Assembly: GCA_965219685.1 (NCBI GenBank)
Contig: CBDCOH010000002.1
Span: 1 to 64,000 of the forward strand
Direction of reading: 5' to 3'
Length of the DNA: 64,000 bases
Origin: Candidatus Spongiisociaceae bacterium
Lineage (GTDB): Bacteria; Actinomycetota; Acidimicrobiia; Spongiisociales; Spongiisociaceae
The stretch's first letter is position 1, and every line of letters starts with the position of its first letter. Below the pieces are notes generated by a model, which saw only the letters and a list, made by a program, of their open reading frames with translations, searched no databases and was not told the origin of the DNA. Position numbers and translations under genes: made by a program. Of this stretch, positions 1 through 64,000 are shown piece after piece.

Positions 1-2
1 CG

Positions 3-236
3 GAAGGCAACGGTAAGTTGAGCCCGCTGCAGGAAGCCTTCCGGGACAACCACGGTCTCCAGTGTGGCTTTTGCACATCCGGAATTCTGATCACGACGAC
101 GGAATTCCTCAAAGAGAACCCGGACCCCTCGGAAGCGGAGGTCCGAGAGCGATTGTCCGGCAATCTCTGCAGGTGTACGGGCTATCAGTTCATCGTCGAT
201 TCGGTGCTTGACGCCGCCGGACGGCTGGCGGGCTGA
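3..236 (+). CDS. (2Fe-2S)-binding small subunit of a Mo-hydroxylase (CoxS/CutS family), 5'-truncated by the window edge
   Basis: QCGFCTSG and GNLCRCTGY motifs; frame is open back to position 3. Confidence 0.9.
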
Positions 237-396
237 AGACGCGCTTGGTGTGGTTGACAGGCACCACCGCCGATTTCCGTATCCGATGATGCAGGGCCCT
301 CCAATTATCCTTCCCGCTGGAAGGGGATCTCGTAGGGAAGGCGAAGCGAGCGGTTTTGATAGGTAGTTGGAGCCAAACGGCCAGAATGAGGACAAT

Positions 397-1398
397 GTGA
401 CCACACACGCGAGCGAACGTGTCGGCACAATCATCCCGACATCGATAGAAGGTCCTGAGAAGATCGTGTCGGCGGCTCGATTCATCGAGGATGCCGGTTT
501 TGGCGAGGTCTGGGTTGCCGAGGACTACTTCTTCTACGGCGGGATGACGGCGGCCGCCATGGTTCTCGAAGCTACGGACTCGATTCCGGTCGGGCTGGGC
601 ATAGTGGCCAGCGTTGCCCGTCATCCGGCTGTCACGGCAATGGAATTCGCCACTCTCGGGCGAGCCTACCCCGGGCGGTTTCTGCCTGGCATCGGTCATG
701 GTGTACCGGCTTGGACTCGTCAGATGGGTCTATACCCCAAGAGCCCTCTCAGCGTGTTCCGAGAGGTCGTGACCAGTGTCCGTAGGCTGGTAGAAGGCGA
801 GACGCTGAACGAGTCCGGAGGACAGTATTTCTTCGACGCGGTCACACTCACCCACCCGTCGCCCGGACTGCCGCTCCTCGGTGGTGTTGTAGGTCCGAAG
901 TCGTTGCAACTGTCCGGCGAGTTGACGGACGGCACAGTGTTGTCGGTACTAGCAGGGCCGAAGTATGTCGAATATGCCATCAAGCACACGTCCATCGGGA
1001 TGGCTGCGGCCGGGAAGAGCGATCCCCATGCGCTTCCAACCTTCGCGCTGTTCGCAACGGATGCGGATGGCGACGCAGCGAGAGCCTCAGCAAGGGGAGT
1101 GGTTGCCTTCTACCTCGCGGCTGTCGGTCCGACTCCCCTCAGCGGCGTATATGATGCCAATCAGGCCTTGGTTGACATGCTCGAACGAGGTGGTCCGGAC
1201 ACGGTCGCCAATGAGATGCCAGACGAGTGGCTCGATCAGTTCGCGGTGGTCGGGACACCGGCCGAGTGTGCGGGCAGGATTGAGAACCTTCTGGATGCCG
1301 GTGCCACGTCCGTAGTGTTGTTCCCAACGTCGCCCGACCAGAGTCGTCCCCTCCTTGAGTTGGCAGCCCGGGAAGTTCTCCCCAAGGTGGGGGCATAA
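397..1398 (+). CDS. LLM-class flavin/F420-dependent oxidoreductase (Mer-like)
   Basis: AGFGEVWVAED, RHPAVTAME..TL, PGRFLPGIGHG, GTPAECA motifs; GTG at 397 after GAGGAC (ORF track starts at 367). Confidence 0.85.
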   Translation: MTTHASERVGTIIPTSIEGPEKIVSAARFIEDAGFGEVWVAEDYFFYGGMTAAAMVLEATDSIPVGLGIVASVARHPAVTAMEFATLGRAYPGRFLPGIGHGVPAWTRQMGLYPKSPLSVFREVVTSVRRLVEGETLNESGGQYFFDAVTLTHPSPGLPLLGGVVGPKSLQLSGELTDGTVLSVLAGPKYVEYAIKHTSIGMAAAGKSDPHALPTFALFATDADGDAARASARGVVAFYLAAVGPTPLSGVYDANQALVDMLERGGPDTVANEMPDEWLDQFAVVGTPAECAGRIENLLDAGATSVVLFPTSPDQSRPLLELAAREVLPKVGA

Positions 1399-1495
1399 CC
1401 ATGTCCTCACGGCACGAGAGCCCTTGGCATCCGCTTCGCCCCACCAATAGCTGTCTGTTGGCAATGAACAGGCCTTACTTTGCAGGAGCCGTTCA

Positions 1496-2374
1496 ATGAG
1501 AGTCAAACGCGTCGAGACTACCGAGGAGGCCCTGAATACTCTGGCTGAGTTCGGCGACGCCGCGCAGCCCGTCGCCGGCGGCACGGATGTGATGATTCAA
1601 CTCTTTCGGAACGAGATCTCACCGGATCTCCTAGTGCCGATCCACGATATAGGAGAGTTGTCCACGATCGAGACCAACGGCGGGCCGAGTATCGGCTCGA
1701 TCGTCACCCACGAAACGCTTGCGAACGGAGTGCTGGGCTCGTCGTACCGGAGTGTCGCCGAGGCAGCCGTGACGGTCGGGGGCTGGCAGACGCAAACCGT
1801 CGGCACGTTGGGCGGTAACATCTGCAACGCCTCCCCGGCTGCCGACACCCTGCCCGCGCTACTTGTCCACGACGCCGACGTTCAACTGGCATCCAACACC
1901 GGGCACCGGTCTCTCTCGCTATCCGACTTCTTCCTCGGTCGGAGAGAGACGGTACGGCAACCCGATGAACTCCTGATATCAGTCTCGCTTGCTCCCGCCG
2001 CCGATCGAGCAGGAGACGTGTATCTGAAAGTGGGGCGCAGGGGAGCTATGGAGGTTGCAATAGTCGGCTATGCCATGCGGCTGGCTTTCGAAGAGGACGG
2101 CACGGTCTCACAAGCGCGTATTGCTCTGGCATCAGTCGCCCCGGTTCCGGTTCGAGCCCGAGCAGCCGAGTCGGTGCTCGAAGGCCGGCAACTTGATGGA
2201 GCCACGCTCACCGGTGTGTCCGATGCGGTGCTGGAAGCGATCGATCCGATAGACGATCTTCGGGCCTCGGCTAGGTATCGGAAGCTCTTGATACCCGGAC
2301 TCACCCATCGAGCCGCAGCCATCTGTGCACGGCGGGCCGGAGTGTCTACAGGACTGAGGGGAGGCGCGGCATGA
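1496..2374 (+). CDS. FAD-binding subunit, xanthine dehydrogenase/CoxM family
   Basis: AGGTD, TLGGNICNASPAAD, DDLRASARYR motifs. Confidence 0.9.
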   Translation: MRVKRVETTEEALNTLAEFGDAAQPVAGGTDVMIQLFRNEISPDLLVPIHDIGELSTIETNGGPSIGSIVTHETLANGVLGSSYRSVAEAAVTVGGWQTQTVGTLGGNICNASPAADTLPALLVHDADVQLASNTGHRSLSLSDFFLGRRETVRQPDELLISVSLAPAADRAGDVYLKVGRRGAMEVAIVGYAMRLAFEEDGTVSQARIALASVAPVPVRARAAESVLEGRQLDGATLTGVSDAVLEAIDPIDDLRASARYRKLLIPGLTHRAAAICARRAGVSTGLRGGAA

Positions 2375-2838
2375 CTTACGAGGTTTCGTTCACTGTTAAC
2401 AGCCGCCCGGTTAACAGCCTGGTGGACGGTGCTGCCACGCTACTCGAAGTGGTTCGCGACCATCTCGATCTCATCGGAACCAAGGAGGGCTGCAACGAGG
2501 GCGAGTGTGGAGCGTGCACGGTGCTCATAGACGGCAAGCCGGTTGACTCGTGCATTTATCCGGCCGTTCTTGTCGATGGCCACTCGGTGGTTACCGTCGA
2601 AGGGATCTCGTCTACCGACATAGGCCAAGCGGTCCAGGAAGCCTTCTTGGACGCCGGAGGCATCCAATGTGGATTCTGCACGCCGGGGTTCATCGTCACG
2701 ATCACGGCTCTCCTGGAACACGATCCAGCCCCCAGTCAGGACGATGCCCGTTTGGCCCTTGCAGGAAACATCTGCCGGTGTACCGGATACAGCCAGATCC
2801 TCGACGCTGTCGCTGGGGCCGTCAGCGGAAAGGAGTGA
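2371..2838 (+). CDS. (2Fe-2S) subunit, xanthine dehydrogenase/CoxS family
   Basis: GCNEGECGAC, QCGFC, CRCTGY; ATGA overlap with the upstream gene. Confidence 0.92.
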   Translation: MTYEVSFTVNSRPVNSLVDGAATLLEVVRDHLDLIGTKEGCNEGECGACTVLIDGKPVDSCIYPAVLVDGHSVVTVEGISSTDIGQAVQEAFLDAGGIQCGFCTPGFIVTITALLEHDPAPSQDDARLALAGNICRCTGYSQILDAVAGAVSGKE

Positions 2839-5138
2839 GCGTGTCAGTTATAGGTGAGCGCATCCGTCGAACCGATGGCGACGCGAAGGCACGCGGCGAG
2901 GCCATCTACGGTGTCGACTTCTTGCCACGCGGCACCATCCACGGCGTGCTCCTCCGATCACCGGTTCCGTCCGGTCGAATCGTCGAGATGGACGTCTCGG
3001 CGGCAAGGCGGATGCCCGGAGTCCGCGCGGTGGTGACTTCCGCCGACGTTCCGGACACCCGGGCTGGCTGGGTGCTCCGCGAGCAGCCACTGTTCGCCAA
3101 GGACGTGGTGAGGTACGAGGGCGAGCCGGTGGCTGCGGTTGCGGCGGATACGCCGGAGCATGCGCGACGCGCTCGGGACGCGATCGTTCTCAAGATCGAG
3201 GAAACCAAAGCCGTCGTCGACCTCGACTTCGCCATGACCGACGACGCGCCGGTTATACATCCTGACTGGGAGACCTTCCAACCTACCCTCGGGGAGTATC
3301 CGCGCAGGGGAAACATCGCTGCCGAGTGCATCTCGGCCCCGGACGGGGTTGACGAGGCGTTCGCCGTGGCTGATCAGATCATTGAGGACGAATACCGGGC
3401 GCAGAGGCAGTATCAGGCGTACATAGAGCCGAAGGGGGCAGTCGCCATTTACCAAGGCGGTCGATATGAGGTCCACACAGCCCACCAGTTTCCGTTTAAC
3501 GTCCGGGACCGCATCGCCCAGTTTCTGGACATCCGTCCCTCACAGATCCGGGTGATAGGGCACACAATCGGTGGAGGTTTCGGGGCAAAACTAGACGCCA
3601 GCATCGAACCGCACGCCTGCGTCCTATCTAAGGCAGCCGGTGGTCTACCGGTCAAGATCGTAAACACACGAGCCGAGGATATGCTCACGTGTCCGTCACG
3701 GGAGGATGCGGTCACCCGCGTGCGGACCGCTCTCGATGTGCATGGCAACATGACCGCCCGCGAATTGGAGGTCATTGCCGGCAACGGAGCCTATAGCGGG
3801 GAGATGCCCTGGTTAGCCTCAATCGCGCTTCACTGTGCAAGGGGGGTCTACAGGGTCGGTCCGACACGTGTGAAATCTCGGCTGGTCTACACCAATACAG
3901 CACCAACGGGCGCTTTTAGAGGTGTAAACGGGGCCTACCTCTATCACGCCATCGAGCGGCACATGGACCATATCGCGGCCGAGTTGGGACGTGACCGTCT
4001 CGAATACCGCCTTGAGCATCTGTTCAAAGAGGGTGAGAAACTGCTAAACGATCAAGTTCTCGACGATGCGGGGATCCTCAAGAAGGGATTCGACTTAGTT
4101 GAGGAAGCTGCTCCCTGGGATGACCTCAACGCCCAATCGGGGCCGATGCACGGAATCGGCATTGGGGCTGCTTGGTGGGTGACAAACCCGATGCCAGGAA
4201 CCGCCACCATCAAACTTAATGAGGATGGCACGATCGGCGTGATTACCGCCGCCAACGATAACGGATCAGGTGCGGTAAGTCTCGGTGTCACGCAAATCGT
4301 GGCCGAGAAGCTCGGCGTACAGCCGAAGGACGTGTACGTAACCATGCCGGACACCGACGCGGCGGGTTTCGACGCCGGTTCCCAGGGAAGCAGGACGACT
4401 CGAATCGTCGGTAAGGCGGCCGCTATCGCCGCCGACGAGGTTATCGGCAAGATCAAGGAGACCGCCTCGGATCTCCTAGAGGCAGCTCCCGGCGACATCG
4501 TGGTGGCCGACGGCACTGTTTTTGTGGCTGGTTCGCCCGATACGAGTCTCGCTCTCGGAGATGTCGCGGCCGCAGCCACATGGACGGTCGGCCCGATCCA
4601 GGGTACCGGCTCGTTTCTCACACCCTTCCCCGAATTCAATCCCGGATGCGCCACCGGCCTCATGTTCCCGTCGTTCCCTACCCCCACCTATCACGTTCAT
4701 CTCGCCGAGGTCGAGGTCGACCCGGTTACAGGAAACGTCCAAGTAACGAGGTATGTGGTCGCGCAGGAGGTGGGGAAAGTCATCAGTCCATCGGGTGCCT
4801 ACGGCCAAGTGGCCGGGGGCGTCACACAGGGTATCGGGTACGCATTGTATGAGAGTCTGCAGATTGACGGGGATGGGCGCTACCGGGAACGTAACCTCGA
4901 GAACTACCGGCTCCCTTTGTCAGTGGATATTCCTCGGGTCGAATTCTACCCACTCGAGCATCCCGATCCGGACGGCCCGTTCGGTGCCAAGGGAGTTGGC
5001 GAGAGTTCTGTACTCCTGCCCGCTGCCGTGATTGCCAATGCGGTCTCCGACGCCGTCGGTGCGCCGTTCGACAGTCTTCCCATAACTCCCGAGACGGTCC
5101 TGAAGGCGATAGTAAAGAGGCAGGCCACCAGAGCATAA
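2835..5138 (+). CDS. Molybdopterin-binding large subunit, xanthine dehydrogenase family (substrate unknown)
   Basis: GTG start overlapping the upstream stop (GTGA) after AAGGA; GGGFGAK, AFRGVNG, GSQGSR, GAKGVGE motifs. Confidence 0.9.
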   Translation: MSVSVIGERIRRTDGDAKARGEAIYGVDFLPRGTIHGVLLRSPVPSGRIVEMDVSAARRMPGVRAVVTSADVPDTRAGWVLREQPLFAKDVVRYEGEPVAAVAADTPEHARRARDAIVLKIEETKAVVDLDFAMTDDAPVIHPDWETFQPTLGEYPRRGNIAAECISAPDGVDEAFAVADQIIEDEYRAQRQYQAYIEPKGAVAIYQGGRYEVHTAHQFPFNVRDRIAQFLDIRPSQIRVIGHTIGGGFGAKLDASIEPHACVLSKAAGGLPVKIVNTRAEDMLTCPSREDAVTRVRTALDVHGNMTARELEVIAGNGAYSGEMPWLASIALHCARGVYRVGPTRVKSRLVYTNTAPTGAFRGVNGAYLYHAIERHMDHIAAELGRDRLEYRLEHLFKEGEKLLNDQVLDDAGILKKGFDLVEEAAPWDDLNAQSGPMHGIGIGAAWWVTNPMPGTATIKLNEDGTIGVITAANDNGSGAVSLGVTQIVAEKLGVQPKDVYVTMPDTDAAGFDAGSQGSRTTRIVGKAAAIAADEVIGKIKETASDLLEAAPGDIVVADGTVFVAGSPDTSLALGDVAAAATWTVGPIQGTGSFLTPFPEFNPGCATGLMFPSFPTPTYHVHLAEVEVDPVTGNVQVTRYVVAQEVGKVISPSGAYGQVAGGVTQGIGYALYESLQIDGDGRYRERNLENYRLPLSVDIPRVEFYPLEHPDPDGPFGAKGVGESSVLLPAAVIANAVSDAVGAPFDSLPITPETVLKAIVKRQATRA

Positions 5139-5687
5139 TCTCAAGTTCCCTTGCGCTTGCCTGTAAATGTTTCTTGGGCATCTGTCTGCGGGAAACCATC
5201 TCCCTTCGTCGGCAGGCCTGCAAATCTGATGAGGCCGCCCCACGTGCCGCATCCCCATGAGGGTTGGTGTTGGCCGAGAGTCTGAGCGCAAAGGGAAGGT
5301 TGCGAGGCTGTCTCCGGTTCCGTCCTTGGGCTGGCTGGGCCGACGACTGCTTTGCAGCTCGGGAGTAAGGCCGTGCCTGGGAGCCGGGGCAAGAGCCCAT
5401 TCGGCGAACTCGTCATCGCCATGGCCTCCCGCCCCCTTGAGAGGCATCCGTTGACTCCCTCAGCCTTGATGTGGACTCTATAGGCGCGTGACTCGCCGAA
5501 CGACTTGACTGCCCGGGGTCAGCTTGCAGGAGAGGAGCACCTCCGGAGGCGGAATGTAAACGGCTTACGCCGCCCGCCATTCCGTCGGGGGGAGCGAGAT
5601 ACTTGAACATCATGCGCGCGACGATTCCCGACGTAGACGCGATGTTGGTGCTAGAAAAGGGGCCAGCGACTGTAGGAGGTCAGGCAG

Positions 5688-6563
5688 GTGTATCCATCCG
5701 CATTCGACTACTCGGCTCCCGGGACGCTCGACGAGGCGCTGGCCGGCCTTGCCGAGCTCGGAGACGAGGGTCGGGTCCTCGCCGGAGGTCAGAGCCTCAT
5801 CCCCATGATGAAGCTCAGACTGGCGGTGCCTGGCCACCTCGTCGACATCAACGGGGTATCCGAGTTGTCATACATCCGTGAATCCAACGGCCATCTGGCG
5901 GTCGGCGCCCTGGCGCGCCATGCCGATGTCGCCGCCTCCGACCTGGTCAGCAGCACCAACGGCACGATGGCGTCGGCTGCACCCTGGATCTCCGACCCGC
6001 TGGTGCGCAACCGCGGCACCCTGTGCGGCTCGGTGGCCCACTGCGACCCCGAAGGCGATTGGAACTCCGTCATGCTGGCGGTGGGCGCCTCGGTGGTGGC
6101 CCGCTCGGCCTCGGGGGAGCGGGTCATCCCGATCACCGACTTCGTGGTGGACTTCTACACCAACTCCTTGGAGGAGGGCGAGATGGTCACCGAGGTCAGG
6201 ATCCCCAAGTACTCGGGCCCGGCCGGAGGGGCCTACCTGAAGCTTGAGCGCAAGATCGGTGACTACGCCACGGTGGGGGTGGCGACCCACCTGGCCCTGG
6301 ACGCCGCCGGGAACGTGGCGGAGGCCGGCTTGGCTCTGACCTCGGTCCATCCTCACAACCTCAAGGTGACCGAGGCGGAGTCCATGATGGTGGGCGAGAC
6401 GCCAGGAGCGGATCTCTTCGCCGAGGCGGGGGCGATCGCAGCGCGCAGCTGCGATCCCGACGACAACGTGCGCGGCCCGGCCGAGTACAAGCGGGCGGTG
6501 GTCGCCGAATACACGCGGCGCGGCTTCGCACAGGCACTGGCACAGGCGCGAGGGGAGGGCTGA
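5688..6563 (+). CDS. coxM: Aerobic CO dehydrogenase medium (FAD) subunit
   Basis: [25 protein letters not shown]; AGGAGG RBS; first gene of an M-S-L cluster. Confidence 0.88.
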
Positions 6564-7024
6564 TGCAGATCACCACCACCGTAAACGGGACCAGCGAGAG
6601 CAGGGATGTCGAGCCCCGCCGCCTGCTGGTCGACTTCGTACGTAGCGACCTCGGCCTGACCGGCACCCACATCGGCTGCGACACGACCTCGTGCGGGGCA
6701 TGCACGGTGCTGCTCGACGGCATGCCCGTCAAGTCCTGCACCATGTTCGCGGTGCAGGCCGACGGCAAGGAGGTCACCACCGTGGAGGGACTCGGGCAGA
6801 ACGGGGGCCTTCACCCGGTGCAGGAGGCGTTCAAGCAGCACCACGGCCTGCAGTGCGGTTTCTGCACTCCGGGGATGATGCTGGTGGGCGCTGCCCTCCT
6901 GGAGAGCAACCCCGCCCCGACCGACGACGAGGTCCGCTGGGCGATCTCCGGCAACCTCTGCCGCTGCACGGGATACATGAACATCGTGACTGCCATCCAG
7001 GCAGCCGGCGGAGAGGGGAGTTGA
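6563..7024 (+). CDS. coxS: Aerobic CO dehydrogenase small (2Fe-2S) subunit
   Basis: [30 protein letters not shown]. Confidence 0.9.
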
Positions 7025-7025
7025 C

Positions 7026-9398
7026 ATGACCACTGTTCACGAGCCGCGTACCAGTGCCGAAGTCGGCGGGGTCGGCCACTCCGTCCTTCGCAAGGAGGAT
7101 GACCGGTTTATCCGGGGAGCGGGCAACTACCTGGACGATCTGACCCTTCCCGGCATGCTCCACATGGCGATCCTGCGGTCCCCGGTCGCCCACGCGAAGA
7201 TCAACTCGATCGACTCGTCCGAGGCGATGGCCCTCGACGGTGTGCTGGCGGTGGTCACCGGGGAGCTCATGGCCCAGCACGGGCTGGCCTGGATGCCGAC
7301 CCTCTCGGGTGACACCCAGGCCGTCCTGGCGACCGACAAGGTGCGGTTCCAGGGCCAGGAGGTGGCGGCGGTCATAGCCACCGACCCCTACGTCGCCCGC
7401 GACGCCCTGCCGCTGATCGATGTCGACTATGAGGAGTTGGAGGCGATCACCACGCCCCAGCAATCCCTCGCCACCGACACCCTGATCCGCGACGACAAGG
7501 AGGACCAGGCCGACAACGTGGCCTACACCTGGGCGGCGGGTGACCAGGACTCCACCGACGCAGCATTCGCAGCGGCTGCGAGGGTGGTCAGCCTCGACAC
7601 CCACTACCCGCGCTCCCATCCGGCCCCGCTGGAGACCTGCGGGGTGGTGGCGGACGTCAACTCGATCACCGGGCAGTGCACCATCTACATGACCAGCCAG
7701 GCGCCGCACGCCATCCGGACGGTCTTCGCCCTCGTGGCCGGGCTTCCGGAGGAGAAGATACGGATCGTCACCTGCGACATCGGAGGCGGTTTCGGCAACA
7801 AGGTGCCGGTGTACCCGGGCTACGTGGTGGCCACGGCTGCCTCGCTGCTGATCGGCAAGCCCGTCAAGTGGATCGAGAGCCGCACGGAGAACCTGATCTC
7901 GACCGGGTTCGCCCGCGACTTCCACATGCACGCCGAGTTGGCCCTGGACGGCGACAACCGGATCACGGCCATGCGGGCCGACATCCTGTCGGACCAGGGT
8001 GCGTTCTTCTCGGATGCCCAGCCCACCAAGTTCCGGGCCGGCCTGTTCCACATCTGCACGGGCAGCTACGACTTCCCGTCCGCCCATGTGACGGCCAAGG
8101 GGGCCTACACCAACAAGGCGCCCGGCGGGGTGGCGTACCGCTGCTCGTTCCGGGTGACCGAGGCCTCCTACCTGATCGAGCGGTTGGTGGACAACGCCGC
8201 CCACGAGGTGGGGATGGACCCGGCCGAGTTCCGGGCACTCAACTTCATCAAGGCCGACCAGTTCCCCTACCTGTCGCCCACCGGGTTCGTCTACGACTCG
8301 GGCGACTACCACGGGGCGATGGACGTGGCGAAGGAGATCATCGACTACGACGGCTGGCGGGCCCGCCAGGCCGAGCAGAACGCCGATCCCGATGCCACCA
8401 AGCTGATCGGTATCGGGGTGGCCTCCTTCACCGAGGTGGTGGGCGCCGGCAACTCGCGGGAGTACGACATCCTGGGCCTCAAGATGTTCGACTCGGCCGA
8501 GTTGCGGGTGCATCCGACCGGCAAGGCCATCCTCAAGCTGGGCGTGCAGACCCAGGGCCAGGGGCACGAGACCACTTTCGCCCAGATCGTGGCGGAGGAG
8601 CTCGGCATCCCGTATTCGGACATCAAGGTCCAGTACGGCGACACCGACAACACGCCCTACGGTCTCGGCACCTACGCCTCCCGGTCCACCCCGGTGGGCG
8701 GGGCGGCTACGGCCATGGTCTCTCGCAAGCTGAGGGCCAAGGGCCAGAAGTTGGCCGCCCACCTGCTCGAGGCCGCCGAGGAGGACCTCGAGTGGGAGCC
8801 CGGCAAGTTCACCGTGCGGGGCACCGACCAGAGCGTCACCATCCAGGACGTGGCCTTCGCCGCCTACACCAACCATCCCGAGGGGATGGAGGCCGGCCTC
8901 GAGGGCGTCACCTACTACGACCCGCCCAACATGACGTATCCCTTCGGGACCTACATCGTGGTGGTGGAGGTCGACACCGGGGACGGTACGTGGAAGGTGC
9001 TCGACATGGCGGCGGTGGACGACTGCGGCGTCCGGATCAACCCGATGATCGTGGACGGCCAGATCACCGGTGGCCTCACCGAGGGATTCGCCAAGGCCAA
9101 TATGCAGTGGATCACCTTCGACGAGGACGGCAACTGCATCGGGTCCAACTTCATGGACTACCTGGTGCCGACGGCCTGGGAGACCCCCCGCTACAAGCTG
9201 GGGGAGACCGTCACCCCGTCGCCCCATCACCCGATCGGGGCCAAGGGGGTCGGTGAGTCGGCCACGGTTGGTTCGCCGGCCGCCTTCACCAACGCGGTGA
9301 TCGACGCTCTCTGGTCGAGAGGGGTGTCCAACATCGACATGCCGGTGCTCCCGCACCGGGTGTGGGGCGCCCTCAACGGAGTGGAGGTGAATCCCTGA
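7026..9398 (+). CDS. coxL: Aerobic CO dehydrogenase large subunit, form I (Mo-Cu)
   Basis: [14 protein letters not shown] active-site loop diagnostic of form I; [14 protein letters not shown]; GAKGVGES. Confidence 0.95.
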
Positions 9399-9408
9399 AC
9401 GCAGCCAC

Positions 9409-10326
9409 GTGGTCCCTCAAAGCAAGGATGCGATGAGCATTCTCCGGCAGGCGGCCCGGCTCCAGGGAGAGGGGCGGGCGTTTGCGCTGGCCACCGTCAC
9501 CTGGTCGCGCGGGCCGTCGTCCGGCAAGGGCGGGTCGAAGGCGATCATCCATCCGGACGGCCGGGTGGATGGTTGGCTGGGCGGCGCCTGCGCAGCCCCG
9601 ACCGTGGTCCGTCTCGCCTTGGAGGCTCTGGGGGACGGCGAGGCGAGGCTGTTGATGCTTGGGGAGGGGGACCGGCGGTCCGGCGTGACGGATGTGGCGA
9701 TGGCCTGTGACAGCGAAGGCGCGATGGAGGTGTTCGTGGAGCCTGTTCTCCCGTCACCGCACGTGATCGTGGTGGGGAACTCCCCGATGACTGAGACCTT
9801 GCGGCGGTTGGCCGAGGTGGTCGGGTGGCAGCCAGAGGTTGTCTCCGAGATCGGCGACATCGGCAGGGCCGCCGATCGCTCCTACATCGTGATCGCCACC
9901 CAGGGCCATTTCGATGAGCCGGCCCTGGAAGCTGCACTCGCCACGCCCGCGGCTTATGTAGGCCTGGTGGCTTCGCAGAAGCGGGCCTCGTCGGTGATGG
10001 CCTGGTTGCGGGGCCAAGGGGTATGCGAGCGTGCTCTGACCAGGGTGCATGCCCCGGCAGGAGTTGACCTGGGGTCTACGACCCATGAGGAGATCGCCGT
10101 GTCGGTCATGGCCGAGTTGGTGGCCTTCAGGGCGGCTGGAGCGGGCGCCCAGGTGGTGCAGGTGGAGATACCGCCCCAGGCGGTCGACCCGGTGTGCGGC
10201 ATGTCGGTGGACCCCTCGGCGGGCCGCTTCGTCAGCGACCACGCCGGGGGCAGGGTCTACTTCTGCGCGGCCGGATGCCAGCGAGCCTTCGAGTCGGATC
10301 CGTCCGCGTTTCCGGCGGCCCCGTGA
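9409..10326 (+). CDS. XdhC/CoxF family Mo-cofactor insertion chaperone with C-terminal YHS domain
   Basis: GWLGGAC, YVGLVAS, HAPAGVDLG..T.EEIAVS; C-terminal DPVCGM...YFCAAGC. Confidence 0.85.
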   Translation: MVPQSKDAMSILRQAARLQGEGRAFALATVTWSRGPSSGKGGSKAIIHPDGRVDGWLGGACAAPTVVRLALEALGDGEARLLMLGEGDRRSGVTDVAMACDSEGAMEVFVEPVLPSPHVIVVGNSPMTETLRRLAEVVGWQPEVVSEIGDIGRAADRSYIVIATQGHFDEPALEAALATPAAYVGLVASQKRASSVMAWLRGQGVCERALTRVHAPAGVDLGSTTHEEIAVSVMAELVAFRAAGAGAQVVQVEIPPQAVDPVCGMSVDPSAGRFVSDHAGGRVYFCAAGCQRAFESDPSAFPAAP

Positions 10327-10394
10327 GGGAGGCCTAGGTACGTCGGGTCGAGACTGCGGTTGTGGTCGACCGTTGACCTTGCCATGACATGCGG

Positions 10395-10751
10395 TTACAG
10401 CCACCAGATCCAGGACTCGCCGGTGATCGGCGGATCGTTGAGGAACGTCTCCAGTGCCGTGATCAGGGTTCCGGGATAGGCGAGTGATGCCCTGTGGAAC
10501 CGCCTCGGATGGGTGAAGACAATCCCGGCATGGGGGATACCGGTGGCACTCCACCGCATGACCAGAAGTGAGTAGTCGCCCACGTTCTCGGTAACGACGG
10601 CACGTCCCGCGCCAGCGCCGTACTCCAGTAGAGCGGAGTCGGAAAGCCCCCTTGGCGATCCGGTGTCGGCTACCGCGATGGCATCGAAACCCCTCTCGGT
10701 GAGGGCATTGGCAATGGCCGGAGTATGCATCTCGTCGAGCAGGAGCTTCAC
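10395..10751 (-). CDS. PIN-like toxin (DUF5615/VapC45-like)
   Basis: MKLLLDE N-terminus, SD..LL, VVTENVGDY, HAGIV; GTGA overlap with the upstream gene. Confidence 0.8.
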   Translation of the reverse strand: MKLLLDEMHTPAIANALTERGFDAIAVADTGSPRGLSDSALLEYGAGAGRAVVTENVGDYSLLVMRWSATGIPHAGIVFTHPRRFHRASLAYPGTLITALETFLNDPPITGESWIWWL

Positions 10752-11170
10752 GACCCTAGTAGGGCTTGGCGGCGGGCCCAGGCGGCCTCGGCTTCGTCGG
10801 CGATCCGTGCTCTTTCGGTGAGTTCCCCATCGATCTCGTCGGTGTGGTCCGCGTAATAGGCGAGGGCTGCATCGATCATCGCCGCACAGACTGCCAGCAA
10901 GTCGGCGGCACGGGCTCTTCTCTGCCCGACCGGGACATCTCCGCCGACCACAGCGCCGATGACATCGGCGACTTCAGGTCCACCGGCGAGGGCGGCCCGT
11001 CGTCCCGTCGGGCCCTCCCGGAACACGACGGCGGGGTGGGCGTCCATCCGCAGTCCCTCGTCGATCAGCCGCTCAGCGAGCGCGGAGATCGCCTGCCGAC
11101 GTGACGAGGCTTGTGCCTTAAGACGCTTGTAGGCGGAGTCGTTGGAGAATCGGATGGACACCACAGGCAT
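10748..11170 (-). CDS. Putative antitoxin (RHH + DUF433-like, VapB45-like)
   Basis: VSIRF..LAERLIDEGLRM..HP.VVFREGPTGRRA..AALAYYADH.DEID pattern; directly upstream of the PIN gene. Confidence 0.7.
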   Translation of the reverse strand: MPVVSIRFSNDSAYKRLKAQASSRRQAISALAERLIDEGLRMDAHPAVVFREGPTGRRAALAGGPEVADVIGAVVGGDVPVGQRRARAADLLAVCAAMIDAALAYYADHTDEIDGELTERARIADEAEAAWARRQALLGS

Positions 11171-11198
11171 GACTGCAGTGTAGTCAATTGTAGTTGAA
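11170..11198 (-). promoter_or_regulatory. Leaderless-type promoter/operator of the TA operon
   Basis: Minus strand reads CAACTACAATTGACTACACTGCAGTC-ATG: TACACT -10 box 6 nt before the ATG, ACTACA direct repeats, imperfect palindrome TGACTGCAGTGTAGTCA at 11170-11186. Confidence 0.5.
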
Positions 11199-11218
11199 TC
11201 GTGAGGCCCAACCCGGGC

Positions 11219-11722
11219 TCAGCCCCTGACGACCGCTCCGCTCAGTACCTGCTCCAGGGACACCGACGGGGCGTAGTCGTCGGGCCAGTCGGCCAGTTGG
11301 ATCAGGGTGCCCTGAGCGCTGGACGGATAGATGAAGCACTCGCTCCAAACACCCGGCTCGTCGTTCAACCCGACCACCTTCAGCCCGGCACTCTCTGCCC
11401 TCCGGGCTGCATCCGTCACCGAGGACACCTTGAACGTCAGATGGTGGACGCCTTCGCCGCGCGACCTCAGGAAACGCCACAGGAAGCAGTCGTCCGAGAC
11501 CGGCGCCAACGCCTCGATCTTGGCGCCCCCGGGCAGCCGGTAGTGGATCCATCTGAAACCCCTCCTGAGGTTGTCGGCTCCCGTGAGGAAGGTACCGCCG
11601 AGCATCTCGAAGAGTCCGGCCGCGGCCTCAAGATCTCGGACTCCGATGGCAAGATGGTCGAAGCACTCGATCAGGTCGGCGAGTGGCTCGAGTTGCTCGG
11701 CGAGATCGGGTGTGGGTTTCAA
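11219..11722 (-). CDS. VOC family protein (methylmalonyl-CoA epimerase-like)
   Basis: FDHLAIGVRD, IEALAP, GEGVHHLTF, GTLIQL. Confidence 0.8.
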   Translation of the reverse strand: MKPTPDLAEQLEPLADLIECFDHLAIGVRDLEAAAGLFEMLGGTFLTGADNLRRGFRWIHYRLPGGAKIEALAPVSDDCFLWRFLRSRGEGVHHLTFKVSSVTDAARRAESAGLKVVGLNDEPGVWSECFIYPSSAQGTLIQLADWPDDYAPSVSLEQVLSGAVVRG

Positions 11723-11740
11723 GGTGCCTCCCTGGTGGCG

Positions 11741-11780
11741 AAAGAATCCGGCGCCCCTCGTAGCGGGGGCGCCGGATCCC
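11741..11780 (-). terminator. GC-rich hairpin plus short U-rich tail downstream of the SBP gene
   Basis: Minus strand ATCCGGCGCCCCCG-CTA-CGAGGGGCGCCGGAT followed by TCTTT. Confidence 0.6.
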
Positions 11781-11826
11781 TGTTCGTAATCGGCTCGGAC
11801 TGAGTCGGCCGAGCCACGTTGGTGGT

Positions 11827-12732
11827 CTAGTTACAGGCGGGCATTCCCTCGGTCGGGCCTATGTGCCTCTCGTAGACCTCGTCGAGCGTGCCCCTCGAGA
11901 TGTAGTAGGCCAGCCAGCCGTTCAGGTACTCGAGCCACACGACTTCGCCGCGCGGAACCGCCCAGGCACCGTACTCCTCGGCGACGAACGGCGCGTTGGG
12001 GTTCAGAACGCTGGTGCTCGGGTTCTCCGCCACGAACGGCAGCGCCAGGTATTCCTCGACGACGATGGCGTCGGCACGCCCGGAAGCGACTTCGAGGAAG
12101 GCGGGGGCCTGGTCGAGCTGGACCAGTTCCGCGTTCGGGAACCGGGTCTCGGTCAGGTTGGCCGCCGTGGAACCCGTGAGGGCCGTCATGGTCACATCGC
12201 TGCTGTTCAACTCATCGATTGACATGATCCCCGAGTCGTTGTTGACCACTACCACCTGGCGGTAGGGAACGTAGGGGCAGGTGAACCACAGCTGCTCGAG
12301 ACGAGCCGGCCTGCCGACCAGGCCCACGGACACCATGTCAAACTGCCGGGCGATGAGTCCGGGGATCATCGCGTCGAACTCGAGGTTGTTTATCTCCAGC
12401 TCCACTCCGAGGTCCTCGGCCAGCATGTTCATGAGGTCGACGTCGTAACCGGCCGGGTTCCCGCTGTCATCGATGTACATCTGAGGCTCGAACTGAAGGA
12501 CCATACCGACCTTGAGGGTTCCGCGGTCCTTGATCTCGTCGAGCAGGTTGCCGTCGACGACGCCGCCGCCGGCCGCACCCATCCCGTCTTCGAGGCTGGT
12601 GACGCGGGCTGCCAGGGCGGCAAGATCCCCGGCCATTTCGCCATCACCGGCGGCCCCGTCATCGCTCGCGCAGGCACCTGCTACCAGTCCCAACGCGATC
12701 ACCATCACCAACCACTTGATGCCTCTTCTCAT
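11827..12732 (-). CDS. Polar amino acid ABC transporter substrate-binding lipoprotein (family 3)
   Basis: Lipobox-like AGAC; RGTLKVG, GYDVDL, FDAMIPGL, GRADA; ATG at 12732 after AAGGAGG. Confidence 0.88.
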   Translation of the reverse strand: MRRGIKWLVMVIALGLVAGACASDDGAAGDGEMAGDLAALAARVTSLEDGMGAAGGGVVDGNLLDEIKDRGTLKVGMVLQFEPQMYIDDSGNPAGYDVDLMNMLAEDLGVELEINNLEFDAMIPGLIARQFDMVSVGLVGRPARLEQLWFTCPYVPYRQVVVVNNDSGIMSIDELNSSDVTMTALTGSTAANLTETRFPNAELVQLDQAPAFLEVASGRADAIVVEEYLALPFVAENPSTSVLNPNAPFVAEEYGAWAVPRGEVVWLEYLNGWLAYYISRGTLDEVYERHIGPTEGMPACN

Positions 12733-12841
12733 ACCGTTCTCCCTCCTTGAGGAAACTATCTCTCTCCCGATCCGGAGTGACCGGGGTGCATCCGGTGTTC
12801 CGGGACCCGCGTACCAGCGAGCCGAAAACCGGCCTACCATG

Positions 12842-13657
12842 CTAGGCAGCAGTCGGACCCTCGGACGATTCGCGATCCCGGCCGGCCCTGACCTGGTCCT
12901 GAAGCCTGACCAGGTGCGCGCTGCGGCGCCGGGCGAACGGCGAACGGACCTTGGAGGTGAGGACGTCCACGAGCGCGAAGCGCTTCTCCAGGTACTTGAC
13001 CCCGAAGTACACGGCGGTGGTCAGGATCAGGTAGCAGATGACCGTGGCCAGGTAGACCTCGAAGTAGCGGAACGTGCTGTTGGCCAGGAGGTTGCTGACC
13101 CGCAACAGTTCGGGTACACCGATGATGTAGACCAGCGAGGAGTCCTTGATCATGCCGATGAACATGTTCCCCATCGGCGGGATGACGATGCGGGTGGCCT
13201 GGGGCAGGATCACCCGGAAGAAGACCTGGGGCCGGCTCATGCCCACCGACATGGCCGCCTGCCGCTGGCCGTCGGAGACCGCCTGGATGCCACTGCGGAA
13301 GATCTCCCCTAGCCAGGCCGAGTACTGCAGTGTCAGGGCCAGGATCCCCGCCTGGATCGCTGAGATAGTCAACTCGAACTGGATGGCGATCCCGTAGTAG
13401 ACGAACAGGACGAAGACCAGCAGGGGGATGGCCCGGAACACGTTGACGTAGGCCGCCATGATGGGGGTGATGATCCGCGACCTGGACATGCGCAGGAGAG
13501 CCACCGCCAAGCCCAGCACGGTCGCCAGCGTGAAGGCGACGATGGCGATGAACACCGTCAGCCGCACCCCGCCGAGGAAGATGTCCCGGTTGTCCCAGAT
13601 GAACTCGGGCCGGAATCGGGCCTGGGCGAGTAGCGGGACTGCCACCAGGTAGCTCAT
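12842..13657 (-). CDS. Polar amino acid ABC transporter permease
   Basis: [32 protein letters not shown]. Confidence 0.92.
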
Positions 13658-14433
13658 AGGATCGCCTTCAGGAAGGCGCGGGTGCGTGGCTCTCCGGCGT
13701 TGTCGTAGAGTTCCCTACCACCGGTCTCGACGACGACTCCGTCGTCCATGAAGATGTTCAGGTCCCCCGCTTCCCGAGCGAAGCCCATTTCGTGCGTTAC
13801 AACCACCATGGTCATCCCCGACTCGGCCAGGCTGCGCATCACGCTCAGGACCTCGCCCACCAACTCCGGGTCCAAGGCGGAGGTGGGTTCGTCGAACAGC
13901 ATCACCTTCGGCTCCATGACCAGGGATCGCGCTATCGCCACCCGCTGCTGCTGGCCCCCCGAGAGTTGGGTGGGGTAGGCGCCCACCTTGTCGAGGAGAC
14001 CCACCTTGTCGAGATAGACGGCCGCCATCATCTCGGCCTCGGCTCGTCTCATGCGCTTGACCCTACGCAGGGCCAAGGCCACGTTGTCGAGGGCGGTGAC
14101 ATGGGGGAACAGGTTGAACTGCTGGAAGACCATCCCGATGTGTTGCCGGAGGAGACGCGCCTTCCCTTTGGGAAGGCCCTCTCCCTTGATCCCCGGACCG
14201 TACTCCCTGCCCTCGAACCACACCGAGCCGGAGTCGGGGATCTCCAGCAGGTTGGCCGTCCTGAGCAGCGTGGACTTACCGGATCCGGAGGGTCCGAAGA
14301 TGACGACGTGCTGCCCCTGGCCGACGGTGAGGTCGATTCCTCTCAGAACGTGGTTGGATCCGAACGACTTGTGGATCGCCCGTAACCGCAGTACCGGCTG
14401 AGCCTCCAAACCCGCCGAGGAACGCGAGGTCAT
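13654..14433 (-). CDS. Polar amino acid ABC transporter ATP-binding protein
   Basis: [33 protein letters not shown]. Confidence 0.95.
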
Positions 14434-14687
14434 GTGTCGAGCGGGGTGGGGCGGGCCTTGGCCTGGTGCCCATGGCGGCGGAGCAGGTCGACGAGAGCGT
14501 CCTCGGCGAAACGGAGCCCGTCGTGCATACCCATCCGGAACGCGGTCTGTCCCTTGGCGTCGTTGTAGTCCAACTCCTCCCTGATCCGCAGGATCAGTTG
14601 GTGGATGCCGTCGTCAAGGCCGTCGCCCGGTTCCGACACGCGGGCTCCCTGGTCGGCCTCTAGAGAGTTGCCGGGGGGCCGTCTCAT
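14430..14687 (-). CDS. Small hypothetical protein, coupled to the ABC ATPase gene
   Basis: ATGA overlap with the ATPase start; helical-looking sequence; the true start may be the internal GTG near 14639. Confidence 0.5.
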
Positions 14688-14733
14688 CCGTCAACACCCC
14701 AGATGATGCGTGGCGCGGCGAGGTATGTCATCG

Positions 14734-15012
14734 TCAAGGTACGGCGACGAGGGCTGAGCGGTATGCCCGGGCGACCCGTTCCAGTCCATCGGGGTCGAAC
14801 CCGGTTACCTGGTGGTCGCCGTACATCAGGAACGGGACGAGCAGATGGCCCGTCAACGCAAGCAGTTCCTGCCTGGCCTCGTCGCTCTGGCGGATGTTGC
14901 GGTCGTCGAACTCGACGGACGCCGCTTGCAGGTAGTCCCGCACGCGGCAGCACTCCTGTCAGGTGGGGGTGCGGGCGTCCGTATTGAGGCTGTAGAGAAT
15001 CGGGCGGTCCAT
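14734..15012 (-). CDS. Glutaredoxin/NrdH-like redoxin with UxxC motif (probable selenoprotein; in-frame TGA at 14961-14959)
   Basis: GAGGAGG RBS + ATG at 15012; reads MDRPILYSLNTDARTPT-U-QECCRVRDYL...LVPFL...GFD in one frame; TGA lies at the first Cys position of CxxC. Confidence 0.75.
14921..14948 (-). promoter_or_regulatory. Candidate bacterial SECIS stem-loop
   Basis: mRNA GCCGC-G-UGCGGG-ACUA-CCUGCA-A-GCGGC; apical loop about 22 nt downstream of the UGA. Confidence 0.5.
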
Positions 15013-15155
15013 CTGTGCCTCCTCACAATGGGTGACGGTGTCGGCAACAGTATGGCATCCGCGCCCTGATCCCTCGTATGCCGACCGTTTCGTCGCGCCG
15101 GAGCGTGAACGCATCCGGTTACCATGCCGCCGTCACTCGGGTGGAGGAGATGGTC

Positions 15156-15884
15156 ATGGGCGTGGCTCTGGTAACCGGCGCGGGATCGGGCATAGGTGCA
15201 TCCGTAGCGCAATGCCTGGCCCGCAGGGGCGATGAGGTGGCGTGTGTCGACATCGACGGGGACCGCGCCGCGGAGGTGGCCGCCGGGATCGAGGGTTCCA
15301 TCGCCTTGGCCGCAGATGTCACCGACGAGACTCAGTGCGAGGCGATGGTCGCCGCCACGCTGGATCGTTTCGGGGATCTGGATACCGCGGTGACCTGCGC
15401 CGGGATCGAGAAGGCCGGGGACTCGCTCGACTTCGACATAGACACGTTCCGCAGGGTGGTGGATGTCAACCTCACCGGAAGCTTCCTGACCGCCCGGGAA
15501 GCGGCCAGGGCCATGGCTGGGAGAGGCCACGGAGGCACGATCGTTCTCATCGGGTCGATCAACTCGAAGGTGGTCCTTCCCGGGACTGCAGCCTATGCCT
15601 CCTCCAAGGGGGGAGTGCTGTTGCTCGGACAGGCGCTGGCGGTGGACTTCGCCCGCCACGGGATCAGGGTCAACACCATTGGTCCGGGGGTGACCGACAC
15701 TCCGATGAGCGCCGACAGCCTCGCCAACCCGCCCCGGCGAGCCAAGCTCATGGCCCGTACCCCGCTGGACCGTCCGGCCCACCCCGATGAGATAGCCGAG
15801 GTGGTGGCTTTCCTGACCTCGGATGCCTCCAGCTTCATGACCGGGGCATTCATCCCGGTCGACGGGGGCTGGCTGGCGTTGTAG
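15156..15884 (+). CDS. Short-chain dehydrogenase/reductase
   Basis: TGAGSGIG, YASSK, IRVNTIGPG, VDGG; GGAGGAG RBS. Confidence 0.92.
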   Translation: MGVALVTGAGSGIGASVAQCLARRGDEVACVDIDGDRAAEVAAGIEGSIALAADVTDETQCEAMVAATLDRFGDLDTAVTCAGIEKAGDSLDFDIDTFRRVVDVNLTGSFLTAREAARAMAGRGHGGTIVLIGSINSKVVLPGTAAYASSKGGVLLLGQALAVDFARHGIRVNTIGPGVTDTPMSADSLANPPRRAKLMARTPLDRPAHPDEIAEVVAFLTSDASSFMTGAFIPVDGGWLAL

Positions 15885-15906
15885 AGACGGTCCGGCGCCG
15901 GGACCT

Positions 15907-16956
15907 CTATCCGATCGCCACGTCCACCACGAGCCGCTTGCCATCCGTACCTTCGGCGGCGATCCGGGCCAGAGCGTCAGGAACCTGTTCCAGGGTGACG
16001 GTAGCGCCGGTCAGTGCGGTGAGATCGAGCTTTCCGGCCGCGTGCAGGGAATTGCCGACGATGAAGTCCCTCCGGTCGAATCCGAACGTGGTGACCAGTG
16101 ACACCTCTCTGGACATGAAGTCGGCCAGGTAATGGTCGAATGACAGGGCGGTGGGGCCGTCGCAGATCCCCATCAGCAGCACGGTGCCGCCCGGCCGGAC
16201 GGCTCGGATGGCAAGGTCCACGCTGGAGACACGTCCGGCAGCTTCGAACACCACGTCGGCGCCGTGAGGCGACCCGATGGCCTCGCTTACCTGCCGAGCG
16301 GCCTCGGTGGAATCGAGGCCGGACACGTTGACGCCACCTTCGGTCCACGGGCCGGATGCTTCGAGCCGGTCGTCAGACACGTCCACCGCCACCACGGTGG
16401 TGGCGCCCATCGCCTTCGCCACCTGGCAGAGCGTGAGGCCGATGCTGCCCACCCCGGTGACTACCACCCGGGACCCGCCGCGGACCCCGGCACGCCGCGC
16501 TGCGTGCACCGAAGCGGGGAGGGCCGATCCCAGCATCACGGCTTCTCCAACCGGAGTCCCCGGCGCGATGGGGAACATGTGTGACTCCGGAACCACCACG
16601 TAGTCCGCGAAGCCACCGTCGATGTTGATGCCCAGGTGACGCATCCACGGGCAGATCATCTCCTCGCCGCGGATGCACCACTCGCACACCCTGCAGCCCA
16701 CGACGGCGTCGACCACCACCACCGATCCTTCCTGCGGTGCGGCGCTCGACGAGACCTGGACGACCTCGCCCACGATCTCGTGGCCGAGGATGCGGGGAAA
16801 CCCGAGCGTGTCGAGCATCCCGCTTGCCATCTGGGCTTGGAACAGACCGGCGGCGGAGGCGATGGTGCGGATCAGGCCCCAGCCCGGAGGCGTCTCCGGG
16901 ACCGGGATGTCCTCCAGCTCGAACCTGCCCTCCTCGTACATCGACAGGGCGCGCAC
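15907..16956 (-). CDS. Zinc-binding medium-chain dehydrogenase (atypical catalytic site)
   Basis: GHE, CRVCEWC...C structural Zn site, GVGSIG. Confidence 0.85.
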   Translation of the reverse strand: MRALSMYEEGRFELEDIPVPETPPGWGLIRTIASAAGLFQAQMASGMLDTLGFPRILGHEIVGEVVQVSSSAAPQEGSVVVVDAVVGCRVCEWCIRGEEMICPWMRHLGINIDGGFADYVVVPESHMFPIAPGTPVGEAVMLGSALPASVHAARRAGVRGGSRVVVTGVGSIGLTLCQVAKAMGATTVVAVDVSDDRLEASGPWTEGGVNVSGLDSTEAARQVSEAIGSPHGADVVFEAAGRVSSVDLAIRAVRPGGTVLLMGICDGPTALSFDHYLADFMSREVSLVTTFGFDRRDFIVGNSLHAAGKLDLTALTGATVTLEQVPDALARIAAEGTDGKRLVVDVAIG

Positions 16957-16992
16957 AGCATCAATCCCTGGAGTGGCCGGGCGGGACCCGGA

Positions 16993-17664
16993 TCAGGTGA
17001 TCACGCCTTCGGTGTCGAGTTCCCAGATCAGTTCGCTGAACTGGTATCCACCGGGAACCCAGCGCTTGCGCGAGTACCGGATGTTGGGGTTGTAGGCGAG
17101 CGCGATGTGCTCGTCGAGGTCGCAGAAGTTGGACGAGAACTCGACGTCCGGGGCGTTGTCCCGAAGGTAGTCACCGATGGGGCAGTTGAGCCGGAGGACG
17201 TACTTCACCATGTTGCCCTCGGCGTCGAAGTAGCGCTCGGTGTCGAGTTTCGGGGACCACTGGAAGTAGGACCAGAACTCCTTGAAGAAGTTGTTGAGGT
17301 TGAGCGGCTCGCCCTTCCCGCGGGTCTTGGCGGCCATCTCGGCGCCCATCTGGTCGCCCTGGCGCTTGCGGGCCCGGGCTACGGCCGCCCGGCCTTCCTC
17401 CTTGCCGAGTTCGTACTCCATGGCTTCGGCGAGCACCGAGAAGATCTTGGTCTTGGCGTGGAACTCCGGCTCGTTGGCGTCCCACCCGATCTGGATGGGA
17501 TCGTCCGCCGACACCTCGCGGTACCGCTCCATGTAGCGAAGCTCGCCTTCGAGGTCGGACTTCGCCTTGGTTCGCGCCATGCGGTCGCCGGGAGCGTCGT
17601 CGATGGCATCCGCCAACTCCTTCAGCTCCGGCTGGGCGATCTCGACCCGCTCGTATGTGCTCAT
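16993..17664 (-). CDS. L-2-amino-thiazoline-4-carboxylate hydrolase-like (ATC hydrolase/V4R-like) protein
   Basis: CP....C..D....AYNP.I...R pattern; AGGAGG RBS. Confidence 0.6.
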   Translation of the reverse strand: MSTYERVEIAQPELKELADAIDDAPGDRMARTKAKSDLEGELRYMERYREVSADDPIQIGWDANEPEFHAKTKIFSVLAEAMEYELGKEEGRAAVARARKRQGDQMGAEMAAKTRGKGEPLNLNNFFKEFWSYFQWSPKLDTERYFDAEGNMVKYVLRLNCPIGDYLRDNAPDVEFSSNFCDLDEHIALAYNPNIRYSRKRWVPGGYQFSELIWELDTEGVIT

Positions 17665-17849
17665 TCCCCGTTACCTCCTATATCAGAACCGTATGGCCGC
17701 GCCCTGACTCCCGCAGTCGAAGGAGTGCCGAGCAATCTACCAGGGTGGCCGGCGTCCCGAACCGCCGCCCGAGTACGGCTGCTCACCTTGCCAGGGCGCA
17801 AGTCCCGGACGGCGCTGCCGAGACCATCCCCGATCTCAAACTAATGTAC

Positions 17850-17897
17850 ACCACCGACTACCAACTATAGACTACCAACTACAGACTAGGAACTACT
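17850..17897. repeat. Degenerate 7-bp tandem repeat (ACTAnnr), about 7 units
   Basis: ACCACCG ACTACCA ACTATAG ACTACCA ACTACAG ACTAGGA ACTACT. Confidence 0.75.
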
Positions 17898-17946
17898 CAT
17901 CTAGGTCACGGACGCTAGCTGTCGGTTCATGGGGATCGCCGTCGGC

Positions 17947-18136
17947 TCACTTCAAGACTGCGATGATGATGCCCGTGGCCGCTGCTGCGGCGGCGAAGAC
18001 CGACGAGATCATCCACATACCCATACGGAAAGGCGTTTAGGTCGGACTGACGCTGGCTCTCCAGGACTACGAGGAGGGCGTTCGACTGTTCCTCGCTGAC
18101 CTTGGCTTTCACCAGATCGTCGATGGTTGGTGACAT
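17947..18136 (-). pseudogene. Small membrane-anchored protein (DUF1640/CCDC90-like) split by a +1 frameshift
   Basis: AAGGAG RBS; removing one T from GCC TTT CCG (plus strand AAA 18029-18031) gives ...DLNAFRMGMWMISSVFAAAAAATGIIIAVLK*, ending in a TM helix. Confidence 0.45.
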
Positions 18137-18291
18137 CGCCACTCCTTGTTCCCGCCGACTCTCGACGATTACCCTACCACAACCTCTCCAACGGTTGTCG
18201 TTCTACGGTGCTGTTCTGTATTAATCGGCATGCGACAGGACAACCGAAATCGAGTGCGTCCGCTTCAGTTGGATGGCTCGGAACCACTCGT

Positions 18292-19437
18292 CTAGTCGCG
18301 CACCGCCATGACGGTTGGATGCTCGTTCAGCTTCACGCCGCCCTTCTCCGTACAGAGGATGATGTCCTCGACCCGGACTCCCACCCGCCCCGGCCAGAAG
18401 ACCGAGGGTTCGATGGTGAAGGTCATACCGGCTTCGAGTGGGGTGTCGTCCTCGGGCGAGATGAAGGGTTCCTCGTGAACGTCCAGACCGATGCAGTGGC
18501 CGGTCCGGTGGCGGAACCAGTCGCCGTATCCGGCGTCCACAATCACCTGCCGGGTGGCCCGGTGCACCTCGGAGGCCTTGACGCCGGGCCGGGCCGCCTT
18601 CATGCCTGCTTGCTGGGCGGCCATGACCACCTCGTAGACGCGACGGTACTCGTCGTCCGGCTCGCCGATCCGGATCGTCCGGCCGAAGTCGGAGCAGTAG
18701 CCCTGGACCACGGCACCGAAATCGAACGACAAGCCCACGCCCTGGCGAACTTCCTGCTGGGAGAGCCGGACGTTGGCGTCCCGGTCGTCTCCCGGACCCA
18801 TTCCCCACACCGCGGTGTCGAACGACCAGGTACGGGAGCCGAGGCGGAGCAGGTGGTAGTTCACCTCCTCGGCCAGTTCCAGCTCGGTTACGCCGCTCGA
18901 GATCCGGGCCTTGGTTGCCGCCATCGCCCCGTCGGCCACATGGCAGGCCCGGCGTAACAGCTCCAGTTCGTCCGGGCTCTTGATCCGCCGCAGACGGTTG
19001 ACCAGGCGGCTGGCGTTTACCAGCTGCGGACTTCGCAACTCCTCCAGGAGGTTCATCGTGGCTGATGCCCAGGTACGGGCGCCCACCGCCAGCGTTGCGG
19101 GAGACGGGAAGGACCGCGCAACGCGGGAGAACAGGGCATGGCCATCATCCATCTCGCTCACGCTCACCACCTCGCCCGGAACCCCCTCCGGCAGATCGAA
19201 CTCGACGTAGTTGCGGGGGAGGATGAAGGCGGGATCCCGGCCGGGCGCTAGGAAAGCACCGGCGACCCAGCCGTGCGCGTAGTTGACGTCGCCGAAGGTG
19301 GGCACCCGCCGCTGGATGCCGGTCAGGTACTCGAGGTCGGCGCCGATCGGGAGCCAGACGAGATCGACTCCCGCCTCCTCGAGCACGGCGTCCAGGGCGA
19401 GGCGGCGTGCTCGATGGTCGAACGTGATGGTGCTCAT
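18292..19437 (-). CDS. Xaa-Pro peptidase family (M24)
   Basis: DFG....YCSDFGRT, HRTGHCIGLDVHE, TIEP, GVRVED. Confidence 0.93.
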   Translation of the reverse strand: MSTITFDHRARRLALDAVLEEAGVDLVWLPIGADLEYLTGIQRRVPTFGDVNYAHGWVAGAFLAPGRDPAFILPRNYVEFDLPEGVPGEVVSVSEMDDGHALFSRVARSFPSPATLAVGARTWASATMNLLEELRSPQLVNASRLVNRLRRIKSPDELELLRRACHVADGAMAATKARISSGVTELELAEEVNYHLLRLGSRTWSFDTAVWGMGPGDDRDANVRLSQQEVRQGVGLSFDFGAVVQGYCSDFGRTIRIGEPDDEYRRVYEVVMAAQQAGMKAARPGVKASEVHRATRQVIVDAGYGDWFRHRTGHCIGLDVHEEPFISPEDDTPLEAGMTFTIEPSVFWPGRVGVRVEDIILCTEKGGVKLNEHPTVMAVRD

Positions 19438-19812
19438 GCAAGCACGATTCTAGGGCGTGGTCACGCTACCGACTCCGCCCGCCAAGCCACTGACACCCGT
19501 GGACTGCCTGTGGGCAGGCGGTGTGATACGGCGTCCATGGCGGCCCAGACCACGCGACTAGGTTCCCGAACTCCCACCGACCCATGATGTTGCGAGACGT
19601 CCCGGACTGTGCCCTTTAGTCCGGAGGGCACGGCCGTTGCCGGGGGCCTTGTCGGTCGTGCGGGTTTCGGAATCGGGTGGCCTCCTGCCGCGCCGGGCCG
19701 GGGAAACGGCCGTAATGAGGCTCTGGGCTAAGATGTTTCGGGCTGCGGGCCGGTCGATGACGCTTCATCGGTCCGCCGTCGTAATGCGGCCCGAGTCGTT
19801 CTTGAGGTTCTT

Positions 19813-20841
19813 ATGTCAACACCGCAACTCTCGGTGGGCTTCCTGGGACCGGCAGGCACTTTCACGGAGGAAGCGCTTGTGTCCCAGGAGGACTTGGCCG
19901 GCATGCGCCGTCAGCCCTTCAACTCGATGTTCGAAGTGCTGGAGTCCGTGGAGACGGGCGAGGTGGACCTTTGTTTGGTCCCGATCGAGAACATGATTGA
20001 GGGGGTCGTTACCTCCAGCGTCGATGCCCTTGCGTTCGGTACCGGCCTGTTGATCCAGCGTGAGGTGACGATGGATGTCCGTCCGATGTTGATGGCGTTG
20101 CCGGGCGCGAAGCTCGATGAGGTCAAATACGTTCGCTCCTACCCCGTCGCATCTGCCCAGTGCGGAAGGTTTTTTCTCCGGCGCCTTCCCGGAGTAGTGA
20201 TCGTGGCGGCCAACTCGACCGCCGACGCGGCGCGTGACCTGGTCGCCTCGGGAAGCTTGGACACCGCGGTGATCGCGCCGCAGCGGGCCGCCCGAGTCTA
20301 CGGACTGGAAGTGCTGGCGGAGGACATCGGCGACAGGCGCGGCAACAAGACACGGTTCGCGCTGGTGGGCCGGGGCTCCATCCCCCCACCGACAGGTCGG
20401 GACAAGACCAGCCTGGTCGTGTACCAGCGCGCTGACGCCCCGGGGTCGTTGGTAGGCATACTCGGAGAATTCGTCGCCCGGTCCATCAACATCACGAGTC
20501 TGCAGAGCCGGCCAACCATGGAGAGTCTCGGACACTACTGCTTCCTCATTGATTGTGAGGGCCATGTGATGGACGAAACGTTGGGCGATGCCCTCCGCAG
20601 CCTGCAGATGAGAGCAGCCAGCGTCAAGTTCCTCGGTTCGTACCCGGCGGACTCGGTCGGTCAGGTAGACGATCCGGCCGCCCGGGCGTTACGAGAGAAT
20701 GTCGACGCTTCGTACGTTGACGAGGATGGATACTTGTTGCTGGCCGGCGTGCCGGACAAGACGACTCGTGACCAGGCTGATTCCTGGCTGGCCGACGTGC
20801 GCTCAAGAGTTGCCTTAGATCGGCAACTGCTGGGAACGTAA
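19813..20841 (+). CDS. pheA: Prephenate dehydratase
   Basis: FLGPAGTFTEEA, VPIEN..EG, NKTRF, ACT domain with SRPT and FLGSYP. Confidence 0.93.
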   Translation: MSTPQLSVGFLGPAGTFTEEALVSQEDLAGMRRQPFNSMFEVLESVETGEVDLCLVPIENMIEGVVTSSVDALAFGTGLLIQREVTMDVRPMLMALPGAKLDEVKYVRSYPVASAQCGRFFLRRLPGVVIVAANSTADAARDLVASGSLDTAVIAPQRAARVYGLEVLAEDIGDRRGNKTRFALVGRGSIPPPTGRDKTSLVVYQRADAPGSLVGILGEFVARSINITSLQSRPTMESLGHYCFLIDCEGHVMDETLGDALRSLQMRAASVKFLGSYPADSVGQVDDPAARALRENVDASYVDEDGYLLLAGVPDKTTRDQADSWLADVRSRVALDRQLLGT

Positions 20842-20900
20842 GGCGAAGCCGAATCCGGTCTCCTAACCTTGTCGGTTCTTCCATCCGAGTAACCAGATCA

Positions 20901-22097
20901 CTAGCCACGGACCAGCCGGCCGTGGGTGATCACGACAACCGGCTCCTTCAGCGTGTCGAGCGACGACATCGGGTTCTCCTCGACCAGGATCAGGTCGGCG
21001 ACCGCACCGGGATCGGGGGTCGAGCAGTCACCGAAGCCGTTGAGCGCTCGGCCCCCCACGGAGGCGGCGTGTAGCACCGCCCTGCGGTCCATCCCGGCTC
21101 GTTCCAGCATCTCGAGCTCGCGATGGAAACGCGGGCCGATGGGGTTCAGGTCGGCGCCCACCGCGACGGGTACCCCGGCTTCGATGCAGGCGTGCAGGGC
21201 GGCGGCGTGGACCGGCATCAACTCGCGAGAGCGGACTGCGGCGTGCTCCGGCCAGCCCTCGGCCTCGATGAACTCCTGGTCGTGGGTTACGCCGATGGTG
21301 GCGACGAGCCAGGTTCCGTTACGCGCCATCACCTCGGCCGCCTGTTCGTCGAGTTGGTAGCCGTGCTCGATCGAGCGGCCACCCCGCTCCGAGAAGGCGA
21401 TGGCTGGTGCCGTGCCGCCGCAGTGGGCGGCCACCGGGATCCCGCGCTGGTTGGCGACCTCCATGAGGGTTGCCAGTTCGGCCTCGGTGAACTGGCCCTC
21501 GTCGGCGGCTTCGTAGGGGCTGTACAGGCCGCCGGTGAGCATGATCTTGATCCATTGGGCGCCACGCTCCACCTGGCGGCGGACCGCCCGGGCCATGGCA
21601 TCGGGGCCGTCGACGATCAGTTCCGCCTTCATCTGCGTATAGACGCGGGGATGGGCGGTGCCGTGGCCCCCGGTGGTGCGAATGCCACGGCCCGCTCCTA
21701 CGACCCGGGGTCCGAGCGTGGTGCCGGCCGCATAGGCCCTTCCCCAGGCCAGGTCCAGGTCGTCCGCCTCGTCGACGCAGCGGACACCGGTGACCCCCAT
21801 CTCCGCGGCCTGGCGGAAGTTCTCGCCCGCCCGGATGGTCCGGTCGGGCGCCGCTTCGAAGTAGCCGGCGGCGTCCGGGTCGTACATGAGCCCGCCGGCG
21901 TGGGCATGGCAGTCCCACAGGCCGAACATGGCGGTCAGGCCTGATCCGTCGATGGCCGCGGCGCGGCGGCCGTCCTCCTTCCGGATCACGCCGTCCTCGA
22001 CAAGCAGGTCACGGACTACCGTCTCCCCGGTCGAGGTGTCCAGCCAGGACGCCCCGCGGATGCGGATGGGCGCGGTGGGAGGGTGCTGGCCGGCCAT
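20901..22097 (-). CDS. Metal-dependent amidohydrolase
   Basis: DCHAH, TGGHG, IKIMLTGG, AAH, SIEHG, GAD, ADLILV. Confidence 0.9.
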   Translation of the reverse strand: MAGQHPPTAPIRIRGASWLDTSTGETVVRDLLVEDGVIRKEDGRRAAAIDGSGLTAMFGLWDCHAHAGGLMYDPDAAGYFEAAPDRTIRAGENFRQAAEMGVTGVRCVDEADDLDLAWGRAYAAGTTLGPRVVGAGRGIRTTGGHGTAHPRVYTQMKAELIVDGPDAMARAVRRQVERGAQWIKIMLTGGLYSPYEAADEGQFTEAELATLMEVANQRGIPVAAHCGGTAPAIAFSERGGRSIEHGYQLDEQAAEVMARNGTWLVATIGVTHDQEFIEAEGWPEHAAVRSRELMPVHAAALHACIEAGVPVAVGADLNPIGPRFHRELEMLERAGMDRRAVLHAASVGGRALNGFGDCSTPDPGAVADLILVEENPMSSLDTLKEPVVVITHGRLVRG

Positions 22098-23729
22098 CTA
22101 GGTGGTCGTGTATCCGTCGATGAGGTCGTTCTCGGCCAGATCGGGACTCCGCCCGGCCGGATCCCCGTAGCCGCCACCGCCGCCGGTTGCGACATGGAGG
22201 CGTGCGCCGACCGGGGCGGGTATCTGGTTGGCCTTGAGGAGGGGAACCGTCTCACCGTCCACGGAAAGTGTCACGTTGGTAACCGCGCCGTCCTCACCAC
22301 CGAACAGCCCCCAAGCCGGCGTCCTGGTGCGTTCGAACCAGGTGGAGACGGTGATGTTGTCGGCCAGCACCTCGTAGTCCCTCAGTACCCCCAGACCGCC
22401 GCGCCACCGGCCGCGGCCACCCGAATCGGGCCACACCGAATACCTGTGGACCCGGATCGGGTAGCGGGACTCCAGCACCTCTACCGGGATGTTCTTGAGG
22501 TCGCCGCCGCCGTAGTTGATCAGCCCGTTGGTGCCGTCGCCTCCCTGGTAGGCGCCCCAGCCCACCGCGGTGGCCTCTCCCACCACGAAGTCCTCCCCGG
22601 TGCGCGGGTTGGGGCCGCTGAACAGCACGTTCATGGGGTCGGCGGCCTGCCCTGCCACCACCCGGTCGGGAACCGCAGGCGCCAACGCCCGGATGAACAG
22701 ATCGATCATCATCCCGAGGTGCGGGTAGTAGTACTGGCAGGCCGCAGGCTCGCGGGCGTCGAACACCGAGGCCTCCGGTGCGCTCAGCGTCAGGTTGCGG
22801 AAGGTCCCGGCCGTGACCGGAACGTCGGAGTTGACCAGCATCTTAAAAGCCAGATTCGCCGCGGCCACCGTCTGGGCGAGCCCGCAGTTCATGCATCCGG
22901 GGGTCATCGGCGCCGACCCGTCCAGATCGACCCTGACCTCCTCGCCTTCCACCGTCACCACAACCTTGACGTAGACCGGATCACCGCCGGGTCCCCAGCT
23001 GTCCATCTCGCCCTCGGTCTCGTACACCCCGTCGGGAATGGCGGCCACAGCTTCGCGGTCGAGCCGTTCGCACTGGTCGAAGATGACCTCGGAGGCAGCG
23101 CTCACCGTGTCCAGCCCGAAGCGGTCTATCAGCTCGGCAAGCCCGCGCTCGCCGGTCCGGCAGGCCGCGATCTGGGCGTGCATGTCACCCCAGATCGAGC
23201 GCGGCAGGCGGCTGTTGCGGACCAGGAAGTCGAGGATCCCCTGTTCCGGGCGGCCCTCCCGGTAGAGGTGGACGGGTGCGATCCGGTAACCCTCCTGGTA
23301 GATGGACGTGGAGTCCATGGCCTGACCGGGGTCCTTGGCGCCGATGTCCAACCAGTGGGCCTTGGTGGCGCCGAACCCGACCAGTTCCCCGCCGTGGAAG
23401 ATAGGCGATATCACGTTGACGTCGTTGAGGTGGCTGCCGACCATGTAGCTGTCGTTGACCGCGTAGACATCACCGGGTCGGCAGGTCTCCGCGCCGCCCA
23501 GATGCTCGAGGGTGACGTCGATCGCGGCTTCCAGGCTCCCGAGGAAGATGGGCAGCCCGGGCGCCTGGCCGAGCAGGTTGCCGCGCGCGTCGAACAGGCC
23601 GACCGAGCAGTCCTTCATCTCGTAGATGATGGGGGTGTAGGCGGAGCGGGCCAGGTTGTTGTTCATCTGGGAAGCGATCGAGATGAAGGCGTTGCGGATC
23701 ACCTCGACGGTTACCGGGTCTACGTGCAT
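22098..23729 (-). CDS. Hydantoinase B / 5-oxoprolinase family subunit
   Basis: DPVTVEVIRN, HLND, AHWLDIG, SGGRGRWRGG, GGGGGYGDP. Confidence 0.93.
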   Translation of the reverse strand: MHVDPVTVEVIRNAFISIASQMNNNLARSAYTPIIYEMKDCSVGLFDARGNLLGQAPGLPIFLGSLEAAIDVTLEHLGGAETCRPGDVYAVNDSYMVGSHLNDVNVISPIFHGGELVGFGATKAHWLDIGAKDPGQAMDSTSIYQEGYRIAPVHLYREGRPEQGILDFLVRNSRLPRSIWGDMHAQIAACRTGERGLAELIDRFGLDTVSAASEVIFDQCERLDREAVAAIPDGVYETEGEMDSWGPGGDPVYVKVVVTVEGEEVRVDLDGSAPMTPGCMNCGLAQTVAAANLAFKMLVNSDVPVTAGTFRNLTLSAPEASVFDAREPAACQYYYPHLGMMIDLFIRALAPAVPDRVVAGQAADPMNVLFSGPNPRTGEDFVVGEATAVGWGAYQGGDGTNGLINYGGGDLKNIPVEVLESRYPIRVHRYSVWPDSGGRGRWRGGLGVLRDYEVLADNITVSTWFERTRTPAWGLFGGEDGAVTNVTLSVDGETVPLLKANQIPAPVGARLHVATGGGGGYGDPAGRSPDLAENDLIDGYTTT

Positions 23730-23733
23730 GTTT

Positions 23734-24747
23734 CTAACTCCTATCGCCCGGCGAGGGCGGCTCGGGTAATCCTATGGAAACGGGCGCCTCGACAGCCTTC
23801 CAGCACCGGACCAACTGGCCGGCTCGGGTCTCCCGTAGCGGCTGGGGCTCGGCGCATTTCGACTCCGAGAAGGGACACCTCGGCATGAGGCGACATCCCG
23901 GTGAGGCGAGATGGTCGGTGCTGATCTCACCCGACAGGCGTACCGGCTCCCCGACGTGCCCCGGTTCCTCGAGCTGGGCGGCCTCCAGCAGGCCGCGGGT
24001 GTAGGGGTGGGCGGCGTCCCGGTAGACCTGGTCCCGGGTACCGATCTCGACGAACTGGCCGAGGTACATCACGGCCACCCGGTGAGCCATGGCGTAAACC
24101 ACCCGGAGGTCGTGGGCCACCAGCAGGTAGGCCAGCTGGTCGGTCTCCTGCAGGCCGGCGAGCAGGTTGACGATCTGGCCCCGGATGGACACATCCAGCG
24201 ATGAGGTCGGTTCATCCAGGAAGAGCAGCCGGGGCTCGACCAGCAGCGAGCGGGCCACGCTCAACCTCTGAAGCTGGCCCCCGCTGACCTCGGCCGGGCG
24301 CCGGTCGGCGATCTCGGCGGCCAGCCCGACGTTGCGGATGGCTACTTCGATCGCCTGGTCCTGCTCGGAGCGCGTGCGCTCCCCTCCGAACTCGGCGAAC
24401 TCGCGGAGGCTGGACCGGATCGTCGCTCTGGGGTCGAAGGCCGCCAGCGGATCCTGGAACACCATCTGCAGGTTTCTCCGCATGGGCCGGAACTGCTTCT
24501 CACGCATATCCAGGATGTCCTCGCCCAGCAGCGACACATGACCCTCGGTTGCGTCGGTCAGCTTGAGGATCACCCGGCCTACCGTTGACTTGCCCGAGCC
24601 CGATTCGCCGACGATGGCGAAGGTCTCAGACGGCCAGACCTCGAAGCTGACGCCGTCCACCGCTCGCACCACCCGCTGGCGGAGCTTGGCGTCGCGGGAC
24701 ACGTAGTCCTTGACCAGGTCACGAACTTCGAGGACCGGAGAGGTCAC
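23734..24747 (-). CDS. Oligopeptide-type ABC transporter ATP-binding protein (DppF-like)
   Basis: [33 protein letters not shown]. Confidence 0.93.
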
Positions 24748-25730
24748 GCCTTCACGCACGCCACCTCCCGATCTTCGATGGCTCGGAGCTCCGGCACGCC
24801 GTCACGGCACTCGTCGCCGGCCTCCGGGCAGCGGTTGGCGAAGGGACACTCGGTCAGGGGACCCAGCAAGGTGGGAACCGTCCCCGGGATGGCATACATC
24901 CGGCCCTCGTCCACGGTGGCGAAGGCCCTCAGCAGTGCCGTGGTGTAGGGATTGGCGGGGGAGGAGGTCACCGAGGCGGTCGGTCCGCTTTCCATGACCC
25001 TTCCGGCGTACATCACCGCGGTGCGCTCGCAGGTCTGGCGGGCGATGGCGATGTCGTGGGTGATCAGCAGCAGGGAGGCGCCCCGGTCCGACACCTGCTC
25101 CACCACCAACTCCAGCACCTGTTGCTGGAGGGTGGCGTCGAGCCCGGTGGTGGGTTCGTCGGCGATGAGCAGATCGGGCCGGCAGGAGAGTGCCATGGCG
25201 AGAGCGGCCCGCTGCGCCATCCCTCCCGAGTACTGGTGGACGTAGTCGCCCGCCCGCCGGCGGGCGTCGGGAACTCCCATCTGATCGAGCAGATCGATGG
25301 CTCGGAGATGGCTCTCGCGGCGCCCGGCGTCGGAGTGGGTGCGGATGACCTCCGCGATCTGGCCTCCGACGGTCAGGACGGGGTTGAGGGACGCTCTGGG
25401 GTTCTGGAACATGATGGCGATCTGCCGGCCGCGCAGATCACGCATGCGCCGCTTCGAGGCGCCGATCAGGTCCTCTCCATCCAGCTGGATCGAGCCGCTC
25501 AGGATTTCCGCCCCCTCCGGCAGCATCCCGATAACTGCGGACGCGGTGAGGCTCTTGCCCGATCCGGACTCCCCGACCAGCGACATGCGGCTGGCGCGCG
25601 GCACCCGCAGGTTCACGCCCTGGAGCGGCATGGACGCGCCCTCGGTACCGGTGTGGAATCCGACCGTCAGGTTCTCGATATCGAGTAGGGGAGGGGCCTC
25701 GCTCACCGGAGAGGCGGGTCTGGCGGTCAT
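24744..25730 (-). CDS. Oligopeptide-type ABC transporter ATP-binding protein (DppD-like)
   Basis: [31 protein letters not shown]. Confidence 0.93.
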   Translation of the reverse strand: MTARPASPVSEAPPLLDIENLTVGFHTGTEGASMPLQGVNLRVPRASRMSLVGESGSGKSLTASAVIGMLPEGAEILSGSIQLDGEDLIGASKRRMRDLRGRQIAIMFQNPRASLNPVLTVGGQIAEVIRTHSDAGRRESHLRAIDLLDQMGVPDARRRAGDYVHQYSGGMAQRAALAMALSCRPDLLIADEPTTGLDATLQQQVLELVVEQVSDRGASLLLITHDIAIARQTCERTAVMYAGRVMESGPTASVTSSPANPYTTALLRAFATVDEGRMYAIPGTVPTLLGPLTECPFANRCPEAGDECRDGVPELRAIEDREVACVKA

Positions 25731-26593
25731 CGGTTACCTATCGACCCACGTTGGCCGTGCCTGATCTCGTCGGACAGGTAGTTGAGGGTGAGGACGGTGG
25801 CCAGGATCGCCAGCCCCGGGAAGAGAGAAATCCACCACTGCCCGTAATACATGTAGTCGATGCCATCCCGCACCATGGCGCCCCATTCGGCGGTCGGGAG
25901 CTTGACGCCGAGTCCGACGAAACTCAGGGCAGCCAGGATCTGGATTGCCCACGCCACATTCACCGAGAACTGGGCGAACACGATCTCCGAAACGTTGGGC
26001 AGGATGTGGCGCCGCAGGATGGTGGCCTGGCTCTTCCCCGCGCACCGCGCCGCCAGCACGAAGTCCGAGTCGACCAGGGGTTTCACTGCGCTCCGGGTAA
26101 GACGGAGATAGACGGGAACGTTCACCATGGCGATGACCATGATCAGGATGGGAATGCTGGGACCCAGGGCGGCCACGATGCCGAGGGCCAGCAACAGGGT
26201 GGGGAAGGCTTGGAATGACTCCGAGACTCGCAACAGCAGCGCGTCGAAGGCGCCTCCACGGTAGGCGCCCAGGGCGCCCAGGGGCATCCCGACGACGACG
26301 GCTACCGCAGCCGCGATCAGGCCCACCCAGAGGTCGAGGCGGGCGGCGTGGACCACCCGGGCGAAGATATCCCTGCCGAACTGGTCGGTCCCGAACCAGA
26401 ACTCGGCCGAGGGCCCGGTCAGGGTTCCGCCCAGGAAGTCCAGCGGATCCTTCACCAGGAAGGGCCCGACGAGCGCGACCAGCACGATGATCGCCATCGA
26501 CAGATAGGCCGGCGTCCGGAGCACCTGGCGAACCACCCTTCCCAACCGGCTGCGCGTGTTCACCCTTCGGTCAGGCAGCGCCCGGGAGGTCAT
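25727..26593 (-). CDS. Oligopeptide-type ABC transporter permease (DppC-like)
   Basis: FGTDQFGRDIFAR, HILPN, LSFVGLG...EWG; start MTSRALP overlaps the upstream stop. Confidence 0.92.
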   Translation of the reverse strand: MTSRALPDRRVNTRSRLGRVVRQVLRTPAYLSMAIIVLVALVGPFLVKDPLDFLGGTLTGPSAEFWFGTDQFGRDIFARVVHAARLDLWVGLIAAAVAVVVGMPLGALGAYRGGAFDALLLRVSESFQAFPTLLLALGIVAALGPSIPILIMVIAMVNVPVYLRLTRSAVKPLVDSDFVLAARCAGKSQATILRRHILPNVSEIVFAQFSVNVAWAIQILAALSFVGLGVKLPTAEWGAMVRDGIDYMYYGQWWISLFPGLAILATVLTLNYLSDEIRHGQRGSIGNR

Positions 26594-27597
26594 GTCCTGG
26601 TCCTCGGGTCGATCAGGAAGTGCAGGATGTCCATGATCAGGTACACGACCAGGTAGGAGAGAGCGCTCAGCAGTACGGCGGCGAGCACCGGGGCGAAGTC
26701 GGATTCGCTGATGGAGTCGATGGCGTACTTGCCGATGCCGGGTCGGGCGAACACGAACTCGACGAGCACCGTACCGCCCAGCAGGTAGCCGTACATGATC
26801 GCCCCCATCGTGGAAACCGGAAGCAGCACGTTGGGAAGCGCGTGGCGGAGCACGATGGATCGTTCCGGCACGCCCAGGGCCCGGGCGGACCGGATGTGAT
26901 GCGAGGCCATCGTCTCGCGCATGAACCCGCGAGTAACCCTCACCAGGGGCGCTCCCACCGTTATCGCCAGCGTCACCGCGGGCAGGATCATCTGCACCGC
27001 GGCAGCTTTGAACGCCTCCCAGTCCCCGGCCAGGATGGCGTCGACGGTATACAGGCCGGTCGTGTGGGGCGGCACGTCCCCGAGCGTCCGTCCGAGCGCG
27101 GGGGGCGCCCACTCCAGCGTTGCGAAGAACACCAGCAGGAGGATCATGCCGAGGAAGAACTCGGGTATCGAAACTCCGAAGCCCGACAATGCGTTGGCCA
27201 GGCGATCGGAGAAGGAACGCCTCCGCAACGCCGAAACGATCCCCAGGGGAATCGACCAGGCCAGTGCCAGGATCAGGGCCACGCTGCCGAGTTCGATGGT
27301 GGCCGGCCAGCGGGCTCCGATGTCCGTCGTGACCGGATTGCGGGTCCGCCAACTGTCGCCCAGGTCGCCGGACGCCAACTGCCGAATGTAGCGAAAGTAC
27401 TGCTCATGGATCGGGAGGTCGAGGCCGAGTCGCTCGGTGACGGCTGCCACCGTGGACTCGTCGGCCATGACCCCCACGATCATGTATGCGGGGTTACCGG
27501 GGAGGATCCTGGTCACCACGAAGGCGACCAGGGAGACGCCGAATAGCGCCACCAGCATGTATGCCAGCCGGCGGAGCACGTAGACGGCGAGGTGCAT
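26590..27597 (-). CDS. Oligopeptide-type ABC transporter permease (DppB-like)
   Basis: YVLRRL, PGNPA, GDLGDS, HALPN, VEFVFARPGIG, DPR. Confidence 0.92.
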   Translation of the reverse strand: MHLAVYVLRRLAYMLVALFGVSLVAFVVTRILPGNPAYMIVGVMADESTVAAVTERLGLDLPIHEQYFRYIRQLASGDLGDSWRTRNPVTTDIGARWPATIELGSVALILALAWSIPLGIVSALRRRSFSDRLANALSGFGVSIPEFFLGMILLLVFFATLEWAPPALGRTLGDVPPHTTGLYTVDAILAGDWEAFKAAAVQMILPAVTLAITVGAPLVRVTRGFMRETMASHHIRSARALGVPERSIVLRHALPNVLLPVSTMGAIMYGYLLGGTVLVEFVFARPGIGKYAIDSISESDFAPVLAAVLLSALSYLVVYLIMDILHFLIDPRTRT

Positions 27598-27700
27598 ACC
27601 CTCTCCTCGGTTGATTCCTCTTTGATCGTGGTCGGTCCGACCGACCACGAGACCCGCGATGACAAATGAACGCGCATAGCGTAAACACGCTCAAGCCTTC

Positions 27701-27734
27701 AGAGGGTGCGCGGATGGGACACCGCGCACCCTCT
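27701..27734. terminator. 13-bp perfect inverted repeat just downstream of the SBP gene (intra-operon stem-loop)
   Basis: AGAGGGTGCGCGG-N8-CCGCGCACCCTCT; a second 11-bp inverted repeat lies at 27626-27650. Confidence 0.6.
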
Positions 27735-27750
27735 TGGAGGTGATCCTCTA

Positions 27751-29481
27751 TCAGCCCGCCGGGTACAGGTCGGCGAAGCGGGGGATGGCGTTCGGGTACA
27801 GCACGAATCCGTCAACGTCCTCCCGCATGGCGAACTTGAAGTCCGGCTGCGCCAGGAAGACCCACGGAGCATCCTCGGAGATCAGCCGCTGGGCTTCCTC
27901 GAAGATGGCTCGACGGGCGGCAGGATCCTGCTCGGCCCAACCGTCCGTGATGATCTCGTCCACCCGGGCGTTGGAGTAGTCGGCGTAGTTGCCGAACACT
28001 CCGGACTCCAGGGTCAGGGACAGCTGGTAGTTCGGGTCGTCGATCCAGGCCAGCAGCTCATCCACGAACATCTGCAGCTGCTTGCCCACCTTGCGCTCCG
28101 CGAACACGGGGGACTGGAGGGTTTCGATCTCGATGTCCATGCCGATCTCGCGCAGCGCCGACTGGACGCGGACCGCGATCAACTGGTGCTCGGCCTTGGC
28201 GGAATCGATCGACAGGGTCACCGTGCTGCCGTCGTAGCTGCTGGAGCCGAGAAGCTCCTGCGCCTTGGCGATGTCCTGCGTGTATCCGACTTCGGCACCG
28301 AGCGAGACCGCCGAGCCGTTGGGGATGGCCCCGTGGAGGCGGCGGGCGTCGCCCTTGTAAACGTTCTCCAGGATGTCGTCATAGTCGACGCCGTAGGAGA
28401 CCGCTTGGCGGACCGCCACGTCGTCGAAGGGGGCGATCGAGTTGTTCATGCCGACATAGGCCATGTTCTTGGAAGGCGCCCGGACGACCTTTACGCCCTC
28501 GGACCCGTCCAGTGCGTTGAACTCCTCGGTCCCGAGGCCGACCGCCAGGTCGATCACTCCGGTCCTGAGCAACTGGACCCGCTCGGCGGGCGACGGGATG
28601 ATCTTCCACACGATCTTGTCATATGCGGGACGGCCGCCCCAGTAGTTGTCCCGGGCCTCGAACACGACTTCCTCGTCGGGGGTACGGCTCACCAGCCGGT
28701 ACGGCCCGCTGGGGTTGTCAGCGTTGCGCGCCATGTACTCGGTCGCCCACGGGTCGTCCTCGGTGGCGTTGGCCGCCACCACGTTGGGATCGACCGCCGC
28801 CGAGCTGGACATGTAGAAGGACTGCATCACCATCGGGCTGCGCCGATCCGACACCAGTTCCAGGGTGTACTCGTCGATCACCGTCGGGGGCTTGGTCACG
28901 AAGGCGATGTTGGTCAGCAACCATGCGCCGCCGCCGGGGGTGTTGAGGTTGCGATCGATCATGAACCGGACGGTCTCGGCGGTGATCGGAGTGCCGTCGT
29001 CGAACGTCATGCCTTCCCGCACCTTGATGGTGAAGGTCAGGCCGTCGTTATGCTCTTCCCACGACTCGAAGTAGCGGGGCAGCAGGTTGTCCGCGTCTCC
29101 GACCATGGCGCCGTTCTGCTCCACGATGGGGTGGATGACCGGAATGTCGTAGACCATCAGCAGAGCCTCGTGGGCCCTGATGAAGTTGGCGCAGCACGGG
29201 TCGAGCGTTTCGATGTCTCCCGGAACTCCGATGGTGAGGACCTTCTCCTCCATGACTTCCGCTGGAGCCTCTTCGGTGACCTCTTCGGCCTCCTCCATCT
29301 CCTCCATTTCTTCCATCTCTTCGGCGGCTGCCGCCGTGGTGGTCACCTCGGCCGGTGCGGCGGTGGTCTGCGGTGTGCTCTCCGCTTCTGGCTCGTCGGA
29401 GCCACAGGCGGCGACGACCATCGCCAGCACCGCGAGGACCGCCATCAGGCGGAACCGCGCTGTCAGTCTCGTTTTGATCAC
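27751..29481 (-). CDS. ABC transporter substrate-binding lipoprotein (family 5)
   Basis: Lipobox VAAC, acidic linker (EEMEEMEEMEE), LDP, F.DGTPITA, GPY, VRQAV. Confidence 0.92.
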   Translation of the reverse strand: MIKTRLTARFRLMAVLAVLAMVVAACGSDEPEAESTPQTTAAPAEVTTTAAAAEEMEEMEEMEEAEEVTEEAPAEVMEEKVLTIGVPGDIETLDPCCANFIRAHEALLMVYDIPVIHPIVEQNGAMVGDADNLLPRYFESWEEHNDGLTFTIKVREGMTFDDGTPITAETVRFMIDRNLNTPGGGAWLLTNIAFVTKPPTVIDEYTLELVSDRRSPMVMQSFYMSSSAAVDPNVVAANATEDDPWATEYMARNADNPSGPYRLVSRTPDEEVVFEARDNYWGGRPAYDKIVWKIIPSPAERVQLLRTGVIDLAVGLGTEEFNALDGSEGVKVVRAPSKNMAYVGMNNSIAPFDDVAVRQAVSYGVDYDDILENVYKGDARRLHGAIPNGSAVSLGAEVGYTQDIAKAQELLGSSSYDGSTVTLSIDSAKAEHQLIAVRVQSALREIGMDIEIETLQSPVFAERKVGKQLQMFVDELLAWIDDPNYQLSLTLESGVFGNYADYSNARVDEIITDGWAEQDPAARRAIFEEAQRLISEDAPWVFLAQPDFKFAMREDVDGFVLYPNAIPRFADLYPAG

Positions 29482-29592
29482 TTGCTTACCTCCTAGCTTG
29501 TCGTTGATCTTCGCTCGACCGGTTCCGTTCCTTTCGCAGCGCGAACGAACTGCGAATTGCCTTCACCGGTCGGCTGTCTTGGTGGCTGCTTG

Positions 29593-30336
29593 CTATCTGT
29601 TCCCTGTCCTGGCGAGCAACTCCGCGTAGAGGAGCGGGGTGACGAGCGGGTCGAGGACCCGGACCGGGAGCTTCTCCCGGATGTGGTCCAGCAGTCCCGA
29701 CCACAGCGTGCAGGCAAAGAACAGCACCGACGCGTCGTGGTCACGCCATGCCCTCTCCGAAGCCTCGAGCGCCGAACCTCGAGCGGAGGTCTCCATGTCC
29801 GCCCGGACCGCGGCCCGCAGGCCGTCGGGATCCTCCGACAGGAGCCGCGACACCTCGCCGGCGGGGGGATGACCGCTCGGCGCCGGGAACACCCCGGCGA
29901 ACATCGAGGATGCCTCGTAGCGGTGGATGAGGCGACGTACCCAGTTGGAGTCCTGGGGGAGGTTCTCGCCCTCCCCGCTCTCGATACGAGGACAGACCAC
30001 CGCCATGCGCCCCAGCCCGCGGCCGGTGGCGACGGCTGCCTCCATCGGCGCGGTCACCGGAATGTTCACCAGGTCCTTGGCGTCCTCCAGGCCGGGGTCG
30101 GCGGCGCAGGCGATCACCACGGCGTCGAAGCCGTCCTGCTCGGCTTCCTGCACGCGGGAGAGCATCTGGTTGAGGAAGAGGGAGGCGGCCGGGAGGAAGG
30201 CCGTTTCCGGAACACCGGTGCCGGCCAGGGAACATACCTCCACCTTGGTGTCGGGAGAAGCCGCTCCGCCGATGGCTCGCTCGACCATCGGGTTGTAGAC
30301 GTCGACACCCATCGGGTTGATGATCAGGATTCGCAT
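29593..30336 (-). CDS. Asp/Glu/hydantoin racemase family protein
   Basis: MRILIINP, VIACAADPG and FACT (two catalytic Cys), PVRVLDP. Confidence 0.85.
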   Translation of the reverse strand: MRILIINPMGVDVYNPMVERAIGGAASPDTKVEVCSLAGTGVPETAFLPAASLFLNQMLSRVQEAEQDGFDAVVIACAADPGLEDAKDLVNIPVTAPMEAAVATGRGLGRMAVVCPRIESGEGENLPQDSNWVRRLIHRYEASSMFAGVFPAPSGHPPAGEVSRLLSEDPDGLRAAVRADMETSARGSALEASERAWRDHDASVLFFACTLWSGLLDHIREKLPVRVLDPLVTPLLYAELLARTGNR

Positions 30337-30444
30337 GAGTGTGGGACCTCCATGAGTCGGTTGCTCGTGTACGGGTGCCCGATAGACCGCTCGATCGGCG
30401 CGGGGCGTGGCGTCATCGTAGATATCAGTGTCGGCATGGCATCG

Positions 30445-32466
30445 TCATCCACGGCGCAGAACCAGGTGACCGTGGCGGGAGACGCCGGTCGTCCAGGACG
30501 GCGGCACCAGCGTCGTGCAGGCATCTTCGAGAACTATGGCAGGCCCTCCGATCTCGACGCCGCTAGGCAACGAGGAGCGCTGGTAGACCGGCGTCTCGAA
30601 CCAGGCATCTCCGAACCAGGTTCGCTCGGAGGCGACCGGTTCCGGCAGCCGACCCTCGGGTATGGCCTGCGGGCGCGGGCGGGTCATGGCGCCGAAGGCA
30701 GCCATCCGGAGGTTCACGAACTCGACGGCCTCGCCCGGGTTGCTGTGGCCGTAGCGGACGTTGTGAGCCTCCGCGAACTGGTCCGGTATCCCGTCGATCA
30801 GGTGGCCCATCCCGCGGCTGGTGTCGAGGGGCAAGGTCACCGTGTACTCCTGGCCGGAGTACCGAAGGTCGGCCGACGCCTCCAGGGCGATCGCCTGATC
30901 GTCGAATCCGTCCTCCTTCACCATCAGGCGGGCTCGCTCCTCCAGCTCGGCCAGGGCCGCCTCCAGGGCATCCTCGGTGAGATCGGCCACCCGGACGTAG
31001 AAGCTCTGCACGGCATCGTGCCGGGTGTCGGTCTGCAGCATGCCGTAGGCGGACAGGACCCCCGGGTTGACGGGTACCACCACGGTCTCCAGGTCCAGCT
31101 CGTCGGCGAGCGAGGTGGCGTGAAGGGGCCCGGCTCCACCGAACGCCACCAGGATGAAGTCGCGCGGGTCGATGCCTCGCATCACCGTGATCTCACGGAT
31201 GGCGTTGGCCATCGTCGCGTCGGCCACCGCGATCATTCCGGCAGCGAGCGAGAGGCGGTCCATTCCCAGGGAATCGGCCACTCCCGAGAGCGCCTCGTCA
31301 GCAGCGTCCGTATCGAGGGAGATCCCACCGGCGAGGCGGGCCACACCGGGCAGGCGTCCCAGATGGAGGTTGGCATCGGTGATGGTGGGCTCCACGCCGC
31401 CCGTTCCGTAGCTGGCGGGCCCGGGCACGGCGCCGGCCGAGCGAGGACCCACCCGGAGGCCCCCTCCCGCGGTGTGACCGACGCTGCCCCCACCCGCGCC
31501 GATCGTGTGGATCGCCACAGTTGGGGCGAGCACCGGATGGCGCTGCAGTTCCGATTCGAGCTCCACGTCTGCTCGACCGTCCACCACCAGGCTCATGTCG
31601 AAGGACGTGCCGCCCATGTCCACGCATATCAACCTGCTGGCAGATGCCTCCTCGAGGAGGTCGTCGGCCACCGCCAGGCATGCGATCGTGCCCCCCACCG
31701 GGCCCGAGAACAGCGTCTGGATGGGCTTGCGCCGGGCGGACGCCGCCGCCATCACCCCGCCGTTGGACTGCATGACCCGTAACGAGCCGCGCATTCCCCG
31801 CCCGGACGTCCGCTTCTCCAACTCGGTCAGGTAGTTCTCCACGATCGGTGCAACGTAGGCGGCGATCGCGGTGGTGCTGGTGCGTTCGTACTCGCGCCAT
31901 TCGGGCGCCACGTCGGACGAGCACACCACCGACAGGGATCTGCCGGCAGCGCGCAGCAGTTCGGCCACCTTCCGCTCGTGGGCAGGATTGGCGTAGGAGT
32001 GGAGGAAGCAGATCGCCACAGCTTCGTAGTCCTGGGCGAGGCGGGTGCCCAACTCCCGGATCGCCCCCTCGTCGATGCCGACCAGCACGGTCCCGTCCGC
32101 GGCGATGCGCTCGTCCACCTCGAAGATCGAGCGGCGGGGAACGAGCGGGGTGGGTTGGCGGTATCGAACGTTATACATGTCAGGCCGGTTGGCCCGACCC
32201 AGCTCGTACACGTCACGGAACCCGCGGGTGGTGAGCAGCGCCACCCTGGCGCCCCGCCGTTCGAGGAAGGCGTTGAGCCCGGCCGTGGTCCCGTTGGTGA
32301 TGGAGTCGAGTTGACGCCAGTCGATGTCGAGTTGGTCGAGCACGCCTAAGACCCCGTCATAGAGCCTCTGAGGGGTGGTCAGAGCCTTGGCGGTTCGGGT
32401 GCGGCCGTCGCCGTCGATCACCACCGCGTCGGTGAACGTTCCTCCTATGTCAACGGCAACTCGCAT
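30445..32466 (-). CDS. Hydantoinase A / 5-oxoprolinase family subunit
   Basis: DIGGTFTD, EYERTST, SGPVGG, DMGGTSFD, GAGGGS, AFGGAGPLH. Confidence 0.95.
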   Translation of the reverse strand: MRVAVDIGGTFTDAVVIDGDGRTRTAKALTTPQRLYDGVLGVLDQLDIDWRQLDSITNGTTAGLNAFLERRGARVALLTTRGFRDVYELGRANRPDMYNVRYRQPTPLVPRRSIFEVDERIAADGTVLVGIDEGAIRELGTRLAQDYEAVAICFLHSYANPAHERKVAELLRAAGRSLSVVCSSDVAPEWREYERTSTTAIAAYVAPIVENYLTELEKRTSGRGMRGSLRVMQSNGGVMAAASARRKPIQTLFSGPVGGTIACLAVADDLLEEASASRLICVDMGGTSFDMSLVVDGRADVELESELQRHPVLAPTVAIHTIGAGGGSVGHTAGGGLRVGPRSAGAVPGPASYGTGGVEPTITDANLHLGRLPGVARLAGGISLDTDAADEALSGVADSLGMDRLSLAAGMIAVADATMANAIREITVMRGIDPRDFILVAFGGAGPLHATSLADELDLETVVVPVNPGVLSAYGMLQTDTRHDAVQSFYVRVADLTEDALEAALAELEERARLMVKEDGFDDQAIALEASADLRYSGQEYTVTLPLDTSRGMGHLIDGIPDQFAEAHNVRYGHSNPGEAVEFVNLRMAAFGAMTRPRPQAIPEGRLPEPVASERTWFGDAWFETPVYQRSSLPSGVEIGGPAIVLEDACTTLVPPSWTTGVSRHGHLVLRRG

Positions 32467-32543
32467 CGGCTTCCTTTGGACCTGATCGTTGCTGTATGCG
32501 CGGCGGCGCCCACGGACCGACCGGCGTAAGGAACCTCTTTACC

Positions 32544-32555
32544 GGAAACGTTTCC
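32544..32555. promoter_or_regulatory. LacI-type operator palindrome upstream of the hydantoinase operon
   Basis: Perfect palindrome GGAAACGTTTCC with central CG, about 80 bp upstream of the ATG at 32466. Confidence 0.5.
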
Positions 32556-32671
32556 CGTGCGCAAGTCGGAGCAGGTGCCGGGTGTTAGGTGTTAGCTGTT
32601 AGTGGTGGGTGGCGGGCCTGAAGGATCCCCGGTGCTCTTGTCGCGGGTGTCAGGTGTCGCATACCGGACGG

Positions 32672-32724
32672 TCACCATTCACCATTCACCATTCACCATT
32701 CACCACTCACGATTCACCATTCAC
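32672..32724. repeat. (TCACCAT/C)n heptamer array, about 7 units
   Basis: Read directly; includes the TGA stop of the VOC gene. (TGTTAGN)x3 lies nearby at about 32582-32602. Confidence 0.9.
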
Positions 32725-33194
32725 TGCCAGTCGCTTCCCGTCTGGAACAGTTCCAGGATGAGGCCTCCCACCTCGCGGGTGTCGAAGTAGGCGAACTTCC
32801 CGCCGTCTTCGAGGATCGCGGAGGAGATGACGCGAAACCCGAGCGCGGTCAGATCGGCCATATCGCGGTCCAGATCGTCGGTGTGGGCGCAGAGGTGGAT
32901 CACCCCTTCGCCGCGCTCCTCCAGGAACTCGGCCTGGATGCTCTTCCCGGACACCGGCTGCAGCAACTCGAACTCGACCGATCCCATCTGGGCGATCAGG
33001 CCTCTCACCCTGGCGTCCGGATTGTCCTCACCGTATATCCTGCGCTCGAGCGCATGGGCGGATGGACCTTCCACGAACGGGCCAATGCCGAGCAGCTCGT
33101 AGAACGCCGCGGCCTTGTCGATGTCACGGACTACCACCCCGACCTGGTACGTTCTCGACCAGAGATCGGCGCGGACTGCTGCTTCGTCGGCCAT
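32721..33194 (-). CDS. VOC/glyoxalase family protein
   Basis: QVGVVVRD, FELLQP, GEGVIHL, YFDT...GLILEL. Confidence 0.85.
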   Translation of the reverse strand: MADEAAVRADLWSRTYQVGVVVRDIDKAAAFYELLGIGPFVEGPSAHALERRIYGEDNPDARVRGLIAQMGSVEFELLQPVSGKSIQAEFLEERGEGVIHLCAHTDDLDRDMADLTALGFRVISSAILEDGGKFAYFDTREVGGLILELFQTGSDWQ

Positions 33195-33275
33195 CGCGCT
33201 CTCCCGAATAGCTTGCGCCGGCTGTACCGTCCCCGCTGCTGGGAAGGGGCCGGCTCCGGAGCGAGAGGCTAACAG

Positions 33276-33734
33276 ATGACATCACCCATCGACCCTGCCG
33301 ACAGGGCCGCCGTAGTCGACCTGCTGTATTCCTACGCGTGGCACTTCGACCGCAACGAACCGGAGGGAGTCGCCGCGCTGTTCACCGACGACGCCACGAT
33401 CGACTACGGACCGGAGAACCCCACCATCGTCGGTCGCGACGCCATCGTGCCGGCCATCCGGCCGGGTTTGCAGAACCTGTTCAAGACTTCCGCCCACCAC
33501 ATAACCAACCCGAGGATCGAGTCCGACGGTCCCGACCGAGCGGTGGGTGTCGCCTACGTGTACGCCTGGCACGTCTACCACTCCGACGACTCCGAGGGGG
33601 AGTTGTGGGGCCAGTACCACTGCCGGTTCCGCCGCACGGACGATGGATGGAGGATCGCCGAGCTGGTTCTCAAGGTCATGGGTGTGAAGAACTTCCACAG
33701 GGCGACGATGCACCCGATCGGTCGGCGGTCCTGA
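33276..33734 (+). CDS. SnoaL-like / NTF2-fold protein
   Basis: Y...FD, LFTDDA, HHITN, GQY...RRT..GWRI. Confidence 0.85.
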   Translation: MTSPIDPADRAAVVDLLYSYAWHFDRNEPEGVAALFTDDATIDYGPENPTIVGRDAIVPAIRPGLQNLFKTSAHHITNPRIESDGPDRAVGVAYVYAWHVYHSDDSEGELWGQYHCRFRRTDDGWRIAELVLKVMGVKNFHRATMHPIGRRS

Positions 33735-33768
33735 GCCGGGCTCCGATGGATCGGGGTAGGCGCTCGCC

Positions 33769-34887
33769 GTGACCACCGTCATGCTGGTGGGGGTCGGTGA
33801 CCTCGGCGGTTGGGCCCTCGAGTTCCTGGCTCGGACCCCGGAGGTCGACCGGGTGGTAACGGTCAAGCGGAGCCCCTGGAGGGGGACGTCTCCGGTCACC
33901 CTGGCGATGCTCGGCTCGATCTTCCAGGGACACTCGAAACGTTTCGAGCACCACACCGTGGACCTGGCCGATGAGGACGCGATGGCGCGCCTGCTGGCCG
34001 GGGTGAGGCCGGATGCGATCTTGCACTCGGCCACTGTGCAGTCGCCCCGGAGGTTCATGAACGCCGAGATCGACGAGGGCCTGCGGGCGGAGATCCGATC
34101 GGCAACCTTCAGCCTCTGGCTGCCCTGGCACCTGCTGCCGGCGACCCAACTGGTCCGGGCCGTCGAGCGGGCCGGAGTCGACACCCATATCGTCAACGCG
34201 GCCTTCCCCGATGTGGTCAACCATGCCATCTGGCGGCGGTTCGGCCACGGTCCGATCGCGGGCGCCGGCAACGTCGAGGTGTGCGCGGCCACCGTGCTGC
34301 TGTACGTGATGGCCGATCGCGGGCTTCCAGCGGATGCCGTCGACGTGAGACTGGTCGGTTCGCACGCCCTGATGGCATATGGCGCGGCGGTCGTTCCCCA
34401 TCACCTTCGTATCGAGGTGGAGGGAGAGGACGTCACCGCCGGTTACGACCTCGCATCCATCCTGTCGTCGTGGCCGGAGCCCATCGAGTGGGGACGTACC
34501 GACCGTTTCTCCCTCTTCGCGGCATCGGCGGTCAAGAACGCGGTGGCCCTGGTGGGGGAGGTCCCGACCCGTACCCACATGTCGGGGCCCGTGGGGATGC
34601 CCGGCGGCTACCCGGTAACGGTGGCCGGCGGCCGGGTCGAACTCGATCTACCGGGCAGCCTGTCCCCGGAGGAGGCGACCGCCATCAACGACGCCGCTGC
34701 CCGGTTCGACGCCATCGACCACGTGGAGAGGAACGGGACCGTGGTTTACACTTCCGAGGCGCGGGCCGCCATGGAGAGCATCGGGTATGCGTGCGAGGCG
34801 ATCACGTTCGACGAACTGCCGCGGCGCTGCCGGATCCTCCAGGAGTTGTATCACCGCCTGACCACAAGGAGCGGAACACATGCCTGA
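33769..34887 (+). CDS. Uncharacterised Rossmann-fold (NAD(P)-binding) protein
   Basis: N-terminal VGVGDLGG; VNAAFPDVVN, GAGN, GP.GMPGGYPV. Confidence 0.6.
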   Translation: MTTVMLVGVGDLGGWALEFLARTPEVDRVVTVKRSPWRGTSPVTLAMLGSIFQGHSKRFEHHTVDLADEDAMARLLAGVRPDAILHSATVQSPRRFMNAEIDEGLRAEIRSATFSLWLPWHLLPATQLVRAVERAGVDTHIVNAAFPDVVNHAIWRRFGHGPIAGAGNVEVCAATVLLYVMADRGLPADAVDVRLVGSHALMAYGAAVVPHHLRIEVEGEDVTAGYDLASILSSWPEPIEWGRTDRFSLFAASAVKNAVALVGEVPTRTHMSGPVGMPGGYPVTVAGGRVELDLPGSLSPEEATAINDAAARFDAIDHVERNGTVVYTSEARAAMESIGYACEAITFDELPRRCRILQELYHRLTTRSGTHA

Positions 34888-35824
34888 GTTCACCCGCAAG
34901 CCGCTGGAAGGCCTCTTCCCCCTGATCCCGCTCAGCCTCGACGATGCCCAGCAGATCGACATGGCCGGGGTGCGCCACAGCATCGACCTGGTGGCCGCTT
35001 CGGGAGCTCCCGGATGCATCGTCTTCGGATCGATGGGTCAGATGACCAGCGTCTCGGAACGCGAGTTCGACGCGGTGTGCGAGTTGGCGGTCGAGACCGG
35101 TCACCGCGGGGGAATCGCAGTGGTGGTGGGCAGCACCGCCTCCTTCCAGCAGGAGGCCGTCCGGCGGGCCCGCGTGGCGGAGAGGGCGGGCGCCGACGGT
35201 TCGATGCTGGCAGCACCGTACGCGCTACCGGTGACCAGCGACTGGGCGCTCCGCTTCTTCGTCGAGGTCGCGGAGTCCCTGGACGGTGACATGGCCCTCA
35301 TGCTCTACAACTACTCGCCCCTCAACGGTATGAATCTCACCGCGAAGATGTGGGAGCAGCTCCTGGACATCGCCAACATCAAAGCCATCAAGGAGTCGAA
35401 CACGGCCTTGCCCCATTTCGACGAGATCCTGCTGACCATCTGCGACCGGGTGAACGTGTTCAGCGGCAACGACCCGGCCTTCTTCCACGCATCGATGCTC
35501 GGGGCGGCCGGGGCGACCGGGATATTCAGCTGGGCGGGACTGCGGGCCGGCACCCGATTCATCGAAGAGTGCCGCAAGGGCAACCACAACGATCCCTGGG
35601 TCCGCAGCGCCTTCTCCGCGCTGCAGAGGTTCTCGGCCGCCATCCGGCGCCCCGACATGCCTTCCATGCTCAGCTACGAGCACGGGTACCTCAACGCCAT
35701 CGCCGGGCTCGGGGGCGCCCGGACCGGCGTTCCCCGCAAGCCCTACGGCCCCCTCCCGGCCCCCGCCCTGGCCACGGTCGAGGCCGAGGCGGCAGGCGTG
35801 CAGGCTCTGGAAGCCGGACTGTGA
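34880..35824 (+). CDS. Dihydrodipicolinate synthase-family (class I aldolase/dehydratase) protein
   Basis: GSMGQ, GADG..APY, LYN, IKES Schiff-base Lys, FSGND. Confidence 0.85.
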   Translation: MPEFTRKPLEGLFPLIPLSLDDAQQIDMAGVRHSIDLVAASGAPGCIVFGSMGQMTSVSEREFDAVCELAVETGHRGGIAVVVGSTASFQQEAVRRARVAERAGADGSMLAAPYALPVTSDWALRFFVEVAESLDGDMALMLYNYSPLNGMNLTAKMWEQLLDIANIKAIKESNTALPHFDEILLTICDRVNVFSGNDPAFFHASMLGAAGATGIFSWAGLRAGTRFIEECRKGNHNDPWVRSAFSALQRFSAAIRRPDMPSMLSYEHGYLNAIAGLGGARTGVPRKPYGPLPAPALATVEAEAAGVQALEAGL

Positions 35825-36861
35825 CCCGGGACGCGCCGCGTCCGGGGGAGATACTGGTCGTGTCCAGCGAGGAGGTCGAGGAACTCCTCGACCCGGCGGT
35901 CTGCCTGGAGCGGTGCCTCGACACCTTCCGCTGGGTCGGCGAGGGTGAGGTCGAGCAGACCAATCCCGTCAACCTGTACGTCCACGACCGTCTGGGTCCC
36001 GAACCTCCCTTCGGTCACGGAGCGATCCAGGCGTTCCCCGCCATGATCCGTCCGCTGGGGAGGGCGGCTGTCAAATGGCTGGGCAGCTACCGGCTCAATC
36101 CCCGCCGTGGCCTGCCCGCCATCTCCGCCCTCGACCTGGTCAGCGACATCGACACGGGAATGCCGCTTGCCCTGGTGGACGGCACCTCGGTCACCAACAT
36201 GCGCACCGGCGGCCATGCGACGGTAGGGGCGAAATACCTCGCCCGCCCGGACTCGAGCCGGGTGGCCTTCGTCGGGTGCGGCAACGAGGCCTGGACCCAC
36301 CTCCTGGCGCTCAACGAGGTCTTCCCCCTGCAGAACGCGGCCGCCTTCGACATCAACCCGGATCAGCTGGCCCGATTCGCCCGCCGGGCGGAGGAACGGG
36401 TAGGGATCGAGGTGGCGCCGGCGCCCGACGTCGAGACGGCGGTGGCGGACGCCGACATCGTCTGCGTGGTCACCACCGCGGCCCGGCCGGTGCTGATGGA
36501 GGGATGGGTCCCGCCGGGCGCCCATGTGTGCGCGACCACCGGTTTCCGCGACGTCGACCCCGCCTGCGCAACCGCCTTCGACAAGTGGGTGGTGGGCTGG
36601 TACGGCCGGGATCTGGAGTGGATCGAGGGGGACGAGGTGGGGCGTCTGGGCGGCCTTCGGCCAGGACAGTTGACGAGAGCGGACATCCACGCCGACCTCG
36701 CCACAGAGGTCGTGCCCGGTGTCATACCGGGCCGCGAGTGCGAGAGCGAGCGCACGGTGATGACCCACATGGGCATGCCGGCCCTCGACGCAGCGGTCGC
36801 CTCGCTGGTATATGACCTGGCTCTCGAAGCCGGCGCGGGATCCTGGATCGAGGTCTTCTGA
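35821..36861 (+). CDS. Ornithine cyclodeaminase / mu-crystallin family protein
   Basis: TG.PLALVDG..VTNMRTG, LARPDS, GCGNEA, ADIVCVVT, G.PALD; GTGA overlap. Confidence 0.88.
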   Translation: MTRDAPRPGEILVVSSEEVEELLDPAVCLERCLDTFRWVGEGEVEQTNPVNLYVHDRLGPEPPFGHGAIQAFPAMIRPLGRAAVKWLGSYRLNPRRGLPAISALDLVSDIDTGMPLALVDGTSVTNMRTGGHATVGAKYLARPDSSRVAFVGCGNEAWTHLLALNEVFPLQNAAAFDINPDQLARFARRAEERVGIEVAPAPDVETAVADADIVCVVTTAARPVLMEGWVPPGAHVCATTGFRDVDPACATAFDKWVVGWYGRDLEWIEGDEVGRLGGLRPGQLTRADIHADLATEVVPGVIPGRECESERTVMTHMGMPALDAAVASLVYDLALEAGAGSWIEVF

Positions 36862-36863
36862 CG

Positions 36864-37160
36864 ATGGCGGCAGCCGGACGGTCCGGAACAGATGTCCCGG
36901 TTGGTGGATCGGCGGTGGACCTCGACGCTCTGCAGGAGGCGGTCGAGTTCGTGCGCCCGGCGCTTCACGCCGACGGCGGGGATCTCGTCGTGCTGGACGT
37001 GGATGAGGACGGGGTGGTCTCGGTCGAGCTCATGGGAGCGTGCGGGACCTGCCCGCTGTCGGTGGTGACGATGACCGCCGGAATCGAGGCCCTGTTCCGG
37101 CAGCGAGTCCCCGGCGTGACAGGCGTAGTGGCGAGCACGCCGACAGTCGCACCTCCGTGA
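36864..37160 (+). CDS. NifU/NfuA C-terminal domain protein
   Basis: VRPALHADGGD, GACGTCPLS..T. Confidence 0.9.
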   Translation: MAAAGRSGTDVPVGGSAVDLDALQEAVEFVRPALHADGGDLVVLDVDEDGVVSVELMGACGTCPLSVVTMTAGIEALFRQRVPGVTGVVASTPTVAPP

Positions 37161-37180
37161 TCGGTCGCCGGTCGGACCGC

Positions 37181-37269
37181 CACCATTCACCATTCACTAC
37201 TCACCATTCACCACTCACCATTCACCATTCACCACTCACCATTCACCACTCACCATTCACGACTCACCA
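37181..37269. repeat. (TCACCAT/C)n heptamer array, about 12 units
   Basis: Read directly; between convergent nifU-like and RidA genes; contains the RidA stop. Confidence 0.92.
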
Positions 37270-37652
37270 AGCCCCACGACCGCGTCGATCTGTACCTTGG
37301 CGCCTTTCCACAGGAAGGCAACCCCGAAGCTCGTCCGGGCCGGATAAGGGATCGGGAAGCGTTCGCCGTAGACCCGGTTCATGGCGTCGAGGTCGTCCTC
37401 GTCGACGAACTGGACGCATGTTTGTACCACGTCGGCGAGGGTTGCTCCCACCTCGGCGAGGATGTTCTCGAGGTTGGTGATCGCCTGGTGGAACTCGTTC
37501 TCGAAACCCCCCTCTACGAAGTCCCCGGTCACCGGATCGCGTCCGATCTGGCCGGTGATCCACGCACGGTTCCCGTCGATGCGGATGTGCGGGTAGGGAC
37601 CGCGCGGTTCCGGCGCTTGATGGCTGGTCACGGCGATGTCACCAGAGGACAT
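37257..37652 (-). CDS. RidA/YjgF family protein
   Basis: AP...GPY, GQIG.DP, NL..IL, MN.VY..F, PART; start at 37652 after GGAGGAG. Confidence 0.88.
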   Translation of the reverse strand: MSSGDIAVTSHQAPEPRGPYPHIRIDGNRAWITGQIGRDPVTGDFVEGGFENEFHQAITNLENILAEVGATLADVVQTCVQFVDEDDLDAMNRVYGERFPIPYPARTSFGVAFLWKGAKVQIDAVVGLGES

Positions 37653-37698
37653 GGGCTCCTCCCAGGGGTGTAGCGGTAGCTCGTAGTGGCGGTCCAGC

Positions 37699-38574
37699 TT
37701 ACGGCGCCGATCGCCGCAGAAGATCCAGGGAGGAGCCGACCCGGCCGGGGTCGGTCCAATCCACCGACACGACCACCTCGTCGATGCCGGCCGAGACCAG
37801 GTCCCGGAGGCACTCGGCCAGGGGCTCGGTGGGTCCGGGGGTCTGCATCGCCATACGGGTGGGTGCAGGGCGTCCACCCGCGGCTGCTTCTTCCTCGATG
37901 GCCCGGATCCGCCACCGGATCTCTTCGGGATCGATCTGGTCCGCGTACTGGAAGCCTATCCAGCCGTCGCCGTGGCGCGCCACACGGCGGAGCGCGGCCT
38001 TCGACATCCCGCCTGCCAGGATGGGAACCTCGCCGGCCGGCGTCGGATAGCAGCGGACACCGGCCGGGAGGTCCCAGTGCCGGTAGCGGCGTGCGGCCGG
38101 GCGACCGGTCCAGCAGTCCCTGATTATGGCCATCCACTCGTCCAGGCGGGTTCCCCGGTCCTCGAAAGGGGCACCCAGCGCGGCAAACTCCTCGGCCAGC
38201 CATCCCACGCCCACGCCCAGGGTGATCCTGCCGCCGGTGAGGAGGTCGAGGGTGGCTACCTGCTTGGCAAGCACCACCGGGTTGCGCATCGGCGCGATGA
38301 GCACGGAGGTGCCGAGCCCGATCGTGGCTGTGACCGCACCGGCCACAGCCAGGCTGACCAGCGCATCGAACATGGGATGGTCCATGTCCCAACGCATCGC
38401 ACCGTCGGCGTCGAAGGGGTATGGGGATGCGGCGCCGTCCACCATCACCACGTGGTCGCTCATCCACACCGAGTCGAAACCCAGTTCCTCCGCCAAGCGG
38501 GCTGCGTCGGGGAGGGTCACGGGTTGGTCCGGGCCGTGGCCGGGCAGGGTTACCCCGATCTTGAAGCTGCTCAC
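37699..38574 (-). CDS. LLM-class F420-dependent oxidoreductase (Rv2161c-like)
   Basis: GFDSVWMSDHVV, RNPVVLAKQVATLD, GVGVGWLAEEF, GDGW. Confidence 0.9.
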   Translation of the reverse strand: MSSFKIGVTLPGHGPDQPVTLPDAARLAEELGFDSVWMSDHVVMVDGAASPYPFDADGAMRWDMDHPMFDALVSLAVAGAVTATIGLGTSVLIAPMRNPVVLAKQVATLDLLTGGRITLGVGVGWLAEEFAALGAPFEDRGTRLDEWMAIIRDCWTGRPAARRYRHWDLPAGVRCYPTPAGEVPILAGGMSKAALRRVARHGDGWIGFQYADQIDPEEIRWRIRAIEEEAAAGGRPAPTRMAMQTPGPTEPLAECLRDLVSAGIDEVVVSVDWTDPGRVGSSLDLLRRSAP

Positions 38575-39341
38575 GTCAGCCAGCCGCCGTCCACCACCAT
38601 TACATGTCCGGTCACGTAGGAGGCAGCCTCCGAGGAGAGGAAGTCGACCGCGGCCGCTACGTCGGCCGGACGGCCGAGACGGCCGAGCGGGATCAAGGTC
38701 CCCGCCTGTGCCCGGGACGCCGACTCGCCGAGGACGGAGCGCACCATTTCGGTGTCGATCGTTCCGGGTGCGACCGCATTCACCCGTATGCCGAACGGGG
38801 CCAGCTCGCGGGCGGCCGCGATGGTCAGCATCCGGACCGCGCCCTTCGAGGTGTCGTAGGGAACCATCGGAGTGCTAGAGGCCGTGAACGCCGAAGTCGA
38901 AGCGGTGTTCACGATACATCCGGCGCGGCGGGGGATCATAGCCTTCGCGGCGGCCTGGATCCCGAAGAACACCGCCCTCAGGTTCACGGCCATCAACCCG
39001 TCGAAGTCCTCGGCGGTCACCTCGACCAGGGGACGCGCCCACCCGATGCCGGCGTTATTCACCACCGTGCCCAGTGGTATGTCATCGTCGATGCGTTCGA
39101 CAGCGGCGCCGATGGCGGTGACGTCGCGGACATCCAGCCTCAGCGGTCGGACGTCCAGTCCTTCGGCCTGGAGTTCGCCCGCCGTGTCCTCCTCGCCCGC
39201 GATGTCGGCGATGAAGACGGTGTCCCCACGCCTGGCCAACCGCTCGGCGATGCCCCTTCCGATTCCTCTCGCGCCCCCGGTCACCAGGGCGCCGACGGGT
39301 GATCCGCCACGAACGCGAGCTTCCGATGTTTCCTGGGTCAT
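38571..39341 (-). CDS. Short-chain dehydrogenase/reductase
   Basis: TGGARGIG, NNAG, YDTSK, VDGG; start taken at MTQETS. Confidence 0.9.
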   Translation of the reverse strand: MTQETSEARVRGGSPVGALVTGGARGIGRGIAERLARRGDTVFIADIAGEEDTAGELQAEGLDVRPLRLDVRDVTAIGAAVERIDDDIPLGTVVNNAGIGWARPLVEVTAEDFDGLMAVNLRAVFFGIQAAAKAMIPRRAGCIVNTASTSAFTASSTPMVPYDTSKGAVRMLTIAAARELAPFGIRVNAVAPGTIDTEMVRSVLGESASRAQAGTLIPLGRLGRPADVAAAVDFLSSEAASYVTGHVMVVDGGWLT

Positions 39342-39688
39342 GAGCGGACAGTAGTCCGCCCGGTGGAGGCGGCTGAAAGCACTCCGACGGGGTCGATGCT
39401 CGGCAAGGCAGGCCGGCGGTTGCCCGCCGTAGGGCACAGGGGTCAAGCACGGTTGGTACCGGGCTGCCAGACGAGTAGTTCCAAGGGATCTGATCGGAAG
39501 CGACCATACTCTACAAATTGCTAAACAACTCTTTACAACACATCTGTGACTCGTATGCATCTGTTCCTGGACTCGGACCCCGGGGCTGCCACTTGGTGAA
39601 GAGCCACCCGCGGGTGTAGACGCGAGGCCCAAACAGCGTGATGGAGGATGGCATAAGATGTCATCTAACGGTAACCATCGAATCACCA

Positions 39689-39720
39689 ACTAAAAATTAT
39701 AGACTACCGACTAGGTACTG
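39689..39720. repeat. Short degenerate ACTA-type heptamer array upstream of katG
   Basis: ACTAAAA ATTATAG ACTACCG ACTAGGT ACTG; same period and core as 17850-17897. Confidence 0.45.
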
Positions 39721-39755
39721 ATCATCCAGGCGACAGTCGACGGAGGGGGAGGTGA

Positions 39756-42657
<2,902 letters not shown>

Positions 42658-42661
<4 letters not shown>

Positions 42662-43902
42662 GGTCGCTCGAGGGTCCGAGCCCTCAAAGGTCGAACCCGC
42701 GCCATGGGTCGTTCGTCGATCGGCGTGTGGATGATCGCCGCGGCGATGCCCAACGCGACGGCGGTCCACCAGACCGGATCGTAAGACCCCGTACGGTCGT
42801 AGATGTAGCCACCAAGCCAGACCCCTATGAAGCTGCCGATCTGGTGCGACAGGAACACCATCCCGAAGAGGGTGGCCAGGTAGCGGACTCCGAAGATCTG
42901 CTCGACGATCCCGGTTGTCAGCGGCACCGTGGAGAGCCAGAGCACGCCCATGGCGCTGGCGAACACGTAGATGGTGAGATCCGTCTTGGGGGCGAGCAGC
43001 ATTAGCGCGATAGTGAGCGCTCTTAGCGCGTAGATCGCAGTCAGGCCACGCTTCTTGGACCAGCGCTGGCCGAAAGCGCCGCTGCTGAACGAGCCGACGA
43101 TGTTGAAAGCGCCGATCAGCGACAGGGAGATGGCGCCCACCGAGGCGGCCAGTCCGAGGTCCTGCACGAACGCAGGGAAGTGGACCACGATGAACGAAAC
43201 ATGGAATCCGCAGACGAAGAAGCCGCTCGTGAGGAGCAGATAGCCTCGATGGCCACGGGCCTCGATGAGCGCTTCACCCAGCGTCTGGTCGGTGACGGGC
43301 TCACCGCTGGCGGCGGTAGCGTTGGGAAGTACGAAAGCCAGCGGGATGATCAACAGCGTCAGCGCGGCCAGGGTGAGTAGGGCCGGGTACCAACCGAAGG
43401 CGGAGATGAAGCCTTGGCCTATCGGCGAGAACAGCACCTGGCCGAGCGAACTGGCCGCGGTGCCCAGCCCCAGCGCCAGGGAACGTCGTTCCGGTTCCAC
43501 GGTCCGGGCCATTGCGGCCAGGACGAGGGAGAAGCTGGAGAAGGCTATGCCGGTCCCCACCACCACGCCGGCGGTCAACTGCAGCACCAGTCCGCTCTCC
43601 GACGACGCCATGCCCCACGTTCCGAGCGCATAGATGACCGTTCCCGCGGTCAGTACGTAACGCGGGCCGTACCGGTCTGCAATCGCGCCCGCCACCGGCA
43701 TCCCGATTCCCCACATCAGGTTCTGGATGGCCAGTGCCAATGCGAACGTCTCGCGGGTCCAACCCTGGTCGATCGTCATCGGCGCCAGGAACAGGCCGAA
43801 CACCGAGCGTATGCCGAATCCCACCGTGGCGATGACGCAGCCGGCGACTATGACTATCACCGGCGTTCGCCATGTTCGCGAGCGTGTCTTGGAGATGGTC
43901 AC
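42658..43902 (-). CDS. MFS transporter
   Basis: GAIADRYGPR motif A, FFVCGFH, HQIGSF.G, about 12 hydrophobic segments. Confidence 0.92.
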
Positions 43903-44323
43903 AGCAAGCCTCGATCTATCGAGTGGCCGGGGACTGTCCTCCTAGGATCCTGAAGGATTGGTTGTCTGGAGCGAGGTCCACCCGCAGCAGCGGTAACGCC
44001 CTCGGGTGCGGGACATGCGCTCGAAGCGCTCGAGGAGGCTCCCAGGCCGCCGAGTGATACTACTTGGCCGCGGCCGCGGGACTCGCTCCGCCGGTTAGTT
44101 TCCCCGCGGCCGTACCGAATGACGACGCTAGCGTGGTCTGCCCACAGGCAGACCACGGGTGTCCGTGGCTCAGTGGACGGAGCCGGTAGCGTGACCACGC
44201 CCTGGAGAGCTTCATACAACATCGGCCGGCGGAGAGCGCCGGCGGCTTGTTTCTTACGGCCTTCCTGCTGCCGGGTTGCCTGTCCTGGTCTACCAAGTCA
44301 AAATTGTTGATCGAGAAGAGGGA

Positions 44324-45136
44324 GTGATCCTGCCGGACACAGGACTGCAAGGCAAGACGGCGCTCGTAACGGGGGGCGCCTCCGGTATAGGACTCGGCAT
44401 CGCAAAGGCCCTGGCCGCAGAGTGCGTAGATCTGGCCATCGTGAGCCGCAACCCCGATCCCGGCGCGATCGGTCTTCTCGAGGGTCTGGGTGTGTCGGTT
44501 GCCGCGCTCCGGGCTGACCTGAGTGTGGAAGGTGACGTCTGTAGGGCCATAACCGAGGCCGAGAGGTTGCTCGGTCCCATCGACCTCCTAGTCGCCGGCG
44601 TCGCCATCACTCACAAGGAACCGGTTACCACGGTGACGACAGACGCCTGGGAGCGGACACTGGGAACGAACCTGACCGGGACGATGTGGATGTGCCGCGA
44701 GATGGCGCGCAGGATGATCAGGCGTGGAGCGGGCTCGATACTGGTGGTTGGCTCGACGGCCCAGTACCACCGTGCTCCCGGCGAGGCCGCCTACCACGCC
44801 AGCAAGGCGGGATTGGCCTCGTACGCCGAGACGCTGGCTGTCGAACTCGCTCCACACGGGATCAGGGTCAACATGCTGGTTCCCGGCAGCTTCGCCACCC
44901 GACTGAATCCGGTCGCGACCGGAGACGTTCACGAACGGCTATTGGCTGAGATCCCTCTCGGCCGGCAGGGGACTCCGTCCGAGTGCGGTCCGGCCGCGGT
45001 CTTCCTCCTGTCGGACCGGCTTGCCTCCTACGTGACCGGTGCCCAACTCGTGGTCAGCGGTGGGCTCCATCTCCGGCCGCACGTGAGGGTCGACTGGAAC
45101 GAGATCGAGCGTATGAACCTCCCCTCAGCTGAATGA
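44324..45136 (+). CDS. Short-chain dehydrogenase/reductase
   Basis: GKTALVTGGASGIG, YHASK, IRVN...PG. Confidence 0.9.
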   Translation: MILPDTGLQGKTALVTGGASGIGLGIAKALAAECVDLAIVSRNPDPGAIGLLEGLGVSVAALRADLSVEGDVCRAITEAERLLGPIDLLVAGVAITHKEPVTTVTTDAWERTLGTNLTGTMWMCREMARRMIRRGAGSILVVGSTAQYHRAPGEAAYHASKAGLASYAETLAVELAPHGIRVNMLVPGSFATRLNPVATGDVHERLLAEIPLGRQGTPSECGPAAVFLLSDRLASYVTGAQLVVSGGLHLRPHVRVDWNEIERMNLPSAE

Positions 45137-45159
45137 AGGTTCGAAAGGAGAGATGATCG

Positions 45160-46293
45160 ATGGGAACAGGTCGACGGAGGCTGGGCATCGCACTGATCGG
45201 AGCGGGCTTCATGGGCGACACTCACACCTACGCGTATCGCAGGGTTGCCGCGCTCCGGGCGGGCCCACCCCTGGTCCCCGATCTCTGTGTCGTGGCCGAC
45301 ATAGACGCCTCCGCCGCCGAAGAGTTCGCACGTCGATGGAGTATCCCCGCGTGGACCACGGACTGGGAGTCGGTGCTCGAGGATGGCGCGGTTGAACTGA
45401 TAGATATCTGCACGCCGCCGGACTTCCACAGCACCATAGGTGCGGCTGCTGCAGCGGCGGGTCTCCATGTCTACTGCGAGAAACCAGTGGGTCGCGACGT
45501 GTCCGAAACCCGGATGCTTGCCGAGGCGGTTCGCCGGGCAGGCGTCTTCGGGTACGTCGGGTTCAATTATCGATGGGCGCCGGCGGTCAGGCTCGCCAGG
45601 CAACTCGTCGTCGAGGGCAGGCTCGGAGATCTGGCGGAGTTGCATGTCAGGTACCAATCCTCACGGTTCTCCGATCCGGAGATCCCTTGGTATTGGAAGT
45701 TCGACCTGTCCGTCGGAGGAGGCGGGGCCCTGTCGGACCAGGGCTCGCATGCCTTCGACATGGCGCGGTTCCTCGCCGGTGAGATCTCCAGCGTGTGCGG
45801 GTTCACCGAGACTGTGATCAAGGAGCGTCCCGACCCCGAGAAGCCGGGGCACACCAAGGGTGTGGAGAACGAGGACGTATGGGCGGCACACGTCCGGTTT
45901 GCAAGCGGGGCCTTCGGAACCCTTCATGGGAGCCGGATCGCGGCCGGAACCCAGACCGAGTTCGGCTTCGACCTGTACGGATCCCTTGGAGCGGCACGAT
46001 GGACGATCCGCCATCTCAACGAACTGGAGGTGTACGAGCGCGACAGGGATGGGCTCGACGGCTTCCGGAGTATCCGCATTGGACCCGAGCACCCGTTCCA
46101 CGGAGACTACGTTCCACGTCGAGGGCACTCGATCAGTTTCAACGACCTGAAGGCGATCGAGATCAACGGGCTCATGGAGGCGCTGGCCACCGGTCGAGAG
46201 CCCAGACCCAACATCGACGACGCGCTTGCCGTGGCCCGCGTCGTGGACGCCATACCGCAGCGGACCTGGATCAACCTCAAGGACTGGAAGTGA
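45160..46293 (+). CDS. Gfo/Idh/MocA family oxidoreductase
   Basis: IGAGFMG, CTP..H, CEKP, GFNYR, GGGALSDQGSH. Confidence 0.92.
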   Translation: MGTGRRRLGIALIGAGFMGDTHTYAYRRVAALRAGPPLVPDLCVVADIDASAAEEFARRWSIPAWTTDWESVLEDGAVELIDICTPPDFHSTIGAAAAAAGLHVYCEKPVGRDVSETRMLAEAVRRAGVFGYVGFNYRWAPAVRLARQLVVEGRLGDLAELHVRYQSSRFSDPEIPWYWKFDLSVGGGGALSDQGSHAFDMARFLAGEISSVCGFTETVIKERPDPEKPGHTKGVENEDVWAAHVRFASGAFGTLHGSRIAAGTQTEFGFDLYGSLGAARWTIRHLNELEVYERDRDGLDGFRSIRIGPEHPFHGDYVPRRGHSISFNDLKAIEINGLMEALATGREPRPNIDDALAVARVVDAIPQRTWINLKDWK

Positions 46294-46300
46294 GGTACCG

Positions 46301-46978
46301 GTGACGCCTCGAGTCGACTTCGGCCCTCGTTTCGCCACGATCGACGAGGTGATCGTGTCCCGTTTCCAGGAGGCCGGAGTGGCGACCGTGGTCGAGGCCC
46401 TGGGAGTTCCCCGAGGTTTCCAACAGACCATGGCCGAAGGGATGGTCCGCCGCACGACGGGGAGGTGCATTGCCGGCCAAGCGATCACGGCAGCCAACGG
46501 GCTGGCCGACAACCTGATGATGCATGTGGCGCTCGAGGTCGCGGAACCCGGCCAAGTCCTGGTCCTGGCCGGCTCCGGGCCATTCGGTGCGGTCTGGGGC
46601 GAGATGGTGACGGTAGGCGCGATGAGCAAGGGGCTCGCCGGAGCGGTCATCGACGGATCGACACGCGATGTCGACGCCGTCGAGCGGTTGGGATTCGCCC
46701 TATGGACAACTGCGGTTCGACCCTTCGGAGCCTCGAAACAGGCCTCGGGGTCGGTCAATCGGCCCGTGACGTGTGCGGGCGTGCAGGTCTCGCCGGGGGA
46801 CTTGATCGTGGCGGACGGGGATGGTGTGGTGGTGGTGCCTCACCAACTGGTCAACGAGGCTCTCGAAGCGACCGAACGGCGCCTGCGACGCGAAGTCCGG
46901 ATCCGGGAGGCCGCTCTCGACGGCATCATGCCGGGAACCTTCACAGGCCACATAGATGGATTGGTCAGTGGTCAGTAG
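46301..46978 (+). CDS. RraA/HMG-aldolase (4-hydroxy-4-methyl-2-oxoglutarate aldolase-like) protein
   Basis: DNLMMH, WGE, GAVIDGSTRD, PGDLIVADGDGVVVVP. Confidence 0.88.
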   Translation: MTPRVDFGPRFATIDEVIVSRFQEAGVATVVEALGVPRGFQQTMAEGMVRRTTGRCIAGQAITAANGLADNLMMHVALEVAEPGQVLVLAGSGPFGAVWGEMVTVGAMSKGLAGAVIDGSTRDVDAVERLGFALWTTAVRPFGASKQASGSVNRPVTCAGVQVSPGDLIVADGDGVVVVPHQLVNEALEATERRLRREVRIREAALDGIMPGTFTGHIDGLVSGQ

Positions 46979-47018
46979 TCGTTACAACGGTCAACGGATA
47001 GACGGTCCACGGTCAACG

Positions 47019-47167
47019 CATTCACCATTCACCATTCACCATTCACCATTCACCATTCACCATTCACCATCCCCCATTCACCACTCACCACTCACCACTC
47101 ACCACTCACCACTCACCACTCACCACTCACCACTCACCACTCACCACTCACCACTCACCACTCACCA
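47019..47167. repeat. (TCACCAT)n then (TCACCAC)n heptamer array, about 21 units
   Basis: Read directly; preceded by (TCAACGG)-like heptamers at about 46984-47017; contains the IclR stop. Confidence 0.95.
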
Positions 47168-47922
47168 GGATGGTAGAGGGTGTCGATGGCCCGGCATCCG
47201 AGGGATCCCGAAATCTCCTTCGCCCCCTCGAGAACCAGCTTGGCCAGCGGCTCGAGTTCGTCGTCGGGTACGCGGTCGCTGGGACCTGCTACGGCAAGCG
47301 CTCCGATGAGTTGGTGATGGAAGTCGAACACCGGGGCTGCCACGCCGACCACGCTCTTGACGTAGACCTCCCGGTCCACCGCGTAGCCCTTCCTGCGGGC
47401 CTCTGCGATCCGGCATCTGAGATCATCGTCGAGTTGCTGTTCTTCCTCCGGCTGACCGAAGGCCAGGGCAACCCAGCCCATGGCGGTCTCCTTGCGAGGC
47501 CAAACGTCCCCGAGCCGGGTCAGAACCGAGAGCCGCTTGTGGGACAGCTCACGTGCCACACAGACCGGACGGTCCTCGGAGATAGCCGCGAGGTGCACGG
47601 TCTCCTCCGATTCGTCGCGTAGCCGCAGCATGACCGGCCGGCTTGCTCGCAACAGGTCTGTTCGGTCGAGCATGCGGGCCGCCAGGCGCAGCACCTTCGA
47701 CGTGACGACGTAGCGCGGTGGGCGGGAGGTTGTCTTGGAGATGTACTGAGCGGCCCGGAGGCCATTCGCCAAGCGATGGGCCTGGGCTGCATCCATCTCG
47801 AGGTGCTGTGCAACCTCGCTGATGCCGAGCCCCTCCGGATAATCGACGAGCAACTCCAAGACTCGGACCGCGTTCACGCCGGTCGGTTGACGCGCTCCGT
47901 TCTGTTTCACGCGTTTTGACAT
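47155..47922 (-). CDS. IclR family transcriptional regulator
   Basis: HTH (LGISEVAQHL..AHRL), ETVHLA, TAMG, GVAAPVF, ALAVAGP. Confidence 0.9.
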   Translation of the reverse strand: MSKRVKQNGARQPTGVNAVRVLELLVDYPEGLGISEVAQHLEMDAAQAHRLANGLRAAQYISKTTSRPPRYVVTSKVLRLAARMLDRTDLLRASRPVMLRLRDESEETVHLAAISEDRPVCVARELSHKRLSVLTRLGDVWPRKETAMGWVALAFGQPEEEQQLDDDLRCRIAEARRKGYAVDREVYVKSVVGVAAPVFDFHHQLIGALAVAGPSDRVPDDELEPLAKLVLEGAKEISGSLGCRAIDTLYHPGEW

Positions 47923-48126
47923 CGGGCCTATCTGTGGGGGAAACCACATTGTAGGAGGGTCCCTCGAAAACTATCTAACGGGGTTGGCTACTTCGAGACC
48001 CTTCCCTGGCCGCGGTACGTAGAGGGTTGCCACGAGAACCTCGCCGGCGAGAGTGCATTCCACGGCGAGAGAACTGCTCGATCCGAGAGGTCAACCGGAG
48101 TGTTCGGCAGGAACCGGGATTAATTA

Positions 48127-48149
48127 GTCAAATCATTTGACCAGTCAAA
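48127..48149. promoter_or_regulatory. Overlapping palindromes upstream of the ABC operon (operator candidate)
   Basis: GTCAAA-TCA-TTTGAC and TTTGAC-CA-GTCAAA in an AT-rich patch. Confidence 0.5.
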
Positions 48150-48194
48150 AAAACCACCGATACACTCCCCTGAGAGCCTGAAGGAGGATCTGCC

Positions 48195-49529
48195 ATGACC
48201 AAGAGGAGGACCAGACGTCGCATACTGACGGGCATCGGGTTGCTGCTCGTGTTCAGCCTCGTGGCGGCAGCCTGCGGGGACGAAGAACCCGCCGATACGA
48301 CTCAGGCGCCGGCGACGACTCAGGCACCCGCGACGACTCAGGCGCCCGCGACGACCCAGGCGCCCGCTACAACCCAGGCGCCGCCGGCCACCGAGGCGCC
48401 GCTCACGCCGCTGACGCTCCGTCTCGGGCGTTTCCCGGCTGGAGCGGGAGCCGCCTTCCTCACCCAGTTCATGATCAACGAGGACATGGTCGAGGAAGCG
48501 GGTCTCGAGTTCGGCTACGACCTCGATGTGGAATGGCTCAACATGGCCAACGCGGTTGCAACCGCCCAGTCTCTGCTGTCCGGTGACCTGGACATCGGTC
48601 CGATGGGATCGGCGGCCTACATCGCCCTCGTCGTCGAGGAGCAGCCTGTCACCCCGATAGCAGTGGCCGAAGGCCACTTCAAGTTCCTCATCGCGGTGCG
48701 CGGAGACTCCGATATCCGCAACCCGCAGGACCTGGTCGGCAGGAAGGTGGGAACAATCTTCGGTACCGGTCTGGTGGACGCGCTGGCCGCCATGCTCGAA
48801 CCGATCTTCGGTACAGCCGATGCCGAGGAGATAGGTATCGAGTTGGTGAACGTCAGCGGGATCGCCCCGCTCGCAACCGTCGCCGAGGGGATGGACGCGT
48901 CGATCGTGACCGTGCCTTCGTGGTTGTCGGCTAGGGAGGATCTGGGCGTCACAGCCATCTACAACTCGTACGGCTACACGGAGGACCACTACGAGGGACC
49001 GCTGGGCTCGGGCGCAGGCATCCTGATCCCGGAGGCGGAGAACTCTCCCTTCTGGCCGGACGGATTCGTCAGCCACCGTGCCATCACGGTCGCCAGGGAC
49101 GGGATCATCGAGGAACATCCGGGAGCGGTGGCCGCCTACCTGCTGGCCACCCAGCGCGCCATCGAGGACCTCCAGATGCGGACTCCGGCCAACGTGGCTT
49201 CCCTCTCATCGGCCGACTGGCGCCTCCTGCCGCATGTCGCGGCTCCGATCGTGTCGGAGGAGTTGCTGCTGCTCAGGGGCTGGGCCTGGCTCACGGAGGG
49301 CGAGGCCGAGGTGATGCTGCTCCAAGGTGACATTCTGCTCGCGGCGGGATCCCTCTCCGCGCCGGTCACCTGGGATGCCATGATGGCCAGCATGGCGAAG
49401 GGTGGTGGTGTGGCCAAGATGGCCTACGACGCCGCTGGTGGAGTCCCCGGCGCGGATGTGTTCGCCGATGTCACGGTTGACCGGCGGGGACCTCCGGCAT
49501 GGGAGACGGGTAGTTGGACCGCCCCATAG
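48195..49529 (+). CDS. NitT/TauT-type ABC transporter substrate-binding lipoprotein
   Basis: Lipobox AAAC, (ATTQAP)x5 linker, SGDLDIG, DLVGRKVG; AAGGAGG RBS. Confidence 0.85.
   Translation: MTKRRTRRRILTGIGLLLVFSLVAAACGDEEPADTTQAPATTQAPATTQAPATTQAPATTQAPPATEAPLTPLTLRLGRFPAGAGAAFLTQFMINEDMVEEAGLEFGYDLDVEWLNMANAVATAQSLLSGDLDIGPMGSAAYIALVVEEQPVTPIAVAEGHFKFLIAVRGDSDIRNPQDLVGRKVGTIFGTGLVDALAAMLEPIFGTADAEEIGIELVNVSGIAPLATVAEGMDASIVTVPSWLSAREDLGVTAIYNSYGYTEDHYEGPLGSGAGILIPEAENSPFWPDGFVSHRAITVARDGIIEEHPGAVAAYLLATQRAIEDLQMRTPANVASLSSADWRLLPHVAAPIVSEELLLLRGWAWLTEGEAEVMLLQGDILLAAGSLSAPVTWDAMMASMAKGGGVAKMAYDAAGGVPGADVFADVTVDRRGPPAWETGSWTAP
48297..48383 (+). repeat. 18-bp coding tandem repeat, about 5 units (TTQAPA)
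   Basis: ACGACTCAGGCGCCGGCG-like units. Confidence 0.85.
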
Positions 49530-49570
49530 TCATAGTCTGGCGGTCTTGGCGATAGACGGCCTTGACTGAT

Positions 49571-49604
49571 CCGGCGGGGGATGCGCTTCATCATCCCCCG
49601 CCGG
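49571..49604. terminator. 13-bp perfect inverted repeat downstream of the SBP gene
   Basis: CCGGCGGGGGATG-N8-CATCCCCCGCCGG. Confidence 0.6.
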
Positions 49605-49629
49605 GAACGTCCATGATGTAGGCCCTCGG

Positions 49630-50484
49630 GTGGCAGATCGACACGATATCTTCGCTACCGGTGACAGCGCTTCGGCGGTGCAGCCAGGCAAGGCGACCAT
49701 TCCTGCCCGCTTGCGCAGGCGGGACCGGTTCCTGTCGGGCAACATTCGAGCGACCCTCCGTTACTTCCGGTCCATCGCCGCGGTGTTGCTGGTCTGGTAC
49801 CTGCTGGCCCGCTGGATCGGCAACCATGTCCTGCTCCCGGCGCCGGACCGGGTGGCGCGCAGCATGTACCGGCTCTGGACGGGCGGTGACTTCATCGAGG
49901 ATTACCTGCTCAGCGCCCAGCGTCTCCTGACTGCCTACGGAGCGGCGGCTCTCGCCGCCATCGTGCTGGGAGTCACGATGGGACTCAACCGGATCGCCAA
50001 CGAGTTCTTCGACCCGGTCGTCGAGTTGCTACGGCCGATATCGGCTCTCGCTTGGATCCCTCTTTGGTTGGCTGTGATCGGCATATCATCGACACTTCCC
50101 TACTTCGTGATCTTCTACGTCGCGCTGTTTCCCTTCCTCCTCAACACCATCGGAGGGGTACGGGGCTCCGACCCGCTGCTGATCCGCGCAGCCAGCACCA
50201 TGGGTGTACGCGGGTCGGTGATCGTCCGCCGGGTTGTATTGCCGGATGCGCTGCCGTCCGTCCTGACCGGGGCACGCCTTGCGATGGGCGGGGCCTGGAT
50301 GGCCCTGATAGCTTCGGAATTGATCGGCGCTCCCAACGGGCTGGGTTTCTCGATTCTCTTCTTCGGTGCGACCCTCAGAACCTCTGACATGATCGCGGTG
50401 ATTGCGGTCGTGGCCTTCTCCGGCTACCTGACCGACCTGGCGCTGCGGCTCCTGCAGCGGCGGCTCACTCCATGGAAGGCCTGA
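49630..50484 (+). CDS. NitT/TauT ABC transporter permease
   Basis: LLPAP, LRPISALAWIPL, LP.ALPSVLTG.R, SELIG. Confidence 0.92.
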   Translation: MADRHDIFATGDSASAVQPGKATIPARLRRRDRFLSGNIRATLRYFRSIAAVLLVWYLLARWIGNHVLLPAPDRVARSMYRLWTGGDFIEDYLLSAQRLLTAYGAAALAAIVLGVTMGLNRIANEFFDPVVELLRPISALAWIPLWLAVIGISSTLPYFVIFYVALFPFLLNTIGGVRGSDPLLIRAASTMGVRGSVIVRRVVLPDALPSVLTGARLAMGGAWMALIASELIGAPNGLGFSILFFGATLRTSDMIAVIAVVAFSGYLTDLALRLLQRRLTPWKA

Positions 50485-50485
50485 A

Positions 50486-51298
50486 GTGACCATGCAGGGC
50501 GACCGCCTCCTAACAGCCGCACGCGCGGTCGCGCTCCCCATCCTCGCGGTGGTGGTCTGGCAACTGTGGGCTTCCAACCTCCCCGCAGACAGCAATGTCC
50601 CGGTGCCGTCGGTCGTTCTCAAAGGCGCGGTCGACTTGGTAAGGAGCGGCGATCTTGCGCTGGCGATCTGGATCAGCATCCGCCGGGTTCTTGCAGGTTT
50701 TCTCGTCGCCCTTGCGATCGGGGTTCCGCTCGGTCTCTCGATGGGTATGTCGCCGTGGTTCGAGCGCAACATGGATCCGGTGGTCCAGACGTTCCGGATG
50801 ATCGCACCAGTGGCGCTGGTGCCGCTGGCGATCGTCTGGTTCGGCCCCCGCGGTGCGGCGGCGGTGTTCATAGTCGCTTACGGGGCCCTCTTCCCCATCG
50901 TTCTCAATACGATTGCGGGGGTGAAGGAGGTTGATCGCCTGCTGGTGAAAGCGGCGCGAACCATGGGCCTCAAGGGACGGCAGCTCCTCAGAACGGTCCT
51001 GCTTCCAGGTGCGCTGCCCAGCGTGTACGTCGGGATCAGGATCGCCATGGGTCTGGCATGGGGGGCGATTGTTGCCGCCGAGTTGACGGTGGGCTTCAAG
51101 GCCCTCCCGACAGCCGAAGGGGGAGCGCGCTTCGGCGCCGGAGGCGGGATCGGCTTCATGATGTTCTACCTGTACGACAACAGCGTGAGTCCCGACTTGA
51201 TAGTCGTGGCGATCGTTTCGGTGGGGGTGGTGGCGTACCTGACAGACCGCATACTCAGATACATCGGACGGAGGACGATGCCGTGGGCCCGCCTGTGA
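50486..51298 (+). CDS. NitT/TauT ABC transporter permease
   Basis: PVALVPLAIVWFG, FPIVLNT, LPGALPSV..GIR, AAEL. Confidence 0.92.
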   Translation: MTMQGDRLLTAARAVALPILAVVVWQLWASNLPADSNVPVPSVVLKGAVDLVRSGDLALAIWISIRRVLAGFLVALAIGVPLGLSMGMSPWFERNMDPVVQTFRMIAPVALVPLAIVWFGPRGAAAVFIVAYGALFPIVLNTIAGVKEVDRLLVKAARTMGLKGRQLLRTVLLPGALPSVYVGIRIAMGLAWGAIVAAELTVGFKALPTAEGGARFGAGGGIGFMMFYLYDNSVSPDLIVVAIVSVGVVAYLTDRILRYIGRRTMPWARL

Positions 51299-52110
51299 AT
51301 GCCATAGATCCCGTCCTCGTGCTCTCCGACGTGTCGAAGAGCTTCTGGGTCGAACGGTCCCGCCAGTCCGTCGAAGCTGTCGAGGAATTCACCGTCGATG
51401 TGCGCCGCGGCGAGTTCTTCACGCTGGTGGGACCCTCGGGATGTGGCAAGAGCACCGTGCTCGGCATGATCGCCGGATTCGAGGCGCCGTCGTCCGGGAC
51501 CATCGCGATGAACGGGGAAGTGATCGACACGACCAGCGCCGAGCGGGGAATGCTCTTCCAGGAGTACGCCCTGTTCCCCTGGAAGACAGTGCGCGGCAAC
51601 ATCGAGTTCGGGCTGAAGCACGGTCCGAGCCGCGAGAAGGCGGCGGAACGGGCCCGGATCGTTCAGCACCATATCGATCTGGTCGGGCTCACGGGTTCCG
51701 AGGGCAAGTACCCGCACGAGTTGTCCGGCGGGATGCGCCAACGATGCGCGCTGGCCCGGCTGCTCGCCTGCGATCCCGAGGTGCTGCTCATGGACGAGCC
51801 GCTCGCGGCTCTCGACGCCCAGACCCGGCGCATCCTCCAAGAGGAGCTGCTCCGAATCTGGGGCCAGGAACGGAGCCCCAGTGACCGAAAGACGATCATC
51901 TACGTAACGCACGCGATCGACGAGGCGGTGTTCCTGTCAGACCGGGTGGGCGTCATGAGCAGGTCTCCCGGTCGCCTGAAGGAGATCGTGGAGATCGACC
52001 TGCCGAGACCTCGCAACGAAGAAACCCGAGCGATGCCCGGCGCCGCCGAACTCGAGAACGCCATCTGGAGCTTGATTCGCGAAGACGCCTACCGGGCCAC
52101 CCTTGAGTAG
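51295..52110 (+). CDS. NitT/TauT ABC transporter ATP-binding protein
   Basis: GPSGCGKST, LSGGMRQR, MDEPLAALDAQTR, VTHAIDEA. Confidence 0.95.
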   Translation: MNAIDPVLVLSDVSKSFWVERSRQSVEAVEEFTVDVRRGEFFTLVGPSGCGKSTVLGMIAGFEAPSSGTIAMNGEVIDTTSAERGMLFQEYALFPWKTVRGNIEFGLKHGPSREKAAERARIVQHHIDLVGLTGSEGKYPHELSGGMRQRCALARLLACDPEVLLMDEPLAALDAQTRRILQEELLRIWGQERSPSDRKTIIYVTHAIDEAVFLSDRVGVMSRSPGRLKEIVEIDLPRPRNEETRAMPGAAELENAIWSLIREDAYRATLE

Positions 52111-52293
52111 CGCCCGATCAGTTTCAAACAAATACCTGTGCCACACCATTCGGGCAGCGTGGAGCGGGTCCATGCCGAGTATTTAGCGGAGGTGTGACGC
52201 GTTCAATCAGTCGTTTGGTTGTCGCGAGAGGAGGGACGGGCGGTCGGCGCTCTGCGAGCACAGGACACGCGAGTGTCTACAGTTCCAATGTGG

Positions 52294-53748
52294 CTACATG
52301 AAGAGCCGGTAGGGGTAGACATCGCGGGGGAGTCCGGGTACGTGGGCGATGGTTCGGGCGAGCCGCCGCGCGTAGTTGAGGGTGACCGGTAGGGGGTTGT
52401 ACAGGGCGTCGTTGTTCCAGTCCATCTTCGACAGTGCTAGGGCTTCGGTCGCGATGAGTTCGAGGGGGCCTCGTCCAGCGTGGCGCCGGAGCAGCAAGGG
52501 TGTTGGGATGCTTTTCTCGCCTTGGTAGTAGTTGCCGTATCTGGAGCCGGAGGCGGCTGGTGCGTTGCCCGCTACCCACAGAAGGGTTTCGGTGCCGCTG
52601 AGGGGTGCCATGGTTCCTCGCGTCACGGGGAAACGGGCCGGGGTGCTCAGGCTGTTTGAGTCCTGGGGCGTTTGGAGCCAGACACCCCGCCATGCCACGT
52701 TGGATACGATCTGGACGCAGTCGACTTCGGGAACGGCGGCGAGCGCGTCCAAGGCTCCTGATGTTTCGTCGTCTCGGAACGTCGTGTTCTTGTGGATCGC
52801 GATCCGGGTGGGGACTCGGCCGCCGTTGCGGCTCTGGTACAGGCGCAGGCTCCGTGCTAGAACAGCGCGCATGTCGTTCCGGCTTAGGTAGGGGTTGCGC
52901 CTTGCTGATTCGGTGTCCTCGATGGGATCACGGGCGTCGTACGCTAGGAATTGCATTCCCCCTCCGTCGGCGTCGAACACCTGGGAGCAGCAGGTCACGT
53001 ATCGAACCTCGTCACCGTTGATCCGGAGCGAATAGGCGAGACCTATGAATGCGGAGTCAGAAGGTAACCCAGGAATAGGTGCGAGTTTCCAGGGTGTGCC
53101 ACCGGCTTTGACGTAGAGGGCGATGGCGAGCCGCCATGCGCGGGAAGCGTGGTAGCCGAACTTGAACGTGCGGTCGTTGATGACCTGGGTTGGGATGCCA
53201 GTAACGGCACAGAGGGCCTTGAGTTCGTCGTGAGCGTCGAACCCGTCGTCTCGCAAGCCCGGCTCCCAGCTGTCGGGCAGGTGAACCACTGCCACGTCAT
53301 AGAGCTCCCGAACCGAAGTGAGACGCCGGACCAGTCCGGCTATTGCTGCCCGGACCCGTAGATGAGGTTCTGAGTGGTTGCTGTCGATGTCGTAGAGGTT
53401 CGCGGGTAGGCGGACCCGTGCATCTGCTGCCGCGGGTTCGAGTTGGACACCGAACACGGTCTCGAAACCCGGATAGTCCGGGAGGTAGGCCTTCCGGTCT
53501 GTCGCGGGAAGACTCTTGAGCAGGCTGTTCATCACCGTGCTCCGGTCCTGCTCGGTCGCTTCGGGTCCCGCCATGGCTACGCGTATCCGCGGGGTGAACT
53601 TCGGAAGGGCGATCTTGTCATACGGCCCGTGCTCGAGAAGCCCACGTAGGGGATGGGGATGAACAGCGCGGGCTCCGCCCGAAAACGCCAACAGCGGCTC
53701 GTCAAGAGACGAGTACGGCGCGAGTCTCGACCGGGGCCGGGAAGCCAT
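52294..53748 (-). CDS. Short prokaryotic Argonaute (MID-PIWI*, catalytically inactive), about 484 aa
   Basis: HPLRGL..GPY, AHDELKA...PTQVI...LYVKAGG.PWKL (H-K-Q-K MID pocket), FIGLAYS, RIAIHK, RGT, LSKMDWNN..LY..LPVTL.YA; no room for N/PAZ domains. Confidence 0.92.
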   Translation of the reverse strand: MASRPRSRLAPYSSLDEPLLAFSGGARAVHPHPLRGLLEHGPYDKIALPKFTPRIRVAMAGPEATEQDRSTVMNSLLKSLPATDRKAYLPDYPGFETVFGVQLEPAAADARVRLPANLYDIDSNHSEPHLRVRAAIAGLVRRLTSVRELYDVAVVHLPDSWEPGLRDDGFDAHDELKALCAVTGIPTQVINDRTFKFGYHASRAWRLAIALYVKAGGTPWKLAPIPGLPSDSAFIGLAYSLRINGDEVRYVTCCSQVFDADGGGMQFLAYDARDPIEDTESARRNPYLSRNDMRAVLARSLRLYQSRNGGRVPTRIAIHKNTTFRDDETSGALDALAAVPEVDCVQIVSNVAWRGVWLQTPQDSNSLSTPARFPVTRGTMAPLSGTETLLWVAGNAPAASGSRYGNYYQGEKSIPTPLLLRRHAGRGPLELIATEALALSKMDWNNDALYNPLPVTLNYARRLARTIAHVPGLPRDVYPYRLFM

Positions 53749-53750
53749 CT

Positions 53751-55610
53751 CTAGTTGAAGTCTGAGCGGGCGGGAGACGCCCACGCAGTGGTAACCGCAA
53801 GCTTGAACGAAGCGTCTACACCGGCACGACGTGCGAGTCCAACAGCACGCATCGTGGATTCTGGTTCCGCGACGAGGAGTCGGCTCCAAGCGTCGATGAT
53901 CTTGGACCATTTCGCGTTGTATCTCCGCGCCCAGCGTTCTTTGCGCCAACCACCGGTCAGGTCACCGCCACGCGGAGCGGGTGCCGAGACGCGGTTACCG
54001 GGTGCGCTGCCCCGGTTCGGCAGGTCCACCCAGGTGACCGGGTCGAACACACACCACCACCGGCCATCGTGAATCTCGAGGCGGATCCGCACCGCTTCCG
54101 CGAAGGGAAACCCCAATCGGGGGACCTTCCCAAGAAGAGCGTCGCTGTACGCCTGCTCCAGAGGGTGGAGCAACCGGCGGTCAGCCTTACGCGTAGCGGC
54201 ACCAAGGCGTGGGTTGGTCCGCGCAACGGTCACCACGTGTCCCCGCCGTCTCAACCTCGGACGAAGCGGACGCCCACGGGCGAGGGCGCGAACAAGCGCT
54301 TCATAAACTAGACCGAAAGCCCACGAATCGGTGTGGGGATCGAGCGGTTTCTCCCCATTGAGTTCGGCACCCCACTGCTTGAATGCCTTCAACAAGTCCT
54401 CATCCGCGCCGAACGCGGCTATCTCTTGTCCGCGTGCGGCGACAATCCCGCGGAACCTTCCTGCCTTGAGAGCTTTGCGAGCCTCCCCGCTTGTTACCGG
54501 TCGGCGGACCACTAGCCGACGTGCTGTGTGGGGTAGTTCCAATACAGGAAGTGCTGAGCAGCGAAGCACGGGGAAAGTGGTTGTCTCTACCCGTTGTGAC
54601 AGGTCAACAGGTTGGAGGACCGGCTCCGGGCGGGATTGCAGCACATGGTCCGCCAGCAGCGGGGGAAGAGAGATCTGGTCACAAATGTCAGCTGCCAACT
54701 CGTCGAACGTCTCCGCCTCGACGAGGCGGGCATCTATCCCTCTGCTGCGGGCGCCGTCTAGGAACTCGTGGACGGAGTCGAGCGGGTCGCGGCCAGACCG
54801 GACAACCCACCTAACCCCGCTCGGGAACGGAGACTGCCCTTCCAAAGCGTTGGTCAGGGCGCTCATCACCGAGTCGTCCCGGCCGCTGTATCCAACCACC
54901 ACCAGACCGAACCTGTTCGCTGCCCCGGTCAGAACCCGCCGCAGCTGCTGATCCTGGTCCCGCAGTTCCTCTCTGGTGTTCTTAAGCCGGGTCGACTGAT
55001 AGTCACCATGCAGCTTCACCAGCAGCGGCCAGTCAGAATCACGTAGACAGCGATGACCGATTCCAACCGAGTCAAGAGTCGCAACCGCCAAGTCGGAACG
55101 CGTTCCGACAGGCGCACACTCCGCCGCGACGGGCACCGCCTGCTCAATCAACTGATCGAAGTTCGTTGTGAACAGAGACGGCAACTGGCCGGAGACGACC
55201 ATCGCGGCCAGCAAGCGATGCCCGAACGTCGGTTTGCCACGGCGAACACAGTCTGCGATGTAGGCACGCCGATCATTAACATCGGGAAACACCGCCTCGA
55301 ACGCCGCTGCGTATTCTGCCGGATCCCCTTTAGGGGGAAGCCCATGGGAATTGTCGAAGTGGGCCGTGATCCGCTCCTCCCAAACAGGATCCGACGGATC
55401 GATTTGATGCCGAGGTATGCCCACTTCCGAGCAGAACAGCCGACTCCTGAAATCTGAGATCATGTCATAGCCTGTGGGGACACCGCCCGCGGCGGACGCG
55501 CCCGCACCGACCAACCACATATACGCGGGTGCTCTCACAGCGAATGAACGAGCGAACTCCACCGAGGTCAACCGACCGACCCACACCACCTGCTGCTTCT
55601 CCTCACCCAC
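53751..55610 (-). CDS. SIR2-APAZ NADase partner of the short Argonaute
   Basis: LVGAGAS, TTNFDQLIE, KLHGDY, VVGYSGRD (SIR2_2-type); C-terminal extension ending RYNAKW..IIDAW; stop is 2 bp from the Ago start. Confidence 0.9.
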   Translation of the reverse strand: MGEEKQQVVWVGRLTSVEFARSFAVRAPAYMWLVGAGASAAGGVPTGYDMISDFRSRLFCSEVGIPRHQIDPSDPVWEERITAHFDNSHGLPPKGDPAEYAAAFEAVFPDVNDRRAYIADCVRRGKPTFGHRLLAAMVVSGQLPSLFTTNFDQLIEQAVPVAAECAPVGTRSDLAVATLDSVGIGHRCLRDSDWPLLVKLHGDYQSTRLKNTREELRDQDQQLRRVLTGAANRFGLVVVGYSGRDDSVMSALTNALEGQSPFPSGVRWVVRSGRDPLDSVHEFLDGARSRGIDARLVEAETFDELAADICDQISLPPLLADHVLQSRPEPVLQPVDLSQRVETTTFPVLRCSALPVLELPHTARRLVVRRPVTSGEARKALKAGRFRGIVAARGQEIAAFGADEDLLKAFKQWGAELNGEKPLDPHTDSWAFGLVYEALVRALARGRPLRPRLRRRGHVVTVARTNPRLGAATRKADRRLLHPLEQAYSDALLGKVPRLGFPFAEAVRIRLEIHDGRWWCVFDPVTWVDLPNRGSAPGNRVSAPAPRGGDLTGGWRKERWARRYNAKWSKIIDAWSRLLVAEPESTMRAVGLARRAGVDASFKLAVTTAWASPARSDFN

Positions 55611-55977
55611 CCGCCTCAGCGGGACACTGCTTCAACGACCGCCGAATATAACCGCAGTCTGTGACTGAACCGATCCTTTCTGTTCTTCACCACCGGATTC
55701 ATGACCGCCGCCGAGGTCACGAAGCTTGCCGTCACCGCCAATACCACAACACCCAACCGCGTCTTCTTCGAACCCAGAGGGCGTGGGCTCTTCGGCAGAT
55801 CTCTCGCCGAGAAGCCAACATGTCCCTGTCAGCAACGGAATCTCGCCGTCCATCGGACGGCAATCGAAGGTTCGGTGTTCGCTCGACTCTCAGGCCAATG
55901 ACACTGCCACCTACCCAGAAGAGTTCCCGCCGGCGCGGCGGCCGGTGTCACACACCGTGGTTGGCGGTTTCCCCGGC

Positions 55978-56274
55978 ATGATCCGGTTCTGGAATCCTCA
56001 GGGATCTGCCTCATGCATATGCGGCGTCTCCGGCTGGCTAGCCGCTACGAATTGGTTCAGCGGGCACAACTGGAGATTGTTGCTGGTGTCGTTCGTTGTT
56101 TTCGCACTGGGAGCAGTACTTGCCAAGAGGGGGATTGCCCGCGGTTACCGCGGAGTCGACCGAATCCTGCCAGTCGCGGGGGCGGTGCTCAACCTGGCAG
56201 GGAGCCTTGCAATCCTACTTCCCGCGATCATTTGGTCCACCGTCTTTGGCGTGAACAGGAGACGTCGGCGGTGA
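55978..56274 (+). CDS. Small hypothetical membrane protein
   Basis: Two or three hydrophobic segments and a basic C-terminus (RRRRR); start uncertain. Confidence 0.35.
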   Translation: MIRFWNPQGSASCICGVSGWLAATNWFSGHNWRLLLVSFVVFALGAVLAKRGIARGYRGVDRILPVAGAVLNLAGSLAILLPAIIWSTVFGVNRRRRR

Positions 56275-56706
56275 TGGAGTCGGTTCCGGGGACCGACGAC
56301 AGGAAGGAACCCACTGTGGACCGACCTGTCGAACCCTGCCCAGCAATCAGGCTCCGACGCGAGCCGACCGACTCCTCTGATCCTTACCACCGGGATCGCC
56401 CAGATCCGCGGGGTCTGCTCGGGATGACCGGCTCGACGGGCGTTCGCATACCCCCGGCGGCACGAGGGTATGGGTCGACGCCGCCATCGATTCGTTTCAT
56501 GGCTCCGTGACGCCGGAGGTGCCCCGGAACGCACCGCCGAGCACCGCTCGACGTCGTCCGGCCTGAGCGAGTGCCACCACCACGAGATCGATGCCTTGAT
56601 CTTTTGAGGGATCGGGACGAGCGGACGGTAGCGCTCCTGGCTGAGCCAGTGCTGCCTCCACTCCCGTCTGGAGATCTAGTCAATCACCGATGTCTAAGGT
56701 TGTAGG

Positions 56707-57393
56707 ATGACATCTCGGCCTCACTACTACGGGCACCGCGAACGGCTCCGGGTACGATTCCTCAGGAGCGGGCTCTCGGGTTTCGCCGAGCATGAAGTCA
56801 TAGAGTTACTCCTGACCCTCGCTATACCTCGGTCCGACGTGAAGATGCCTGCGAAGGCGCTGCTCGCGCGCTTCGGCAGCTTTCGAGGGGTACTCGACGC
56901 GCCGGTTGCCGAGTTGCAATCGGTGAAGGGTATCGGCAGGGTGAGCGCTATCACCCTTCATATCATCCGGGAGTCGGCAACGCTCTACTTGCAGGAAGCC
57001 TCCGAAGGCGCGGAAGTCCTTCGAGGGGCGAGTCGGCTGAGCGACTTTTGGCGCATGCGGATTGGAGGGCTCAAACACGAAGTGTTCGCAGTGGCTTACC
57101 TGGATTCCGCATATCGGCTGCTTCGAAACGGCGTCGAAACGCTCCAGGAGGGAACCATCGATCGCGCCGCGGTGTATCCCCGACGTGTCGTGGAGGCTGC
57201 GCTCAAGCGCCAGGCGGCGGCCTTGGTGCTCGCCCACAACCACCCCAACGGCGTCGTCGAGCCGACCGAGCACGACAAGATCGTCACCCGGGCCATCGTG
57301 CTGGCGGCCGATACCATCAGCCTCAGAGTGGTCGACCACCTGATCGTGTCGCCGCGCGAGGCATTCAGCTTTCGGGAGGCCGGACTCCTGTGA
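56707..57393 (+). CDS. radC: RadC family JAB-domain protein (full length, with HhH)
   Basis: GHRERLR, ELLL..AIPR.DVK, KGIG, GTID...VYPR, HNHPNG..EPT..D, DHLIV. Confidence 0.93.
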   Translation: MTSRPHYYGHRERLRVRFLRSGLSGFAEHEVIELLLTLAIPRSDVKMPAKALLARFGSFRGVLDAPVAELQSVKGIGRVSAITLHIIRESATLYLQEASEGAEVLRGASRLSDFWRMRIGGLKHEVFAVAYLDSAYRLLRNGVETLQEGTIDRAAVYPRRVVEAALKRQAAALVLAHNHPNGVVEPTEHDKIVTRAIVLAADTISLRVVDHLIVSPREAFSFREAGLL

Positions 57394-60254
57394 ACATCGC
57401 TCCGGCCATCCTCGAGCACTACCCGGAGCTCAACGATGCCCAACGGCGGATCATCGGTCACCTGGACGGCCCCCTGCTGGTGATCGCCGGGCCCGGCTCC
57501 GGCAAGACCTACAGCATCGTCCTGCGGACCATGAACCTTCTGTTGCTGGAGCGGGCCGAGCCCAAGGAGGTGGTGCTGTGCACCTTCACCGAGAAGGCCG
57601 CGCTCGAGATGCGCCACCGGGTGGGGATGGCCGCCCATAAGGTCGGATACCAATCCGACCTTTCCGAGTTGACGATCTCGACGATTCACGGTTTCTGTAA
57701 CCAACTCCTGATGCGCCACCGGCACCGGACACCGCTCGGACACAACTACGAGACCCTCGACGAACTCACGCAGCTTCTCTTCATCTTCGAACACTTTGAT
57801 GAGATTGTCGGCTTGCGCGAGGGCGAACTGTTCCTTACTCGGTGGAGGACACGATGGACGGCAATCGAAGGGGCCCGCGGATACTTCAACAAGATAACGG
57901 AAGAAATGGTCGACCCCTGCCTGCTCGCGACTTCCGACGATCCCTTCCTGAGGGCGATCGGCAGTGCCTACCGGAGCTACGCAAAGTGCCTTCTCGCCAC
58001 CAATCGGGTCGACTTCGCCCATCTGCAGAGGCTCGCCTACGACATGCTCGATGATCCGGCGACCGCCGATGCGGTGTCCCCCGGCCTCCGCTATGTGATG
58101 GTGGACGAGTACCAGGACACCAACTACATCCAGGAACAACTTCTCATGCGAATCACGAGGGCGGACAGCAACCTCTGCGTGGTCGGGGACGAAGATCAGA
58201 GCCTCTACCGCTTCCGGGGCGCCACTGTCAGAAACATCCTGGAGTTCCACCAGCGGGTGCCGGACTGCGCCACCATCAACCTGACCACCAACTACCGATC
58301 GCATCAGGAGGTCGTAGAACGATACGACCGGTGGATGGCCTCAGCTGACTGGTCCAACCCGGAGGGTGACTCCTACCGGCACGACAAGAAAATCGTCGCC
58401 GACTCGGAGACGGAGCATCCCGACTACCCGTCCGTAGTCAGCATCTGGGGAACCACCGACCGGGATGAGGCCGAGCGGTTCGCCGATGTGGTGGAGTTCC
58501 TCAAAGAGAACGGCGTCATCGAGGACTACAGCAATGTGGCGCTGCTGCTGCACAGCGTGCGGGATGCCCATAGCGGTCGGTACCTGAAGGCCCTACAGGC
58601 CAAGGGCATTCCGGCGTTCTGCCCTCGGGCGCGCGCCTTCTTTGACATCCCTGAGATCAGCAGGCTGGTCGGCTGCTACGCGGTGTTGTTCGGATGGCAT
58701 GGCGGTGGACGTGGCGACGTCGGCGGGGCCGTGTGGCGCTTGGCAAAATATGTGGACCGGGCGCTCGTCGATCTCGGTAAGAACTTCGGCTCCACCCATC
58801 CGCTCGCCCAGGGGCTCAAGAAGTGGAGGGCCGAGATCGACGCGCTCCAGGAGGGCGAGACCCTCGATCTCCGGCCCGTCGACTACTTCTACCGCCTGCT
58901 CGCGCTGACGCCGTTCAAAGAGGCTGTCGGAGACGAGAACACCGCTGGCAACCTGGCGATCTTCTCTCAACTCCTCCATGCCTTCCAGAACTATTACCAC
59001 TACCCGGTTATTACACATCGAAACCGTACGTACCTCCGCCTACATTTCTTCAACAGCTTCTTACGCCTCTTGTACACGGGCGGCATCAACGAGTATGAGG
59101 ATCCAGACCAGCCCTTCCCCAAGGGGCATGTGCAGGTGATGACGATCCACCAAGCCAAGGGGCTGGAGTTCCCCGTAGTGGTGGTCGGCTCGCTTGCTAC
59201 ACAGACCCGGAGTGCCAAGCAGATCGACCGGGATCTCAACCCGTTCTATCACCGGTCGCCTTTCGAGCCCGAGGATCGCATCACCCTATTCGACCGGATG
59301 AGGTTGCACTATGTGGCATTCTCCAGACCGGAGAAGCTGCTGGTGCTCACGTCCCCCGAGCAGCCGAAGGGCCACTTCGCCTCCATCTGGCAGGGGCTTC
59401 CCCAGTGGCCGTACGTGCGCAGGGATCTCCTCGCGGCGCAGCGATTCTCGGGCAGCGAACGCCTCCCGGTCAAGAAGACGTACAGCTTCACCGGAGACCT
59501 CAAGATCTACGAGACCTGCCCTCGCCAGTATCAGTTCTTCAGGGAATACGACTTCACCCCTTCCCGTTCGGCGGTGATCTTCTTCGGCCTGTTGGTGCAC
59601 CAGTCCATCGAGGAGATACATCGCTTCGCCCTCGACGGACAGTTGCACACGCTGGACGAAACAGCCATTCGCGACCTGTTCGATCGGACCTTCCACTTCT
59701 TGCGCCTAACCCAGACCCGTCCCATCGGGGTCCGGGCCAGGGAGGCGGCCTTCCGCCAGGTGATGAACTACTTCCATCAGAACCAGGACCAGATGCATCG
59801 GATCATCGAGACCGAGGTGGACGTCTCGTTGGAGAAGGACGACTACATCCTCACCGGGAAGGTCGATCTGCTCCTCGGCGGGGACGGCAAACTCGAGCTA
59901 CTGGACTTCAAGACCTCGCCCCGCCCCCAGGATAGCCCAGAACTGATAGCCGGCTACGAGCGCCAACTGTGCACCTACGCGCACATCGTGGAACAGCGCC
60001 ACGGTCGGCGCGTTGACCGGCTACTGCTCTACTGGACCTCGGAGGAGCGCCGCGAGGACGCCCTCATGGTCCTCCCGTACCGCCCCGATCGGGTGAAGGA
60101 GGCCGGGCGCCACTTTGACGAAACCGTTCGCCTCATCAGAGCCGGAGAGTTCTCCGTCGTGACGCCGCCCGAAGCGGCGATCTGTGGGGAGTGTGACCTG
60201 CGTATGCTTTGTCACGCCGAGGGTATCATCGGTGGATCGACTCTCCCGGCATGA
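57390..60254 (+). CDS. UvrD/REP SF1 helicase fused to a C-terminal PD-(D/E)XK (Cas4/AddB-like, 4-Cys) nuclease
   Basis: AGPGSGKT, VDEYQD, GDEDQSLYRFRGA, NYRS, TIHQAKGLEF; CPRQY...GKVDLL...LDFKT...QL.TY...CGECDLRMLC; GTGA overlap with radC. Confidence 0.9.
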   Translation: MNIAPAILEHYPELNDAQRRIIGHLDGPLLVIAGPGSGKTYSIVLRTMNLLLLERAEPKEVVLCTFTEKAALEMRHRVGMAAHKVGYQSDLSELTISTIHGFCNQLLMRHRHRTPLGHNYETLDELTQLLFIFEHFDEIVGLREGELFLTRWRTRWTAIEGARGYFNKITEEMVDPCLLATSDDPFLRAIGSAYRSYAKCLLATNRVDFAHLQRLAYDMLDDPATADAVSPGLRYVMVDEYQDTNYIQEQLLMRITRADSNLCVVGDEDQSLYRFRGATVRNILEFHQRVPDCATINLTTNYRSHQEVVERYDRWMASADWSNPEGDSYRHDKKIVADSETEHPDYPSVVSIWGTTDRDEAERFADVVEFLKENGVIEDYSNVALLLHSVRDAHSGRYLKALQAKGIPAFCPRARAFFDIPEISRLVGCYAVLFGWHGGGRGDVGGAVWRLAKYVDRALVDLGKNFGSTHPLAQGLKKWRAEIDALQEGETLDLRPVDYFYRLLALTPFKEAVGDENTAGNLAIFSQLLHAFQNYYHYPVITHRNRTYLRLHFFNSFLRLLYTGGINEYEDPDQPFPKGHVQVMTIHQAKGLEFPVVVVGSLATQTRSAKQIDRDLNPFYHRSPFEPEDRITLFDRMRLHYVAFSRPEKLLVLTSPEQPKGHFASIWQGLPQWPYVRRDLLAAQRFSGSERLPVKKTYSFTGDLKIYETCPRQYQFFREYDFTPSRSAVIFFGLLVHQSIEEIHRFALDGQLHTLDETAIRDLFDRTFHFLRLTQTRPIGVRAREAAFRQVMNYFHQNQDQMHRIIETEVDVSLEKDDYILTGKVDLLLGGDGKLELLDFKTSPRPQDSPELIAGYERQLCTYAHIVEQRHGRRVDRLLLYWTSEERREDALMVLPYRPDRVKEAGRHFDETVRLIRAGEFSVVTPPEAAICGECDLRMLCHAEGIIGGSTLPA

Positions 60255-60292
60255 CAAGGATCACCTTCTGAGGTAGGACAACGAGGTTGATA

Positions 60293-62167
60293 ATGGCCAA
60301 GATCGACATCACCAAGACCGAGCTGGTCTGGCCCGGCAAGTACAACGAGGACGGCACCCTCAACGAGGCGCCGCGGGTCAGTCTGCCCTTCCAGGTAATC
60401 GAGACCGTCAACGAGAGCCGGGCAACTCGCGAAGTACGGAAGCCGAAGACGATGACGCTTTTCGATATATACGAGCCTCAGGAGGGCGACACGTTCGAGG
60501 AGGGTTGGAGGAACAAACTAATCTGGGGTGACAACCTAGTCGTGATGAACTCCCTTCTCGAAACCTTCGCCGGGAAGATCAAGCTGATCTATATTGATCC
60601 ACCATTCGCCACTGGACTCGACTTTTCTTTTGAAGCACCAGTTGGAGAGAAGAACCAGAAGGTAGCGAAGGAACAATCGATAATTGAAGAGAAGGCTTAC
60701 CGTGACACTTGGGGATTGGGTGTTCAGTCATACATAGAGATGTTATATCGGCGGCTCCAACTCATGCGGGAGTTGCTTACACCCGATGGCAGCATCTACG
60801 TCCACTGTGACTGGCATGTCAACGCCTATATACGCCTCATGTTGGACGAGCTCTTTGGGCAAAGTAACTTCCGGAATAGTATAGTCTGGCACTATTACAA
60901 TAAGTATTCGGCAGCTTCACACTGTTTACCGCGTGCTCATGACGACATTTTCTTTTATTCTCGTAGTGAGAACGTTTCACTCAATGAAATTCGAGAAAAG
61001 AGGGATAAGCCAGTAAGACAACTTGTTCGAGAGAATGTCGGTGGAGTACTGAAGAATGCTAGAGATGCAGACGGAAACCTACTTTACCGTATGTCTTACG
61101 ACAAAAAAATTGATGATGTATGGAGGATCCCACAGCTACAACCAGCATCAAAGGAGTGGACTGGCTATTCAACACAAAAGCATCACGATCTTCTAGACCG
61201 TATTATTCGATCTTCATCAAAGAGGGGCGACTTGGTGGCCGATTTCTTTTGCGGATCTGGAACTACAATCGCCGTTGCAGAGAAGCTAGGTCGTCGTTGG
61301 ATCGGTTGTGATCTTGGGCGTTGGGGCGTCCATGTCACCCGCAAGCGGCTTCTTGATATCGAGGATTGCAGACCGTTCGAGTTGCTGAATCTTGGCAAGT
61401 ACGAGCGGCAATACTGGCAGCGATTAACTTTTGGTACAAGAGGCGGATCGACTTCGGAGCGTACACTCTACGAGTACTTGATATTCATTCTCAAGCTATA
61501 CGGTGCAGAGCCTATTGCCGGGACGGCCTATGTTCATGGTAAGAAAGGTGCGGCCATGGTCCACATTGGTGCAGTGGACGCTCCGGTAACAATTGACGAA
61601 ATCAATAACGCTATTGATGAATGCGTCAAGCTTAGGCAAGACGTGTTGCATGTGCTGGGATGGGAATGGGAGATGGGCCTAGCTGGACCGAACGCAAATG
61701 TAGGCAGGGGTGGACTGATGCACGACCTCGCCCGACAGAAAGGGGTAAAGCTCCTTCTCTTCCAGATTCCTCGTGAGGTGATGGAACAGCATGAGGCTGA
61801 TATCAGTAGCGTGCGCTTTTTCGAGTTGGCTCATCTCAGGGCAACAATGGAGCATTCAGAGGGACTCACCGTGCAGGCGAGGCTTGAGGACTTTGTCATC
61901 CCAAACACCGAGCTAATACCAGATGATGTGAGGAAAAAGATTGACAAGTGGTCTGACTATATCGACTATTGGGCGGTCGACTGGGACTTCCAGAACGATA
62001 CCTTTATGCAGGGATGGGTAACGTACCGCACACGCCGGGATCGAACGCTCTCCCTCACCTCCGACTCGCACACTTATCCGCAGACTGGCAGGTACAGGGT
62101 TCTAATCAAAGTAATCGACATCTTCGGCAACGACACTTCCCAGGCCTTCGACATCGAGGTGGGTTGA
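60293..62167 (+). CDS. mod: Type III restriction-modification Mod subunit (N6-adenine methyltransferase, beta class)
   Basis: WGDNL, IYIDPPF (motif IV) before DFFCGSGTT (motif I); adjacent to a Res-like helicase. Confidence 0.88.
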   Translation: MAKIDITKTELVWPGKYNEDGTLNEAPRVSLPFQVIETVNESRATREVRKPKTMTLFDIYEPQEGDTFEEGWRNKLIWGDNLVVMNSLLETFAGKIKLIYIDPPFATGLDFSFEAPVGEKNQKVAKEQSIIEEKAYRDTWGLGVQSYIEMLYRRLQLMRELLTPDGSIYVHCDWHVNAYIRLMLDELFGQSNFRNSIVWHYYNKYSAASHCLPRAHDDIFFYSRSENVSLNEIREKRDKPVRQLVRENVGGVLKNARDADGNLLYRMSYDKKIDDVWRIPQLQPASKEWTGYSTQKHHDLLDRIIRSSSKRGDLVADFFCGSGTTIAVAEKLGRRWIGCDLGRWGVHVTRKRLLDIEDCRPFELLNLGKYERQYWQRLTFGTRGGSTSERTLYEYLIFILKLYGAEPIAGTAYVHGKKGAAMVHIGAVDAPVTIDEINNAIDECVKLRQDVLHVLGWEWEMGLAGPNANVGRGGLMHDLARQKGVKLLLFQIPREVMEQHEADISSVRFFELAHLRATMEHSEGLTVQARLEDFVIPNTELIPDDVRKKIDKWSDYIDYWAVDWDFQNDTFMQGWVTYRTRRDRTLSLTSDSHTYPQTGRYRVLIKVIDIFGNDTSQAFDIEVG

Positions 62168-62169
62168 TC

Positions 62170-64000
62170 GTGTCCGAGGCGGTAATCGCCTACGACAAGG
62201 ATCTCCCGGAGGTTCCGGGCCGCGTCCCGTGGGAACCGCCGACTTCATACCTGGTTAAGGACGAGGGCGCGCCGAGCGGGTGGCGTGTCGACAACTCCGG
62301 GCGGCGTCCGAGCCAACTCTTGGTGGTCCCGAAGATCCGAGAAGCTGTGGATATTTGGCGGGCCAGTGAGTACGAAGGCGGTTCCGAGGTCACCCGCCGC
62401 CTTTTCCGGTACTGGTTCCACGAGGATCACGAGGTTGCCGGATTCGATGCGCCGTTCCGGTACTGGTTCTGTCAACGTGAGGCTATCGAGACGTTGGCGT
62501 GGCTAATCGAGGTCGACGGTCGGCTGGACACCAAGGAGTTGATCGAGGCCCACGTCGCGATCTTCCAGCGTGACCTGATCTCGAAGAACGTGGAGTTCCA
62601 GACCACCATGGATGGTCGAAGGCAGATCCGCCGTTACGTGCCAGAGTCGGACTCGGAAGGTGTACAGGATCTGCCGCCTGAGAACCTGCCCCGCTTCGCC
62701 TTCAAGATGGCTACCGGCTCAGGAAAGACCTGGGTGATGGCGATGGCCCTGGTGTGGTGTTACTTCCACAAGCAACGAGTACCTGACTCGAACCTTTCCA
62801 CGAACTTCCTTATCGTGGCCCCGAACGTGATCGTGTACCAACGGCTCGAGAAGGATTTCGCGAACAATCGGATATTCCACAAGCTGCCGTTGATTCCGCC
62901 AGAGTGGAGAGGCGGCTTCTCGCAGAGGGTGATCCTGCGCGGGGAGGCCATCGAGCCCGACCCGTCAGGAAACCTGTTCCTCACCAACATCCAACAACTC
63001 TACGAATCTCGGGAACCAGAATGGACCCCTACCAACGCCGTGGACGCCCTACTTGGGAGGAAGCCCGCCCAGAACCTGGCTGTGTCCGGTCAGCGTTCCA
63101 TGCTGGAGAGAGTCAAGTCACTGCCCGATCTCGTGGTGCTGAACGACGAGGCCCACCACGTCCATGACGAAGACCTAGCCTGGACTAGGTCGCTGCTCAC
63201 CGTCCATCAGGAACTCCCGAGGGGTATCAGCACTTGGCTGGATTTTTCGGCCACACCCAGGGACCAGAACGGCATGTACTTTCCCTGGACGGTCTGTGAT
63301 TACCCACTCGCCCAGGCTGTCGAGGACCGGATCGTCAAAGCGCCCCTGATCGTCACCAATGCGGACGACCCGACACAGCCTGCCGATGATCCGAGGCAAG
63401 TCACGAGAGTCAACGCTGTAGAGAAATACGGTTACTGGCTCCGGGCCGCGGTGGCGCGCTGGAAGGAGCACGAGAAGGTCTATAAGGCGCTCTCGGTCAA
63501 GCCGGTCCTCTTCATAATGACAGAGAAGACGCTCTGGGCTAACACTATCGGGGAGTACTTGTATACAACCGAGGAGTTCGGTTTCAAAAAGTCCGAAGTG
63601 CTCATCATCCACACGAACAGCGAGGGCGTAGTCCAAAAGAAAGCCCTTGACCGGGCCCGCAAGGAGGCACGCGATATCGACGAGGCCAAAAGTAGGATTA
63701 AGGTCATCGTTAGCGTGCTGATGCTACGGGAGGGGTGGGATGTACGAAACGTGACGGTCGTGCTCGGATTGCGTCCGTTCACAGCCCGACGGGAAATCCT
63801 CCCCGAGCAGGTGATCGGTCGCGGACTGCGTTTGATGTCACAAGTGAGCCCAGATCGCACCCAGACCCTGGAAGTGCTCGGTACACGAAATCTTCTCGAC
63901 TTCCTGCGCGACAAACTCGAAGCGGAAGGGGTCGGAGTCGTCAGTACAAAGAAGACGCCTCCACTACCGATCACGATCGAACCGGTACTAGAGCGGTTGG
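62170..64000 (+). CDS. res: Type III restriction endonuclease Res subunit (SF2 helicase), 3'-truncated by the window edge
   Basis: Not in the ORF track; translated by hand from GTG 62170: CQREAIETL, FKMATGSGKT, NDEAHH, FSATP, MLREGWDV, EQVIGRGLR. Confidence 0.9.
   Translation, partial: MSEAVIAYDKDLPEVPGRVPWEPPTSYLVKDEGAPSGWRVDNSGRRPSQLLVVPKIREAVDIWRASEYEGGSEVTRRLFRYWFHEDHEVAGFDAPFRYWFCQREAIETLAWLIEVDGRLDTKELIEAHVAIFQRDLISKNVEFQTTMDGRRQIRRYVPESDSEGVQDLPPENLPRFAFKMATGSGKTWVMAMALVWCYFHKQRVPDSNLSTNFLIVAPNVIVYQRLEKDFANNRIFHKLPLIPPEWRGGFSQRVILRGEAIEPDPSGNLFLTNIQQLYESREPEWTPTNAVDALLGRKPAQNLAVSGQRSMLERVKSLPDLVVLNDEAHHVHDEDLAWTRSLLTVHQELPRGISTWLDFSATPRDQNGMYFPWTVCDYPLAQAVEDRIVKAPLIVTNADDPTQPADDPRQVTRVNAVEKYGYWLRAAVARWKEHEKVYKALSVKPVLFIMTEKTLWANTIGEYLYTTEEFGFKKSEVLIIHTNSEGVVQKKALDRARKEARDIDEAKSRIKVIVSVLMLREGWDVRNVTVVLGLRPFTARREILPEQVIGRGLRLMSQVSPDRTQTLEVLGTRNLLDFLRDKLEAEGVGVVSTKKTPPLPITIEPVLERL

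Follow-up and report, generated by a model that had tools for sequence, protein, structure and literature searches.

The locus considered here raises the question of whether a UGA that lies inside a conserved reading frame ends a short peptide or is read as selenocysteine (Sec) and, in the latter case, which RNA structure in the message directs its recoding. The window is the whole stretch of DNA that was analysed, 64,000 nucleotides in length. At this locus, the only listed open reading frame is a GTG-started fragment of 69 aa on the minus strand (14734..14943), as a preliminary description made from the sequence had already pointed out. Because a TGA at the position of the catalytic residue stands in the frame, gene callers shorten the gene. 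The same description proposed that a hidden UxxC selenoprotein of 92 aa with a thioredoxin fold is encoded here, and this proposal has since gained support from the Sec machinery of the genome, from the TGA of the homologues, and from the letters found in metagenome contigs. Taken jointly with the recoding and partner steps proposed below, the locus very probably encodes a genuine selenoprotein, that is, a 92-residue thioredoxin-fold protein of the glutaredoxin (Grx)/YruB/NrdH-like kind and a putative thiol-selenol oxidoreductase.

Reading frame, active site and fold

When TGA is translated as Sec (U), the minus strand reads from the ATG at 15012-15010 to the TGA at 14736-14734 as a glutaredoxin-fold protein of 92 aa (Table 1). 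The frame has the form MDRPILYSLNTDARTPT-TGA-QECCRVRDYL, in which the internal TGA (14961-14959) is codon 18, and the terminating TGA follows 75 codons later. The GAGGAGG ribosome binding site (RBS) and the ATG that had been reported upstream in the same frame were both found, the former 5 bases away from the start. In the orthologues, a purine-rich stretch occupies the place of the RBS and is followed by an ATG or GTG start. Similarly, the LVPF and GFD motifs described after the TGA are present at residues 58-61 and 71-73 of the 92-aa protein, and V59-P60, in the cis-Pro loop, is invariant. A third Cys (Cys22), which is also invariant, comes directly after UQEC and extends the motif to UQECC. 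In the proposed course of events, translation would start at ATG 15012, SelB and Sec-tRNA(Sec) would act at UGA 14961-14959 to insert selenocysteine as residue 18, and the U-Q-E-C redox centre so formed would have Sec18 as its attacking and Cys21 as its resolving residue.

Table 1. Coordinates of the features at the locus within the window
Feature	Position	Strand	Basis or remark
RBS GAGGAGG, 5 nt 5′ of the start codon	15018..15024	-	Direct reading; purine-rich stretches in orthologues
Full coding sequence (CDS) of the predicted Sec-containing glutaredoxin-like protein, 92 aa	14734..15012	-	TGA=U translation; PF00462; same frame and TGA in 101/101 related loci
Predicted Sec codon UGA, codon 18, position 1 of UQEC	14959..14961	-	Aligns with the first Cys of YruB-like Grx; TGA in 101/101 loci
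Hairpin 1, GCCGC.UGCGGG-ACUA-CCUGCA.GCGGC	14921..14948	-	-19.1 kcal/mol alone; inner six pairs conserved
Hairpin 2, C-GUCG-AGUU-CGAC-G	14904..14917	-	Frozen codons 33-36; RNAalifold; -6.8 kcal/mol
Partner gene, 85 aa	14430..14687	-	Copy in 99/101 loci; fused in frame in 23/80 loci
Polar amino-acid ABC importer, same gene string	11827..14433	-	Pfam ABC_tran, BPD_transp_1, SBP_bac_3
Importer ATPase	14433-13654	-	
Importer permease	13657-12842	-	
Importer binding protein	12840-11827	-	

The assignment to the glutaredoxin fold comes from both sequence and structure. The Pfam family Glutaredoxin (PF00462) matches residues 9-67 with 41.3 bits, against a gathering cut-off of 22.9. The structure model is that of a natural fused orthologue and not of the window's own protein. 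In this model, residues 1-84 adopt the Grx fold, with strands at 5-8, 36-39, 61-64, and 67-70 and helices at 16-30 and 74-84, and the partner part contributes helices at 114-134 and 139-161. The closest solved structures found by Foldseek are 3ic4, NrdH redoxins, and 7c10, the last with a TM of 0.91 on the target. As the model has a pTM of 0.50 and a disordered linker, it is uninformative on contact between the two domains. Two-domain matches of the GST/CLIC-like type were also returned for it; their rmsd is near 10 A, and they were discarded as meaningless.

Conservation of the UGA codon

In the related genomes, all 22 strong matches (E <= 6.7e-33), from 21 of 61 genomes, carry TGA at the same codon; the four weak matches share 32-37% identity and contain no stop. 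The TGA is also found at the same codon in all 101 related loci, which amount to 82 distinct sequences and come from Acidimicrobiia, Thermoleophilia, Nitriliruptoria-type, Chloroflexota, and Dormibacterota MAGs. The distinct sequences split into group A (n=44, including the window's gene) and group B (n=38). Among the 101 loci and the database relatives, no Cys-form orthologue was found within the family. It had been suggested that the TGA sits at the attacking Cys of a CxxC; in alignments, its counterpart is the first Cys of TPTCxxC, both in three YruB-like glutaredoxins and in PDB 7c10. In metagenome contigs from three sequencing runs (X1, X5, and X6), no other letter occurs at 14959-14961, so that neither TGC nor TGT, which the preliminary description had advised looking for in reads, is seen at this site; all 10 of the differences within 14938-14983 are at third codon positions, and none is in the TGA.

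The sequence upstream of the TGA is conserved as protein. Residues 4, 6, 7, 9-11, and 13-17 are invariant across the 20 closest loci and their codons are variable; for instance, R14 is encoded by CGC, AGG, CGA, or CGG. Over codons 6-17, the amino acids are kept with a synonymous entropy of up to 2.0 bits. In the related loci, the same combination of a conserved protein and variable synonymous sites is observed on both sides of the TGA. The agreement among the loci goes well beyond what chance would give.

These observations bear on the possibility that the TGA is an ordinary stop, in which case the locus would encode a 17-residue leader peptide and a separate 69-residue protein that starts at GTG 14943. 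Such an arrangement matches the output of gene callers and the database, where 29 of the 30 relatives of similar length have 63-69 residues, and read-through is predicted here from the sequence. Nevertheless, a product of 69 residues would be without strand beta-1 and the entire active site, and there is no RBS 5′ of GTG 14943. In addition, TPT-TGA-QEC aligns to TPTCxxC, and the 17 codons before the TGA stay in frame in the 82 distinct sequences, from several phyla, with a conserved protein and synonymous variation. An ordinary stop is hence scarcely credible. The database relatives that were examined (about 20, drawn from the 30 matches of similar length and the 348 fused forms) all begin at residue 24 or later and consequently have no active site, and those that bear a name are called 'glutaredoxin'. 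For annotation, this means that there are database 'glutaredoxin' entries without an active site for which the real protein would be a selenoprotein.

Sec machinery and decoding of UGA

Searching the genome for selA, selB, selC, and selD, a check put forward in the preliminary description, recovered all four: selA (435.7 bits), selB (322.7 bits), selD (366.9 bits), and tRNA-Sec (77 bits) are all above their curated cut-offs. The selD gene itself contains one in-frame TGA, and a second selenoprotein gene of the genome, which is fdhA-like, reads NRT-U-HAPS. The expectation that Sec use would be patchy was not borne out: the Sec machinery is near-universal across this order, with selA found in 58 of the 61 genomes searched, the unpublished G032 and G043 being counted among them. 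With selA so widespread in the order, its co-occurrence with the gene is uninformative and was set aside as evidence. In one carrier genome, G026 (96% complete, 160 contigs), selA was not found.

TGA is the commonest stop of the genome, where it ends 1312 of 2168 long open frames; the window's gene ends with it too, as do 18 of its 20 closest orthologues. Since the same protein is terminated by a TGA, recoding depends on the local context. This use of TGA also weighs against the possibility that Trp, Gly, or Cys, rather than Sec, is inserted at the UGA through a changed code or near-cognate decoding. A database protein (P0032) does have Gly at this position, presumably from a pipeline that applies a TGA=Gly code, and the insertion of Cys at Sec codons is compatible with the sequence. 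Nevertheless, the tRNA-Sec is the only tRNA with the anticodon UCA in the genome and the Trp tRNA has CCA; the Sec pathway is complete and is accompanied by two more textbook Sec sites, in selD and fdhA; and the position is that of the catalytic Cys of the fold. Decoding as another amino acid is, on this evidence, very improbable.

Two hairpins and the recoding signal

The canonical bacterial SECIS (bSECIS), in the form in which PMC13188914 gives its model, has a loop of 3-9 nt with a G within its first two nucleotides, lies 16-37 nt from the UGA, and has an MFE of -7.5 kcal/mol or lower. Hairpin 1 has a loop (14936-14933) that starts 22 nt after the UGA and an energy well within this range, but the loop, ACUA, begins with A and C. 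Hairpin 2, whose GUCG-AGUU-CGAC core spans 14916-14905, has the loop AGUU (14912-14909), but it is 46 nt from the UGA and its energy falls short of the threshold. The G-U of this second loop (14911-14910) is at +51/+52, counted from the U of the UGA. The preliminary description had singled out the first of these structures as a SECIS-like hairpin. The stem-loop is indeed present at 14948-14921 with its loop at the distance reported, but the loop is without a G in its first two positions. As for its role as a SECIS, the canonical distance is in its favor, but the loop and the 5′ arm vary and the strongest RNA constraint falls on hairpin 2.

In 44 relatives, 85.6% of the cells are paired in the inner six pairs of hairpin 1, which exceeds every one of 500 shuffles and every slid control (<= 66%), and one pair covaries (UA 14, GC 12, CG 2, unpaired 16). 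The outer stem is particular to the window's sequence; at the two pairs furthest out, 4 and 5 of the 44 relatives are paired. Among relatives, the loop reads ACUA, ACCA, AGUA, AUUA, ACUU, and AUUU. There are also uncompensated third-position changes in the 5′ arm, which leave pair 33-40 unpaired in 12/44 and pair 30-43 unpaired in 16/44. Codons 23-25, which correspond to this arm, have a synonymous entropy of 1.4-1.7 bits, equal to the highest of the gene.

In hairpin 2, 97% of the cells are paired. The four codons that it covers in group A, codons 33-36 (GTC GAG TTC GAC), are identical in 43/43, 44/44, 44/44, and 43/44 sequences, respectively, and because the hairpin is nearly invariant, just one compensatory change is observed (G-C to A-U, in locus L082). 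The RNAalifold consensus of group A shows hairpin 2 downstream of the UGA and omits hairpin 1. In group B the pattern is the reverse of that in group A, where codons 33-36 have zero or near-zero variation and codons 23-25 are free. The consensus of group B has a hairpin at +21..+35, and the rare codons AGG and TTT are fixed at positions 25 and 27. This hairpin (AGUUU loop, 22 nt, -7.6 to -10.3 kcal/mol) agrees with the canonical bSECIS model in every criterion. The sequence AGUU is thus common to the loops of group A hairpin 2 and the group B hairpin, and the hairpins in the genome's own fdhA and selD have the loops GGUCU and GGUCC, with the G-U of the fdhA-like gene at +23/+24. Consequently, a G-U in the loop is the feature that all of them have in common.

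In this clade, hairpin 2 is probably the stem-loop that serves as the SECIS to which SelB would bind, and hairpin 1 is probably a spacer or auxiliary helix. Part of the conservation of hairpin 2 could come from the conserved peptide SVEFDD together with codon bias. Alternatively, hairpin 1 (14948-14921) might itself be the SECIS bound by SelB, with hairpin 2 kept by protein constraint, codon bias, or some other RNA role. The canonical distance of hairpin 1, its strong fold, and its inner stem, with pairing above the controls and one covarying pair, speak for this alternative; hairpin 1 also stands where group B has its canonical hairpin. If its closing G-C is open, the loop becomes GACUAC, with a G in first position, which fits the loosest published model (PMC13188914). 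By contrast, the variable loop, the uncompensated changes in the 5′ arm, and the high entropy of codons 23-25 argue against it, as do its omission from the RNAalifold consensus and a loop that, unlike those of the fdhA, selD, and group B hairpins, has no G-U. It is therefore regarded as unlikely, although it deserves to be kept in view.

Other searches around the hairpins added little to their description. Rfam, searched over 14600-15100 at E <= 10, gave nothing relevant, and the sole match (12.7 bits) is due to chance. A basal stem of +6..+12 with +62..+70, which would close both hairpins, shows 94% pairing and is matched by 120 of 500 shuffles; it is indistinguishable from these because the columns are protein-constrained.

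With hairpin 2 as the preferred candidate, the recoding signal would lie within the coding RNA just 3′ of the UGA. In this clade, SelB would bind hairpin 2 (14917-14904) via the G-U of its loop, and hairpin 1 would act as a folded spacer, so that the gap between hairpin 2 and the ribosome would in effect be a normal one. In clades further removed, one canonical hairpin, with the loop AGUUU, stands at the usual distance. It may even be, although this is tentative and somewhat less probable than its converse, that in evolution the recoding signal of an unrecognised, Sec-obligate module with no Cys version anywhere left a canonical hairpin at codons 24-29 for a new one at codons 32-37, and that the old hairpin was kept as a folded spacer. 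In effect, the reciprocal freezing of synonymous sites at two hairpins in two clades looks like a natural relocation of a recoding signal within a coding sequence. If this is true, SelB acts well outside the accepted window of 16-37 nt, and searches based on SECIS models would systematically miss this clade. The locus offers a directly testable case for the action of SelB at a non-canonical distance.

Partner protein and genomic neighborhood

The gene is accompanied, in nearly all of the related loci (Table 1), by a second gene that encodes a partner of 85 aa. The copy of this gene is nearly always directly downstream of the Grx gene; in the L057/L058 lineage, it is 2.7 kb upstream. The in-frame fusions of the two genes come from several phyla, and the protein database holds 348 fused Grx-partner proteins. 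The partner has an N-terminal PPGNSL motif, a helical hairpin, and the invariant residues R34, E38, K45, R51, G53, D56, and G57, and contains no Cys. It has no family match in Pfam or NCBIfam, and in the protein atlas it appears only in unnamed actinobacterial clusters. Literature searches brought up no account of the subfamily or its partner, and none of the use of Sec by Spongiisociaceae.

In the window, the two genes are followed by those of a polar amino-acid ABC importer. ATGA start/stop overlaps join the partner gene to the ATPase gene and the ATPase gene to the permease gene, and there is no terminator-like site between 15300 and 11700. The best NCBIfam matches of the importer are the cystine TcyN and cystine permease models, all of them below their cut-offs. 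The importer adjoins the Grx locus in 21/80 loci, all in the closest clade, and a SnoaL-like gene is downstream in only 11/101 loci; neither is general as a conserved neighbor past the partner. Clustering of the neighboring open reading frames was confounded by spurious long frames in GC-rich DNA. Among 23 runs, no RNA run that holds the stretch is listed.

The Grx selenoprotein would work together with the helical protein encoded downstream, and the gene fusions suggest that the two may bind each other physically. In this organism, the Grx gene and the partner gene would stand first in an operon that encodes an amino-acid ABC importer of cystine-like type. Because of this position, it may be supposed that Grx reduces a disulfide or selenosulfide substrate tied to uptake by the importer. 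Given that just 21 of 80 loci have the importer next to them, such a substrate would apply to this clade at most.

More broadly, the selenoprotein and its partner may form an unrecognised, obligately selenium-dependent redox module of two parts, a UQECC Grx-fold selenoprotein and a PPGNSL helical domain, that is encoded by separate or fused genes in at least Actinomycetota, Chloroflexota, and Dormibacterota. This reading is held jointly with that of a shifted recoding signal and, like it, is given somewhat less than even confidence. Almost every known selenoprotein family has, to our knowledge, a large number of Cys versions. The combination of no Cys version across phyla with a near-constant, uncharacterised partner domain suggests a reaction in which selenium might be irreplaceable. 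Perhaps the Grx selenoprotein is one reason for the retention of Sec machinery, including in sponge-associated Acidimicrobiia.

Comparison with known systems

By profile, the nearest family is that of YruB (TIGR02196), the best NCBIfam match, with 48.4 bits and an E value of 9.6e-13, below the cut-off of 88.55. By sequence, the best solved relative is the 'dithiol cGrx1' PDB 7c10 (37.8 bits), whose fold agrees with an rmsd of 1.2 A over 79 columns. The window's protein shares with the YruB family and 7c10 the motifs TPT-C/U-xx-C, VP, and GFD; unlike it, they carry Cys and have neither the insert before the active site nor the extra Cys. We know of no pairing of YruB-family proteins with a PPGNSL domain. 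The NrdH-redoxins belong to the same fold class and give weak matches (TIGR02194 and PDB 4fiw, 4hs1, 1r7h, and 1h75), and NrdH proteins use Cys. In contrast to an NrdH-redoxin, the window's protein scores 31.1 bits with TIGR02194, below the cut-off of 85.75, and no ribonucleotide reductase genes are adjacent to the locus, as judged by Pfam and NCBIfam matches of the neighbors.

Weaker matches are found to the UXX-star Grx-like selenoproteins (NF041212, NF041211, and NF047338), with 20-28.6 bits against cut-offs of 66-100; the highest of these is for NF041212, with 28.6 bits against 66. Judging by their names, these families presumably have Sec three residues from the C-terminus, unlike the window's protein, where Sec is residue 18 of 92. 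The mycoredoxin model TIGR02200 gives 18.2 bits, below its cut-off of 89.5.

As for the recoding signal, the SECIS of E. coli fdhF has G23 and U24. The signal proposed here is similar to the fdhF type in that a stem-loop in the coding RNA follows the UGA and has a G-U in a small apical loop. It differs in that the G-U of hairpin 2 is at +51/+52 and another hairpin stands in between, against the 16-37 nt from UGA to loop of the model in PMC13188914.

Finally, the closest functional counterpart is the Sec-containing glutaredoxin (Grx, PF00462, UxxC), which Table 1 of PMC13188914 lists as an experimentally verified prokaryotic selenoprotein family. In the GOS survey, 'Grx' and 'Grx-like' UxxC selenoproteins are listed, and for Grx the Cys forms far outnumber the Sec forms (PMC2398784). 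As in Sec-Grx so described, the window's protein has a PF00462 match above the cut-off, a UxxC motif with Sec as the predicted attacking residue, and a small single-domain thioredoxin fold. Unlike the Grx of the survey (PMC2398784), its family yielded no Cys-form orthologue. By description, it is further set apart from Sec-Grx by the insertion of six residues (LNTDAR) ahead of the active site, by the third Cys of UQECC, by its linkage or fusion to an uncharacterised helical domain, and by a candidate recoding hairpin that is, in this clade, outside the canonical distance. Judged by its sequences, the family is a distinct, Sec-only, partner-linked subfamily of the known Sec-glutaredoxin kind.

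A conserved in-frame UGA in a glutaredoxin-like gene

The preliminary description had proposed that a 69-aa fragment in the ORF track hides a selenoprotein of the UxxC type, and this main inference proved right: the finding is real. In the mechanical ORF list, the fragment extends over 14734..14943 (-) from a GTG start. The same frame continues upstream to an ATG that is preceded, with a spacer of 5 nt, by a strong RBS, and it contains the TGA at the expected place. When this TGA is read as selenocysteine (Sec), translation gives the anticipated 92-residue product, MDRPILYSLNTDARTPT-U-QECCRVRDYL...LLVPF...TGFDPDGL...AVP, which ends at a second TGA (14736-14734).

Features of the glutaredoxin-like (Grx) locus in the window
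Feature	Position	Strand	Basis or property
RBS GAGGAGG	15024-15018	-	read in sequence
Grx CDS, 92 aa	15012-14734	-	translation with TGA as Sec
Sec codon TGA, codon 18	14961-14959	-	in frame, conserved in relatives
Hairpin 1	14948-14921	-	ACUA loop beginning 22 nt after UGA, -19.1 kcal/mol
Hairpin 2	14917-14904	-	AGUU loop, 46 nt from UGA, -6.8
Partner, 85-aa frame	14687-14430	-	ORF, conserved linkage to Grx gene

When 60 related genomes were searched in all six frames (61 genomes tallied, including the unpublished G032 and G043, neither with a match), 22 strong matches were obtained from 21 genomes, the window's own counted (62-99% identity, E <= 6.7e-33), and a single in-frame TGA is present in each of the 22. 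Another four matches are weak (32-37% identity), lack an in-frame TGA and are ordinary paralogues. Codon 18 is TGA in 20/20 fetched loci, in which residues 4, 6, 7, 9-11 and 13-17 never change although different codons encode them; R14, for instance, is CGC, AGG, CGA or CGG, and A13 is GCC, GCG or GCA.

A pattern scan restricted to a single genome of each species gave 100 relatives, from which 80 loci were retained. The titles of their records include Acidimicrobiia (with Candidatus Spongiisocius and Spongiisociaceae), Acidimicrobiales, Thermoleophilia, Gaiellales, Euzebyaceae, Egibacteraceae, Anaerolineae, Dormibacterota-type genomes and one Eisenbacteria MAG. As the patterns demanded QECCRV and VEFDDRNIR, the conservation of these motifs comes partly from how the loci were selected; the codon preceding Q was left outside the pattern. 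When the scan and the first set were combined and compared for Cys or UGA at this codon, TGA was present in 101/101 loci (82 distinct sequences). The gene is rare across the class, occurring in 5 of the 401 genomes of an even sample, with TGA in every one. Contigs of three sequencing runs (two labelled sponge metagenome, another study's) were checked for other letters at the TGA; none occurs at 14959-14961, and the ten differences within 14938-14983 are all at third codon positions. Judged from these comparisons, the Grx locus is translated and its UGA is conserved.

Selenocysteine machinery and genetic code

The genome encodes tRNA-Sec (77 bits), selA (435.7), selB (322.7) and selD (366.9 bits). 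Outside the window, selD is a selenoprotein itself (SPGAG-U-ASKLG; window's own genome G000, contig C2:2564589-2565512 (-)), as is an fdhA-like molybdopterin enzyme (NRT-U-HAPS; C2:437446 (+)). Sec use had been described as patchy; instead, selA was found in 58 of the 61 genomes searched of the order Spongiisociales (G032 and G043 included), and Sec use is therefore general there. Of the 21 genomes with the Grx gene, 20 have selA; it was not found in G026, a 160-contig assembly.

A genome-wide change of the TGA code is excluded, as TGA is the stop of 1312 of the 2168 open frames of at least 400 codons in this genome and also terminates the Grx gene and 18 of its 20 closest orthologues. No tRNA besides tRNA-Sec was found to carry a UCA anticodon in the genome. 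Since TGA is used as a stop across the genome, recoding at the Grx UGA must be context-dependent.

Elsewhere in the genome, ARAGORN finds a tRNA-like gene whose anticodon has four bases (tctc) and to which no amino acid is assigned (C2:1659740-1659823, outside the window). The second contig, C1 (30,458 bases), is lower in G+C than the main contig (59.2% versus 65.3%) and carries no tRNA; it may represent a plasmid, a phage or contamination, which for this assembly is estimated at 5.93%.

Two hairpins and the recoding signal

The hairpin that had been drawn as the SECIS (hairpin 1) is present, and a second one, C-GUCG-AGUU-CGAC-G (hairpin 2), follows it. In an alignment of 93 nt around the UGA, the freezing of synonymous sites runs in opposite directions in group A, the window's own clade (n = 44, window included), and group B, more distant relatives from Gaiellales, Chloroflexota, Dormibacterota and others (n = 38).

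In group B, codons 24-28, in the hairpin 1 region, are fixed as GTG AGG/AGA GAG TTT CTC in 38/38, although other sites of the gene seldom use AGG or TTT (F is encoded by TTC in 35/35, 22/23 and 26/28 at such sites), whereas codons 33-36, in the hairpin 2 region, are variable. The frozen bases fold as GUGAGGG-AGUUU-CUCUC(C/A), with 95.9% pairing, G-U changed to A-U in 6 sequences and a flanking C-G pair to G-C in 7, and a loop 22 nt from the UGA. This is a predicted canonical bacterial SECIS. In group A, by contrast, codons 23-25 vary freely (1.4-1.7 bits), and codons 33-36 are GTC GAG TTC GAC in 43/43, 44/44, 44/44 and 43/44, while Val sites elsewhere use three or four codons and Glu sites two. 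These frozen bases are hairpin 2, which is 97% paired with one compensatory change from G-C to A-U. Blind RNAalifold chose hairpin 2 and omitted hairpin 1 in group A, and chose the canonical hairpin in group B.

Hairpin 1 might nevertheless be the site that SelB binds. Pairing across its six inner positions reaches 85.6%, which exceeds every one of the 500 shuffles and every slid control, and one of the pairs covaries; hairpin 1 is thus not noise. Its outermost pairs, however, form in just 4/44 and 5/44 of group A, and its loop is variable. A loop G-U is common to hairpin 2, the group B hairpin and the genome's own hairpins in fdhA (loop GGUCU, G-U at +23/24, with an E. coli-like distance from the UGA) and selD (GGCGCA-GGUCC-UGCGCC, G-U at +37/38). 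Hairpin 1 lacks it. In the bacterial SECIS model of PMC13188914, the loop has 3-9 nt with G in its first two positions, the spacing is 16-37 nt and the MFE <= -7.5. Hairpin 1 fails this strict loop rule; hairpin 2 fails the spacing, at 46 nt, and narrowly the energy, at -6.8.

From the conservation, we consider that hairpin 2 probably binds SelB, hairpin 1 being the less likely site, and that hairpin 1, once folded, would put it at an effectively normal distance, since the folded hairpin joins its own 5′ and 3′ ends. The proposed SECIS retains a real conserved inner stem and a loop distance of 22 nt, but its assignment needs revision; in group A the strongest freezing is on hairpin 2.

Directly 3′ of the UGA there is also a mini-hairpin of three pairs, CAG-GAGUG-CUG (14948-14958 (-), +4 to +14), which is kept in both clades and would sit inside the ribosome during UGA decoding. 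Its G6-C12 pair has changed to A-U on two independent occasions, in locus L072 and in L121 (CAA with UGU); it is G-U in 14 others, and never A-C.

Partner protein and gene neighborhood

The frame downstream of the Grx gene, the partner, matches no Pfam or NCBIfam family. A copy was found in 99/101 loci, nearly always as the next gene downstream of the Grx gene. The two loci without it have short flanks, and longer loci of the same genomes place it 2.7 kb upstream. The two are fused in frame in 23/80 loci, which belong to Acidimicrobiales, Anaerolineae and Dormibacterota-type genomes. The partner has zero Cys residues; R34, E38, K45, R51, G53, D56 and G57 are invariant, and N42, H55, F60, D63 and A64 nearly so. 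In a predicted model of a natural fused orthologue, it forms two paired helices (114-134 and 139-161, a helical hairpin) past a disordered linker; the pTM of 0.50 is too low to establish how the domains are arranged.

In the window, the stop of the partner and the start of a gene for a polar amino-acid ABC ATPase overlap; a permease and a binding protein come next, and no terminator-like site was found in 15300-11700. The transporter's top named matches are cystine-transporter models, every one below its cut-off. It adjoins in 21/80 loci, in the closest clade only, and stays in the same operon where gene order is rearranged, the partner then heading the ABC operon and the Grx gene forming its tail.

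Divergent from the Grx gene lies a short-chain dehydrogenase (15078-15884 (+)), and beyond it a Zn-alcohol-dehydrogenase-like gene (15907-16956 (-)) and one encoding an L-2-amino-thiazoline-4-carboxylate hydrolase domain (16993-17664 (-)), from a family of cysteine-forming enzymes; the closest relatives keep the three in synteny (77-92% identity). The sulfur-amino-acid theme of the last fits the cystine-like transporter. In 11/101 loci, a Thermoleophilia-like subset, a SnoaL-like (PF13577) gene adjoins the Grx-partner pair, downstream of the partner in ten (L084-L086, L089, L091, L104-L106, L108, L111) and upstream of the Grx gene in L099.

Protein family and absence of Cys forms

The Grx protein passes the Pfam Glutaredoxin cut-off (41.3 vs 22.9) and reaches none of the curated NCBIfam families, including YruB (48.4 vs 88.55), NrdH (31.1 vs 85.75), Uxx-star (28.6 vs 66) and mycoredoxin (18.2 vs 89.5). 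U18 aligns with the first Cys of TPTCxxC in YruB-like proteins. Unlike these, the Grx family carries an insert of six residues, LNTDAR, immediately ahead of U18 and a third, invariant Cys (UQECC). Its top solved relatives are 'dithiol cGrx1' 7c10 and then NrdH redoxins; in the model of the fused orthologue (mean pLDDT 78), residues 1-84 have the Grx fold, which superposes on 7c10 at 1.2 A.

Relatives are systematically mis-annotated in databases. Among 30 of similar length, 29 have 63-69 residues and cover 62-74% of the query, and all seven that were fetched start at or past residue 24. NCBI labels two of the entries 'glutaredoxin family protein [Acidimicrobiia bacterium]'. When 1.84 billion representatives were searched exhaustively with HMMER, 237 proteins matched at E <= 0.001. 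Among the best 150 of these, one protein of at least 40% identity reaches the N-terminus: P0032 (109 aa), which has Gly at the Sec position (TPT-G-QECC), apparently an artefact of a gene call with the TGA=Gly code, and continues into the partner domain. The remaining full-length matches among the 150 are ordinary YruB-like proteins (<= 39% identity). A partner-domain profile matched 348 longer proteins, and 9 of the 10 fetched are Grx-partner fusions beginning at Grx residue 24. The tenth is unrelated, its match being confined to its last ~50 residues. No Cys version of the family was found among the similar-length relatives, the best 150 of 237 HMMER matches or the ten partner-profile proteins.

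Proposed action and known relatives

In thioredoxin-fold UxxC enzymes, Sec attacks a disulfide, selenosulfide or sulfenic acid, and Cys resolves the mixed intermediate. What the comparisons above show is the gene, its conserved Sec codon, the Sec machinery, the Grx fold, the linkage to the partner and the constraint on the RNA. By analogy with such enzymes, Sec18 would make the attack on the substrate and Cys21 would resolve the intermediate, and the partner domain may give specificity or docking. In the window's clade, the substrate may be tied to the imported amino acid, with cystine or a related disulfide as the obvious candidate. As no Cys version was found, the Sec-only character suggests a reaction step where selenium is indispensable; this character, the partner domain and the systematic mis-annotation deserve follow-up.

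In full-text literature searches and the family table of PMC13188914, no description was found of the subfamily's insert, UQECC, obligate partner, lack of Cys forms or displaced hairpin. In the GOS survey (PMC2398784), 'Grx' and 'Grx-like' appear as UxxC selenoproteins that have numerous Cys homologues, in contrast to the Grx-partner family, for which none was found. Nevertheless, the kind is already known, since the table of PMC13188914, where the only Grx-related entries noted are Grx, the AhpF N-terminal homologue and the UXX-star families, lists Sec-containing glutaredoxins (PF00462, UxxC) as experimentally verified among 119 prokaryotic selenoprotein families/subfamilies.
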